Virus record (IMG/VR): IMGVR_UViG_2671180637_000025 | Location: 1-40,163 of that record | DNA length: 40,163 bases | Source of the DNA: a virus | Lineage: Duplodnaviria > Heunggongvirae > Uroviricota > Caudoviricetes | Reading direction: 5' to 3' (one strand) | Shown: positions 1 through 40,163 of the stretch, piece by piece | Position numbering within the stretch: the stretch's first letter is position 1 | Layout of the letters: each line of letters opens with the position of its first letter | Program-made: the position numbers and the translations under genes | The notes under the pieces: model-generated | Seen by the model: only the letters and a program-made list of their open reading frames with translations | Database searches by the model: none | What the model was told of the DNA's origin: nothing

Positions 1-1251
1 GTGCTTACCGATACAAAATTAAAGAACCTCAAGCCACAGGACAAACTGTACAAAGTTTCCGATCGTGACGGGCTGTATGTAGCTGTGCTTACGTCAGGTA
101 CGGTCTCGTTTCGCTATGACTACCGTATCAACGGTCGCCGCGAAACACTGGTAATCGGGCAGTATGGGCGTGACGGTATCAGCCTGGCAGAAGCGCGAGA
201 AGAACTGATTGCTGCAAAGAAGCTGCTTAAAGCAGGCCAGTCGCCGGCTGCGGCTAAACGTGACGGTATCAAAAAGATTCGTGGTGCCGAGACGTTTGCG
301 GTACATACCGACAGTTATATGAAACACGTCATCCTGGCTGACAGTACCCGCGCAATGAAGCAGGCGGTGATCGACCGTGACATATTTCCGGTTCTTGGCA
401 ACAAAATGATGGCTGAAATTACCACATCGATGGTTCGTGATTTGTGTGACCGGATTGTCGAACGCGGTGGCCGTGCAACAGCAGTACAGGCCAGGGAGAT
501 CATCAGCAGCGTATACCGTCACGCCAATGACCGTGGTCATGGTTTGTTTAATCCTGCGGCTGACATTAAACCTTCGTCTATCGCCATATTTAAACCACGA
601 GAGCGAACACTGACACCAGAAGAAATTGGCCTGTTCTTCCGCACGCTGGATGCCATTGGTGCTATGGGCACTATGAAAATGGCTTTAAAACTGGTGCTTA
701 TCACTATGGTTCGTAAGGGCGAATTCACCAATGCAACGTGGGATGAAATAGATTTTAAAAAATGGACATGGACAATTCCTCCAGACCGCATGAAGGGAAG
801 CCGGGCGCACGTTATTTACCTGCCTAAACAGGCACAGGATATATTGGTCGGGTTGCAGATGTGCGCTGGTGGAAGTGAATATCTGGTTCCTGGTCGTTAC
901 AATTTCCGGAAGCCATTATCTAATGCCGCGCTGAACTCTCTGATCGACAGAACGGTGAAAATAATAAATGAAGATGGTGAGCATATTCAGGGCTTCACCG
1001 TACACGATATGCGCCGTACAGCCAGTACATTGTTGCATGAGGCTGGTTATCCTTCAGACTGGATTGAAAAGGCTCTGGCACATGAGCAGAAAGGTGTGCG
1101 CGCCGTATATAACAAAGCGGAATACGCCAGACAGCGCGCCTACATGTTGCAGCAGTGGGCCGATATGATTGATTCCTGGATTAACGGGGAGCATACGGAT
1201 CTGATTCCGTTCTCCCCGTCGAAGTTTGAGAAGTGGATGGCGGGGGAATAA
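1..1251 (+). CDS. int: Tyrosine recombinase, P4-family phage integrase
   Basis: 416 aa starting at GTG at the window edge; N-terminal arm-binding signature (LTDTKLKNLKP...YKVSDRDGLYV); C-terminal catalytic signature HDMRRTAST and VYNKAEY. Confidence 0.9.
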   Translation: MLTDTKLKNLKPQDKLYKVSDRDGLYVAVLTSGTVSFRYDYRINGRRETLVIGQYGRDGISLAEAREELIAAKKLLKAGQSPAAAKRDGIKKIRGAETFAVHTDSYMKHVILADSTRAMKQAVIDRDIFPVLGNKMMAEITTSMVRDLCDRIVERGGRATAVQAREIISSVYRHANDRGHGLFNPAADIKPSSIAIFKPRERTLTPEEIGLFFRTLDAIGAMGTMKMALKLVLITMVRKGEFTNATWDEIDFKKWTWTIPPDRMKGSRAHVIYLPKQAQDILVGLQMCAGGSEYLVPGRYNFRKPLSNAALNSLIDRTVKIINEDGEHIQGFTVHDMRRTASTLLHEAGYPSDWIEKALAHEQKGVRAVYNKAEYARQRAYMLQQWADMIDSWINGEHTDLIPFSPSKFEKWMAGE

Positions 1252-1254
1252 CGT

Positions 1255-1449
1255 TTAATTATTCTGCTGATTTTCTTCCATCTCGGCTTCTGCTGCCAGT
1301 GATTCAATTTTATCTGTGAATATTGCTGACAGTGTTGCAAATTCAGCATCAGTGACAGCGGGAATTGGAACAAACCTGATCCCGCTGTGTGCAAGCATGT
1401 TTGCAGTTTCAAGGCATTTTCTTAAATCTGCTGGTGATGCCCTGTTCAT
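1255..1449 (-). CDS. Small acidic hypothetical protein (64 aa)
   Basis: ATG at 1449 overlaps the stop of the upstream methyltransferase as ATGA (translational coupling); acidic C-terminus EAEMEENQQNN; the longer track ORF to 1569 would overlap the methyltransferase. Confidence 0.45.
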   Translation of the reverse strand: MNRASPADLRKCLETANMLAHSGIRFVPIPAVTDAEFATLSAIFTDKIESLAAEAEMEENQQNN

Positions 1450-2096
1450 GCAGCACGCTCCCGCCCCTGGTTGTCTGTTGGTGACAGCGGAGAATTGCTG
1501 AATGCATTTGTTAATCCGCCAATATCCAACGCGTATCCAGGGTGTAGTTGCACTGCCGGGTCTTCGCACTGATTACCCCAAACATCGAAGCCATGAGACG
1601 ACTGGCGGGCGAATAGTTCAATGCGAGAAACATCGCCTAACAATTGCACAAGTTTTTCACGAACGACATCTGGTTTTCTTGAGTGCTCAAGCCGCGGTGC
1701 GGTAAATGACTGAACGATCCCTGCATTAATGCGCGGAGGTAGTTTTCCCTTTACCGCAAACAGGCAATCTTCACTATTGGCGCGAGTCATGTGTCCCATA
1801 CCCATAACCAGTTTATCTGGTTGTCGACTACCACATTTTATCCACGTGAATCCCTTCATGGTCATCAGACGGAATCCCCAGGCTTCAACAACTTTTAGTG
1901 CTTCGAGTGGTTGTGTTGGCACCCACCACATGGCCAACAGACAGTTTTCATCGGCCAAATCCCACACAGGAAGGCGGCAGATATCCAGCACACTCATAAC
2001 CGGATATTTAAAACCGGCACCGCGATTACCATCTGCGGCTTTATCCCGGTATACCCAGGGTGGATCTGCATAGATTAGCGTGTATTTCTTAGTCAT
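1446..2096 (-). CDS. DNA N6-adenine methyltransferase, MT-A70/phage Dam-like family (orphan, no cognate restriction gene seen)
   Basis: 216 aa; catalytic motif DPPW in LIYADPPWVYRD near the N-terminus. Confidence 0.8.
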   Translation of the reverse strand: MTKKYTLIYADPPWVYRDKAADGNRGAGFKYPVMSVLDICRLPVWDLADENCLLAMWWVPTQPLEALKVVEAWGFRLMTMKGFTWIKCGSRQPDKLVMGMGHMTRANSEDCLFAVKGKLPPRINAGIVQSFTAPRLEHSRKPDVVREKLVQLLGDVSRIELFARQSSHGFDVWGNQCEDPAVQLHPGYALDIGGLTNAFSNSPLSPTDNQGRERAA

Positions 2097-2355
2097 AAAC
2101 CACCCCGCAACATCCTATGCCGCTATAGTCGCCACGGCGAAGGCCGTTACCTTTTGTGATACATTGGTCCCTGCGAACCGCGATCCTTGCACGCTCAACA
2201 TCACCAGAAGCAACATCCATACACTGAAGCCAAAGGTGGGCAGCAATGCGGAACTGCCCTTTTTTCTCTCTTTCAATCGCGCGTTTTTCGATCTCTATCG
2301 CCGCAGGAGTAACGGCAACAACCTTTGAAGGGCTGCGCATTGAAACCTTGTTCAT
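2089..2355 (-). CDS. Hypothetical protein (88 aa)
   Basis: ORF 2089..2388 trimmed to the internal ATG at 2355; overlaps the methyltransferase start by 8 nt, same operon. Confidence 0.4.
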   Translation of the reverse strand: MNKVSMRSPSKVVAVTPAAIEIEKRAIEREKKGQFRIAAHLWLQCMDVASGDVERARIAVRRDQCITKGNGLRRGDYSGIGCCGVVYD

Positions 2356-2497
2356 GTGATATTTTTCAAGTCGGCTTAACTTTCTCACTTAATCCAACCC
2401 TCTCTGAAAATTAATGCCAGCAGATAAAGCCATGCTGAAACAGAGGCCAGGAATAAGTACCATCCTGACCATTTGCTCCAGTGCCTTAGCAGCACAC

Positions 2498-2746
2498 TCA
2501 TGCCGCGTTGCTCACAGGACGATATACACGTTGCTGAACAGGAGGTTTTTTACCCTGGAACTCTGCCGGGCTTGCTGCCTGACGTTCATCAAGCCAACGC
2601 TCAACTTCATCACGGTTCCATGCGCAGCGTTTGTCAGTGATATACCAGCGTTTAGGAAATTCCCCTGCGCGCTCCATACGGTCGATAGTGCTCCATGACA
2701 GTGGCACCACCGCCAGGAGTTCCTTCTTACCTAATGCACCTTTCAT
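2498..2746 (-). CDS. AlpA-family phage excisionase / transcriptional regulator
   Basis: 82 aa; HTH signature LLAVVPLSWSTIDRMERAGEFPKRWYITDKRCAWNRDEVERWL; usual partner of P4-type integrases. Confidence 0.7.
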   Translation of the reverse strand: MKGALGKKELLAVVPLSWSTIDRMERAGEFPKRWYITDKRCAWNRDEVERWLDERQAASPAEFQGKKPPVQQRVYRPVSNAA

Positions 2747-2795
2747 AAATACCTCTCTTGGTTGCAGTGCGGCGTGCGTGGCGCCGCGGTGGTGG

Positions 2796-3818
2796 TTACT
2801 CGAATTCTGGACGCATATCGTTAAGCGTCATCATGAATTTTTGGTGATATTCATCACCGAGCTTTTCAGCCATGGTGTTAATCTCATTTTCAGCGCGCTT
2901 GAACATCGTTTTTGCATCTTCAGCAGATGGATCTAGGCTATTAAGTATCGCGATGATATATTCTCGAGCTTCTTCTCGTTCTGAATCTGAAATTGGCGAC
3001 AGGTGTTGACGCTCATCGTCAACTACGGAATATTCACCAGTGATAACAGCTGCGTTATCTTGGCTAAGTCCAGCTTCAGCGCGCTCATCCATAACAACAG
3101 CCTTCTGCATTTCAATAGAAACAGGAAGATATTTGAACAGTCGGCGAATTACTGTTTTTTTAGCCATCTCATCGAAGTGATCAACCCATGGGCCACTGCT
3201 ACCGGCTTTGCTCAGTGCACGAACTTTCTCAACGTCTGCCCGGCTCATAACTTCAAATTGGACTCCGCCATCTTTCAGTCGTGCAACGGCGTAAACGTGC
3301 GTTAATTCTCCGCGGTCACCTGTTTCGCAAGGTAAATGCTCGAGCGTTTCTTCCAGGCCGTATGAGTAGCTGAATTTGTCGTTTGTATGTACGGTACGAG
3401 CCGAGATACTCAGGATCTGCCCAGAGCGGCGGGCAAGGTCAATCATTCCGCGATAGCCGATAATCAGCTGTGCTTCTGTAGATGCGGTTTCCCATCTTCC
3501 ATTTACTTTCTGGCGTTTGTCGAACGGTATCAGGTAAGCGTGTCCAAGAGCTCCGCCTGGTTCAAGACCCAATTGGGCACATTGCATGATTGCCCCCAGG
3601 AAGCTGGCTTGGTCGCATGATGCAAGTTTTGGAACCTTTCGGATCTCTGTGGTTGCTATGCGCGCCAGACGGTCTGCTGTCATGTGCTTTGGAAGTGCCA
3701 AAGCCATCTGAGCTTTAATTTTTGGGTCTGCCAGAAGTCCGGCCAGAGTTGTTGGTTTCTCATTATGATGTGCAACTTGGTTACCGGTAGCCGCTGCCTT
3801 AAGTGCATTGATAGACAT
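2796..3818 (-). CDS. recT: RecT-family single-strand annealing recombinase
   Basis: 340 aa; long collinear match to recalled E. coli RecT (HMTAERMIRIATTEIRKVP..., LIIGYRGMIDLARRSGQI..., THVYAVARLKDGG..QFEVM, KKTAIRRLFKYLPVSIE). Confidence 0.9.
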   Translation of the reverse strand: MSINALKAAATGNQVAHHNEKPTTLAGLLADPKIKAQMALALPKHMTADRLARIATTEIRKVPKLASCDQASFLGAIMQCAQLGLEPGGALGHAYLIPFDKRQKVNGRWETASTEAQLIIGYRGMIDLARRSGQILSISARTVHTNDKFSYSYGLEETLEHLPCETGDRGELTHVYAVARLKDGGVQFEVMSRADVEKVRALSKAGSSGPWVDHFDEMAKKTVIRRLFKYLPVSIEMQKAVVMDERAEAGLSQDNAAVITGEYSVVDDERQHLSPISDSEREEAREYIIAILNSLDPSAEDAKTMFKRAENEINTMAEKLGDEYHQKFMMTLNDMRPEFE

Positions 3819-3827
3819 TTTTTCTCC

Positions 3828-4727
3828 TTACTTCATTCTGAAGACGCGTTGTGTCGTTGTTGTTTTGAATTTTTCGAATAAATCAGGGTGTACTGACTGG
3901 AATAGCTTCTGGTCGAATCTGTTGCTGATCTGAGATTTCCATGTGCAGAGCGGCTTTCCGTCCAGTGTCAGGACTGAGTGCTCTTGCATGTACATCTTCA
4001 GCTTCTCTTCTGATATAGCTATTTCTTCTTCCAGTGATTTTCTGCGTGACTTCATGTCTCGTAGATCGTTGAATAGTGCGAGTGCCTTTCCGTCAGCCTC
4101 GATACTTGTCCCGGCATCTTTCTCAAACATCAGCGATACATCGCTTACGCTGGTAGCTTCCGGCGGGTTAAGATTTTTCACTCGGTCCCAGAAAGCGATT
4201 TCTTTTTCTAAGATCGCCTGGATAGTTTCTTCATCACGCTCAACCCGATAGATTCGGAAGTCGTCGCCACCGATAAGCACACCGAAAACGCATACCTGTT
4301 TGTTTGTAACCATCAACCCGTGCATGGCCTGGGCCGTGTAATGCACAGGAATTGCATCTGTCTGGATTTCTCCCCATTCTTTGGCTTTGAACGGACTAAC
4401 TGTTTTGATCTCAATGTTCTCGCCTGACGCTGCTTCTGCATCGATCTCAGCTGCAATAAAATCGTAATCACGGTGGATATAGCGGTTTCCGCGATGAACG
4501 ATTTCCATCCCCGTTTCCTCAGAAAGCAGGTCTATTACGTATGGCTCCATACGCTGGCCACGCGTGAAAACTTTCTGCTTGCTTGGGTCTACTGGTTTGA
4601 CACGTGGCTGGACCTTATCCAGATAAACCTCAAGCGGGGTGCGCCATGGGCTAATTCCAAGAATCCCTGCAACATCGCTTCCTCCGATGTATTTTGTTCT
4701 ATCCATGATTCCTGCGTTCCGCATCAT
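3828..4727 (-). CDS. YqaJ-type (lambda-exonuclease-like, PD-(D/E)XK) recombination exonuclease, partner of RecT
   Basis: 299 aa; N-terminal GGSDVAGILGISPWRTPLEVYL signature; directly upstream of recT; ATGA start/stop overlap with upstream ORF at 4724..4727. Confidence 0.85.
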   Translation of the reverse strand: MMRNAGIMDRTKYIGGSDVAGILGISPWRTPLEVYLDKVQPRVKPVDPSKQKVFTRGQRMEPYVIDLLSEETGMEIVHRGNRYIHRDYDFIAAEIDAEAASGENIEIKTVSPFKAKEWGEIQTDAIPVHYTAQAMHGLMVTNKQVCVFGVLIGGDDFRIYRVERDEETIQAILEKEIAFWDRVKNLNPPEATSVSDVSLMFEKDAGTSIEADGKALALFNDLRDMKSRRKSLEEEIAISEEKLKMYMQEHSVLTLDGKPLCTWKSQISNRFDQKLFQSVHPDLFEKFKTTTTQRVFRMK

Positions 4728-5038
4728 GCCGCGTCCCTCTGTCCATCAAGCTGATCCGCCAGATCCCAGCGGGCGATAATTGCCATTGCCTCTCGCCGGT
4801 AGGCATCCATCAGTTCTTCGAACTCAGGGCTGTCTTTAGCAGCCTCCAGTACTTCCTGACGAACGCCTTTGCCTGTTACAACGTCGAAAGTTGAGGACAG
4901 TTGATGAAGTCGGATGCTCTCAATCAGTTCAACTTGTCGGTCATATAGCTGTTCTGACAGGCGGTAGTCCTTGTCGAATGCCAGCATGATTTTTTGAAGA
5001 TTTTTCTGCTGATTAATGTTCATTATCAGCCCTCCCAT
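4724..5038 (-). CDS. Hypothetical early protein (104 aa)
   Basis: ORF in the leftward early operon between OL and the exonuclease; no recognisable motif. Confidence 0.5.
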   Translation of the reverse strand: MGGLIMNINQQKNLQKIMLAFDKDYRLSEQLYDRQVELIESIRLHQLSSTFDVVTGKGVRQEVLEAAKDSPEFEELMDAYRREAMAIIARWDLADQLDGQRDAA

Positions 5039-5178
5039 ATCTCGTTATCGTTGGCCACATCGCGAGCTTCTTTGCTGACGAAAGCCCACTTAATGCCTTC
5101 CTGTAAGGTGCGGAACTTCCAGCTCATGAATCCGCATGCAGTAACGCAGTACCAACCGTTGATGATTTTCCACTGCAT
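5026..5178 (-). CDS. Small hypothetical protein (50 aa), first ORF downstream of OL
   Basis: Below the ORF-track length cutoff; translation MQWKIINGWYCVTACGFMSWKFRTLQEGIKWAFVSKEARDVANDNEIWEG; position only. Confidence 0.3.
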   Translation of the reverse strand: MQWKIINGWYCVTACGFMSWKFRTLQEGIKWAFVSKEARDVANDNEIWEG

Positions 5179-5197
5179 AATTTGTTACCTCGGTCTG

Positions 5198-5274
5198 TTA
5201 CCGTTGGGGTAATGATTATGCGTATCTGGTTTGATGTCAATAGATATGAGTTAAAAAAATTACCCGTTAGGTAA
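5198..5274. promoter_or_regulatory. OL-like operator pair: TTACCGTTGGGGTAA (5198..5212) and TTACCCGTTAGGTAA (5260..5274)
   Basis: Two dyad-symmetric TTACC-N5-GGTAA 15-mers 62 bp apart, between the 3' end of the repressor gene and the first gene of the leftward operon. Confidence 0.65.
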
Positions 5275-5331
5275 TCAAACAGGCAATAAAAAAGCCGCCA
5301 TAAGGCGGCTTACTTACTGAAAAATATGGTT

Positions 5332-5916
5332 TTATTGTTTGTTTTTTTCGTTCTGGCTGATGACAAATTCAATGTAACTTTCGATCTTTGCCTTCTCTGT
5401 TTCAGGTAACAATGCGTAGCGCGAGCGGTCATAGTTGATGGTCGCAGGGTCGTGCGGGTGAATCAGTAATTCATAGCCGTGACGCCCGAATGCGGATGCA
5501 ACATTCTCCAGGGTGGAAATGGAAACGCTGACCTCATTGTTTAACAGGCGGCTGATTGTCACCTGGGCGACGCCGGATGCGCGGTGAAGTTTTCCCTGCG
5601 TTGAAAGGTCGCGGCTTTCGCTCATCCAGCGTTCCAGGTTGTGAGCCGCCAGTTGACCAATGTCGCTTGGTCCGACAGGCTGAAAACCTTCCTGAGAAAG
5701 CGAGCGATCGATATCAAGCCAGTTACGGGGTTTATTGGCGGCAGCTTCAATTTTTCGCGCAACCTGGTCGCCGATAACCTTCTTGCCAAGAGCCCAGCGG
5801 TTTACCAGATTTGCCTGAGTTCCAAGTTTTTCTGCCATCCGCGTCTGAACACCATTGAATTCACGGTCGATCAAGTCGTTGAGATTTTGCCTGCGGACGT
5901 CCTGGATACTTTTCAT
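5332..5916 (-). CDS. Immunity repressor (CI analogue) with two HTH domains and no LexA/S24-type autocleavage domain
   Basis: 194 aa; divergent from the Cro-like gene across a three-operator region; XRE-like HTHs (MAEKLGTQANLVNRWALGKK and ASGVAQVTISRLLNNEVSVSISTL); no peptidase-like C-terminus. Confidence 0.75.
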   Translation of the reverse strand: MKSIQDVRRQNLNDLIDREFNGVQTRMAEKLGTQANLVNRWALGKKVIGDQVARKIEAAANKPRNWLDIDRSLSQEGFQPVGPSDIGQLAAHNLERWMSESRDLSTQGKLHRASGVAQVTISRLLNNEVSVSISTLENVASAFGRHGYELLIHPHDPATINYDRSRYALLPETEKAKIESYIEFVISQNEKNKQ

Positions 5917-5971
5917 TTTCTGGAAAATCGCCTCATATATGAATCGGTAGATGATTCAATTTAAAGCAATA

Positions 5972-6034
5972 TTACCCAACAGGTAAATGCACCCCATAGG
6001 TAACTATCCTTGATTTTTGTTACCTTATGGGTGA
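5972..6034. promoter_or_regulatory. OR-like tripartite operator: TTACCCAACAGGTAA (5972..5986), GCACCCCATAGGTAA (5989..6003, degenerate), TTACCTTATGGGTGA (6020..6034)
   Basis: Three TTACC-N5-GGTAA-type dyads in the 154-bp divergent region between repressor and Cro-like gene. Confidence 0.7.
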
Positions 6035-6070
6035 ATATTTATTATCTGAAATAAATATCAGGCAATAGCT

Positions 6071-6301
6071 ATGAGCGATAACGGACATTTCGATTTCAAA
6101 AAGCACTGGCTTGCACTTACTCCGGATGAGCGTGAAGCCTTCGCACAGGAAGCCGGAACGACGAGTCACTATATCCAGACTCACTTAACAGGTAAGCGCA
6201 AAATGCCAGGTAAAGTATTGATGAATGGGCTTTTTAAAGCCTGTAAAACAAGACAATGGCTGCGCTCAAAAGCAGAACTGGCATACTTCTTCTACTCATG
6301 A
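6071..6301 (+). CDS. Cro-like small regulator (HTH), first gene of the rightward operon
   Basis: 76 aa; divergent from repressor; position and size. Confidence 0.6.
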   Translation: MSDNGHFDFKKHWLALTPDEREAFAQEAGTTSHYIQTHLTGKRKMPGKVLMNGLFKACKTRQWLRSKAELAYFFYS

Positions 6302-6323
6302 TATCCAGCCACAACCCTCTGTA

Positions 6324-6346
6324 GACCGCCATCCGGCGGTCTTTTC
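6324..6346 (+). terminator. tR1-like intrinsic terminator after the Cro-like gene
   Basis: Stem GACCGCC / GGCGGTC with loop ATCC followed by TTTT. Confidence 0.55.
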
Positions 6347-6451
6347 ATATCTATTCGTACCTCAAAGGTAATAAAAAACCAAATCTGGTTGATCTTTTTT
6401 TTGTGTCAGCACAAAATAACCGTAATCCCAATACTAATAACAGGGCTTACC

Positions 6452-6652
6452 ATGGAAATCATTACACGTATTGATGCCGCAAAGCGCGGACTTAAACGCT
6501 ACTACACCGGAAAACCATGTAAGCACGGACATGACAGTGAACGCTGGGTTTACAACGGACACTGTGTTGAGTGCACCATGGAATCAAACCGTCGCATCAG
6601 GGCAGAGATTAAGCAGATCATGATTAATTCCTCCCCACAACATTCAAGCTGA
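6452..6652 (+). CDS. Small zinc-ribbon-like protein in the lambda cII position
   Basis: Internal ATG of ORF 6389..6652; 66 aa; CKHGH...CVEC cysteine/histidine cluster; no resemblance to lambda CII itself. Confidence 0.45.
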   Translation: MEIITRIDAAKRGLKRYYTGKPCKHGHDSERWVYNGHCVECTMESNRRIRAEIKQIMINSSPQHSS

Positions 6653-6667
6653 TAGCGGAGATTAATC

Positions 6668-7459
6668 ATGAGCAGACATGCAACAGATTGGGCCTGGGAG
6701 ACAGATCCAGGTAGCTCGTCATTAAAGCTCATACTGCTCTCGATGGCTGACAGAGCCGATGAATATAACCTCTGCTACCCCAGCATAGAACGCCTCGTTA
6801 AAGACACCTGCCTGAATAAAAAAACCGTACAGGCCGGGCTTATATCGCTCATGAAAATGGGGCTTATTTCAGATACCGGAGAGAGAAAGGGAGCGACGAA
6901 AAGAGTGCGGGTTTTCTCTCTTAATATAACCAAAAACGGGAACATTAAAGGCAACCGGGAAGGGAGCAATGAACCCGAAAACGGTAATGTTACCGAAAAC
7001 GGGAATATACCCAAAAACGGGATGTTGAATGATCCCAAAAACGGGATCCAGAACCAGTCATATAACCAGTCATTTAACCAAGAGAGGGAGAGCAGGACAA
7101 AAAGCGGGGATTCTGTGCCTCATGACCCCGGCGCAAACAACGCCGTGATGAATAACTTTGTTCCTCCTGGTGGGCCAGGGCAATTAGGCAAATTTGTCAT
7201 GCATGAACAATGGCAACCATCAGATGACTTTCTTCGGAAAAGCTCATTGCAGGGGATCTACCTGGACAGTCTGCCAACGGCACAGGAACTTGCAGAGTTC
7301 AGAATTTACTGGATGGCTGAGGGTAAGGCATACCATCAGGCACAGTGGGAGCTGAAGCTGGCAAGGCGGCTGCAGATTAGCAGACAGAAGCAATCAACAT
7401 TACCTGATAACAACGTTCCGCACTGGAACAGCCCTGAAGCGTGGGAGGATTTCTTGTGA
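6668..7459 (+). CDS. Replication initiator, lambda O-like, with origin iterons inside the gene
   Basis: 263 aa; N-terminal HTH; central NGN/KNG peptide repeats mirror five DNA iterons; immediately upstream of the P-like gene. Confidence 0.8.
   Translation: MSRHATDWAWETDPGSSSLKLILLSMADRADEYNLCYPSIERLVKDTCLNKKTVQAGLISLMKMGLISDTGERKGATKRVRVFSLNITKNGNIKGNREGSNEPENGNVTENGNIPKNGMLNDPKNGIQNQSYNQSFNQERESRTKSGDSVPHDPGANNAVMNNFVPPGGPGQLGKFVMHEQWQPSDDFLRKSSLQGIYLDSLPTAQELAEFRIYWMAEGKAYHQAQWELKLARRLQISRQKQSTLPDNNVPHWNSPEAWEDFL
6929..7048 (+). repeat. Replication-origin iterons: five direct repeats of C(A/G)AAAACGG(G/T)A(A/T)
   Basis: Cores at 6931, 6976, 6994, 7012, 7036 (spacings 45, 18, 18, 24 bp), all inside the O-like coding region. 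Confidence 0.75.
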
Positions 7460-8241
7460 ACAACGTTTTTACCGCGATACAAAACCGTGACGGAGAAGCC
7501 CTTTCTCGCATGTCAGGTTATGAGCATCAGTACGTCAACAATGACAATGTGGTGAACATGTCAGCAGAGAGGCTTGTTGATGCCCTTTTCAAACAGCTGA
7601 AACAACTGTTTCCGGCGGCAGTGGTAACCAACCTGAAGACGCCAGAGCAGGAAGTTGCTGCAAAACAGCAGTGGATTGCTGCGTTTGCCGAAGGGGGGAT
7701 CCGAACCCGTGAACAGGTTTCTGCTGGTATGCGCCACGCCCGCGCCAGTGAATCTCCGTTCTGGCCGTCGCCAGGGCAATTTATCAAGTGGTGTAAAGAC
7801 AGCAAGATGGTTCTTGGCGTCACCATTGACGATGTGATGGCGGAGTTTCACCGGTACAGCAAGGAAAAAAGTTTATATCCTGGTGGTCCCGAAAGATTCC
7901 CGTGGCGACATCCGGTTATGTACTGGGTCGTATGTGATACCCGCCGTGCAATGTATCAGCGCCAGCTTAGCGAGATTGAGGTTGAGAAACATGCGCGCAG
8001 GCTGCTCGATGATTGGGCGAAAAAGGTGGCTTCCGGACAGCAGATACCCGATCCGGTGATCAGCATACAGGCAAAGCCAGAACCCATGAGTACGCCTCCG
8101 GACACAGGGAGAGACGTTTACCATCCACCAGGGCGAAGTTTCGGGTGTATGCCTAACGCCGCTACCCTGGGGGGAATAACACCGGCGCAGTGGCTGATGG
8201 AGGAATACAGGCGGGGAAAGGCGGCAGGATTTATCAAGTAA
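7456..8241 (+). CDS. Replication protein P-like (helicase loader)
   Basis: Collinear with recalled lambda P (EQVSAGMRHARASESPFWPSPGQFIKWCKD vs lambda EQVNAGMRVARRQNRPFLPSPGQFVAWCRE); start placed at GTG 7456 behind GGGAGGA; track ORF starts at 7441. Confidence 0.8.
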   Translation: MNNVFTAIQNRDGEALSRMSGYEHQYVNNDNVVNMSAERLVDALFKQLKQLFPAAVVTNLKTPEQEVAAKQQWIAAFAEGGIRTREQVSAGMRHARASESPFWPSPGQFIKWCKDSKMVLGVTIDDVMAEFHRYSKEKSLYPGGPERFPWRHPVMYWVVCDTRRAMYQRQLSEIEVEKHARRLLDDWAKKVASGQQIPDPVISIQAKPEPMSTPPDTGRDVYHPPGRSFGCMPNAATLGGITPAQWLMEEYRRGKAAGFIK

Positions 8242-8278
8242 TACCAGCGCGATAGCGCATTTTTTTACGTCTTGATAA

Positions 8279-8355
8279 TTACCTGTTGGGTAATAAAATA
8301 TTCTAAAATCTATTGATTTCGTGTCTTATGTGGTTTTTAATTACCTCGTGGGTAA
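8279..8355. promoter_or_regulatory. Second OL-type operator pair: TTACCTGTTGGGTAA (8279..8293) and TTACCTCGTGGGTAA (8341..8355)
   Basis: Two perfect TTACC-N5-GGTAA dyads, again 62 bp apart, bracketing TTGATT-N17-TTTAAT just upstream of the ATG at 8359. Confidence 0.6.
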
Positions 8356-8358
8356 ATC

Positions 8359-8703
8359 ATGAGAAAACAGATACAGGCTCTTGGTCGACTCAAAACAGGC
8401 CAGATGAACAAAACAGAATCTGCGTATTGCCAGCACCTTGAGCTGCGTAAACGTGCAGGGGAAATCGCCTGGTATCGATTCGAGGGTATCAAGCTGCGGT
8501 TAGCTGATAACACGTTCTATACGCCAGATTTCGCTGTGATGCTCGCCACCGGAGAGATGGAACTGCACGAAGTGAAAGGTTTCTGGACCGACGACGCCAG
8601 GGTGAAAACCAAAGTCGCCGCAGATCAATATCCGTTCCGAATCATCGGGGTAACTGTTAAGCCAAAGAAAGCAGGTGGTGGCTGGAAAATCGAAGAGTTC
8701 TGA
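8359..8703 (+). CDS. VRR-NUC / PD-(D/E)XK-type nuclease (possible junction resolvase)
   Basis: 114 aa; motif YTPDF...(17 aa)...ELHEVKG, and GFWTDDARV resembling RusA GFWLDDAQV. Confidence 0.55.
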   Translation: MRKQIQALGRLKTGQMNKTESAYCQHLELRKRAGEIAWYRFEGIKLRLADNTFYTPDFAVMLATGEMELHEVKGFWTDDARVKTKVAADQYPFRIIGVTVKPKKAGGGWKIEEF

Positions 8704-8764
8704 ATCGACGATCTTTTTAGTTATCAATGTAATCAATAAGTTATGTGGATAAGCGAGGGTAAAG

Positions 8765-9466
8765 ATGGAAAGTAATATCAAAGGGTTAGTTGCCGCCGGG
8801 CATGAGATGGCTTCGGAACTGAAAGCAGAATGTGGTGCCGTTGATATGCGTAGTGTGGCAAAGCTGATCAGCGATTTGGCAACGCAACTGGAAGTGCAAC
8901 TGGTGCGTGCTAATGCGCTGGCCGAAGACCAACAGAAAGCGATTGAGTCAATTAAGCAGGCTGATGCAGCTGTTAAGTTGGCACACGAGAAGTTTTCAGC
9001 GCTGGCGGCGGAGAATGCTGGGCTGAAGTCTGATATTCCACTTGGTGCCATCGAGAATGGCAGAGCGTTTGCAGACCGTTTAGAGAATTACCAGTTCGAG
9101 TGTGAAGGCGGAAATCTAAACATGTGCAGTGATTGGCAGGAGTTTCGCCGTTGCTTCGAGTACTTATCTGAATGGGCAATGCATAGCCAGACAGAGCACC
9201 CAGCCACCGACGCTTTCCTGGCTGAAGTACGTGCTGAGGCGCGCAACGAGGGGATTAACTATACCGCAAGTCGTCTTGCTGCTGCTTTCAACCACGGATT
9301 TATCAATAAGTCTTTACGTGAAGTTTTCGACGTTACGCGCATGATTCTGTCAGCGAAAGAAGAGTTGGCTAATGAACCGCATCCGATTGATGGCCTGTCT
9401 GGTGAATATGCGGAAAAATCCCTAGAAGAATGGGCGGAACAGATTCGCAAAGGAGGCAACCAGTGA
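8765..9466 (+). CDS. Hypothetical protein (233 aa), coiled-coil N-terminus
   Basis: ORF with RBS; nin-like accessory block. Confidence 0.5.
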   Translation: MESNIKGLVAAGHEMASELKAECGAVDMRSVAKLISDLATQLEVQLVRANALAEDQQKAIESIKQADAAVKLAHEKFSALAAENAGLKSDIPLGAIENGRAFADRLENYQFECEGGNLNMCSDWQEFRRCFEYLSEWAMHSQTEHPATDAFLAEVRAEARNEGINYTASRLAAAFNHGFINKSLREVFDVTRMILSAKEELANEPHPIDGLSGEYAEKSLEEWAEQIRKGGNQ

Positions 9467-10092
9467 GCGAAATTAACTATCAGGCACTGCGTGAAGCGGC
9501 AGAGCAGGCAATGCATGACGACTGGGGATTTGACGCAGACCTTTTCCATGAATTGGTAACACCATCGATTGTGCTGGAACTGCTGGATGAACGGGAAAGA
9601 AACCAGCAATACATCAAACGCCGCGACCAGGAGAACGAGGATATTGCGCTAACAGTAGGGAAGCTGCGCGTTGAGCTTGAGGAGACAAAATCAAAATTCA
9701 ACGAGCAGCGTGAATATTACGAAGGTGTTATCTCGGATGGAAGTAAGCGTATTGCTGAACTGGAGAAAAGCGAAGAGCAACTCATTAACGAGCGTGACCA
9801 TGCTGAGTCTGCTTTAGCTGATATGTATTTTGCAGCAACCGGGGATAGGCCTGAGTGGAGTAACTGGTTCGGTTTTTCAGATGCAGTAGATGCCGTAGTT
9901 GACAGAATTGCTGATTTAGAAGCTAAACAGCCATCGCCAGTAGTACCTGAAGGACTGATTAAAGCGGTGCGTTTTTATGAGCAGGTAAAACGTGAGAACC
10001 CGCCAGTCGAAACCGGAGCATGGAAAGACGCTGTTGACTGGGTGCTCAAAGAGGCTTGCCAAGCTGTAAACATTGGCATCAAAGGAGAGTGA
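9463..10092 (+). CDS. Ead/Ea22-like protein
   Basis: GTG start overlapping upstream stop, RBS AAAGGAGG; N-terminus SEINYQALREAAEQA typical of the family as recalled. Confidence 0.6.
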   Translation: MSEINYQALREAAEQAMHDDWGFDADLFHELVTPSIVLELLDERERNQQYIKRRDQENEDIALTVGKLRVELEETKSKFNEQREYYEGVISDGSKRIAELEKSEEQLINERDHAESALADMYFAATGDRPEWSNWFGFSDAVDAVVDRIADLEAKQPSPVVPEGLIKAVRFYEQVKRENPPVETGAWKDAVDWVLKEACQAVNIGIKGE

Positions 10093-10093
10093 G

Positions 10094-10849
10094 ATGATTC
10101 ACTATCACGGCGGTCCTATTACTCCGGATACGTGCGCCATGAGAGCATGGAAAGGACGACATGCGTTTATCAGTTTTGCGCATTCAGGCCAGATCAATCT
10201 CGCGGCTGAATACTGTCAGTCGTTCGCGCTGGACAACGGTGCATTCACCGCCTGGAAAGCAGCTGGCAAAAACAAAATCGACTGGAGCGATTACTACGAG
10301 TTTGTTGCTCGCTGGAAGAATCACCCAGGATTCGATTTCGCCATTATCCCGGATGTTATTGATGGCGGAGAGGAGGAAAATGATGCGCTTCTGAATGAGT
10401 GGCCTCACGGAAAACTAGCTGGCGTTCCAGTGTGGCACATGAATGAAAGTGACGAGCGATTTATTCATTTGTGCAATGAGTTTCCGCGAGTGGCTATCGG
10501 TAGTTGTGGCGACTATGACGTAAAGCGCCCAACTCTTGCGGTAGCCAGAATGAAAGACCTGATTCGTCACATTGTTGATGAGCATGGTCAGCCGGTTACG
10601 AAACTACATGGATTGCGCATGTTAAATCCGCTGATATTCACAAAATTACCCTTAGCCAGCGCAGATAGTACGAACGTCGCTCGAAACATCGGTATTGATA
10701 AAGCCTGGTCTGGGGCTTATGCACCTGCAAGTAAAGAGACACGCGCAGCATTAATGGTAGAACGGATTGAGGCACACAATAGCCCTGGTTCTCTTGCGTA
10801 TTGTGAACAACGCGACCGTTTTGAAATGCAATTGCAACTAGCAGTTTAA
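10094..10849 (+). CDS. Hypothetical protein, candidate TGT-fold / DpdA-like transglycosylase
   Basis: 252 aa from ATG 10094 (RBS AAGGAG); ALDNGAF and ASADSTNVARN loosely resemble tRNA-guanine transglycosylase motifs; no zinc motif; assignment tentative. Confidence 0.4.
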   Translation: MIHYHGGPITPDTCAMRAWKGRHAFISFAHSGQINLAAEYCQSFALDNGAFTAWKAAGKNKIDWSDYYEFVARWKNHPGFDFAIIPDVIDGGEEENDALLNEWPHGKLAGVPVWHMNESDERFIHLCNEFPRVAIGSCGDYDVKRPTLAVARMKDLIRHIVDEHGQPVTKLHGLRMLNPLIFTKLPLASADSTNVARNIGIDKAWSGAYAPASKETRAALMVERIEAHNSPGSLAYCEQRDRFEMQLQLAV

Positions 10850-10859
10850 GGACTAACAA

Positions 10860-11609
10860 ATGACCACTATTACCAAAGAACGTATCAAATTATTCATTAA
10901 AAATCCGCTTGATAACGGACTTACTCGTGGCGAACAAATGGAACTGGCACGGATTGCGCTGGCATCGCTTGAATCGGAACCAGTTGCATGGGCTGATAAC
11001 GAGGAGTTACTTGATATCGAGAGTATTGGTTGCGGATATTTATTGCCGTATCCGCCAGATAAAGATGTAGACCCGCGTCGTGTTATCCCGCTGTATCGGG
11101 TGTCGTCAACGCAGATAGCGCGGGAGGCCATTGAAAACGCAATTGAATACATCCGCAGTATCGCTTTTCACATCGATGAAGACGATTACCACGGCAAACA
11201 TATTGCGTATTTCATGCGACAAGCATTGGCCTGGCTGGAAGGGCATTCATGCAGCGACGACAGACTGGGTAAAGCCGAGAATCAAACAGTACACGGCAAC
11301 CAGGCTGCCGAATCCAATCGCGGTAATGAGTGGACCGGCAATCCTGATATTGATAACGCCATCATCATGCTCGATCGCATAGATACGCTGGAAAGTTGCG
11401 ATGATGACCGTATTGAGACTGTTAAGGCTGTTTTGCGTAGACTGGCTGGCAACTATCCGGTAACTCCGGATAGTTGGGTTATGGTTCCTAAACAGGTAAC
11501 GCCGGAAATCAGCAACGCGATAAACGTTGTGGGTCAACGCTGTACATGCGGAAATTGCTCTCAGCGGTTGTGGGATTTATTACTCGACGCCACACAGCAA
11601 GGAGGTTAA
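10860..11609 (+). CDS. Hypothetical protein (249 aa), C-terminal CTCGNC cluster
   Basis: ORF with RBS; no confident family. Confidence 0.5.
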   Translation: MTTITKERIKLFIKNPLDNGLTRGEQMELARIALASLESEPVAWADNEELLDIESIGCGYLLPYPPDKDVDPRRVIPLYRVSSTQIAREAIENAIEYIRSIAFHIDEDDYHGKHIAYFMRQALAWLEGHSCSDDRLGKAENQTVHGNQAAESNRGNEWTGNPDIDNAIIMLDRIDTLESCDDDRIETVKAVLRRLAGNYPVTPDSWVMVPKQVTPEISNAINVVGQRCTCGNCSQRLWDLLLDATQQGG

Positions 11610-11611
11610 CC

Positions 11612-11839
11612 GTGGCTAACCTGCAACTTGCCGTAAAAGGTGAAAAAGATTTGAGGATTCGCATCATTAATAACACCGACAAGCATCCGGAAGATTATTT
11701 GGATTGCACGTTAGCAGAGTGCGGTATTTCCGTATGGGATGAGTTCGATGTGATGCGTAAAACCGCTTACGGCTATGTCGTAATTCATAACGGAGAAGAA
11801 TTATTTGTTCGTCGGTCAGAATGCGTGGAATTGATATAA
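11612..11839 (+). CDS. Hypothetical protein (75 aa)
   Basis: GTG start 3 nt after the upstream stop, RBS AGGAGG. Confidence 0.45.
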   Translation: MANLQLAVKGEKDLRIRIINNTDKHPEDYLDCTLAECGISVWDEFDVMRKTAYGYVVIHNGEELFVRRSECVELI

Positions 11840-11896
11840 GAGAATCTCCGTACATCGGCAACACACAGCTAAATATGTTCGCAATAAAGGTAAATA

Positions 11897-12238
11897 TTGA
11901 TGGCTAAATCAGCAGCAGAGCGCAAAGCCGCTCAGAGAGCCAGACAAGCTGCATCTGGTGTGCGTAAGCTGGAGATTGTGCTTGATGCTCAGGAAATTGA
12001 AATGCTGGAGCGTAACTGTGCCACGCGTCGCCCCGGGCGTGCGCCTTACGAATTTGGTGAGTATATAGCGTTACTGATCCGCCAGGATGATGCACGCGTG
12101 CGCGGGCGTATAAAATCGATCAGCAGAAAACGTTGCGGTAAGTGCGGCGAGAGAGTTCCTGTGAATTCATGCCCGTGTAATGGTGACTCGCAATGCTGGG
12201 TGACTAAAGGCTGGCATGAAACGAAATTAATAGTGTGA
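11897..12238 (+). CDS. Putative zinc-finger regulator; positional candidate for a late-gene regulator
   Basis: 113 aa; C-terminal CGKCGERVPVNSCPCNGDSQC; last gene before the terminase block; stop codon lies inside the 14-bp palindrome. Confidence 0.4.
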   Translation: MMAKSAAERKAAQRARQAASGVRKLEIVLDAQEIEMLERNCATRRPGRAPYEFGEYIALLIRQDDARVRGRIKSISRKRCGKCGERVPVNSCPCNGDSQCWVTKGWHETKLIV

Positions 12239-12247
12239 CATGTCACG
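12234..12247. repeat. Copy 1 of 14-bp motif TGTGACATGTCACG
   Basis: Exact 14-mer, one of three in the window. Confidence 0.8.
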
Positions 12248-12255
12248 AAGGTGTT

Positions 12256-12468
12256 ATGCCAAAAATACGCTACGACCTTGAAGATATGAGAGATAACTCA
12301 GCAAATTTTCCGAAAGAGGTTAAATTTCTCATGCATAAGTATGGTTGCGCCAGGAGGGATATAGTTATCGACAGTCAGCACCCTTGCGGCGAGGATGTAA
12401 TTTTCATTCGCGGTAAATGGGAAGGGTATCTTGACGAGAGTTTTTACGATGAATTTGATGGACTTTGA
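12256..12468 (+). CDS. Hypothetical protein (70 aa)
   Basis: Start placed at ATG 12256 behind GAAGGTG; the track start at 12235 lies inside the palindrome. Confidence 0.4.
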   Translation: MPKIRYDLEDMRDNSANFPKEVKFLMHKYGCARRDIVIDSQHPCGEDVIFIRGKWEGYLDESFYDEFDGL

Positions 12469-12510
12469 ATACTGCCGCCAACTATGGCGGCTTTATTTTG
12501 CATGGTACTA

Positions 12511-12543
12511 TTACCACAACGGTAACTATTACCACGGTGGTTA
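12511..12543. promoter_or_regulatory. Operator-like sites upstream of terminase: TTACCACAACGGTAA (12511..12525) and degenerate TTACCACGGTGGTTA (12529..12543)
   Basis: Part of direct repeat GGTA(A)CTATTACCAC x2; the Thr-rich track translation here looks non-coding. Confidence 0.5.
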
Positions 12544-13139
12544 TGATGCCTGCTGAACCTAAAACCTATAAACGCAAATCAACGCAATTTAAGCCGCTCA
12601 CAGCAATGCAGGAGGCTTATTGCCAGTCATACATCAAAACGCCTGAAAACCAGACTCAGGCAGCGATTAACGCAGGATTCTCCCCAAATACAGCGGCAGT
12701 TAAAGCCAGTGTAATGATGCGCGATGAACGCATTCAAAAACGGATTGCCGAGTTGATGGAGGAGCGCAACAAACGAATGCGCGTCAGTGCTGATTACGTT
12801 CTCATGCGCCTGGTGGAGATCGACCAGATGGACGTGATTGATATCCTCAACGACGATGGAAGCCTTAAGCCAATTCGCGAGTGGCCGAAAATCTGGCGCA
12901 CTACGCTTAGCGGCTTTGATCTGTCATCGACCATCATGAACATGAATGAGGATTCGATAGAGACAATCCTCAAAAAAATTAAATGGCCTGACAAGGTGAA
13001 GAACCTTGAGCTGATTGGTAAGCACGTCGATGTCAATGCATTCAAAGAACGCCTGGATGTTAATGTAAATGTGACAATTGCTGATCGCATAGCAGCAGCC
13101 AGGAAGAGACTGAAAGAACGTCAGGATGGCAATCAGTGA
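12543..13139 (+). CDS. Terminase small subunit
   Basis: AAINAGFSPNTAAVKASVMMRDERIQKRIAEL signature; start placed at ATG 12543 (track ORF begins at TTG 12465); ATGA overlap with large subunit. Confidence 0.7.
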   Translation: MMPAEPKTYKRKSTQFKPLTAMQEAYCQSYIKTPENQTQAAINAGFSPNTAAVKASVMMRDERIQKRIAELMEERNKRMRVSADYVLMRLVEIDQMDVIDILNDDGSLKPIREWPKIWRTTLSGFDLSSTIMNMNEDSIETILKKIKWPDKVKNLELIGKHVDVNAFKERLDVNVNVTIADRIAAARKRLKERQDGNQ

Positions 13140-14611
13140 CAGATACAGCGTTATCTCCTGAAGAGCAGTTAATCGAGGATATTGCAGGGTTCACTCACGA
13201 TCCGCTTGGTTATGCCCTCTATGCTTTCCCGTGGGGGGAAGAGGGTACTGAACTGGCACATGCCACCGGCCCACGTCAGTGGCAGGCCGATGCGTTCCGA
13301 GAGATACGTGATCACCTGCAGAATCCAGAGACGCGATATCAGCCGCTTATGCTGGCACGTGCTTCTGGTCACGGTATTGGTAAATCCGCATTCATCTCAA
13401 TGCTGATCAACTGGGGCATGTCCACTTGCGAGGATTGTAAGGTCGTGGTGACCGCCAACACCGACAACCAGCTACGAACGAAGACCTGGCCTGAAATTAT
13501 CAAGTGGTCGAACCTTGCTATCACGAAAGACTGGTTCACCTGCACCGCTACCGCGATGTACAGCAATGATCCTGGACACGACAAGCGGTGGCGAGCTGAC
13601 GCAATCCCCTGGTCTGAGCACAACACTGAGGCATTCGCAGGACTACACAACGAGCGCAAACGCATCATCGTGGTATTCGATGAAGCGTCGAACATTGCGG
13701 ATCTGGTGTGGGAAGTTGCTGAGGGTGCGCTTACGGACGAAGACACTGAGATTATCTGGGTGGCGTTCGGAAACCCGACGCGTAATACTGGGCGATTCCG
13801 TGAATGTTTCCGCAAGTATAAACACCGCTGGAAAACTGCGCAGATTGACAGCCGGACGGTGGAAGGCACCAACAAACAGCAGTTGCAGAAATGGGTTGAT
13901 GACTACGGGGAAGACAGTGACTTCGTTAAAATCCGTGTGCGCGGCATATTCCCTGATGCATCTGAATTGCAGTTTATCCCTACCGGACTTACTGACGAGG
14001 CAATGAAACGGGTGATAACCGCTGCGCAGGTGGCACATGCTCCGGTGATAATCGGCGTTGACCCGGCATACTCCGGTGTTGATGACGCTGTGATATACCT
14101 GCGGCAGGGGCTGCATAGTAAGGTGCTGTGGACCGGCAACAAGACCACTGACGATCTGATTATGGCGAAGCGTATCGCTGACTTTGAAGACCAGTACCAG
14201 GCTGACGCAGTGTTCATCGACTTCGGTTACGGAACTGGTCTGAAGTCAATCGGTGACGGCTGGGGTCGTACATGGCAACTTGTTCCGTTCGGTGGCGCGT
14301 CTACTGACCCGCAGATGCTCAACAAGCGTGGGGAGATGTTCAACTCATGCAAGACATGGCTGAGGCTGGGCGGCATGCTTGATGACCAGGAAACAGCGGA
14401 CGACCTGTCGGCAGCAGAGTACAAAGTTCGAGTGGACGGTAAAATCGTTATCGAACCGAAGGAAGATATCAAAGAGCGACTTGGGCGTTCTCCTGGTAAA
14501 GGCGATGCGCTACTGCTGACGTTTGCGTTCCCTGTGTCGAAGCGTCTGCGAATTCCCGGTCAGCAGAACCAGCAAGGCAAGGCCATCACAGATTACGATC
14601 CCTATGCTTAA
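13136..14611 (+). CDS. Terminase large subunit
   Basis: 491 aa; Walker A-like ARASGHGIGKSAF; ATPase and nuclease-sized domains. Confidence 0.85.
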   Translation: MTDTALSPEEQLIEDIAGFTHDPLGYALYAFPWGEEGTELAHATGPRQWQADAFREIRDHLQNPETRYQPLMLARASGHGIGKSAFISMLINWGMSTCEDCKVVVTANTDNQLRTKTWPEIIKWSNLAITKDWFTCTATAMYSNDPGHDKRWRADAIPWSEHNTEAFAGLHNERKRIIVVFDEASNIADLVWEVAEGALTDEDTEIIWVAFGNPTRNTGRFRECFRKYKHRWKTAQIDSRTVEGTNKQQLQKWVDDYGEDSDFVKIRVRGIFPDASELQFIPTGLTDEAMKRVITAAQVAHAPVIIGVDPAYSGVDDAVIYLRQGLHSKVLWTGNKTTDDLIMAKRIADFEDQYQADAVFIDFGYGTGLKSIGDGWGRTWQLVPFGGASTDPQMLNKRGEMFNSCKTWLRLGGMLDDQETADDLSAAEYKVRVDGKIVIEPKEDIKERLGRSPGKGDALLLTFAFPVSKRLRIPGQQNQQGKAITDYDPYA

Positions 14612-14653
14612 TCCGCTGGTGGGGATAATGTCGTTGATATCCTCTGGTGAGGA

Positions 14654-14681
14654 TAAAACAAAGCCAGCTCATAGGCTGGCT
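14654..14681 (-). terminator. Intrinsic terminator for the minus-strand tRNA/small-ORF transcript
   Basis: Stem AGCCAGC / GCTGGCT with 6-nt loop; T-run on the minus strand. Confidence 0.5.
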
Positions 14682-14684
14682 GAT

Positions 14685-14698
14685 TGTGACATGTCACG
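14685..14698. repeat. Copy 2 of 14-bp motif TGTGACATGTCACG
   Basis: Exact 14-mer, same orientation as copy 1. Confidence 0.8.
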
Positions 14699-14701
14699 GC
14701 G

Positions 14702-14896
14702 CTAGAAAGTAATTTTATCGAATGCGGCGTTGATCGCTTTGGCATCCTGCACGGCACCACGCTCATCGAGTAAAGATCTTTTACTAAGCACTTCAGCTAG
14801 GCATTGAAGCTTAGTGTGGTAGAGGTTCTCGCGGCGAATCTCTTCAGCAGGAGATTGTTTCTGAATGCCTTCAACTGTCTTCGTCATAATATTCAC
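14702..14896 (-). CDS. Hypothetical small protein (64 aa), opposite strand to the late genes
   Basis: ORF only; same strand as the adjacent tRNA. Confidence 0.35.
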   Translation of the reverse strand: MNIMTKTVEGIQKQSPAEEIRRENLYHTKLQCLAEVLSKRSLLDERGAVQDAKAINAAFDKITF

Positions 14897-15078
14897 CTTA
14901 AAAAAATGCCCGGACGAACTGGAAGCAATGAGTTATGCCTTCCGTGGCTGTACTGGTTTACAGCATGAAGTCATCGCAATGGCGTCCTGCTGTAAAAAGG
15001 GCGGTGATAGTCCTTCAAGGGAAACCATCACCGCCAAGCACCTGGAACTTCTGGCATCACGGTCCTTAGGCGTGATTC

Positions 15079-15155
15079 TGGCGTGGCATGCAGGATTCGA
15101 ACCTGCGACCAACCGCTTAGAAGGCGGTTGCTCTGTCCAACTGAGCTAATGCCAC
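15079..15155 (-). tRNA. tRNA-Arg (anticodon UCU), argU-like, phage-internal
   Basis: 77 nt GTGGCATTAGCTCAGTTGGACAGAGCAACCGCCTTCTAAGCGGTTGGTCGCAGGTTCGAATCCTGCATGCCACGCCA; perfect 7-bp acceptor stem, D stem GCTC/GAGC, anticodon stem ACCGC/GCGGT with loop CTTCTAA, T stem GCAGG/CCTGC with loop TTCGAAT, encoded CCA. Confidence 0.85.
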
Positions 15156-15477
15156 AACGCTGAGAGCACTTAGCCTGTTAAGGCGCCACACTTTGTCGCG
15201 GCTCCATAAATGCTCTCATCGTTGTACCCTCGTCTCTTCCGAGGCGTCACACCGAATCGCCGGGGTGGTGAATCCCCGTGCGCGGAATAAAACCGCTCGA
15301 CTTGCACATTCCGGCTACCTGGTTCGTTTGCCCGAGCAAGGGAGGGTGCCCCTTAAACGTACCCAGACCGCTATCGGCGCATGTGCCATACGCCGTACTA
15401 CTCAAAATAAAAGCTCACTCCACCTGTTCAATTTAACGACAAGCCAGTCAGGTTAATAACCGGAATGAATCCTTTAG

Positions 15478-15492
15478 TTACCTGAAGGGTAA
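15478..15492. promoter_or_regulatory. Operator-like site TTACCTGAAGGGTAA upstream of the virion operon
   Basis: Perfect TTACC-N5-GGTAA about 90 bp upstream of ATG 15583. Confidence 0.5.
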
Positions 15493-15582
15493 TAATTCGT
15501 GCGTTAAATGTCAACCATCTACGATAAATAAAACATATGTGGTTAAATTGGTAATAATTTAATTGCGTACGGAGTCATTGAT

Positions 15583-15789
15583 ATGTGCATGGGTAGCTCA
15601 CCATCAGTGCCTGCAACACCAGAAGTTCAGGCAGCACCACAGGAGCAGGATGCCGCCGTTGTTGATGCCCGCGACGAAGAAACTCGTCGCCGTCGCGCTG
15701 CTGCTGGTCGTAGTTCTACGCTGCTTACCGGTTCTCAGGGCGACACATCAACCGCTAATACCAGCGGTAAAACGCTGCTTGGTCAGTAA
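15583..15789 (+). CDS. Small virion protein, T7 gp6.7-like
   Basis: 68 aa; N-terminal MC... and basic, Ser/Thr-rich composition recalled for T7 gp6.7; sits just before the portal as in T7. Confidence 0.45.
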   Translation: MCMGSSPSVPATPEVQAAPQEQDAAVVDARDEETRRRRAAAGRSSTLLTGSQGDTSTANTSGKTLLGQ

Positions 15790-15803
15790 CCGGAGTCATT
15801 GAA

Positions 15804-17483
15804 ATGGCGGAAACAACTAAAGAGCGATTGAACAAACAGTTCGCACAACTTGAAAGCGAGCGTCAGTCGTTCGAGCCGCACTGGCGCGAGTTGAGTGATT
15901 ACATCAATCCGCGTGGTTCCCGCTTTCTGACTTCTGAGGTCAACCGTAACGATCGACGCAATACACGCATTATTGATTCGACCGGGACTATGGCGGCGCG
16001 CACTCTCGCCAGCGGAATGATGTCTGGCATCACAAGCCCAGCCCGTCCGTGGTTTCGCCTGGCTACGCCAGATCCTGAAATGATGGATTATGGCCCTGTT
16101 AAGTTGTGGCTTGAGGCGGTGCAGAACCGCATGAACGATATGTTCAATAAGTCGAATCTCTATCAGTCGCTGCCGCAGTTATACGGAAGCCTCGGCACAT
16201 ACAGCACTGGTGCAATGGCAGTGCTGGAGGATGACGAGGACATCATTCGCACAATGCCATTCCCGATAGGCAGTTACTACCTGGCTAACTCACCTCGTGG
16301 CAGTGTGGACACCTGTTTTCGCAAGTTCTCTATGACTGTTCGTCAGCTTGTTCAGGAGTTCGGGCTAAATAACGTCAGCGAATCCGTAAAAAGCATGTGG
16401 GAAAGCGGCACCTACGAGAAGTGGATTGAAGTGATGCATTCGGTTTACCCGAACATTGACCGCGACACATCGAAGCTGGATAGCAAGAACAAGCCATTCA
16501 AATCGGTTTATTACGAGGTTGGTGGCGACAACGACAAGTTGTTACGTGAATCCGGATTCGATGAGTTTCCAATTATGGCTCCGCGCTGGGAAGTTAACGG
16601 CGAAGATGTTTATGGATCATCATGCCCGGGCATGCTGGCGCTTGGACCTGTTAAGGCATTGCAGCTTCTTCAGAAGCGCAAGTCGCAGTTGATTGATAAA
16701 GCCACCAATCCGCCGATGGTTGCTCCGACTTCCCTCAAGAATCAGCGCGCCTCCCTTCTTCCTGGCGACATCACGTATATCGATCAGATTACTGGTCAGG
16801 ATGGTTTCAGGCCTGCTTATCTGGTTAACCCCAGTACAGCAGATCTGGTGGCAGACATTCAGGACACTCGTCAAATCATTAACAGTGCCTACTTTGTCGA
16901 TCTGTTCATGATGTTGCAGAACATCAATACCCGTTCGATGCCTGTTGAAGCGGTGATCGAAATGAAAGAAGAAAAACTTCTGATGTTGGGGCCGGTTCTG
17001 GAGCGTCTGAACGACGAATGTCTTAATCCTCTCATTGACCGCGCTTTCTCGATGATGGTGCGTAAAAACATGCTGCCGCCACCGCCTGACGCGATGGAAG
17101 GCATGCCCCTGAAGGTCGAATACATTTCCGTCATGGCTCAGGCGCAGAAGTCTATCGGCCTATCCAGTCTGGCGTCCACGGTTAACTTCATTGGTCAACT
17201 TGCGCAAGCGAAACCAGAAGCTCTCGACAAACTCAACGTTGATCAGGCGATCGATGCATTCGCTGATATGTCCGGAGTGTCTCCAACCGTCATTGTTCCG
17301 CAGGAACAGGTTGAGCAGGCTCGCCAGCAACGGGCACAGCAGCAACAGCAGCAACAAATGATGGCGATGGGGATGGCGGCGGCACAGGGTGCCAAGACGC
17401 TAAGCGAAGCTAAAACTTCGGATCCGAGTGTTTTGTCAGCTATGGCGAATGCAGTTAGTGGTCAGGGTGGGCAATCACAATGA
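15804..17483 (+). CDS. Portal (head-tail connector) protein, T7 gp8-like
   Basis: 559 aa; Gln/Ala/Met-rich C-terminal tail (QQRAQQQQQQQMMAMGMAAAQGA) as recalled for T7 gp8; gene order. Confidence 0.8.
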   Translation: MAETTKERLNKQFAQLESERQSFEPHWRELSDYINPRGSRFLTSEVNRNDRRNTRIIDSTGTMAARTLASGMMSGITSPARPWFRLATPDPEMMDYGPVKLWLEAVQNRMNDMFNKSNLYQSLPQLYGSLGTYSTGAMAVLEDDEDIIRTMPFPIGSYYLANSPRGSVDTCFRKFSMTVRQLVQEFGLNNVSESVKSMWESGTYEKWIEVMHSVYPNIDRDTSKLDSKNKPFKSVYYEVGGDNDKLLRESGFDEFPIMAPRWEVNGEDVYGSSCPGMLALGPVKALQLLQKRKSQLIDKATNPPMVAPTSLKNQRASLLPGDITYIDQITGQDGFRPAYLVNPSTADLVADIQDTRQIINSAYFVDLFMMLQNINTRSMPVEAVIEMKEEKLLMLGPVLERLNDECLNPLIDRAFSMMVRKNMLPPPPDAMEGMPLKVEYISVMAQAQKSIGLSSLASTVNFIGQLAQAKPEALDKLNVDQAIDAFADMSGVSPTVIVPQEQVEQARQQRAQQQQQQQMMAMGMAAAQGAKTLSEAKTSDPSVLSAMANAVSGQGGQSQ

Positions 17484-17776
17484 CAGATTACGAAGACGAT
17501 CAACTGAAAGAAGAAAACGCCCGTAAGCAACGTGACATGGCGCAGCGTGAAATTGATGACATTCGCTTTGTCATGAGCAGTGAACAGGGGCGTCGCGTTG
17601 TCTGGTCTGTGCTGGAGAAAGGCCGGGTGTTTTCCGCTATCTCTCCGATGGACGCTATGGCAATGGCATTTAATGAGGGGCAACGCAATCTGGCGCTGGA
17701 ACTGTTTCAGCGCGTTATGGCGCATTGCCCTGAACAGTATTTGAAGATGGCCAAAGAGGCCAGTGAACAGGAGTGA
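17480..17776 (+). CDS. Hypothetical protein (98 aa) between portal and scaffold
   Basis: ATGA overlap with portal stop. Confidence 0.45.
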   Translation: MTDYEDDQLKEENARKQRDMAQREIDDIRFVMSSEQGRRVVWSVLEKGRVFSAISPMDAMAMAFNEGQRNLALELFQRVMAHCPEQYLKMAKEASEQE

Positions 17777-17778
17777 TC

Positions 17779-18474
17779 ATGAATTTATTTGAGCGTTTGC
17801 TGTATCGCCGTCTTTGCAATGAGCAACCAGTCGATGGTGGAGCAGCTCCGGCTGCGTCAGAACCGTCAGCGCCTGCAGGTGATAACCCTGCTCCAGTTGG
17901 TGATCCATCACAACAGGAAGGTGATAAGCCACAACCTGTTGCTGATGGCGATAAACCTGCTGATGACAAAAAGCCTGAAAACGATAAGCAGGATGAAAAA
18001 AAGGACGGCAATAAACCAGAGGGTGCGCCTGAGAAGTACGAGTTTCAGGCTGCCGAAGGCGTAGAGCTGGATACAGAAGCGTTGAAGGAATTCGAGCCGG
18101 TGGCGCGAGAACTTAACCTGACCAACGAGCAAGCGCAAAAGCTGGTTGATGCTTATCCGAAGATTCTGGCAGGTGTTCAGCAGCGCCAGGCAGAAGCCTG
18201 GCAGAAAACAACCGAGCAGTGGGCTGCGGATGTAAAAGCTGACAAAGAAATCGGTGGCGACAAGTTGATTTCTAACCTTAGCGCCGCACAGCGTGCGCTT
18301 GACCAGTTTGGGACACCTGAACTCAAAGAATATCTGAACACCACCGGGCTGGGTAATCACCCTGATCTGGTCAAAACGTTCGTGAAAATCGGAAAGGCGA
18401 TGTCTGAAGATGGCATGGTCACCGGTGGTAATGAAGGCCAGCGTAGTGCGGCCGAAGTGCTCTATGGCAAATAA
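17779..18474 (+). CDS. Scaffolding protein (acidic, Pro/Asp/Lys-rich N-terminus)
   Basis: ATG 17779 behind GGAG; position between portal and capsid; low-complexity acidic region. Confidence 0.6.
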   Translation: MNLFERLLYRRLCNEQPVDGGAAPAASEPSAPAGDNPAPVGDPSQQEGDKPQPVADGDKPADDKKPENDKQDEKKDGNKPEGAPEKYEFQAAEGVELDTEALKEFEPVARELNLTNEQAQKLVDAYPKILAGVQQRQAEAWQKTTEQWAADVKADKEIGGDKLISNLSAAQRALDQFGTPELKEYLNTTGLGNHPDLVKTFVKIGKAMSEDGMVTGGNEGQRSAAEVLYGK

Positions 18475-18488
18475 GAGAGGAAATAACA

Positions 18489-19475
18489 ATGGCTGTTAAA
18501 GGCTTAACTGCGCTAACGCTGGCTGACTGGGGTAAGCGCGTCGATCCAAACGGGAAAGTCGATAAGATTATCGAGCTTCTCGGTCAAACTAACCCGATCC
18601 TTCAGGATATGCCTTTTGTCGAAGGGAACCTTCCTACCGGACACCGAACCACCATTCGTTCTGGTTTACCTTCAGCCACCTGGCGTTTGCTGAACTATGG
18701 CGTACAGCCAAGCAAATCAACCACAGTGCAGGTCACCGACTCCGTTGGCATGCTGGAAACCTATGCTGAAGTCGATAAGTCACTGGCTGATCTGAACGGT
18801 AATACCGCCGAATTCCGCCTGTCTGAAGACCGCGCATTTATTGAAGCGATGAATCAGCAGATGGCGCAGACGCTGTTTTATGGTGACTCCAGCGTTAACC
18901 CTCAGCAGTTTATGGGACTGTCCTCCCGCTATTCCAGCCTGTCTGCGGGTAATGCTCAGAACATCATTGATGCTGGTGGCACGGGTACAGATAACACCTC
19001 AATCTGGTTAGTGGTGTGGGGCGAAAACACCGTGCATGGCATCTTCCCGAAAGGGCAGAAGGCTGGCATCCAGATGGAAGATAAAGGCCAGGTGACACTG
19101 GAAGATGCTAATGGCGGCAAGTACGAAGGCTACCGTACCCATTACAAATGGGACAACGGACTTGCTCTGCGTGATTGGCGTTATGTTGTTCGCATTGCAA
19201 ACATCGATGTCAGCAATCTTTCAGAACCTTCCTCTGCCGCAAATATTGCGAAGTTGATGGTTAAAGCACTGCATCGCATTCCAAACCGTGGCATGGGCCG
19301 CCCGGTGTTCTACATGAACCGCACTGTAGGCCAGGCTCTTGATCTGCAGTCTCTGGAGAAAACATCTCTGGCTATCAGCGTAAAAGAGACTGAAGGCGAG
19401 TGGTGGACTTCATTCCGTGGTGTACCAATCCGTGAAACTGATGCGCTTCTGGAAACAGAAGCCCGCGTGGTGTAA
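18489..19475 (+). CDS. Major capsid protein
   Basis: 328 aa; position after scaffold; strong RBS; followed by a stem-loop. Confidence 0.7.
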   Translation: MAVKGLTALTLADWGKRVDPNGKVDKIIELLGQTNPILQDMPFVEGNLPTGHRTTIRSGLPSATWRLLNYGVQPSKSTTVQVTDSVGMLETYAEVDKSLADLNGNTAEFRLSEDRAFIEAMNQQMAQTLFYGDSSVNPQQFMGLSSRYSSLSAGNAQNIIDAGGTGTDNTSIWLVVWGENTVHGIFPKGQKAGIQMEDKGQVTLEDANGGKYEGYRTHYKWDNGLALRDWRYVVRIANIDVSNLSEPSSAANIAKLMVKALHRIPNRGMGRPVFYMNRTVGQALDLQSLEKTSLAISVKETEGEWWTSFRGVPIRETDALLETEARVV

Positions 19476-19526
19476 CGCCTGTTATTAACCTGTGGGTCGT
19501 AACAGACCCACTAATGGAGAAAGAAG

Positions 19527-19964
19527 ATGATCACCGACAAACTGTTGATGTTCTCCGAAGCTCAGGCGGTTACGAATACCGCGGCTTCTACTGACGTAAT
19601 CGATCTCGGTCCAATTGACGGAAAACGTCGTGATATCGGCGTGGGTTACCCGCTTGAGTTTTGGGCGCTGGTTAACACAGCCGCCGCAGCAAGCGGTGAT
19701 GCAACTGTAAACATCCAGTTGCAGACGAGTGAGGATAACAGCTCATGGACCACTATTTATGATAGTGGTGCACTGGCAAAGACCGCCCTGACAGCAGGTA
19801 AACGAGTTGTTTCAGCAAAGGTGCCTGCCGGTGTTCAGCGATATCTGCGTGTTAACTACTCCGTCGCAACTGGCCCACTAACGGCTGGCGAATTCACTGC
19901 GGGTATCAGTCTTGATGTTGATGCCAATACGCCGTATCCGATCCGCTCAAAAGTAACTGGTTAA
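19527..19964 (+). CDS. Hypothetical virion protein (145 aa)
   Basis: ORF with RBS inside the structural operon. Confidence 0.5.
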   Translation: MITDKLLMFSEAQAVTNTAASTDVIDLGPIDGKRRDIGVGYPLEFWALVNTAAAASGDATVNIQLQTSEDNSSWTTIYDSGALAKTALTAGKRVVSAKVPAGVQRYLRVNYSVATGPLTAGEFTAGISLDVDANTPYPIRSKVTG

Positions 19965-19974
19965 GGTGATATCG

Positions 19975-20310
19975 ATGTCAGGTGAGAAACCAAGATACCG
20001 CGTTCTGCGCCTCTCTCATATCCATAACACTCTGTGGCCGGAGGGGGCAGAAATCGAATACGAAGGTGAGCCTGGTAGCGCACTGGAACCTGTTAACGAT
20101 GCAGCCAGACAGGCAAAAGCAAAAGTTGCAGGAAAGGTGTCAATGGCAGCAACCAGCACCAAAATCATCAACGATGTGTCAGATGATGGTGAACTGGATA
20201 AGCTCCGTGAAGAGTACGAATTGCTCTTTAACGAGAAGCCACACCATAACGCCAAAGCCGAAACGCTCCGCGAGAAGATCGCAGATAAGCGTAAAGAACT
20301 GGGCGTGTAA
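19975..20310 (+). CDS. Hypothetical virion-module protein (111 aa)
   Basis: ATG 19975 behind AAGGTG; alternative-frame ORF 19982..20392 judged spurious. Confidence 0.45.
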   Translation: MSGEKPRYRVLRLSHIHNTLWPEGAEIEYEGEPGSALEPVNDAARQAKAKVAGKVSMAATSTKIINDVSDDGELDKLREEYELLFNEKPHHNAKAETLREKIADKRKELGV

Positions 20311-20326
20311 GCCTCGCGGATCAGAC

Positions 20327-20348
20327 AAGGGGCTTCGGCCCCTTTATT
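20327..20348 (+). terminator. Intrinsic terminator/attenuator inside the virion operon
   Basis: Stem AAGGGGC / GCCCCTT with TTCG tetraloop followed by TATT. Confidence 0.45.
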
Positions 20349-20360
20349 GCAGGAGTGTAT

Positions 20361-20696
20361 ATGGAACTCGTAAACCTCAAAACCGGCACTGACAGCTACC
20401 AGGATGAGAGCGGAGAAACCAGAACTCGCGATGAATACCCGTGGGGGCTGTGCATCACGCTGAATAACGACACATTGAATAAGCTGAAGGCGCAACCTAA
20501 GGGCGTCGGAACAGAAGTGATGATAACTGCAAAGGCTGTTATTCGAGGCCTGTCTGCCAGAGAAACTGACGATGGCGTTAATCGCAGCGCCGATCTGCAG
20601 ATCACTGATATGGCGATCGCTCCTGTTTCCGGGGATGTAGAAAAATCAGCGGCTGAAACTCTGTACGGTAACGGAGGTGAGCGATGGCCTCTGTAG
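20361..20696 (+). CDS. Hypothetical virion-module protein (111 aa)
   Basis: ATG 20361 behind AGGAG. Confidence 0.45.
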   Translation: MELVNLKTGTDSYQDESGETRTRDEYPWGLCITLNNDTLNKLKAQPKGVGTEVMITAKAVIRGLSARETDDGVNRSADLQITDMAIAPVSGDVEKSAAETLYGNGGERWPL

Positions 20697-21289
20697 TAGA
20701 GATCTGTAATCGTGCGCTGTCCAATATTGGCAACAGCCGCAGCATTAACAGCCTGACGGAAGCCAGCAAGGAAGCGGGGGAATGTTCGCTGCACTTTGAG
20801 GCCTGCCGTGATGCTGTGCTTTCTGATTTTGACTGGAACTTTGCTACCAAACGCGTGGCGCTTGCAGATACGAGCAATCCACCGCCTGACTGGGAATATG
20901 CGTACCAATACCCGTCAGATTGTCTGCGCATTACTGAAATTATGCTTCCTGGTGTACGCAATCCAACAGCATCAATGCGCGTTCAGTACGAAGTTGGTGC
21001 AGACACCAACGGAACAGGAAAGTTGATCTACACAGACCAGCCTCAGGCATGGCTCAAGTATGTCTCTCGCGTTTCAGATGTGAACATGTTTGATGCCATT
21101 TTTATGGAGGCGTTAGCCTGGCGTCTTGCGGCAGCTATTAACATGGCGCTGACTGGGAATGCAGACCTCGGTACGTTTGCCCTCAATATGTACAATCGCG
21201 TGATTCTTAGTGCTGGCTCGCATAGCCAGAATGAATCACAGGAACCACAGCCACCGGTTGACGAGTTTACCATTGCGAGGTTGTCCTGA
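20684..21289 (+). CDS. Tail tubular protein A-like (T7 gp11-like)
   Basis: 201 aa; size and position before a ~820-aa gp12-like gene; weak N-terminal resemblance to recalled gp11. Confidence 0.5.
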   Translation: MASVVEICNRALSNIGNSRSINSLTEASKEAGECSLHFEACRDAVLSDFDWNFATKRVALADTSNPPPDWEYAYQYPSDCLRITEIMLPGVRNPTASMRVQYEVGADTNGTGKLIYTDQPQAWLKYVSRVSDVNMFDAIFMEALAWRLAAAINMALTGNADLGTFALNMYNRVILSAGSHSQNESQEPQPPVDEFTIARLS

Positions 21290-23760
21290 TGGCTATCAGT
21301 TGGATCCAGCCCAGCTTTGCCGGTGGTGAGATTGGACCGTCGTTGTACGGTCGTATCGACATGGCGAAGTACCAGGTGGCATTGCGCAAGTGCGATAACT
21401 TTATCGTGCGGCAGTATGGCGGCGTTGAGAATCGACCTGGTACGCGTTTTGTCGGTGCCGCCAAATACCCAAATCGGAAATGCCGCCTGATCCCGTTCCA
21501 GTTCTCGACGGTTCAGACTTATGCTCTGGAGTTCGGACACCAGTACATGCGCGTTATCAAAGATGGTGCGTTGGTGCTGAACAGCAGCAATGTTATTTAT
21601 GAAATTGCCACGCCATATACTGAAGCCGATCTGTTCCGAATTAAATTCACGCAAAGCGCAGACGTGCTTACGCTGGTTCATCCGGCATACCCGCCGAAAG
21701 AGTTGCGCCGCTATGCGCATGACAACTGGCAACTGGTTGATGTGGTAACGAAGAACGGGCCATTTGAAGATATCAATATTGACGAGTCAGTGACGGTTTA
21801 TGCCAGCGCCAGCACCGGGACAATTACGTTAACGGCAAGCGCCTCTATTTTTGGCGCGGAGCAGGTAGGCAAATTGTTCTATCTGGAACAGCCAGCAGTG
21901 GATTCTGTGCCGGTATGGGAAACCAGTAAGAGTACGTCGATTGGCGATATTCGCCGTGCAGACAGTAACTACTATCGCGCCGTTACAGCAGGCAAAACAG
22001 GTACTTTGCGCCCTTCTCATACAGAAGGCACATCATGGGATGGTTGGGGCGGATCCGGTGATGATGATACTGGCATTGAGTGGGAATATCTGCACAGTGG
22101 TTTTGGCATTGCCCGTATCACTGCTGCAAATGGAACTACTGCAACTGCCGAGGTGATTTCCTATATCCCTTCGCAGGTAGTTGGTGAGGATAATGCCAGC
22201 TATAAATGGGCTAAATATGCCTGGAATAGTGTTAACGGTTATCCTGGCACTGTTGTTTATTATCAACAACGTCTTTACTTCGCCGCATCGACTGCGTTCC
22301 CTCAGACTATCTGGGCCAGCCGTACTGGGGATTATAAGGATTTTGGCAAAAGCAATCCTACGCAGGATGACGATAGAATTATCTACACCTATGCCGGGCG
22401 TCAGGTTAATGAGATCCGCCACCTGATTGATGTTGGTTCGCTGGTGGCGCTGACTTCCGGAGGTGAGTACGTCATCACCGGCGACCAGAACAAAGTGTTA
22501 ACCCCATCATCATTTGCATTCAGCTCTCAGGGATCAAATGGCTCAAGCAACGTCCCACCAATTGCCGTGGCGAATATTGCTCTGTTCGTCCAGGAGAAAG
22601 GCAGTGTTGTCCGTGATCTGGCCTATTCATTCGATGTTGACGCCTATCAGGGGAACGACCTTACTATCCTTGCCAATCATCTTTTTCAGAAGCACAGCAT
22701 TGTTGACTGGTGCTTCTCGATTGTCCCTTACTCCAGTGCCTTCTGCATTCGTGATGACGGTAAATTACTGGTGATGACCTATTTGCGTGATCAGCAGGTT
22801 TTTGCATGGGCACCACAATCCAGTACCGGAAAATATGAAAGCACATGCAGTATCAGCGAAGGTAATGAAGATGCGGTGTATTTCGTCGTTAACCGAACCG
22901 TTAACGGGCAAACAGTGAGATACATCGAGCGACTGTCCAGCCGTTTATTTACCAGCGATGAAGATGCTTTCTTTGTTGATTCTGGCCTTAGCTATGATGG
23001 AAGAAATACGTCTGACAGAACGATGATCATCACTGGTGGTTCTGGCGAATGGGATTACCGCGCGGAATATACAATCAGTGTTTCTGGTGGTGCGTACTTC
23101 ACCAGTAGTGATGTTGGTGCGCAACTACAGTTTCCTTATACCGGAACCGATCCTGATACTGGCGATGAAGTGTCAAAAAAATTACGTTGCGACATTGTTT
23201 CTGTAACCAGCAATACCGCTGTAGTGGTTCGTGCTAACAGGAACGTCCCGCCATCCCTCAGGAATGTGGACACCACGAACTGGCAGATGGCGCGCCGGAC
23301 ATTTGGAGGCCTGTCTCATCTTGAGGGCCAGACCGTAAACATTCTTTCTGATGCGAATGTTGAGCCACAGAAAGTTGTTTCCGGAGGTGCCGTCACACTG
23401 GAATCTCCGGGGGCTGTAGTGCACATCGGCCTGCCAATAACTGCTGAATTCGAAACACTGGATATCAACATTAACGGACAGGAAACGCTGCTGGACAAAA
23501 AACAGGTGATCCCGTCCGTTACTCTGGTTGTGAATGCCAGCCGCGGCATCTGGGCGACTACGCCCGGCGGTAAATGGTACGAATATCCACAGCGTGAATT
23601 CGAGTTCTACGATGATCCTGTTGATGACGCTACCGGAAAAGTAGAAGTGAAACTGGACAGTAACTGGGGCAAAAACGGACGTGTAAGAATCCGTCAGCTT
23701 GACCCGTTGCCGCTGTCTGTTCTTGCCGTTATTCCTCGCCTTACTGTTGGGGGATTCTGA
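21289..23760 (+). CDS. Tail tubular protein B-like (T7 gp12-like)
   Basis: 823 aa; size and order; start overlaps upstream stop. Confidence 0.55.
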   Translation: MAISWIQPSFAGGEIGPSLYGRIDMAKYQVALRKCDNFIVRQYGGVENRPGTRFVGAAKYPNRKCRLIPFQFSTVQTYALEFGHQYMRVIKDGALVLNSSNVIYEIATPYTEADLFRIKFTQSADVLTLVHPAYPPKELRRYAHDNWQLVDVVTKNGPFEDINIDESVTVYASASTGTITLTASASIFGAEQVGKLFYLEQPAVDSVPVWETSKSTSIGDIRRADSNYYRAVTAGKTGTLRPSHTEGTSWDGWGGSGDDDTGIEWEYLHSGFGIARITAANGTTATAEVISYIPSQVVGEDNASYKWAKYAWNSVNGYPGTVVYYQQRLYFAASTAFPQTIWASRTGDYKDFGKSNPTQDDDRIIYTYAGRQVNEIRHLIDVGSLVALTSGGEYVITGDQNKVLTPSSFAFSSQGSNGSSNVPPIAVANIALFVQEKGSVVRDLAYSFDVDAYQGNDLTILANHLFQKHSIVDWCFSIVPYSSAFCIRDDGKLLVMTYLRDQQVFAWAPQSSTGKYESTCSISEGNEDAVYFVVNRTVNGQTVRYIERLSSRLFTSDEDAFFVDSGLSYDGRNTSDRTMIITGGSGEWDYRAEYTISVSGGAYFTSSDVGAQLQFPYTGTDPDTGDEVSKKLRCDIVSVTSNTAVVVRANRNVPPSLRNVDTTNWQMARRTFGGLSHLEGQTVNILSDANVEPQKVVSGGAVTLESPGAVVHIGLPITAEFETLDININGQETLLDKKQVIPSVTLVVNASRGIWATTPGGKWYEYPQREFEFYDDPVDDATGKVEVKLDSNWGKNGRVRIRQLDPLPLSVLAVIPRLTVGGF

Positions 23761-24224
23761 TGATCGACGTTCAAATTATTCCCGCTACCGAAGAGCATCT
23801 TCAGATGATTTTGCCGGATGTTCGTCAGGCTGATATTGACGAACTGTATGCGGTATCACTGATGACTACCGAAGATGCGCTGCGTGTTGGTCTTCGCACT
23901 GCGACTATGGCCTGGTCAGGGTTCGCGAACGGAGAACTGGTAACCATGTTTGGTGTATCTCCGGCGTCAATGATCGGTGGCAATGGTACGCCCTGGCTGG
24001 TCGGGACCAGCCGTATTGAAAAATATCAGAAGACATTTCTTCGCCACTGCCGCCCTGTGTTGCAGCAGATGCTGGCAGTTTATCCGCGCCTGGAAAACTA
24101 TGTCGACGAGCGAAACCATGTTGCCAAAGCATGGCTGCACTGGCTTGGATTCAGGATTGAGGAAGCCGCGCCTTATGGTGCTCTTGGTCTTAATTTCCAC
24201 AGATTTCACATGGAGAGAAAATAA
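23760..24224 (+). CDS. Internal virion protein, gp13-like
   Basis: 154 aa; position in the gp11-gp16-like series. Confidence 0.4.
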   Translation: MIDVQIIPATEEHLQMILPDVRQADIDELYAVSLMTTEDALRVGLRTATMAWSGFANGELVTMFGVSPASMIGGNGTPWLVGTSRIEKYQKTFLRHCRPVLQQMLAVYPRLENYVDERNHVAKAWLHWLGFRIEEAAPYGALGLNFHRFHMERK

Positions 24225-24769
24225 TGTGCGATCCGGTTATTGCTGGTGGCGCAATGCTCGCCATGAGTGGCATTCAGGCATACACCCAGTACCAACAGGG
24301 AAAATATGCCTCGAAGGTTGCAGAAGCGAACGCAGATATAGCCACTGCTCAGGCAAATGATGCAATAAACAGAGGTAACGCTGAAGCTGAGCAACGGCGC
24401 AGAGAAACCCGACAGCGGCTTGGTACACAGGCGGCGACAATGGGGGCGACCGGCGCTGATTTATCTACCGGTAACGCGCTGGATATATTTGGCGACACTG
24501 CCCAGTTTGGCGCCCTTGATTCGCTGACGACGGTGAATAACGCGCAACGCGAGGCTTACGGTTATCAGGTTCAGGCTGCCAATTATAAAGCAGAAGCCAG
24601 TTCAGCCCGTAAACAGGGGAATGTGGGAGCAGCAACAACATTGCTCACTGCGCCTCTGAAGGCATACGGTGCGTACCAGATGTTTGGTGGGACGTGGAGT
24701 CCGTTTACTCAAAGCACTCCTGCGCCAATCGGGGCAGCAGCAGGAACCAGATTACCCGGAGGATTATAA
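24224..24769 (+). CDS. Internal virion protein, T7 gp14-like
   Basis: 181 aa; N-terminus MCDPVIAGGAMLAMSGIQAY resembles recalled T7 gp14 MCWAAAIPIAISGAQAI. Confidence 0.55.
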   Translation: MCDPVIAGGAMLAMSGIQAYTQYQQGKYASKVAEANADIATAQANDAINRGNAEAEQRRRETRQRLGTQAATMGATGADLSTGNALDIFGDTAQFGALDSLTTVNNAQREAYGYQVQAANYKAEASSARKQGNVGAATTLLTAPLKAYGAYQMFGGTWSPFTQSTPAPIGAAAGTRLPGGL

Positions 24770-27282
24770 TGCCAGTCGTACCAACAGTATCCGGACGTCA
24801 GGTTGAGAGTCGTGGAGTTCAGTCAGCAGGCTTGCAGACGTTTTCTCAGCCAGGTATTGGTGATGCTTTTGTTCGGGCAGGGACAGAGGCAATTGATGTT
24901 TTGGGGCAGGCAAAACAGCGTGCCAATATCGCTCTGGCTCAGGAGGCATCTCTTAACCTCAGTCAGATAAGCAGCGATCTGCTGAATAATCCTGAAACAG
25001 GTTTGCTTAACCTGAAAGGGAAAAATGCTATTGGAAAAGGTCAGGAGTATACGCAGCAGTTTGATGCTCAGATCGAACAACTGGCTATGTCGCTGCCGGA
25101 TGAACAGGCTCGTAATGCTTTCATGCAGCAGGCACAGCAGCAGCGCATTCAGTTCACTACGCAGGCCGGGAGGTACGAGATAGGGCAAATAAATGCCTAC
25201 GAAGAAGGCCAGTTTCAGGCTACGCTGCTGAACAATGGTAAAAATGCCGCAGCATTGTATGGCGACAACGCCGCATACGTATTGGCTAATAAGCAAACTT
25301 TCCAGCAAATTGAGGATTACGGCATTGCACATGGCTGGATTGACGAGCAAATCCAGGCCAAGAAAATCGAGTTTAAAGAAGCAACAGCAAAAGCAACTGC
25401 TCAAAATGCTATTGGAGCAAACTATCTTCAGGTAAGACAGCAAAACGGCGAGTTAAGCGATACTGCTGCTGGATCTCGCCGTGCTGTAGCAGATAGTGGC
25501 TCTTCCGATCGTACCCGCGGTATACGCAACAATAACCCCGGCAATCTTGAATACAGCAAAACTAATCCGTGGGTTGGGCAGACTGGTGATGATGGGCGCT
25601 TTGCCAAATTCGAAACCCCTGAACACGGTATTCGTGCATTAGGGCGGAACCTGATGTCGTATCAGCGCCAGGGTATTGATACCGTTAGTGAGATAATTAA
25701 TCGCTGGGCACCGCCTACTGATAAAAATGACACTATGTCGTATATCAAAGCAGTGTGCGAACAACTTGGCGTTTCTGCTGATGAGCCTCTCGATGCATCA
25801 AATCCTGATACCCTGAAGGCGCTTTGTGCAGCCATTATCCATCATGAAAACGGTAGCCAGCCATACAGTGATCAGCAGTTAACTGCAGGTGTTAGTGCTG
25901 CGCTTGGGCTTTCTCAGCTACCGACAAAAAATAAACGTTATACCGGTGTAGCCTGGTTCGATGCTTTAAGTGAATCAGATCAGGCCAGCGTGTTGCGACA
26001 GACTGATGCACTAGCCAGACAACAGCAGGCTGAATATAAAACGATGCTCGACAGCCGGGTTCGCGATGCGACGGCTGCGTATATGCGTGGCGTTGAATTT
26101 CCTAACCCACCTGGTGAGGATGATTTTATTGCAGCTTATGGAGTCAGAGAAGGAAACCTGCGATATACCGAGTTTAAGAATACGCAGATCGCCGGACAGT
26201 ATATAGGCTCTTTCCGCAACATGCCGACAAGCAACATTACAGCATATGTTGAGCAATTACGCCCGGATACTGGTGAGACAGGGGAGGGGTATGCGGCACG
26301 CGCAGCTCTTTATGACAACGTTGTTTCGGCTGCAAATCAGGTGATAAAGCAGCGGCAGTCGGATCCTGTGCAGTTCTCTCTTGCCTCCGGACAGGCAAAG
26401 CCTATCGACATGAGCAATAAGGATAACTTTGGACAGAGCGTTGCCTTGCGTGCCGCTCAGGTCAGTGACCTTGCTAAGTCATATGGCACTCCACTGACGT
26501 TCTTTTCCAAAGACGAGGCCAATCAGATCGGTGTTTTCTTTCGTGATGCTCCAGTTTCCCAACAGGCAGCATATCTCGATACCATCAGGCAGAGCACTGG
26601 TGGTGGGCAGGTGTATATGTCAGCACTACAGCAGATCAGTGCCAACGCTCCATCTGCTGCCGTTGCCGGGATACTGATGGACAAGCCTGGTGGTATTTTG
26701 GCAGAAAAAAACTGGTTTAATCCGGATGTTTCCGTGTCTCCTGAAACCGCTGCGCAGACAATTCTTGCTGGCGCGGCGGCTCGTAAAGGTACTGATGATG
26801 CGAAAGGTATTACGATGCCTAAAGATGCTGATCTTCGCCTTGAGTTTTCTGACATGGTGAAGGATGCATTTGCTGGTGATGCTCAGGGGGCATCAATGGC
26901 ATACGAGATCGCAAAGGACTATTACGCTGGTGTGATGGCGAAAAAAGGCGTGGTATCAGGCGAAATTGACAATGATGTCTGGAAACAGGCTGTTAACGTA
27001 GCTACAGGTGGCGTGCATGACTATAACGGAATGGGGAATGTCCTTTTGCCGTGGGGAATGTCTGCAGAGCAATTCGATAAGCAGGTTAATCAGGCTTGGA
27101 ATGAACAAGTTGTCGGCACCGGGATAAAAACACCGCCTGGTCAGTATGGTTTGCAAAGTTATGGTGATAGTCAGTACCTGGTGAAACTTGGTACTGGTTA
27201 TCTGCTGAAAGATGATGGTTATCCTGTTGTTCTTGATCTGACACAGAAGCGTCAGAGATTCTCCGGAGATATTCCGCAATGA
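24769..27282 (+). CDS. Internal virion / ejection protein, gp15-like
   Basis: ATG 24769 overlapping upstream TAA, RBS GGAGGA; 837 aa; conserved block RGIRNNNPGNLEY...IINRWAPPTDKNDT that I cannot assign. Confidence 0.55.
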   Translation: MPVVPTVSGRQVESRGVQSAGLQTFSQPGIGDAFVRAGTEAIDVLGQAKQRANIALAQEASLNLSQISSDLLNNPETGLLNLKGKNAIGKGQEYTQQFDAQIEQLAMSLPDEQARNAFMQQAQQQRIQFTTQAGRYEIGQINAYEEGQFQATLLNNGKNAAALYGDNAAYVLANKQTFQQIEDYGIAHGWIDEQIQAKKIEFKEATAKATAQNAIGANYLQVRQQNGELSDTAAGSRRAVADSGSSDRTRGIRNNNPGNLEYSKTNPWVGQTGDDGRFAKFETPEHGIRALGRNLMSYQRQGIDTVSEIINRWAPPTDKNDTMSYIKAVCEQLGVSADEPLDASNPDTLKALCAAIIHHENGSQPYSDQQLTAGVSAALGLSQLPTKNKRYTGVAWFDALSESDQASVLRQTDALARQQQAEYKTMLDSRVRDATAAYMRGVEFPNPPGEDDFIAAYGVREGNLRYTEFKNTQIAGQYIGSFRNMPTSNITAYVEQLRPDTGETGEGYAARAALYDNVVSAANQVIKQRQSDPVQFSLASGQAKPIDMSNKDNFGQSVALRAAQVSDLAKSYGTPLTFFSKDEANQIGVFFRDAPVSQQAAYLDTIRQSTGGGQVYMSALQQISANAPSAAVAGILMDKPGGILAEKNWFNPDVSVSPETAAQTILAGAAARKGTDDAKGITMPKDADLRLEFSDMVKDAFAGDAQGASMAYEIAKDYYAGVMAKKGVVSGEIDNDVWKQAVNVATGGVHDYNGMGNVLLPWGMSAEQFDKQVNQAWNEQVVGTGIKTPPGQYGLQSYGDSQYLVKLGTGYLLKDDGYPVVLDLTQKRQRFSGDIPQ

Positions 27283-29081
27283 GTTACTTTGGCCTTAATC
27301 CAGTAAACCAGAATCAGCAGCTTGACGAAGCAGCATCAAATCCAGCTGGCTTTAACAGCGATGTTGGTTTTTTCGACAATGCTGCAGGAGCGGCATTGTC
27401 TGGTTTGTACTCCGGGCTGGTGGCAAAGCCAGATCAGTTGCTATGGGCAGGGATGGATAAAATCGTATCCCCGATTGCTCAGTTTGTTAACGAAAACACC
27501 TCGCTCAATGACACTTCAGTTTCATACATTGCTGAGCAGAGAAAACTAGCAGAGCAGCAGGTTAAGCGGCTGACGCCTGATGCCGCGACAACCGGAACCG
27601 CCGGGCAGGTCCTTTATGGGTTGTTCGATATGGGCGGGCAGGCTGTTGTCGGTACAACGCTCGGTGGTCCGGTCGGAGGTGCTGCGGCGGTAACTTCGCT
27701 ACAGGGTTTTTCTGAGTTTGAACGGCTGACAGCACAGGGTGTTGATTTCAGGACGGCGCAGGAAGCGGGATTAGTGCTGGGTATTACTGCTGGTGCCGGA
27801 ACACTGATCCCTATGAGCCTCGGGTTACGTGCTGGTGGTGCGCTGGCGGAAGGTGTGGCGGCTCAGCTTGCACGGACGGGTGAGAGTTCAGTGCGACGCG
27901 CCGCAGCAACAGCAGTACGTGCAACGCCAGATATTGCCTATGCCGCAGGTACAAATATTGCGTTCGGTATGGCACAGCGTGGGCTTACTGCAAAAACGCT
28001 TCGTGATGGTGGCTATAGCGAAATGGCTAACCAGTATGATGTGTTGGATCGACAGGCAATTGCTATTGATGCTGTTCTTGGGGTGGCGTTTGGTGGTGTC
28101 GGCAGATTTATTAACTCTCGCGGCGAGTCTACAAGCGCCCCAAATTTTTCACCAGTTGATATCGATGCTGCACTGGCGGCGAATGCCGCTCATCATGCTG
28201 AAATTGATATTGCTCCCGGCGTGCCGATCAACGTGCTTTCGCGCAATTCTCACATTCAGGCTCTGCGAAAAGCTATGTCTGATGTTAGCCAGGGGAGACC
28301 TGTAGACGTTGCCAGCATTGTTGAGCCTGCATCTTTCAGTGAAATTCCTGGGCGCAAGAATCTGCTGTCTCAGGCAGTTAATGAGGCTCTGTCATCTGTA
28401 GATGATGGAGTAACGGCGCGTGCTATCGAAAATCGGTTGCTTGAAGAACAGGCTGCGCAGCTTTTGCCGCGTGGCGATAGACAGGTTTACCAGTCTGAAA
28501 TCGCTAATAGCCAACGAATTATCGACAATCTCACTGAACAGCGCGCACAAATTCTTGCAGAAGAGTCAACTGGTAGCGGTAAAGCTTTGTCTCGTGCTCG
28601 ATCAGATAAACAGGTCAGACTTCGCGATATTGACCAACGAATCCGGCAGGCACAAGAACGCCTGGAATTTTCCCGTAACGCGTTGGCACCGCATGAGCCT
28701 GGCGGTCAGTTTTTTGAAGCTCGAGCAGAACTGGCACGGAGACAGCAGGCTGAAAGTGAACTTAATGCTCAGGCTGTTTCATTCTATAAAACAGCAGAGG
28801 TCAGGACGCCAGACGAAGTAGCTCCTTTTGAGCCCGGTAAGATATTGCAACAGGCAGAACAAAAGATGATGGCAGATCCGGCAGGAGATATTGATCTGCG
28901 CATAGCTGAAGACTCGCTGCTTGAATCACCTGACATGATAATCACCGTGCTGGATGATGATGGTAATCCACAATCGCGCAGTGCGCGTGAAGTACTGGAT
29001 GAAGCGAACATGGAAAGTGAGCAGGCAATACAGGATTCCAGCCTGTTTGATGTCGCTGTGGCGTGTTTCTTGAGAGGTTAA
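27279..29081 (+). CDS. Internal virion / ejection protein (gp16-like, part 1)
   Basis: 600 aa; Gly/Ala-rich N-terminal region; ATGA overlap with upstream gene. Confidence 0.5.
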   Translation: MSYFGLNPVNQNQQLDEAASNPAGFNSDVGFFDNAAGAALSGLYSGLVAKPDQLLWAGMDKIVSPIAQFVNENTSLNDTSVSYIAEQRKLAEQQVKRLTPDAATTGTAGQVLYGLFDMGGQAVVGTTLGGPVGGAAAVTSLQGFSEFERLTAQGVDFRTAQEAGLVLGITAGAGTLIPMSLGLRAGGALAEGVAAQLARTGESSVRRAAATAVRATPDIAYAAGTNIAFGMAQRGLTAKTLRDGGYSEMANQYDVLDRQAIAIDAVLGVAFGGVGRFINSRGESTSAPNFSPVDIDAALAANAAHHAEIDIAPGVPINVLSRNSHIQALRKAMSDVSQGRPVDVASIVEPASFSEIPGRKNLLSQAVNEALSSVDDGVTARAIENRLLEEQAAQLLPRGDRQVYQSEIANSQRIIDNLTEQRAQILAEESTGSGKALSRARSDKQVRLRDIDQRIRQAQERLEFSRNALAPHEPGGQFFEARAELARRQQAESELNAQAVSFYKTAEVRTPDEVAPFEPGKILQQAEQKMMADPAGDIDLRIAEDSLLESPDMIITVLDDDGNPQSRSAREVLDEANMESEQAIQDSSLFDVAVACFLRG

Positions 29082-29086
29082 ATTAA

Positions 29087-31534
29087 ATGAGACAGGAATG
29101 TATACAAGCGGTTCAGCAGGCGGCGCAGCGCACGTTAACGGCGCGAGAAATACAGAACATTGAAGACCGCATTTATCGAAATATGCGCTCCATTGCTCGT
29201 GATGACCCGATGTCGTGGAGACAACTTTCCGAATCAGAGCGGCTATATCGAGCAGCACAATTGGCATCTGAAGAATTACAGCGAGAAGCGGCATTAAAGA
29301 AACGTCGTGTGGCCCTCACTATAGCTGCACGTCAGAGATTGGATAAATTTATCAATAGCTATCAAGGGGCTGATGGGAAACTTGGCGCTCTTAACCGTAC
29401 TATTGCTTTTAATGCAGACGGTAAATCGAATTTCCTCTCTGTTGAATCCAGAACAAAAGCCACTCGTGATTATGCATTGAGTCAATTGCAGGAGGCATTC
29501 GAAGCAGTTGATCCCCGCTTTTTTGGTCTGTTTGAAGATGAAGCGGGCGTACGTGACCTGGTATATGAAATGCGGGGGCAAAATACTGGCAATGCTAAAG
29601 CAAGAAAAGGTGCTAAGGCATGGAGAGAAGTTACAGAGCTGCTGCGCCGCCGGTTTAATGATGCTGGTGGGGACATTGGCTATCTCGAAAACTGGGGGAT
29701 CCCTCAACATCATTCTATGGAAAAGGTTGGGGCGGTATCAAAAGATAAATGGGTTAGCGATGTTATAGGTAAGCTGGATCGCAAATATTATACCCGAGCC
29801 GATGGACAACTGATGAACGATGCCGAGTTGTCTGCATTTCTTGGAGAGGCTTATAACACGATCGCTACTGGTGGGCTGAATAAGCTTACTGATACCGGAA
29901 TGCGAATTTCCGGCGCACGTGCTAACCGTGGTAATGCATCACGACAGATACATTTCAAAGATGCAGATTCCTATCTGCAATATCAGCAACTTTATGGCGA
30001 TCGCTCTCTATGGGAAATCATGGTCGGTCACCTGGAAGGTATCAGTAAAGATATTGCACTGGTGGAAACATATGGCCCAAACCCCGATCATGTTTTCCGC
30101 TCTCTTCTTGATCAGGTGAAGGCAGAAACGGCAACAGCTAACCCGAGTAAAACCGGTAAAGTCGAGCGGCTGGCGAACAACACAGAGAATCTGTACAACT
30201 TTATTTCCGGAAAGACACAGCCTGTAGCGAATCCGCACATCGCGCGATGGTCTGACAATATCCGCAACTGGCTGGTTGCCAGCAGACTCGGATCCGCGTT
30301 GCTGTCATCGTTCTCTGATCTTGGAACCATGTATCTGTCTGCGAAGGTTACCAACCTTCCAATGAACCAGTTATTCCGCAACCAGCTTGAAGCTATGGAC
30401 CCAACGAACCGTACAGAACTTGCGCGGGCGCGCCGCGCTGGTCTGGCGATGGAATCTCTACTTGGCAGCGTTAACCGCTGGGCGATGGATAATATGGGGC
30501 CGTCAGTGTCTCGTTGGGCGGCAACGGCGGTAATGCGTGCCAGTGGGCTTACAGCATGGTCAGATGCGCACAAGCGCGCCTATGGCGTAACCATGATGGG
30601 AAGCCTGGGAGAAGTAGTGTCACTGACACCAGACCTTCGTAGCCTCGATGACTCTGATTTTCGTATCCTGAAAAGCAAAGGGATTACTGACACAGACTGG
30701 AGCGTATGGAAGCTGGCGCAACAGGAGGACTGGGGGAACGGTAATAATACGATGCTGACACCGGAAAGCATTATGCGTATCCCTGATTCAGCAGTTAAAC
30801 ATCTTGGTGAGCCTGAGCGCGTGAAATTTGAGGCAATGCGTAAATTGCTCGGTGCCGTAACTGAAGAAGTTGATATGGCTGTTATTACACCGGGAGCTCG
30901 TGAGCAACTGATAACCGGTTCTGGTATTCAGCGTGGAACATGGAAAGGTGAATTAACGAGAAGTGTTTTCCTGTTTAAATCGTTCCCTATCTCGGTTGTT
31001 ATGCGTCACTGGTCACGCGCTATGGGTATGCCGTCTGCTGGTGGGCGTGCGGCATATATTGCGACGTTTATTGCCAGTACGACCATTCTTGGCGCTTTGT
31101 CGCAGCAACTTAACGACCTTGCGTCTGGTCGTAATCCTCGAGAGATGACAGGAGAAGATGCCGCAAAATTCTGGCTTGGTGCTCTACTGAAAGGTGGTGG
31201 TCTTGGCCTTTACGGTGACTTTTTATTGTCAGATCACACTAGGTACGGAAGCGGCGCGCTGGCGTCGATGCTTGGCCCGGTAGCTGGTCTGGTTGATGAC
31301 GTAGTGAAGATTGCTCAGGGCATACCGTTAAATGCTGTGGAAGGGAAGAGTGAGCAGACTGGTGGTGATCTGGTGAAGCTGGGGAAAGGTTTGATGCCAG
31401 GTGCGAATCTCTGGTACTTGAAGGCGGCTCTCGATCACATGATCTTTAACCAGATGCAGGAGTATTTTTCACCAGGCTATTTGCGTAAAATGGAGCAACG
31501 TTCGAAGAAAGAGTTTAATCAGACATACTGGTAG
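29087..31534 (+). CDS. Internal virion / ejection protein (gp16-like, part 2)
   Basis: 815 aa; Gly-rich C-terminal segment; last large gene before the accessory island. Confidence 0.5.
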   Translation: MRQECIQAVQQAAQRTLTAREIQNIEDRIYRNMRSIARDDPMSWRQLSESERLYRAAQLASEELQREAALKKRRVALTIAARQRLDKFINSYQGADGKLGALNRTIAFNADGKSNFLSVESRTKATRDYALSQLQEAFEAVDPRFFGLFEDEAGVRDLVYEMRGQNTGNAKARKGAKAWREVTELLRRRFNDAGGDIGYLENWGIPQHHSMEKVGAVSKDKWVSDVIGKLDRKYYTRADGQLMNDAELSAFLGEAYNTIATGGLNKLTDTGMRISGARANRGNASRQIHFKDADSYLQYQQLYGDRSLWEIMVGHLEGISKDIALVETYGPNPDHVFRSLLDQVKAETATANPSKTGKVERLANNTENLYNFISGKTQPVANPHIARWSDNIRNWLVASRLGSALLSSFSDLGTMYLSAKVTNLPMNQLFRNQLEAMDPTNRTELARARRAGLAMESLLGSVNRWAMDNMGPSVSRWAATAVMRASGLTAWSDAHKRAYGVTMMGSLGEVVSLTPDLRSLDDSDFRILKSKGITDTDWSVWKLAQQEDWGNGNNTMLTPESIMRIPDSAVKHLGEPERVKFEAMRKLLGAVTEEVDMAVITPGAREQLITGSGIQRGTWKGELTRSVFLFKSFPISVVMRHWSRAMGMPSAGGRAAYIATFIASTTILGALSQQLNDLASGRNPREMTGEDAAKFWLGALLKGGGLGLYGDFLLSDHTRYGSGALASMLGPVAGLVDDVVKIAQGIPLNAVEGKSEQTGGDLVKLGKGLMPGANLWYLKAALDHMIFNQMQEYFSPGYLRKMEQRSKKEFNQTYW

Positions 31535-31570
31535 CGACCTCAGGATGTCACTCCGCAATAAGGAAGTGTT

Positions 31571-31744
31571 GTGTTTTTAATTATTTTGAGTGTGATAATT
31601 TCTGGTGGGTTGTTATTTATTGACCGCTACAAATATTTTCTTAACCCTCAGACTCAAGCTATTTGCTGGTTCATCTTTGTTGTGCAGGGAATAGTTCTTG
31701 TTGCAAGCCTTATTGAGGGGAGGCCTCTGATTTTTACTGGGTAA
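31571..31744 (+). CDS. Small membrane protein (57 aa, two predicted TM helices)
   Basis: Not in ORF track; GTG 31571 behind AAGGAAG; translation VFLIILSVIISGGLLFIDRYKYFLNPQTQAICWFIFVVQGIVLVASLIEGRPLIFTG; AT-rich. Confidence 0.35.
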   Translation: MFLIILSVIISGGLLFIDRYKYFLNPQTQAICWFIFVVQGIVLVASLIEGRPLIFTG

Positions 31745-31756
31745 ATAGGTGACTAC

Positions 31757-32047
31757 ATGCAAGCTATAGGATTCATTGTTTATATCGTCGTTGGTCTTTT
31801 TCAGTTGGCAGCAATTATGGCTGGGCTTGAATCATGGTGGGGATTGCACTGGATAATTGCAGCCCCCATTGCTTTCATCGTGAGCTATATTCCATTTGTT
31901 GGAGCGATTGTTGGTATGGTTGGTGCTGTGGATGTATGGCTGTGGGAGTGGTGGCAGGCTGGCCTTCTCTTCTTTGGTGGGATCATCTTTGCTATTGTCT
32001 GCGGTGGAATGTCATCATTTTTCGAACGGCTATCATTCAGAAAATGA
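31757..32047 (+). CDS. Small Trp-rich membrane protein (96 aa, about three TM helices)
   Basis: RBS AGGTGA; strongly hydrophobic; followed by an intrinsic terminator. Confidence 0.55.
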   Translation: MQAIGFIVYIVVGLFQLAAIMAGLESWWGLHWIIAAPIAFIVSYIPFVGAIVGMVGAVDVWLWEWWQAGLLFFGGIIFAIVCGGMSSFFERLSFRK

Positions 32048-32048
32048 A

Positions 32049-32062
32049 CGTGACATGTCACA
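32049..32062. repeat. Copy 3 of 14-bp motif TGTGACATGTCACG (reverse orientation)
   Basis: Plus strand reads CGTGACATGTCACA, the exact reverse complement of copies 1 and 2. Confidence 0.8.
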
Positions 32063-32087
32063 GGCCGCTTTCGCGGCCTTGTTTTTA
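32063..32087 (+). terminator. Intrinsic terminator after the membrane-protein gene
   Basis: Stem AGGCCGC / GCGGCCT with loop TTTC followed by TGTTTTT. Confidence 0.6.
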
Positions 32088-32247
32088 ACGAATGCCACCG
32101 CCGCCAGGGCGGGAATCCGCAGAACGCCCACCGCAGCGGGAGCCGTCAGCAGCAGTGTCGCTGTCGTGCTGACAACGACCGGCAAAGGCCTGAGTTGAAG
32201 CTACCAGAGACAACAAAACGAACAGTGCAGCAAATGCTTTTTTCATT
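32085..32247 (-). CDS. Possible small secreted peptide (53 aa)
   Basis: MKKAFAALFVLLSLVASTQAFA looks like a signal peptide; the mature part is short and another frame is also protein-like, so possibly frameshifted. Confidence 0.25.
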
Positions 32248-32315
32248 GTGAAATTTCCATCTATAAGCCACCTCAATGTGGCGTCAATGAGTGTAGCACT
32301 GACTTTTGTTTCGTC

Positions 32316-32340
32316 CACAAAAAAGCCCGCGGCGCGGGCT
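32316..32340 (-). terminator. Intrinsic terminator closing the two-gene minus-strand operon
   Basis: Stem AGCCCGC / GCGGGCT overlapping the stop codon, T-run on the minus strand. Confidence 0.55.
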
Positions 32341-32717
32341 TAATTAACTTCGAGGATAATAGAATCTTTAGACTTGAATCCCACTTTCCTCATGGCTGTA
32401 ATGACGTTTTGGATAATCCACGTTTTCCCAAACTCTCTTTCGTGTACAATGGCGCAAGGAAAATGAAGGGCGCTTTTGTTGCACTTTATGGTGAAAGTTG
32501 TACCTTCGGCAAAATCCAAAACAGTCTGCAGATGTGCAGATATAAACGATTTAAACACATCTTCAAGCTCAGCAAGAGTAATTGGCGGTTTGTTCCTCTC
32601 GTCGTTCAGGCGTTCATATGCTGCATGAAATGAAAAGTGAATTCTTGCCGCATCTTCTTGCAAGATCTCGTTAATCTCATCCTCAAGATCAATGAGTTGT
32701 TGTTCTGTTATAGACAT
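32340..32717 (-). CDS. Hypothetical protein (125 aa), distal gene of the island operon
   Basis: Overlaps the proximal gene by 10 nt; AT-rich; no recognisable motif. Confidence 0.5.
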   Translation of the reverse strand: MSITEQQLIDLEDEINEILQEDAARIHFSFHAAYERLNDERNKPPITLAELEDVFKSFISAHLQTVLDFAEGTTFTIKCNKSALHFPCAIVHEREFGKTWIIQNVITAMRKVGFKSKDSIILEVN

Positions 32718-32926
32718 AGATAACGGGAGGTCGCCTCACTTATTTTTTGATTTAATTCATCATCATTGGATGCACGTACAGTAGCAACATGCTTACTTTG
32801 GCGTAGGGTCCCAATTCTGATATCAAATTCTTCATTATCGAAAGAGTCAACGAAAACAGCTTTACCAGTTTCTGGATGGTAAAAAGAGGCATAGTTTTGG
32901 TTGAGTTGCATATCAAATTTAAACAT
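32708..32926 (-). CDS. Hypothetical protein (72 aa), proximal gene of the island operon
   Basis: Strong RBS GGGAGG before ATG 32926; operator-like site and TTGATT -35 upstream. Confidence 0.5.
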   Translation of the reverse strand: MFKFDMQLNQNYASFYHPETGKAVFVDSFDNEEFDIRIGTLRQSKHVATVRASNDDELNQKISEATSRYLCL

Positions 32927-33043
32927 ATCATCCTCCCATACGGGAACAGACGTGACTTACATACGGTGTGATTTTGACTAGTTAACTTTCTGCAGCAAAA
33001 CCATCACGGTAACTACAAACTAAAATGTTACAAATCAACTTTC

Positions 33044-33058
33044 TTACCTTTGGGGTAA
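33044..33058. promoter_or_regulatory. Operator-like site TTACCTTTGGGGTAA upstream of the island operon
   Basis: Perfect TTACC-N5-GGTAA about 120 bp upstream of ATG 32926; a degenerate copy at 33003..33017. Confidence 0.5.
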
Positions 33059-33123
33059 TAGTACGCTATTCACCTGCAATCTGTACAGAATTATTTAAAG
33101 GCACATCCCTGTGCCGCCGCCCG

Positions 33124-33810
33124 TCAGAAGAACCATGCCTTGTCGTTGATGTACTCCGCGTGCGTCTGGATATCACGCAGGCATTTGCTCACACCGACGA
33201 TGTAGCAGAACATGGTGGTCAGTTCCGCCGCCGCGCCCGATACATCATGCCCGTCGTCCTGCAACTGGTTTAGCAGATTCATCAGCAGTGAGTTCTCCGT
33301 CAGGCCGAGAACACCAGACGGCGAGTGAATCAGGCTACGGTAGCCTGGCTTCAGTGGGGCACTGTAGGTTTTGTTCTCTATCTTCATTGCCTGCATCACT
33401 GCTGATGCTGTGGCGTTGGCTACCTGGTCGGCAACCATCTTTATGCGTTCTTCCTGCGGGAGCGAGTTTTTAATGTAACTTCCGGTGCGGCGGATCTGAG
33501 GAAGAACCTCACCTGTAACCCATTTACGAAAGCGGTAGGGGATAGTGCCTGGTGTCACTGCGTCGCGGCAGCGGAGGATCAGTGTGTAGAGGCCTGACTC
33601 GTTGATAATATTGGTTTCGCCTTGACGGCCTAAGTTAAATTTAGCCCTTTCATCATCATCAAGAGATTTTATTGACATAGTGGGGTTTGTCAGTTGAAGA
33701 GCTTTAATAACGTCTTTGGCAACAAACCAAGGATTTCCATCAATAACAATGGCTCGAATGGTTGCTTCTGATTCAAAATGAAAAACAGATGGGGTTACGT
33801 TAGCAGTCAT
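33124..33810 (-). CDS. Antirepressor, Bro-N-type N-terminal domain plus C-terminal domain shared with the neighbouring small ORF
   Basis: Start at ATG 33810 behind AGGTGA (track extension to 33963 runs through a terminator); Bro-N signature VFHFESEATIRAIVIDGNPWFVAKDV. Confidence 0.7.
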   Translation of the reverse strand: MTANVTPSVFHFESEATIRAIVIDGNPWFVAKDVIKALQLTNPTMSIKSLDDDERAKFNLGRQGETNIINESGLYTLILRCRDAVTPGTIPYRFRKWVTGEVLPQIRRTGSYIKNSLPQEERIKMVADQVANATASAVMQAMKIENKTYSAPLKPGYRSLIHSPSGVLGLTENSLLMNLLNQLQDDGHDVSGAAAELTTMFCYIVGVSKCLRDIQTHAEYINDKAWFF

Positions 33811-33962
33811 AGTGATCACCTTTGTAGTTAGGTTAATCACCACTACCGACGCCAATCGGTTGGTGGTGAACTGTGCAGGGTTGGCGTAACCGGCTACAAA
33901 GGACCCGGCGCACCTTTCGGTGCCCCCACACAGCCCACCATAGAATAGGTGCGCTTTACACA

Positions 33963-33982
33963 TAAAAAAACCGCTTATGCGG
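33963..33982 (-). terminator. Intrinsic terminator between the two antirepressor genes
   Basis: Stem CCGC / GCGG with loop ATAA followed by eight T on the minus strand. Confidence 0.55.
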
Positions 33983-34076
33983 CATATGTGCCTCTGTAGT
34001 AATCCGGGACGCCAATCCCGGCACTGGATTTTGCCAGTGCCCGATTACTATGGCACAAGAGGAGTGCGATGTAAAT

Positions 34077-34091
34077 TTACCGTAAAGGTAA
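34077..34091. promoter_or_regulatory. Operator-like site TTACCGTAAAGGTAA upstream of the Bro-N antirepressor gene
   Basis: Perfect TTACC-N5-GGTAA. Confidence 0.5.
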
Positions 34092-34122
34092 ATATAAGCA
34101 CTCCTCTTGGTAATTTCAAATC

Positions 34123-34380
34123 TTATCTGGTTTGTTTTCGTAATTGTTCGGCACAATAGTCGAGATGTGTTTGCAGATCCCGCATAGACATCTGTGAGCT
34201 GGTGACGTAGTTAATCAGTGCAGTCAGTTCGGCAAGTGGGCCATCGACATTAAATCCATCCTTATCGAGATCCAGGAGTAATTTCATCAAGTGCGATCCC
34301 TCCACTAGTGATCTGACGCCTCCCGGCGTGTGAATCCTTTCGGTAAATCCGTCTTCCAGTGGATAGTGATACTGCTGCAT
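34123..34380 (-). CDS. Small antirepressor-domain protein (85 aa), SOS-regulated candidate
   Basis: Start at ATG 34380 behind GGAGAAG (track extension to 34503 would cross the LexA box and operator); by-eye ~40-45% identity to the C-terminal ~80 aa of the adjacent antirepressor. Confidence 0.55.
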   Translation of the reverse strand: MQQYHYPLEDGFTERIHTPGGVRSLVEGSHLMKLLLDLDKDGFNVDGPLAELTALINYVTSSQMSMRDLQTHLDYCAEQLRKQTR

Positions 34381-34399
34381 CTTATCTTCTCCATGCAAT

Positions 34400-34419
34400 A
34401 ACTGTATATTTATACAGTA
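34400..34419. promoter_or_regulatory. LexA (SOS) box AACTGTATATTTATACAGTA
   Basis: 19/20 match to the recalled consensus TACTGTATATATATACAGTA; 20 bp upstream of ATG 34380 on the minus strand. Confidence 0.8.
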
Positions 34420-34456
34420 GCAAATAATTTGTTTGCTATCCAGCACGTTTTGCAAA

Positions 34457-34471
34457 TTACCCGAAAGGTAA
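34457..34471. promoter_or_regulatory. Operator-like site TTACCCGAAAGGTAA in the divergent region between small antirepressor gene and tailspike
   Basis: Perfect TTACC-N5-GGTAA; GGTAA half-site also at 34517..34521. Confidence 0.5.
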
Positions 34472-34575
34472 TATCTGTTCGTATTTATAGGTTGTCTATC
34501 CATATGTGGTTTTTCGGGTAATAGAATAACCGGATATGCGGCGCAACGGGTGCTGCGACTATCTGGAGAATTAAC

Positions 34576-36978
34576 ATGACAGTCTCAACCGAAATCAGCC
34601 ACAATGAGTATCTCGGGAATGGAGTCACGACATCATTCCCATATACTTTCAGAATTTTTAAAGACACAGATCTTGATGTAAGCACAATAACCGCTGACGG
34701 TCTTGTTTCTCCAATGATCCTGGGGACAGATTACATGGTTACAGGTGCTGGCTTATCTTCCGGTGGAAGCGTTATTACGTCATCTCCTGTTTTGCCAGGC
34801 ATTACAATATCAATCACTCGTAACCTTCCAGCAGTGCAGGAAACTGATTTAAGAAATCAGGGGAAATTTTTTGCAGAGGTCCATGAGGATGCATTCGACT
34901 ACCTGACCATGCTTATTCAGCATGCGATGTTCAACATCGGTGCTCTTCAGAGAAATACGCTTAGGGTTCCTGAAAACAGTGTAAACCTGGTGCCAAAGGT
35001 ATCAAGTCGCCGGAATATGATTTTTGGCTGGGATGACAGTGGGCAGCCTATAGCCATTCTCCCTCCGAGTGCTTCTGCCAGTGAAGTGCTGATTCTTCTT
35101 GCTCAGCCTGACGGATGGAAAAAGATCGGTGGCGTGGATAAATTTGAGCCGATACCAATCACCGTTATGCCATCTTACAATCAATCAAACGTTGTTGCAG
35201 CATGGGTGGAGAGTGTAAATCTCTATGGCTATGTTTATTTCCCTTGCCACTCTGCAACAAAGAAAACTTATACAATACCAGGAACGGCCTCACAGGCAGG
35301 AAATCTGCAAAACTCCCGTGTAATCGTTGATAAAAACGTCATTCTTAAATTCGACAGCGATCTTTACTCGCTTTATAAGTCGCTGAAGTTTGAAGGTGAA
35401 TGCACTTTTGAGTTTTCCCATCTTAATTTCACAACAACCGGTGGAGAGGTGGATTACCTGGCTAAGCAGGCTATCCTCAACCGAAACCCTATTCGCATGA
35501 AGCGAGTGGAATGGTCAGATTGTAAAGTTTATTCCATAAATGGTGACACGTTCTTCTATGAAGGTGAAGTCACCATATCCTCAGATAGCGCAGCTATCTT
35601 CCCCTTAACTACTGACCGTACAACAGGCCTGTTCGCACCAATAGATATTGGAGAGCATATTTCTGCACATATTCGTATGGAGTCTCAGGCCGCCTCAGAA
35701 GTTGGGATTGTTCTGCGATGCTCTGGTGGTTGGATGATGTTCTATGGGGCACCAGGTGCTACACAGTGGTCTTATAGACAGAAACCAATTGGTGGTCCAG
35801 TAGCAGAAGGAACTCCATTCCCGCTGCCAGGAGGTTTACTGTCGTACGCCCCGGGCAAAGCAACCGTTGGCGTATCACTGCAAGGTAAAAACTGGGCGCA
35901 GATAACGATGAATGGCGTTGGGATACGTTTGCCCTTTGATACTGCTGATGTAGGGGATGTATACGAAGTTGGGTTTGTTGCACTGACCACGGCATCTGGA
36001 GGTTCTGCGCGTGTAACTGGATTATGCAGCTACACCTCTGATAATGGCGTGCACGGTAAGCCTCCACTTAATATCCTTATCCACGGTGATAGTACAGCTG
36101 AGGATTTCATTTCCGCGTTCAGCTCGTACATTCCGCAATTAATGGATGGAGCGAACGGCCACCGTTCATATAGCATTGTAAACAAGGCGGTTGCCGGACA
36201 GACAATGAGGCAACAGTTAGATCTCCTGAAGGCTCAGGGGCCGGGTGATGCTTACATCGTTATTATGGTTGCCGGAACTAACGAAGGGCAGGCAAACCAA
36301 AACGGCGATTATATGGCGGCACTGATAGATGAGTTTGTCTTATATTGCAATGGCCTTGGTCGTATCCCTGTTTGGGTTGAGCCGTGGATGTGGTATAGCC
36401 AATCATTTATTGGAGGGGCTGGCCAGCCATCTTCTAACTACGACGGTGTCGCAGAGTTGCGAGAAGCTGGTAAACGCCAGATGATGAAATATGGCAATAA
36501 CGTCATTTGTGTAACAACAACTCACCAGCTCCCGGCCCCATATCCAGAGTATTTCAACACGCAATACGACCCACTTCTGCGTGATGACATTCACCAAAGC
36601 CAGTTAGGGTATCGTCTGTATGCGGAAATTATCTGCTCTGCCATTATCGACTGGTGGTCGCGTGTTGATTACACGCCAAGAGCAGCTGTTCAATGGTGGG
36701 CTGGAACAAACGTAACAGTACAGGAACCGTCAAGTTTAACTGCCAATTCAATTAATATTAAACTGGCAGCCACTTCATTTGCGAATGGCAATACTGTTCT
36801 AACGCTTCCGAGGTGGTGCAGACCAAAAGTAACCAAAAATGTCCCTGTACTGTTCACTGCTGATGGCGTTTCATTTGGCATGGCAATGGCCACCATTAAC
36901 GCTTCAACAGGACAAATATCGATTGATGGGTCCACAACTACATCTCCAACGTTCTACATAGATGCGACATGGGCGTGA
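34576..36978 (+). CDS. Tailspike/tail fibre with T7 gp17-like N-terminal anchor and C-terminal SGNH/GDSL esterase domain
   Basis: 800 aa; N-terminus EYLGNGVTTSFPYTFRIF; SGNH blocks ILIHGDSTAE, MVAGTNEG, RDDIHQS. Confidence 0.8.
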   Translation: MTVSTEISHNEYLGNGVTTSFPYTFRIFKDTDLDVSTITADGLVSPMILGTDYMVTGAGLSSGGSVITSSPVLPGITISITRNLPAVQETDLRNQGKFFAEVHEDAFDYLTMLIQHAMFNIGALQRNTLRVPENSVNLVPKVSSRRNMIFGWDDSGQPIAILPPSASASEVLILLAQPDGWKKIGGVDKFEPIPITVMPSYNQSNVVAAWVESVNLYGYVYFPCHSATKKTYTIPGTASQAGNLQNSRVIVDKNVILKFDSDLYSLYKSLKFEGECTFEFSHLNFTTTGGEVDYLAKQAILNRNPIRMKRVEWSDCKVYSINGDTFFYEGEVTISSDSAAIFPLTTDRTTGLFAPIDIGEHISAHIRMESQAASEVGIVLRCSGGWMMFYGAPGATQWSYRQKPIGGPVAEGTPFPLPGGLLSYAPGKATVGVSLQGKNWAQITMNGVGIRLPFDTADVGDVYEVGFVALTTASGGSARVTGLCSYTSDNGVHGKPPLNILIHGDSTAEDFISAFSSYIPQLMDGANGHRSYSIVNKAVAGQTMRQQLDLLKAQGPGDAYIVIMVAGTNEGQANQNGDYMAALIDEFVLYCNGLGRIPVWVEPWMWYSQSFIGGAGQPSSNYDGVAELREAGKRQMMKYGNNVICVTTTHQLPAPYPEYFNTQYDPLLRDDIHQSQLGYRLYAEIICSAIIDWWSRVDYTPRAAVQWWAGTNVTVQEPSSLTANSINIKLAATSFANGNTVLTLPRWCRPKVTKNVPVLFTADGVSFGMAMATINASTGQISIDGSTTTSPTFYIDATWA

Positions 36979-37092
36979 TCGTTAAAAATATGCCATAGAT
37001 ATAATTAATCACAGCCAACCATATATGGTTAAAATGTGTATGATAAACTCTCCAACTAAGGAGGTTATTATGCACAATAGATGGTGGTCACT

Positions 37093-37497
37093 ATGGCAAC
37101 CACGCTGACAACGGAGTCACTTAATCAGGGGCTTAGCCTTGGTGCGCTGGCTTCCGTTGTTGCCGGGGTTCCTCCAGAAGTAGCGTTAGGTGCTCTTGCT
37201 GGCGCGGTAATTTTTGTTACCTCGGCAGTTGAGTACCCAATAAAAAGGCGGCTGCTCCTGGCTATTCTCAGCTTCCTCTGCGGAGTTCTCTTCTACAAAG
37301 CGACAGCATCAATTCTCATCGGTGTTGCCAGCCTTATACCAACGATCACGCAGGATTCTTTTGAGAAGGGCATTGTGTTTTCTGCCGGTGCTTTCGTATC
37401 AGCAATCGTTGCTGTCCGCATTGGTATCTGGCTGTATCACAGCTCTGAAAATCCGCGCGACCTTATCCCGGGGAGAAAAGACGATGGCCAGTCCTGA
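37093..37497 (+). CDS. Holin-like membrane protein (possible dual-start holin/antiholin)
   Basis: About three TM segments; in-frame Met codons at 37081 and 37093 (MVVTM...); first gene of the lysis cassette. Confidence 0.5.
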   Translation: MATTLTTESLNQGLSLGALASVVAGVPPEVALGALAGAVIFVTSAVEYPIKRRLLLAILSFLCGVLFYKATASILIGVASLIPTITQDSFEKGIVFSAGAFVSAIVAVRIGIWLYHSSENPRDLIPGRKDDGQS

Positions 37498-37777
37498 GCT
37501 ACTTCTCATCCTGAACGCCGCAATCTGCGGCGGAATTGCAATCAGAGTCCTGCTGTTCCGTCGTGACGGGGCACGCCATCGCTGGTGGGGCGGGTGGCTG
37601 GCTTACCTTCTTATTGTCTCTGCTGCCAGCGTGCCTATTCGTACTTTTTACGGGCATTACATATGCGCAGATTGGTCAGAAATCATCATCAAAGCCGTGT
37701 TCCTGGCAGCCCTTATCAAGACAAAAGGGAACGTGGTGCAAATTTTCAAGATAACGAGGTCTCAGCATGGACATTAA
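37484..37777 (+). CDS. Second holin-like small membrane protein
   Basis: ATG 37484 behind GGGAG; 97 aa; two hydrophobic segments; overlaps both neighbours. Confidence 0.5.
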
Positions 37778-38396
37778 ACAATTCCAGCGAGCTGCTGGTA
37801 TTAGCGAGGCGCTGGCCGCTCGCTGGTTCTCGCATATAACTTCTGCAATGAAAGAGTTTGGCATCAGCAAAGCAGAAGATCAGGCAATGTTTATTGCTCA
37901 AGTCGGGCATGAGTCTGGTGGCTTCACCAGGTTGCAGGAGAATTTCAACTACAGCGTCACAGGACTGGCTAACTTTGTTCGGGCAGGACGTCTCACTCAG
38001 GGACAGGCCAACGCACTGGGTCGCCGTGCTGGTGAACCACCATTGCCACTCGAGCGCCAGCGCGCGATCGCAAATCTGGTGTACAGCAAACGCATGGGTA
38101 ACAATGCCCCAGGCGATGGATGGAATTACCGTGGGCGCGGACTTATCCAGATTACCGGTTTGAATAACTATCGTGACTGCGGAAACGGCCTGAAAGTGGA
38201 CCTGCTGGAGAATCCTGAACTGCTGGCGCAGGACGAATATGCGGCTCGTAGCGCGGCGTGGTTTTTCTCCAGCAAAGGCTGCATGAAGTATTCCGGAGAT
38301 ATTGTACGTGTAACTCTGATTATCAATGGTGGCAGGAACGGCATCGACGACCGGCGGGCGCGTTACATCACTGCCAGTAAGGTGCTGGCGGTATGA
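37767..38396 (+). CDS. Endolysin, glycoside hydrolase family 19 (chitinase-like) type
   Basis: 209 aa; [12 protein letters not shown] and [12 protein letters not shown] motifs; between holins and spanins. Confidence 0.8.
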
Positions 38397-38875
38397 TCTG
38401 GGCATTCGTAAAAGCATACTGGAAACAGTTGGTTATCATGGCGATCCTTGCTGTTCTGGTCATGTCAGGAGTTGTAGCCTGGAATGCACACGGCAGTCGT
38501 CAGTACGACGCCGGGTATGCGCAGGCGAAAGAAGACCGCAAAGCCGAAGAAGAAAAGGCTCGTCAGCACTACGAACAGGAGAAAGCGACCAATGAACGTG
38601 AAGCGCAGCAGAGGATCGATCAGGCGCGCAGCGATGCTCTTGATGCTGCCGCTCGCGCTGGCAGGTTGCAGCAACAGCTCGTTGCCATCCGTGAGCAGCT
38701 CAGGCAGTATAACGCCATTGTCGGCGCTGGGGCGTCAGCCGCAGATACCGGAGTTTTGCTTGCCGACGTGTTCAGCAAATCTCTCGAGAGAAATAGACAA
38801 CTGGCAGAGTATGCTGACCGGGCAGCCGAAGCCGGAAGAGTCTGCGAAAAACAGTACGACACCCTGACCAGATAG
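38393..38875 (+). CDS. Inner-membrane spanin, Rz-like
   Basis: 160 aa; N-terminal TM helix then coiled-coil-like charged region; ATGA overlap with endolysin. Confidence 0.65.
38592..38867 (+). CDS. Outer-membrane lipoprotein spanin, Rz1-like, embedded in the +1 frame of the Rz-like gene
   Basis: Signal [26 protein letters not shown] with lipobox LAGC; Pro/Ser-rich mature part; wholly inside 38393..38875. Confidence 0.5.
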   Translation: MNVKRSRGSIRRAAMLLMLPLALAGCSNSSLPSVSSSGSITPLSALGRQPQIPEFCLPTCSANLSREIDNWQSMLTGQPKPEESAKNSTTP

Positions 38876-39022
38876 CATGGCATTTTTCATGGTACTGATT
38901 TTTGTTGACGGTATATAAAACGGTATGGTGAAAATCAAGTTGCAGAAAGTTGTTATCAGTCAATTGGTTATGTATGTCGTAAATAATTGAGTGGGAATGA
39001 TTTGACCCTGCACTATGAATGA

Positions 39023-39054
39023 ACAAAACCCTCTGTTACTACAGAGGGTTTTTT
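39023..39054. terminator. Bidirectional intrinsic terminator after the lysis cassette
   Basis: A-run, stem CCCTCTGT / ACAGAGGG with loop TACT, then TTTTTT. Confidence 0.7.
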
Positions 39055-39092
39055 ATCTTCAAGAATTATAGGATTGAAGTTACTAACATCGA

Positions 39093-39632
39093 TTAATTAA
39101 ACCAGCTGTCCGATTTGTTCTCTTCTGCTTTGCCCACGCTTTTCATCAGATCGCGACCGCCTTCAGTCATATTTCTGTTGGCGTCAGCTTCAGATTGCAC
39201 CACATCGGTTTGCGCAGCTTTGTGCTTCAGTTCCTGATCGATAAATTCGTTTTCTCGCTTAACGCGGGCTTCTTCTTTCGCCAGCGCCAGTTTTTGTTTC
39301 TGAATCTCTAAGCTGCGTAGCTCATCTTCATAACTTTGATCGCGTTTTTTGTCCGCAGAGGCTTCGGCGTCCAGTTTATCCTGACGAGCTTTCTTATTTG
39401 CCGCTGCCGTTGCCGCTCTTTTGTTAGCGGCGGCCTGGGCATTTGCGCGACGTTGCTTCTCTTGCTGGATTTCCCTGTTGCGCTCCGCGACCCATTCGTC
39501 ATGCTGCCTTTGCTCTTCATTTTTACCTTGCTGTTCCGCTTCTGCGACAGCAGAGAGTTGATCCTGCAATGATGAGGCGATAGCCGGATAGCTTAAGGAG
39601 GCTAAGATGGCGCAAAGAAAAACTTTCTTCAT
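39093..39632 (-). CDS. Secreted/periplasmic coiled-coil protein (179 aa); host flank or phage cargo
   Basis: Signal peptide MKKVFLCAILASLSYPAIA without lipobox; Lys/Glu/Gln/Ala-rich. Confidence 0.5.
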   Translation of the reverse strand: MKKVFLCAILASLSYPAIASSLQDQLSAVAEAEQQGKNEEQRQHDEWVAERNREIQQEKQRRANAQAAANKRAATAAANKKARQDKLDAEASADKKRDQSYEDELRSLEIQKQKLALAKEEARVKRENEFIDQELKHKAAQTDVVQSEADANRNMTEGGRDLMKSVGKAEENKSDSWFN

Positions 39633-39647
39633 GACTCCTCCTGATTA

Positions 39648-40163
39648 TTAGCTCTTTTCAGGACATTTGGTATTTGGCTGAATACGCGTTTCGTTATACG
39701 TCGTGGTAATAACAACGGCTAAACCTGTCGTAAACTGGCACTCTTTACCCACCTGGGTAGAGGTATACACTTTGGTGCCTTCCTTATAGGTTAAAGAAAC
39801 ACCTTCCACTAAGGTTTTATCATTCACCATAGAACCCGCTGCCGCGCCTACAGCTCCGCCGCCAACTGCACCTGCCGTCGTTCCGGAATTGCTGCCAGAC
39901 CCGACGTTGTGGCCGATAACACCGCCAGCGACTGCGCCAATAAGCGCGCCGAAGGCTTGTGCGTTCCGTTTATTTTGGGAGTTGTCTACGGCAACTTTTG
40001 CGGGAAGAATGGAAATAATATTAACGGTTTTAGTTTCTTGTTTGGTATTCAGTTGATCGGTTTGATAAACATCGGCAGCATGATCGTCAGCATTTGACTG
40101 GCATCCTGCCAGAGTGAATGACGCTAACATTGCCACAGGCAGAAGACATTTTTTAAATTTCAT
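39648..40163 (-). CDS. Lipoprotein with glycine-zipper-like segment (171 aa); host flank or phage cargo
   Basis: ATG at the last base of the window; lipobox LAGC; Gly/Ala-rich GALIGAVAGGVIGHNVG...GAVGGGAVGAAAG. Confidence 0.5.
   Translation of the reverse strand: MKFKKCLLPVAMLASFTLAGCQSNADDHAADVYQTDQLNTKQETKTVNIISILPAKVAVDNSQNKRNAQAFGALIGAVAGGVIGHNVGSGSNSGTTAGAVGGGAVGAAAGSMVNDKTLVEGVSLTYKEGTKVYTSTQVGKECQFTTGLAVVITTTYNETRIQPNTKCPEKS

Follow-up and report, generated by a model that had tools for sequence, protein, structure and literature searches.

LexA-controlled antirepressors are known from Gifsy-1 and Gifsy-3, Fels-2, coliphage 186 (Tum) and N15 (AntC), in siphovirus and myovirus backgrounds; Lemire et al. 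2011 (PMC3121763) reportedly dealt with antirepressors of this kind. The Rep/Ant antirepression system of SPC32H is reportedly the subject of Kim & Ryu 2013 (J Virol 87:11775) and Kim et al. 2016 (PNAS 113:E2480); the PDB entries 5D50 and 5D4Z are the SPC32H Rep/Ant structures, with chain E of 5D50 being SPC32H Ant and chain A SPC32H Rep. The immI operon of P1 and P7 consists of the c4 antisense RNA, icd and ant behind a C1-controlled promoter at Op51, and these phages also have the small antirepressor Coi. The Rfam families RF01695 and RF03163 derive from this operon. In P22, immI (ant, arc, mnt and the sar RNA) adjoins the tailspike gene; P22 C2 is RecA-cleavable, and P22 ant is not controlled by LexA. 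The isrK-orf45-anrP locus of Gifsy-1 has a leaky isrK terminator, with read-through into a structured region and then into an antirepressor-like gene; the middle of isrK pairs in cis with the downstream RNA, translated orf45 is coupled to anrP, and IsrK activates translation in trans (PMC4825925). According to a secondary source, Rep on DNA is a tetramer, and an Ant tetramer engages two Rep dimers (PMC9638917). Uetakevirus prophages of the phiV10 type are induced 21–47-fold by a microcin that damages DNA (bioRxiv 10.64898/2026.05.26.727859).

The prophage of the 40,163-nucleotide stretch of viral DNA analysed here (the window) is phiV10/epsilon15-like (Uetakevirus), and phages of the phiV10 group are 93–97% identical to the window across the locus. 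The gene order is late virion genes, antirepressor module, tailspike gene, as expected from the earlier note, which had placed the module in the late region of a podovirus-like prophage. The comparative set comprised 13 related loci, eight of which have the isrK/C4 module; alignments and covariation were computed over six loci. The locus very probably combines two layers of antirepression, an SOS switch of the SPC32H Rep/Ant type and an RNA-gated Bro-N::Ant gene of the P1-immI/Gifsy-1-IsrK type (Table 1). The first layer is based on homology to an experimentally solved system, the second on RNA models and covariation.

Table 1. Features of the antirepressor locus and of the repressor gene in the window
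Feature	Position	Strand	Details
rep, 194-aa immunity repressor	5332..5916	-	two HTH-type domains, no peptidase domain
Promoter-like TTGATT-17-TAGTTA	33038..33010	-	before orf72/orf125; found by eye, not by scan
Candidate Rep operator	33044..33058		upstream of the cargo genes orf72/orf125
Bro-N::Ant fusion gene, 228 aa	33124..33810	-	Bro-N, residues 18-104; Ant-like C-terminal domain, ~147-224
Predicted C4 targets in Bro-N leader	33816..33855	-	b2 UUGGCGU 33855..33849; a2 CUACAAAGG 33827..33819
C4 antisense RNA	33859..33945	-	a' loop CCUUUGUAG 33902..33894; b' ACGCCAA 33887..33881
isrK-like sRNA	33964..34040	-	a1 33999..33991; b1 34015..34009; terminator 33983..33970 + U7
isrK promoter	34047..34075	-	-35 TTTACA; extended -10 TGcCATAGT; predicted start 34040
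Candidate Rep operator TTACCGTAAAGGTAA	34077..34091		at the isrK/C4/Bro-N promoters
Upstream promoter of second module, TTGAAA-17-TATATT	34091..34119	-	scan match 10/12; -10 abuts operator
ant, 85-aa antirepressor, SPC32H Ant ortholog	34123..34380	-	phmmer, tblastn, PHROGs
LexA (SOS) box AACTGTATATTTATACAGTA	34400..34419		upstream of the small ant gene
Predicted ant promoter	34414..34442	-	-35 TGGATA 34442..34437; 17-nt spacer; -10 TACTGT 34419..34414
Candidate Rep operator TTACCCGAAAGGTAA	34457..34471		ant-tailspike intergenic region
Imperfect operator TGGTT-N5-GGTAA	34507..34527	+	overlaps tailspike promoter -10 TAGAAT 34522..34527

Residues 2–84 of the 85-aa protein align with 3–85 of chain E in PDB 5D50, named 'Anti-repressor protein' (phmmer, E=1.6e-45), and the protein is 85.5% identical to an SPC32H gene annotated 'ant: anti-repressor protein' (tblastn). 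It belongs to phrog_450. The small ant gene goes by the label 'hypothetical' because Pfam and NCBIfam contain no model for it and PHROGs lists the SPC32H-type Ant domain as 'unknown function'; PADLOC had nothing either, and many gene calls extend over the LexA box (126 aa). A DUF724 match for Ant was dismissed (17.6 bits against a cutoff of 38.4).

The 228-aa protein contains the Bro-N domain proposed earlier (Pfam PF02498, E=4.8e-20; 72.4 bits, cutoff 25.6). The paralogy of its C-terminus with the 85-aa protein, previously estimated by eye at ~40–45% identity, was recovered by BLASTP at 41% (32 of 78 residues, E=3e-16; residues 2–79 with 147–224). The C-terminal domain also matches 5D50 chain E (E=2e-13), and the fusion matches phrog_130 'anti-repressor Ant' (1.2e-55), with nothing in PADLOC or NCBIfam. 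ORF4 of ZX5 is 82% identical to the fusion overall and near-identical in the C-terminal domain, and in phiv142-3 the same Ant-like C-terminal domain stands behind isrK/C4 with AntA as the N-domain. When just the C-terminal domain served as the protein query, 27 matches came back and the full-length fusions were missed; the full-length query gave 7057. The AlphaFold2 model of the fusion (20-sequence alignment, mean pLDDT 55.6, C-terminal domain mostly below 50) was too poor to confirm the fold of this domain. In the literature searched, we found no description of homology between the Bro-N C-terminal domain and SPC32H Ant.

The 41% identity to Ant and the phenotype of ZX5 ORF4 suggest that the C-terminal domain of the fusion binds Rep. 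The domain could instead be aimed elsewhere than at the phage's own Rep, either co-assembling with the Ant tetramer and tuning or poisoning it, or hitting the repressors of other prophages in Gifsy-style crosstalk. Ant is a tetramer (PMC9638917) with which a 41%-identical paralog could form mixed oligomers, and the conservation of Ant, far higher than that of Rep between the window and SPC32H (85.5% versus 41.8%), hints at a broad target range. We nevertheless regard this alternative as unlikely, since overexpression of ZX5 ORF4 alone decreased the lysogen/prophage titre from 1e9 to 1e6 (about 1000-fold) and rep transcripts by 75% (PMC9782041), which fits direct antirepression given a ZX5 Rep that is 99.5% identical, and since the candidate Rep operator on the fusion promoter would bring the gene under the immunity control of the phage itself.

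A related question is which paralog is the principal antirepressor. In the databases the name 'anti-repressor' goes with the Bro-N protein, and its small paralog is 'hypothetical'. Like the fall in lysogeny on ZX5 ORF4 overexpression (PMC9782041), this would also agree with a Bro-N protein that is the true antirepressor and an 85-aa protein that only duplicates its binding domain, as an accessory or a decoy. Such an assignment seems improbable: SPC32H, epsilon15, BUCT554, BUCT711 and PAS61 have the small ant gene and no Bro-N::Ant module, it is the small protein that was crystallised together with Rep under the name anti-repressor, and phiV10 is a functional temperate phage despite a frameshifted and truncated Bro-N::Ant gene. 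With the phiV10 frameshift and five of the 13 phages lacking the module, the second layer is dispensable. The roles given to the paralogs in the earlier note are to be weighted differently: the small protein is the antirepressor proven in SPC32H, and there is less certainty about the Bro-N protein.

The LexA box is present where it had been reported, with a perfect CTGT-N8-ACAG core, but it has two mismatches to TACTG(TA)5CAGTA and scores 18/20, not 19/20. It is the only match to the consensus in the window at up to three mismatches, and none of 100 shuffles yielded one. The box ends 19 nt before the ant ATG at 34380, in line with the distance of about 20 bp given before, and the ant Shine-Dalgarno sequence GGAGAAG occupies 34392..34386. 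In 10 of the 13 related loci the core lies 37 nt before the ant ATG, the other three, all from Klebsiella phages, having ATGT-N8-ACAG in its place; the distance from box to ATG is constant across four host genera, and the six-locus alignment gives SPC32H the same box position. SPC32H and SPC32N differ by two nucleotides in the locus, one of which changes ACAG to AAAG inside the homologous box. Two further CTGT-N8-ACAG sequences in the window, at 14948 and 19490, were rejected as LexA boxes for want of the AT-rich centre.

The predicted -10 hexamer of ant falls within the LexA box. The hexamers are weak, and since a sigma-70 consensus scan called no ant promoter they are drawn from conservation, namely the conserved block CTGGATAG and the unvarying 17-nt spacing in six loci. 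On this basis we infer that the LexA box overlaps the ant promoter. The box and the tailspike promoter occupy the same divergent intergenic region, so one might take the palindrome for a regulator site of the tailspike gene instead of ant, or for a chance AT-rich repeat. Both ideas are very improbable in view of the shuffles, the fixed distance to the ant ATG, the ~120 bp separating the box from the tailspike -10 and the SPC32N point mutation.

The Rep protein matches 5D50 chain A ('Repressor') across residues 1–190 (E=4e-42). As previously described, it has two HTH domains and no LexA-like peptidase domain: its Pfam matches are of HTH type only (HTH_3 at residues 106–147 and a weaker YdaS-type HTH at 21–61), and Pfam and NCBIfam searches found no S24/LexA-type peptidase domain. 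Rep is 99.5% identical to the phiV10/ZX5 Rep and just 41.8% identical to SPC32H Rep. We found no point in support of a lambda-like, RecA-stimulated self-cleavage of Rep that would drive induction and leave the antirepressors irrelevant, and with no peptidase domain and full-length homology to the two-domain SPC32H Rep structure it is hardly credible. Homologs of Rep and Ant co-occur in phage records (Ant in 35, Rep in 36), and their genus tallies match. Induction by a LexA-derepressed antirepressor, as proposed in the earlier note, is accordingly supported by the homology to 5D50 chains E and A, the conserved box and the SPC32N change; the Gifsy-type analogy drawn there is correct in its logic, with SPC32H as the nearest relative. 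A LexA-held small antirepressor paired with a repressor that does not cut itself is a switch type already characterised and is not new.

The TTACC-N5-GGTAA motif is a family-wide dispersed operator. The window contains 10 copies where 0.02 would be expected, and SPC32H likewise contains 10 where ~0 would be expected, at places equivalent to those in the window. The enrichment and the annotation of epsilon15 suggest that Rep binds it. The operators noted earlier as flanking the module start at 33044, 34077 and 34457. At the last of these, a fixed position, the operator is perfect in 11 of 13 loci, whereas phiV10 and TL-2011b have GGTGA as the second half-site; its counterpart in the epsilon15 GenBank record is annotated 'protein_bind: repressor', and a literature search for the epsilon15 operator sequence found nothing. 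The block containing the imperfect operator is invariant across the six-locus alignment, and a promoter scan of SPC32H on the tailspike strand gave TTCATA-17-TAGAAT. The middle operator occupies -51..-37 relative to the isrK start, at a position fixed in all eight module-bearing loci, and also covers the start site of TTGAAA-17-TATATT, the more upstream of the two module promoters. Those at 34457 and 33044 are upstream of a -35 element, and a protein bound there could act either as a repressor or as an activator. The two cargo genes behind the operator at 33044, orf72 and orf125, lie downstream of the Bro-N::Ant gene and have no RHH or other match in Pfam, NCBIfam or PADLOC. A weak Rfam Leu_leader match at 32319..32394 was dismissed as chance (25.8 bits; gathering score 50).

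The earlier note had treated both paralogs as one SOS module. This does not hold: the Bro-N gene is served by separate promoters, which carry a candidate Rep operator, and by a predicted isrK/C4 antisense-RNA gate. The terminator seen earlier between the paralogs is there, and it ends an isrK-like sRNA; the RNA genes themselves had been missed. The upstream promoter has the same geometry in a Tyrion scan, and other, putatively Rep-controlled promoters in the window likewise have a -10 abutting an operator. Both hexamers of the isrK promoter are invariant in six loci, and the start predicted from it falls on nucleotide 1 of the isrK Rfam model. The sRNA scores 76.8 bits with RF01394 (gathering score 50), and an overlapping RF03163 c4-a1b1 match scores 45.1 bits, slightly below the gathering score of 46.7. 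The C4 RNA covers the RF01695 model at full length with 79.5 bits (gathering score 45). Both RNAs are found in the same proportion of the comparative set, 8 of 13 loci.

The predicted C4 target a2 covers the Bro-N Shine-Dalgarno sequence AGGUGA (33821..33816). The helix of b' with b2 is 100% paired in six loci, and 4 of its 7 pairs show compensatory double changes. Over all C4 pairings, assessed at loop level only, 94.7% of cells pair, compared with 27–47% in slid controls and with none of 500 shuffles reaching this level, and double changes occur at 6 pairs. Three a-variants and three b-variants covary over a1/a'/a2 and b1/b'/b2 in the six phages. Whole-molecule RNAduplex runs of C4 against the leaders were uninformative (about -35 kcal/mol whatever the combination) because the C4 stems get unfolded. 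The minimum free energy fold pairs the middle of isrK with downstream RNA in cis, as in Gifsy-1. There is no separate ORF from C4 to the Bro-N ATG at 33810; the sole ORF spanning C4 prolongs the Bro-N gene in frame by 51 codons and has no Shine-Dalgarno sequence, and many gene calls for Bro-N extend over the C4 RNA (279 aa). From the RNA models and the covariation, C4 appears to gate translation of Bro-N::Ant. As the C4 loops pair with the Bro-N ribosome-binding site with covariation and the small Ant answers to LexA, the paralogs are under different controls.

The LexA/Ant/Rep biochemistry of the first layer follows that reported for SPC32H, a secondary description (PMC9638917) and the PDB names. 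Rep, not cleavable through RecA, would occupy the TTACC-N5-GGTAA operators across the genome, while host LexA would sit on its box over the ant core promoter. DNA damage would clear LexA, and the 85-aa Ant then produced would bind Rep and disrupt its DNA-binding tetramer, opening early and late promoters. In the second layer, the tandem promoters with their Rep operator would yield isrK, carrying a1/b1, and, past its leaky terminator, the C4 RNA, whose a'/b' loops would pair with a2/b2 across the Shine-Dalgarno sequence of the Bro-N::Ant gene. In the lysogen the fusion would thus be under a double lock, its transcription held by Rep and its translation by C4. Most likely it is produced where Rep is missing or its inactivation is already under way: during infection or superinfection, as an anti-immunity function like that of P1 or P22 Ant, or in a commitment loop once Ant starts clearing Rep.

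The two antirepressors, with a shared, presumably Rep-targeting domain and different sensors, might in addition be coupled in cis by an RNA relay, a possibility we consider doubtful. No terminator was found from the ant stop codon to isrK, therefore the SOS ant mRNA would bear a1/b1 and end at the isrK terminator. We speculate that the 3' end of this mRNA could sponge C4 and expose the Bro-N::Ant ribosome-binding site. A brief SOS pulse could then be converted into an irreversible commitment loop, in which the removal of Rep by Ant would switch on the Rep-controlled promoters and so raise the output of antirepressor further. No description of such a relay between ant mRNA and C4 was found in the literature searched.

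The first layer resembles SPC32H in its orthologous Ant (85.5%), its full-length homologous Rep and a LexA box equidistant from ant; the dispersed TTACC-N5-GGTAA operators are common to both, and in both ant is flanked by the last internal-virion gene and the tailspike gene of an epsilon15-like podovirus. The late-region location is therefore no novelty, the nearest precedent being itself such a podovirus. The differences are the low identity of Rep (41.8%) and the content of the module: SPC32H has ant alone followed by a terminator, whereas the window adds isrK, C4, Bro-N::Ant, the two cargo genes and two extra operators. With Gifsy-1/-3, Fels-2, 186 Tum and N15 AntC the likeness is one of logic, a LexA-repressed small protein inactivating a non-cleavable repressor, and Pfam, PHROGs and NCBIfam gave no link of the 85-aa protein to GfoA, GfhA or Tum.

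The second layer shares with P1/P7 immI a C4 RNA co-transcribed with its targets, a'/b' elements complementary to upstream a1/b1 and downstream a2/b2, an a2 placed over a ribosome-binding site and an antirepressor gene downstream. The P1/P7 operon promoter carries an operator of the primary, non-cleavable, dispersed-operator repressor, and the module promoters of the window have a candidate Rep operator; the covarying a/b elements match the heteroimmunity logic of P1/P7. In contrast to immI, the locus is without a separate icd, and a2 masks the Shine-Dalgarno sequence of the antirepressor gene itself; the fusion joins Bro-N to an SPC32H-Ant-type C-terminal domain and is not P1 Ant1/2, and the phage is a chromosomally integrated podovirus instead of a plasmid myovirus. 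Because a2 overlaps the Bro-N Shine-Dalgarno sequence with no separate ORF, the locus is immI-like in its working and is not an orthologous operon. The isrK covariance match of the window, with its intrinsic terminator and the antirepressor-type gene that follows, corresponds to Gifsy-1, but the stretch equivalent to orf45 scores as a C4 RNA. P22 immI is similar in having an antirepressor module beside the tailspike gene in the late region of a podovirus, with an antisense RNA involved; in contrast to P22, Pfam, NCBIfam and PADLOC detected no Arc/Mnt-type protein among the neighbouring small ORFs of the window, orf72 and orf125.

Hundreds of enterobacterial prophages carry an SOS-sensing ant gene that is labelled 'hypothetical'. 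Widespread Bro-N and AntA 'antirepressors' also end in the Ant domain, which gives these proteins a defined target-binding domain with a solved structural template. In a compact locus, a LexA input and a C4/IsrK RNA-gated input act on two versions of one effector domain, and this natural arrangement lends itself to the question of why an 'induction' antirepressor is maintained by temperate phages apart from an 'anti-immunity' one.

The window is a temperate podovirus of the phiV10/epsilon15 type, or a prophage of one. It starts with a tyrosine integrase and RecT/YqaJ recombination genes, and the locus region shares 93–97% identity with phiV10-group (Uetakevirus) phages from Escherichia, namely Phi05_1387 B, TL-2011b, vB_EcoP_ZX5 and phiV10. 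On the minus strand, the region 32340..34575 comprises, in this order, an intergenic region shared with the tailspike gene, an 85-aa gene (ant), a non-coding stretch of about 310 nt, a 228-aa gene (Bro-N::Ant), two small ORFs and a strong terminator. The position of this module in the late region is as the earlier note described it, but a place beside the tailspike is the usual slot of ant within the family, as in the SPC32H and epsilon15 loci. A weak SGNH/GDSL esterase match covers residues 504–681 in the C-terminal part of the 800-aa tailspike, whose receptor-binding module is unlike those of SPC32H and epsilon15. Conservation is seen in the N-terminal adaptor and in the regulatory region upstream. 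SPC32H also has a tRNA-Arg at the place equivalent to that in the window.

Coordinates of the antirepressor locus and related features of the window
Feature	Position	Strand	Remark
Tailspike gene	34576..36978	+	divergent from the 85-aa gene
LexA-type box	34400..34419		
85-aa gene (ant)	34380..34123	-	
Upstream promoter of second module, TTGAAA-17-TATATT	34119..34091	-	runs directly into operator 34091..34077
Inner promoter of second module, invariant -35 TTTACA and extended -10 TGcCATAGT		-	right after operator 34091..34077; predicted start is isrK nucleotide 1
isrK sRNA	34040..33964	-	Rfam 76.8 bits, gathering score 50; overlaps 'a1,b1 targets of C4' model
isrK terminator	33983..33970 plus U7	-	
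C4 antisense RNA	33945..33859	-	Rfam 79.5 bits, gathering score 45
228-aa gene (Bro-N::Ant)	33810..33124	-	
Two small ORFs (72 aa, phrog_14630; 125 aa, phrog_14518)	32926..32708 and 32717..32340	-	followed by a strong terminator
Terminator of the small ORFs	32341..32323		
tRNA-Arg (anticodon TCT)	15079..15155	-	inside the phage, between terminase and portal regions
Immunity repressor (Rep)	5332..5916	-	194 aa

The LexA-type box, AACTGTATATTTATACAGTA, ends 19 nt ahead of the ant ATG and is the sole site within three mismatches across 40 kb, with no matches in 100 shuffles. It has two mismatches to TACTG(TA)5CAGTA and thus scores 18/20, not 19/20 as first read. In 13 loci from phages of Escherichia, Salmonella, Enterobacter and Klebsiella, CTGT-N8-ACAG keeps a constant distance of 37 nt upstream of the start codon of ant; the three Klebsiella phages have ATGT-N8-ACAG in its place. 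The 85-aa protein matches chain E of PDB 5D50 ('Anti-repressor protein', E=1.6e-45), and Rep matches chain A ('Repressor', E=4e-42) over its full length. Rep has only HTH matches in Pfam, in agreement with the proposed lack of an autocleavage domain. The annotated Ant of Salmonella phage SPC32H is 85.5% identical to the 85-aa protein, Rep only 41.8% identical, and the operator half-sites TTACC/GGTAA are the same in both phages. The SPC32H box, CTGTATGTTTATACAG, aligns with the window box column for column, and one of the two positions that differ between SPC32H and SPC32N in the 5.2-kb ant locus lies inside it, changing it to CTGTATGTTTATAAAG.

In SPC32H, LexA reportedly represses ant at a promoter-overlapping site, the small Ant is said to inactivate Rep, which reportedly stays uncleaved in the SOS response, and a point mutation in the LexA site is said to render the sibling phage SPC32N constitutively lytic. 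Homologs of Rep and of Ant co-occur among phage records (Ant in 35, Rep in 36, with matching genus tallies). On DNA, Rep is a tetramer, and an Ant tetramer binds two Rep dimers, breaking the Rep tetramer (PMC9638917, a secondary source). Prophages of phiV10-type Uetakevirus are induced 21–47-fold by a DNA-damaging microcin (2026 preprint, bioRxiv 10.64898/2026.05.26.727859). The homology to 5D50, the conserved box, the SPC32N difference, the Rep/Ant co-occurrence and the microcin induction therefore uphold the LexA-controlled antirepressor mechanism of the earlier note. The switch is the SPC32H mechanism, already known rather than new. The Gifsy phages share the logic of a LexA-controlled antirepressor but are not the closest kin; that is SPC32H, with the same box position, an orthologous Ant, a homologous Rep and the same operator set, but without the isrK/C4/Bro-N module.

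Neither Pfam nor NCBIfam offers a model for the SPC32H-Ant domain, and its PHROG, 450, is listed as 'unknown function' despite a crystal structure and genetics; database entries for the small Ant are mostly 'hypothetical protein'. The 126–127 aa ORF calls at 34123..34503 (-), frequent in public assemblies and spanning the LexA box, are probably over-extensions of ant.

The palindrome TTACC-N5-GGTAA occurs ten times in the window against 0.02 expected, and sites at 33044, 34077 and 34457 flank the module as had been claimed. SPC32H has ten sites in equivalent places: on either side of rep, upstream of the early-right genes (pairs 62 bp apart), upstream of the terminase and portal genes, and in the ant–tailspike intergenic region, where the epsilon15 GenBank record annotates the copy as a repressor binding site. 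This enrichment, position and annotation suggest that Rep binds the motif. The clearest promoters have an operator right against the -10 hexamer, a pattern that the second module (isrK, C4 and Bro-N::Ant) repeats. Pairs exactly 62 bp apart bracket a promoter in the window (5198/5260, 8279/8341) and in SPC32H (33604/33666, 35972/36034), with the downstream operator adjoining the -10 hexamer; the identical spacing points to a single Rep tetramer spanning the two sites. The operator at 34457..34471 sits between the divergent ant and tailspike promoters and is perfect in 11 of 13 loci (phiV10 and TL-2011b have GGTGA as the second half-site), and an imperfect operator overlaps the tailspike -10 TAGAAT (34522..34527). 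In all eight loci with the second module, the operator begins exactly 51 nt ahead of the isrK 5' end. A perfect 12-bp inverted repeat, CAAGAGGAGTGC / GCACTCCTCTTG (34109..34098 and 34066..34055), brackets operator 34077..34091 and, in any RNA that reads through from ant, is predicted to fold into a long hairpin; it is kept in E. coli phages, not in Tyrion or Klebsiella phages. The two small cargo ORFs, whose PHROGs are both listed as of unknown function, have their own operator (33044..33058) and a promoter-like site, and the contents of this slot vary among related prophages, e.g. a YafO toxin or a DUF2335 protein.

The expected Bro-N domain was found at residues 18–104 of the 228-aa protein (Pfam), and its C-terminus is indeed paralogous to the 85-aa protein (32/78 identical, E=3e-16, BLASTP). 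With the box, the paralogy, the Bro-N domain, the HTH-only repressor and the operators all checked, every element of the original observation is real. Residues 147–223 also match SPC32H Ant (E=2e-13), and small Ants and the C-terminal domains share their invariant residues (Y149, P152, I161-H162, P164, G166, and RD-QTH near the end). A full-length search retrieved 7057 related proteins, the best 120 of which are Bro-N proteins of 212–286 aa from Escherichia, Salmonella, Shigella, Citrobacter, Enterobacter, Klebsiella and Raoultella; the fusion is common. In phiv142-3 (3076..3732) the same C-terminal domain stands behind isrK/C4, fused to AntA (PF08346) in place of Bro-N. This swap and the comparison across phages show that the C-terminal domain is constant and the N-domain exchangeable. 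The phiV10 'anti-immunity protein' p23 (194 aa; 1607..2191, -) is the Bro-N::Ant fusion, cut short by a frameshift inside the Ant-like domain, and the 30-aa p22 downstream is probably the remnant. The second module is absent from the compared loci of SPC32H, epsilon15, BUCT554, BUCT711 and PAS61. The only experiment on the fusion protein concerns ORF4 of ZX5, whose Rep is 99.5% identical to that of the window: with ORF4 overexpressed, prophage titre fell from 1e9 to 1e6 and rep transcripts dropped by 75%, the adjacent small Ant being unrecognised by the authors (PMC9782041). An AlphaFold model of the fusion was of too poor quality for use. The 279-aa ORF calls at 33124..33963 (-), frequent in public assemblies and spanning the C4 RNA, are probably over-extensions of the Bro-N gene.

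A terminator does separate the paralogs, but it belongs to isrK, one of two RNA genes on the coding strand of the 310-nt stretch that were unnoticed at first reading. Both exceed the Rfam gathering scores, which places isrK and C4 in curated RNA families. Loop a' of the C4 RNA, CCUUUGUAG (33902..33894), complements a2 CUACAAAGG (33827..33819), which includes the Shine-Dalgarno of the Bro-N gene, and the single-stranded b' ACGCCAA (33887..33881) complements b2 UUGGCGU (33855..33849); a' and b' also complement a1 and b1 within isrK. Among six loci the a and b elements have three variants each, and all three copies change together in each phage. All cells (100%) of the b':b2 helix are paired, and 4/7 pairs show compensatory double changes. 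The full a'/b' set is 94.7% paired against 27–47% with slid partners (0/500 shuffles as high), the unpaired cells all coming from one sequence set one column off-register by MAFFT and fully complementary by eye. The a elements of the phiv142-3 C4 system are a third covarying variant. We take the layout to be that of the P1/P7 immI operon. The Gifsy-1 isrK-orf45-anrP locus has the same arrangement, with a leaky isrK terminator ahead of an antirepressor-like gene and cis pairing of isrK with downstream RNA (PMC4825925); the minimum-free-energy fold of the window read-through RNA likewise pairs isrK with the C4 region.

In a lysogen, Rep would occupy the dispersed operators, LexA would block ant, and the second antirepressor would be doubly locked, its promoters by Rep and its ribosome-binding site by C4. 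DNA damage would remove LexA, and the Ant then made would dismantle Rep, as shown in SPC32H and expected here by orthology. Bro-N::Ant would most plausibly be made when Rep is absent or already falling, either upon infection or superinfection, with an anti-immunity function comparable to the Ant of P1 or P22, or as a loop that strengthens an induction already under way. A further step is more speculative: neither the window nor Tyrion has a terminator between the stop codon of ant and isrK, so ant mRNA made on SOS induction should run to the isrK terminator and carry a1/b1, which could titrate C4.

The literature searched gave no description of the SPC32H-Ant domain as the end of the Bro-N (or AntA) antirepressors of these phages, or of the two paralogs as being under different controls in one locus. 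The LexA/Ant/Rep switch is known and the window sequence differs little from that of published phages, to which it is near-identical; the chance that the two-input, RNA-coupled design is an interesting variant is modest.

Follow-up and report, generated by a model that had tools for sequence, protein, structure and literature searches.

Organization of the lysis locus

The sequence under study, hereafter the window, is a stretch of 40,163 nt of viral DNA (Caudoviricetes; IMG/VR record IMGVR_UViG_2671180637_000025). Positions 1-39100 corresponded to approximately one complete phiV10/epsilon15-like (Uetakevirus) prophage of E. coli, from the integrase to the putative spanin gene pair that ends at 38875. 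The genes and features that frame the element and its lysis cassette were the following:

1-1251: tyrosine integrase; the window begins at its start codon, and attL lies outside the view
37081-37497, plus strand: holin-like membrane protein of 138 aa, Phage_holin_8 (Pfam E = 1e-11; PHROG 198, holin), first gene of the cassette
37484-37777, plus strand: holin of 97 aa, Phage_holin_3_7 family (Pfam E = 2.8e-25; PHROG 217, holin)
37767-38396, plus strand: endolysin of the glycoside hydrolase family 19 (GH19) type, directly upstream of the spanin (Pfam Glyco_hydro_19, E = 5.9e-10; PHROG 181, E = 5.7e-92)
38393-38875, plus strand: putative i-spanin (Rz-like) gene, an ORF of 160 codons with DUF2514, a PHROG 312 match and an orthologue in phiV10
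38592-38867, plus strand: putative o-spanin (Rz1-like) gene for a 91-aa prolipoprotein, in the +1 frame and wholly inside the i-spanin gene; PHROG 11621
39025-39052, plus strand: hairpin of terminator type with a T run behind it, located after the cassette; the phiV10 and epsilon15 records list its equivalent as a terminator
39093-39632, minus strand: E. coli yfgI, the chromosomal gene adjoining the prophage
39648-40163, minus strand: E. coli yfgH, the chromosomal gene after yfgI

The cassette was therefore ordered as Phage_holin_8, Phage_holin_3_7, GH19 endolysin and Rz/Rz1, and each gene overlapped the next. The tandem holin-family genes share 14 nt; by sequence, either could be the functional holin, and the other may be an antiholin or accessory protein. 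For the first of them, the RefSeq name in phiV10 and epsilon15 is merely 'membrane protein'. The gene directly preceding the cassette encodes an 800-aa tailspike (34576-36978), which gave no Pfam match, and upstream of it lies a gene with a Bro-N domain (33124-33963, minus strand). In phiV10, epsilon15, SPN9TCW, and BUCT554, an O-antigen-modification gene (oac, O-antigen ligase-like or gtrA) is found between the tailspike and the lysis cassette, and this gene is absent here.

On the 3' side of Rz, similarity to phiV10 and epsilon15 extended to about position 39002 and then broke. A nearly unchanged copy of the hairpin AAAACCCTCTGTTACTACAGAGGGTTTT (39025-39052) is present in the attP regions of the phages and carries a terminator annotation there. 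The hairpin may be the attachment core or part of one, and integration would then restore a terminator for both yfgI and the lysis operon.

The outer gene encodes an i-spanin-like protein

The interval 38393-38875 was exactly one plus-strand ORF of 160 aa in our reading of the window, and its ATG overlaps the endolysin stop codon (ATGA). We refer to its product as Rz. Two features were mapped within it:

38420-38482, plus strand: N-terminal transmembrane segment, about residues 10-30, from hydropathy, with K7 and K11 before it
38843-38845, plus strand: Cys151, the sole cysteine, nine residues from the C-terminus, read from the sequence

The protein matched Pfam DUF2514 with 143.8 bits (E = 6.5e-42; cut-off, 26) over profile positions 1-160 of 161, and PHROG 312, 'Rz-like spanin' of the lysis category, with an E value of 1.2e-58, while an NCBIfam search returned sub-threshold noise only. 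The hydropathy peak covered residues 12-30, the best Kyte-Doolittle window of 19 residues starting at residue 12 with a mean of 2.37, and the sequence beyond the membrane segment was rich in Ala, Gln, Glu, and Arg. When the single sequence was modeled with AlphaFold2, the mean pLDDT was 85.6, and the model consisted of a helix at residues 2-111, within which the transmembrane segment falls, a break at 112-115 and a second helix at 116-159; the four-residue break sits in a Gly/Ala stretch. Hydropathy and model together gave a protein with a single N-terminal transmembrane helix and an all-helical remainder. From the positive-inside rule, applied to K7 and K11, we infer an N-in, C-out topology.

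The inner gene encodes a putative outer-membrane lipoprotein

The +1 frame of Rz was open from 38484 to a stop codon at 38865-38867, and the +2 frame contained many stops. The ATG at 38592 lies 199 nt from the Rz start, i.e., in the +1 frame, and the ORF it opens ends 8 nt ahead of the Rz stop codon, so that the embedded span runs from 0.41 L to 0.98 L of Rz. An earlier note on this DNA had proposed an Rz-like gene at 38393-38875, with a lipoprotein carrying an LAGC lipobox encoded wholly within it in the +1 frame; the outer ORF was found exactly as described there, the nested frame and its lipobox were confirmed, and the coordinates of the inner gene were set at 38592-38867. The product of the inner ORF, hereafter Rz1, matched PHROG 11621, also 'Rz-like spanin' of the lysis category, with an E value of 2.9e-39 over 87 of 88 profile positions, and had no meaningful match in Pfam or NCBIfam. 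The same note had pointed to spanin classification, and on this count both proteins fell in spanin families (PHROG 312/DUF2514 for the outer, PHROG 11621 for the inner). The following elements of the inner gene were located:

38577-38581, plus strand: AGGAG motif resembling a Shine-Dalgarno sequence, 10 nt upstream of the inner ATG, read from the sequence and kept in relatives
38658-38669, plus strand: lipobox L-A-G-C, from the sequence and a PROSITE-style rule
38757-38771, plus strand: C-L-P-T-C (CxxxC) motif with Cys56 and Cys60, conserved in relatives

The RNA around the inner start was less structured than shuffled controls (z = +2.2), which is weakly consistent with an internal initiation site. 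To judge the lipoprotein signal, we re-implemented the PROSITE prokaryotic-lipoprotein pattern rule, which asks for a Cys at positions 15-35 and for K/R among residues 1-7. With the start at 38592, the protein has a basic n-region (MNVKRSR) and a Cys at position 26 (38667-38669), and it passed the rule; when starts at 38484, 38517 or 38634 were used instead, the rule failed. A signal peptidase II site was thus present by this analysis, as the earlier note had anticipated, and in agreement, the RefSeq note on the phiV10 Rz1 orthologue records a lipid attachment site (PS00013). Cys26 is the candidate lipidated first residue of the mature protein and is followed by Ser at +2. Under the established Lol sorting rule, in which the outer-membrane signal has no Asp at +2, this Ser predicts that mature Rz1 is localized at the outer membrane.

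Mature Rz1 has 66 aa, including 14 Ser and 8 Pro. The mature region had been described as rich in both residues, and this held for Ser, while the Pro content was only moderate and lower than that of lambda Rz1. AlphaFold2 on the single sequence returned a pLDDT of 52, with a low-confidence linker and a weak helix at residues 54-76; the model hints at a largely unstructured protein with one short helix.

Conservation and selection on the embedded frame

We compared 92 loci, which contained 67 distinct Rz sequences, 62 of them close. The set included 80 viral contigs with an Rz identity of 89-96% and, among named elements, phiV10, epsilon15, SPN9TCW, BUCT554, TL-2011b, and a Klebsiella prophage; the distant loci, with an Rz identity of about 47-51%, were Tbat1_6, Tyrion, GP-1, Vi II-E1, swi2, and Burkholderia phage Bcep176.

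The inner ORF could be an unexpressed by-product of the Ala/Gln/Glu/Arg-rich composition of Rz, the DUF2514 protein being the only real one. When Rz was recoded with synonymous codons, an ATG-initiated +1 ORF of at least 91 codons did appear at a rate of 22-26%, so the length of the ORF alone is not evidence, and the inner gene is left uncalled by PGAP and in several GenBank records. However, a lipoprotein-like signal followed by a mature part of at least 40 aa arose in only 0.17-0.2% of the recodings, and gene callers are known to be biased against embedded genes, which the missing annotation reflects (PMC6139136). The frame itself argues further against a by-product: a +1-frame lipoprotein with a lipobox was found in 67 of 67 distinct relatives, out to Bcep176 and including those whose Rz is only about 47-50% identical, and the conservation of the frame that the earlier note had expected was therefore borne out. 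The CxxxC pair was likewise kept in all 67, as part of a shared block, PxLSPLAxQPxxPxxCxPxCS, and a Cys within the last 20 residues of Rz was also present in 67/67. Among the 62 close relatives, the ATG at 38592 was invariant and the upstream GGAG was present in every one, with the longer AGGAG in 61.

Selection was then assessed by counting the classes of single-base variants that occur among the relatives, each scored in the two frames. Before the overlap, 61 of 121 possible Rz-synonymous variants were observed (50%). Within the overlap, only 43 of 176 were seen when the change altered Rz1 (24%; Fisher p = 7e-6 against the 50% before the overlap) and none of 13 when it would stop Rz1 (0%), whereas variants silent in both proteins were observed in 5 of 8 cases (63%). 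Changes nonsynonymous in Rz behaved similarly, since those silent in Rz1 were observed at 22 of 166 sites (13%) and those altering Rz1 at 24 of 402 (6%; p = 0.006). These counts show the signature of purifying selection acting on both frames. Nucleotide diversity at the wobble positions of Rz was also halved in the overlap (0.075 vs. 0.145), but diversity per codon position was discarded as evidence, as all three positions drop together and the measure is confounded by the stronger protein-level conservation of the Rz C-terminus; the two-frame counts were used instead for this reason. We regard the comparative evidence from these related sequences as decisive for an embedded gene, and it appears very unlikely that the inner ORF is an unexpressed by-product.

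A second question was whether the inner gene is real and starts elsewhere, either at ATG 38634 or 38643, which would leave a very short signal peptide, or at 38484 or 38517, which would add a long basic N-terminal extension. The frame is open from 38484, 61-62 of the 62 close relatives likewise keep the ATGs at 38517, 38634, and 38643, and a long form of 139 aa is annotated in the Tyrion record. On the other side, 38592 is the only start that satisfies the positional rule for lipoproteins and the only one with the conserved GGAG at a suitable distance. Moreover, a +1-frame stop codon lies between the equivalent of 38484 and 38592 in 25 of the 62 close relatives, the ATG at 38484 is lost in 17 of them, and the curated RefSeq records of phiV10 and epsilon15 use the 91-aa form. 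We consider another start improbable, and mature Rz1 would be identical whichever start applies.

The comparison with Bcep176 by BLASTP detected the same DNA block in both frames: residues 90-159 of Rz aligned with gp56 (E = 9e-13) and residues 47-76 of Rz1, which include the CxxxC motif, with gp57 (E = 3e-9). This is the pattern one would predict for a region that codes for the parts through which the two proteins interact.

Among relatives, Rz diverges much faster over its N-terminal third (38393-38590), which holds the transmembrane domain and the beginning of helix 1, than over the part that overlaps Rz1 (38592-38867). For SPN9TCW, the amino acid identity of Rz was 62% before the overlap and 94% in it, and TL-2011b showed a mosaic-like pattern, being 98% identical at the nucleotide level in the overlap and 85% before it. 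This faster divergence of the non-overlapped part suggests recombination or relaxed constraint.

Interpretation and proposed mechanism

The two-component embedded spanin was reportedly set out as a functional class by Summer et al. 2007. We consider it highly probable that the gene pair at 38393-38875 is a two-component spanin in this embedded arrangement and the last element of the prophage lysis cassette, and the spanin interpretation offered in the earlier note is thus supported. A unimolecular spanin was ruled out, as Rz lacks a lipobox upon sequence inspection and Rz1 lacks a C-terminal transmembrane domain, its best hydropathy window being the signal peptide.

From these sequences, we infer that the pair functions in lysis. 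By established lipoprotein biogenesis, the Rz1 prolipoprotein would be exported by Sec, lipidated at Cys26 and cut by signal peptidase II, and the mature protein would be carried by Lol to the outer membrane. On the model of lambda Rz/Rz1, the two proteins would bind each other through their C-terminal parts, bridging the periplasm and passing through the peptidoglycan mesh; after destruction of the wall by holin and endolysin, the spanin complexes would be freed to collapse, and the collapsing complexes would fuse the inner and outer membranes, with release of the progeny.

The inner lipoprotein might instead be real and act outside lysis, for example in lysogenic conversion or exclusion in the manner of Bor/Cor-like proteins, with Rz working alone or with another partner. 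Small moron lipoproteins do occur in prophages, and our literature search found no experimental report on the Bcep176/DUF2514 spanin family. However, the inner gene always occupies one and the same part of a single i-spanin family, in podoviruses as in siphoviruses and whichever endolysin and holin accompany it, and the most conserved block of Rz1 falls together with the block conserved at the C-terminus of Rz. In addition, the promoter scan found no promoter of its own for the inner gene, and the cassette contains no other lipoprotein gene. A non-lysis role is, in our judgment, very hard to credit next to that of an o-spanin.

At least one periplasmic cysteine is present in 507 of 528 two-component spanin systems (PMC6139136). 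Here, Rz carries C151 and mature Rz1 carries C56 and C60, with this layout conserved in the 67 distinct relatives, and by analogy these residues probably form periplasmic disulfides that stabilize the complex. One may speculate that so strict a cysteine layout reflects a covalent architecture other than that of lambda, e.g., a heterotypic disulfide between i-spanin and o-spanin, a conjecture that we regard as doubtful; the systems examined to date form homotypic dimers, and no heterotypic link has been observed among them (PMC6139136).

Annotation of the pair and its significance

The same Rz/Rz1 pair is already known from phiV10 and epsilon15, both close relatives. In the 12 records listed of 515 matching E. 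coli RefSeq records (514 genomes), PGAP gave only a 'DUF2514 domain-containing protein' at the locus, and the best match among those listed was 99.4% identical at the nucleotide level, i.e., not identical to the window. The inner coding sequence is missing from the GP-1, ST11-OXA245phi3.2, BUCT554, and TL-2011b records, and the ORF and its lipobox are intact in all of them. In the Enterobacter phage Tyrion, the o-spanin annotated with 139 aa (656-1075 of our locus L084) begins a long way ahead of the signal peptide, and its start has probably been misplaced. The spanin pair of Salmonella phage Vi II-E1 (601-1092 and 779-1045 of locus L086) is labeled 'phage tail protein'. E. coli NADC1036 has two copies of an Rz that is 99.4% identical to that of the window, one in the chromosome (NZ_CP076264.1) and one in a separate replicon of 38,709 bp (NZ_CP076267.1); the second copy is most simply explained as an excised circular prophage assembled as its own record.

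With the pair recognized, the prophage has a complete lysis cassette, and DUF2514 is thereby shown to be an i-spanin family. The importance of the finding lies mainly in correct annotation, given that the inner gene is routinely missed, and it raises no new question about lysis.

Comparison with known spanins

The closest described counterparts were PhiV10p30/p30a of phiV10 and p06/p07 of epsilon15, both Uetakevirus, in which a membrane protein gene, a holin and a GH19 endolysin are followed, as here, by an Rz gene enclosing Rz1. The dimensions also coincide, with an outer gene of 483 nt, an inner gene of 276 nt in the +1 frame and the same lipobox. Identity to the window was 85% at the nucleotide level over the cassette and 86-89% at the amino acid level for Rz; the phiV10 orthologue, annotated as 'Rz-like spanin', accounted for the 89%, and phiV10 Rz1 was 93% identical. 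Only allelic differences separate the pairs, residues 1-66 of Rz being 79-80% identical and the overlap part 91-96%; unlike the elements compared, the one studied here is an integrated prophage next to yfgI. The same pair is also annotated in SPN9TCW, Tbat1_6, swi2, and Bcep176 (Rz/Rz1).

Kongari et al. 2018 defined a 15-member family of embedded i-spanins ('Bcep176') and a matching o-spanin family, with members including epsilon15, phiV10, TL-2011b, SPN1S, SPN9TCW, SPC32H/N, and E1 (PMC6139136). By sequence comparison and profile matches, Rz is assigned to the Bcep176 i-spanin family (DUF2514, PHROG 312) and Rz1 to the Bcep176 o-spanin family (PHROG 11621). In the same survey, embedded o-spanin genes begin at 0.4-0.5 L and terminate at 0.9-1 L in about 70% of cases (PMC6139136), and the position of Rz1 matches this pattern.

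The resemblance to lambda Rz/Rz1 is one of architecture. In both systems, the i-spanin gene contains the whole of the o-spanin gene, in the +1 frame, and the pair closes the lysis cassette; the i-spanin combines an N-terminal transmembrane domain with two helical segments that a linker connects; the o-spanin is a small lipoprotein of the outer-membrane type with a region of low structure; and both proteins carry periplasmic cysteines. The likeness to lambda drawn in the earlier note therefore stands for the arrangement and does not extend to a sequence relationship, the pair belonging with the Bcep176 family. Lambda Rz showed no significant similarity to Rz (BLASTP E = 0.065, 24% identity), and lambda Rz1 aligned with Rz1 over the signal peptide/lipobox region only (pairwise E = 5e-4). 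No lambda-type Pfam family, which we take to be the Phage_lysis and Rz1 lipoprotein families, reached an E value of 0.1 or lower with either protein, and for Rz only DUF2514 reached the cut-off. The proteins also differ in composition, as the mature o-spanin has 66 aa, 8 Pro and a CxxxC pair here but 40 aa, 10 Pro and one Cys in lambda, and the i-spanin has one cysteine here vs. two in lambda (PMC6139136). These comparisons support a functional analogy with lambda Rz/Rz1 that is not accompanied by significant similarity in sequence.

Beyond lambda, T4 PseT.3/PseT.2, P2 LysB/LysC, and T1 gp11 have the same inferred job, i.e., disruption of the outer membrane at lysis. The T4 and P2 spanins share the two-component logic of the pair described here, and T1 gp11 is unimolecular. 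The systems differ in gene arrangement, the two genes being separated in T4, overlapped in P2 and fully embedded in this prophage.
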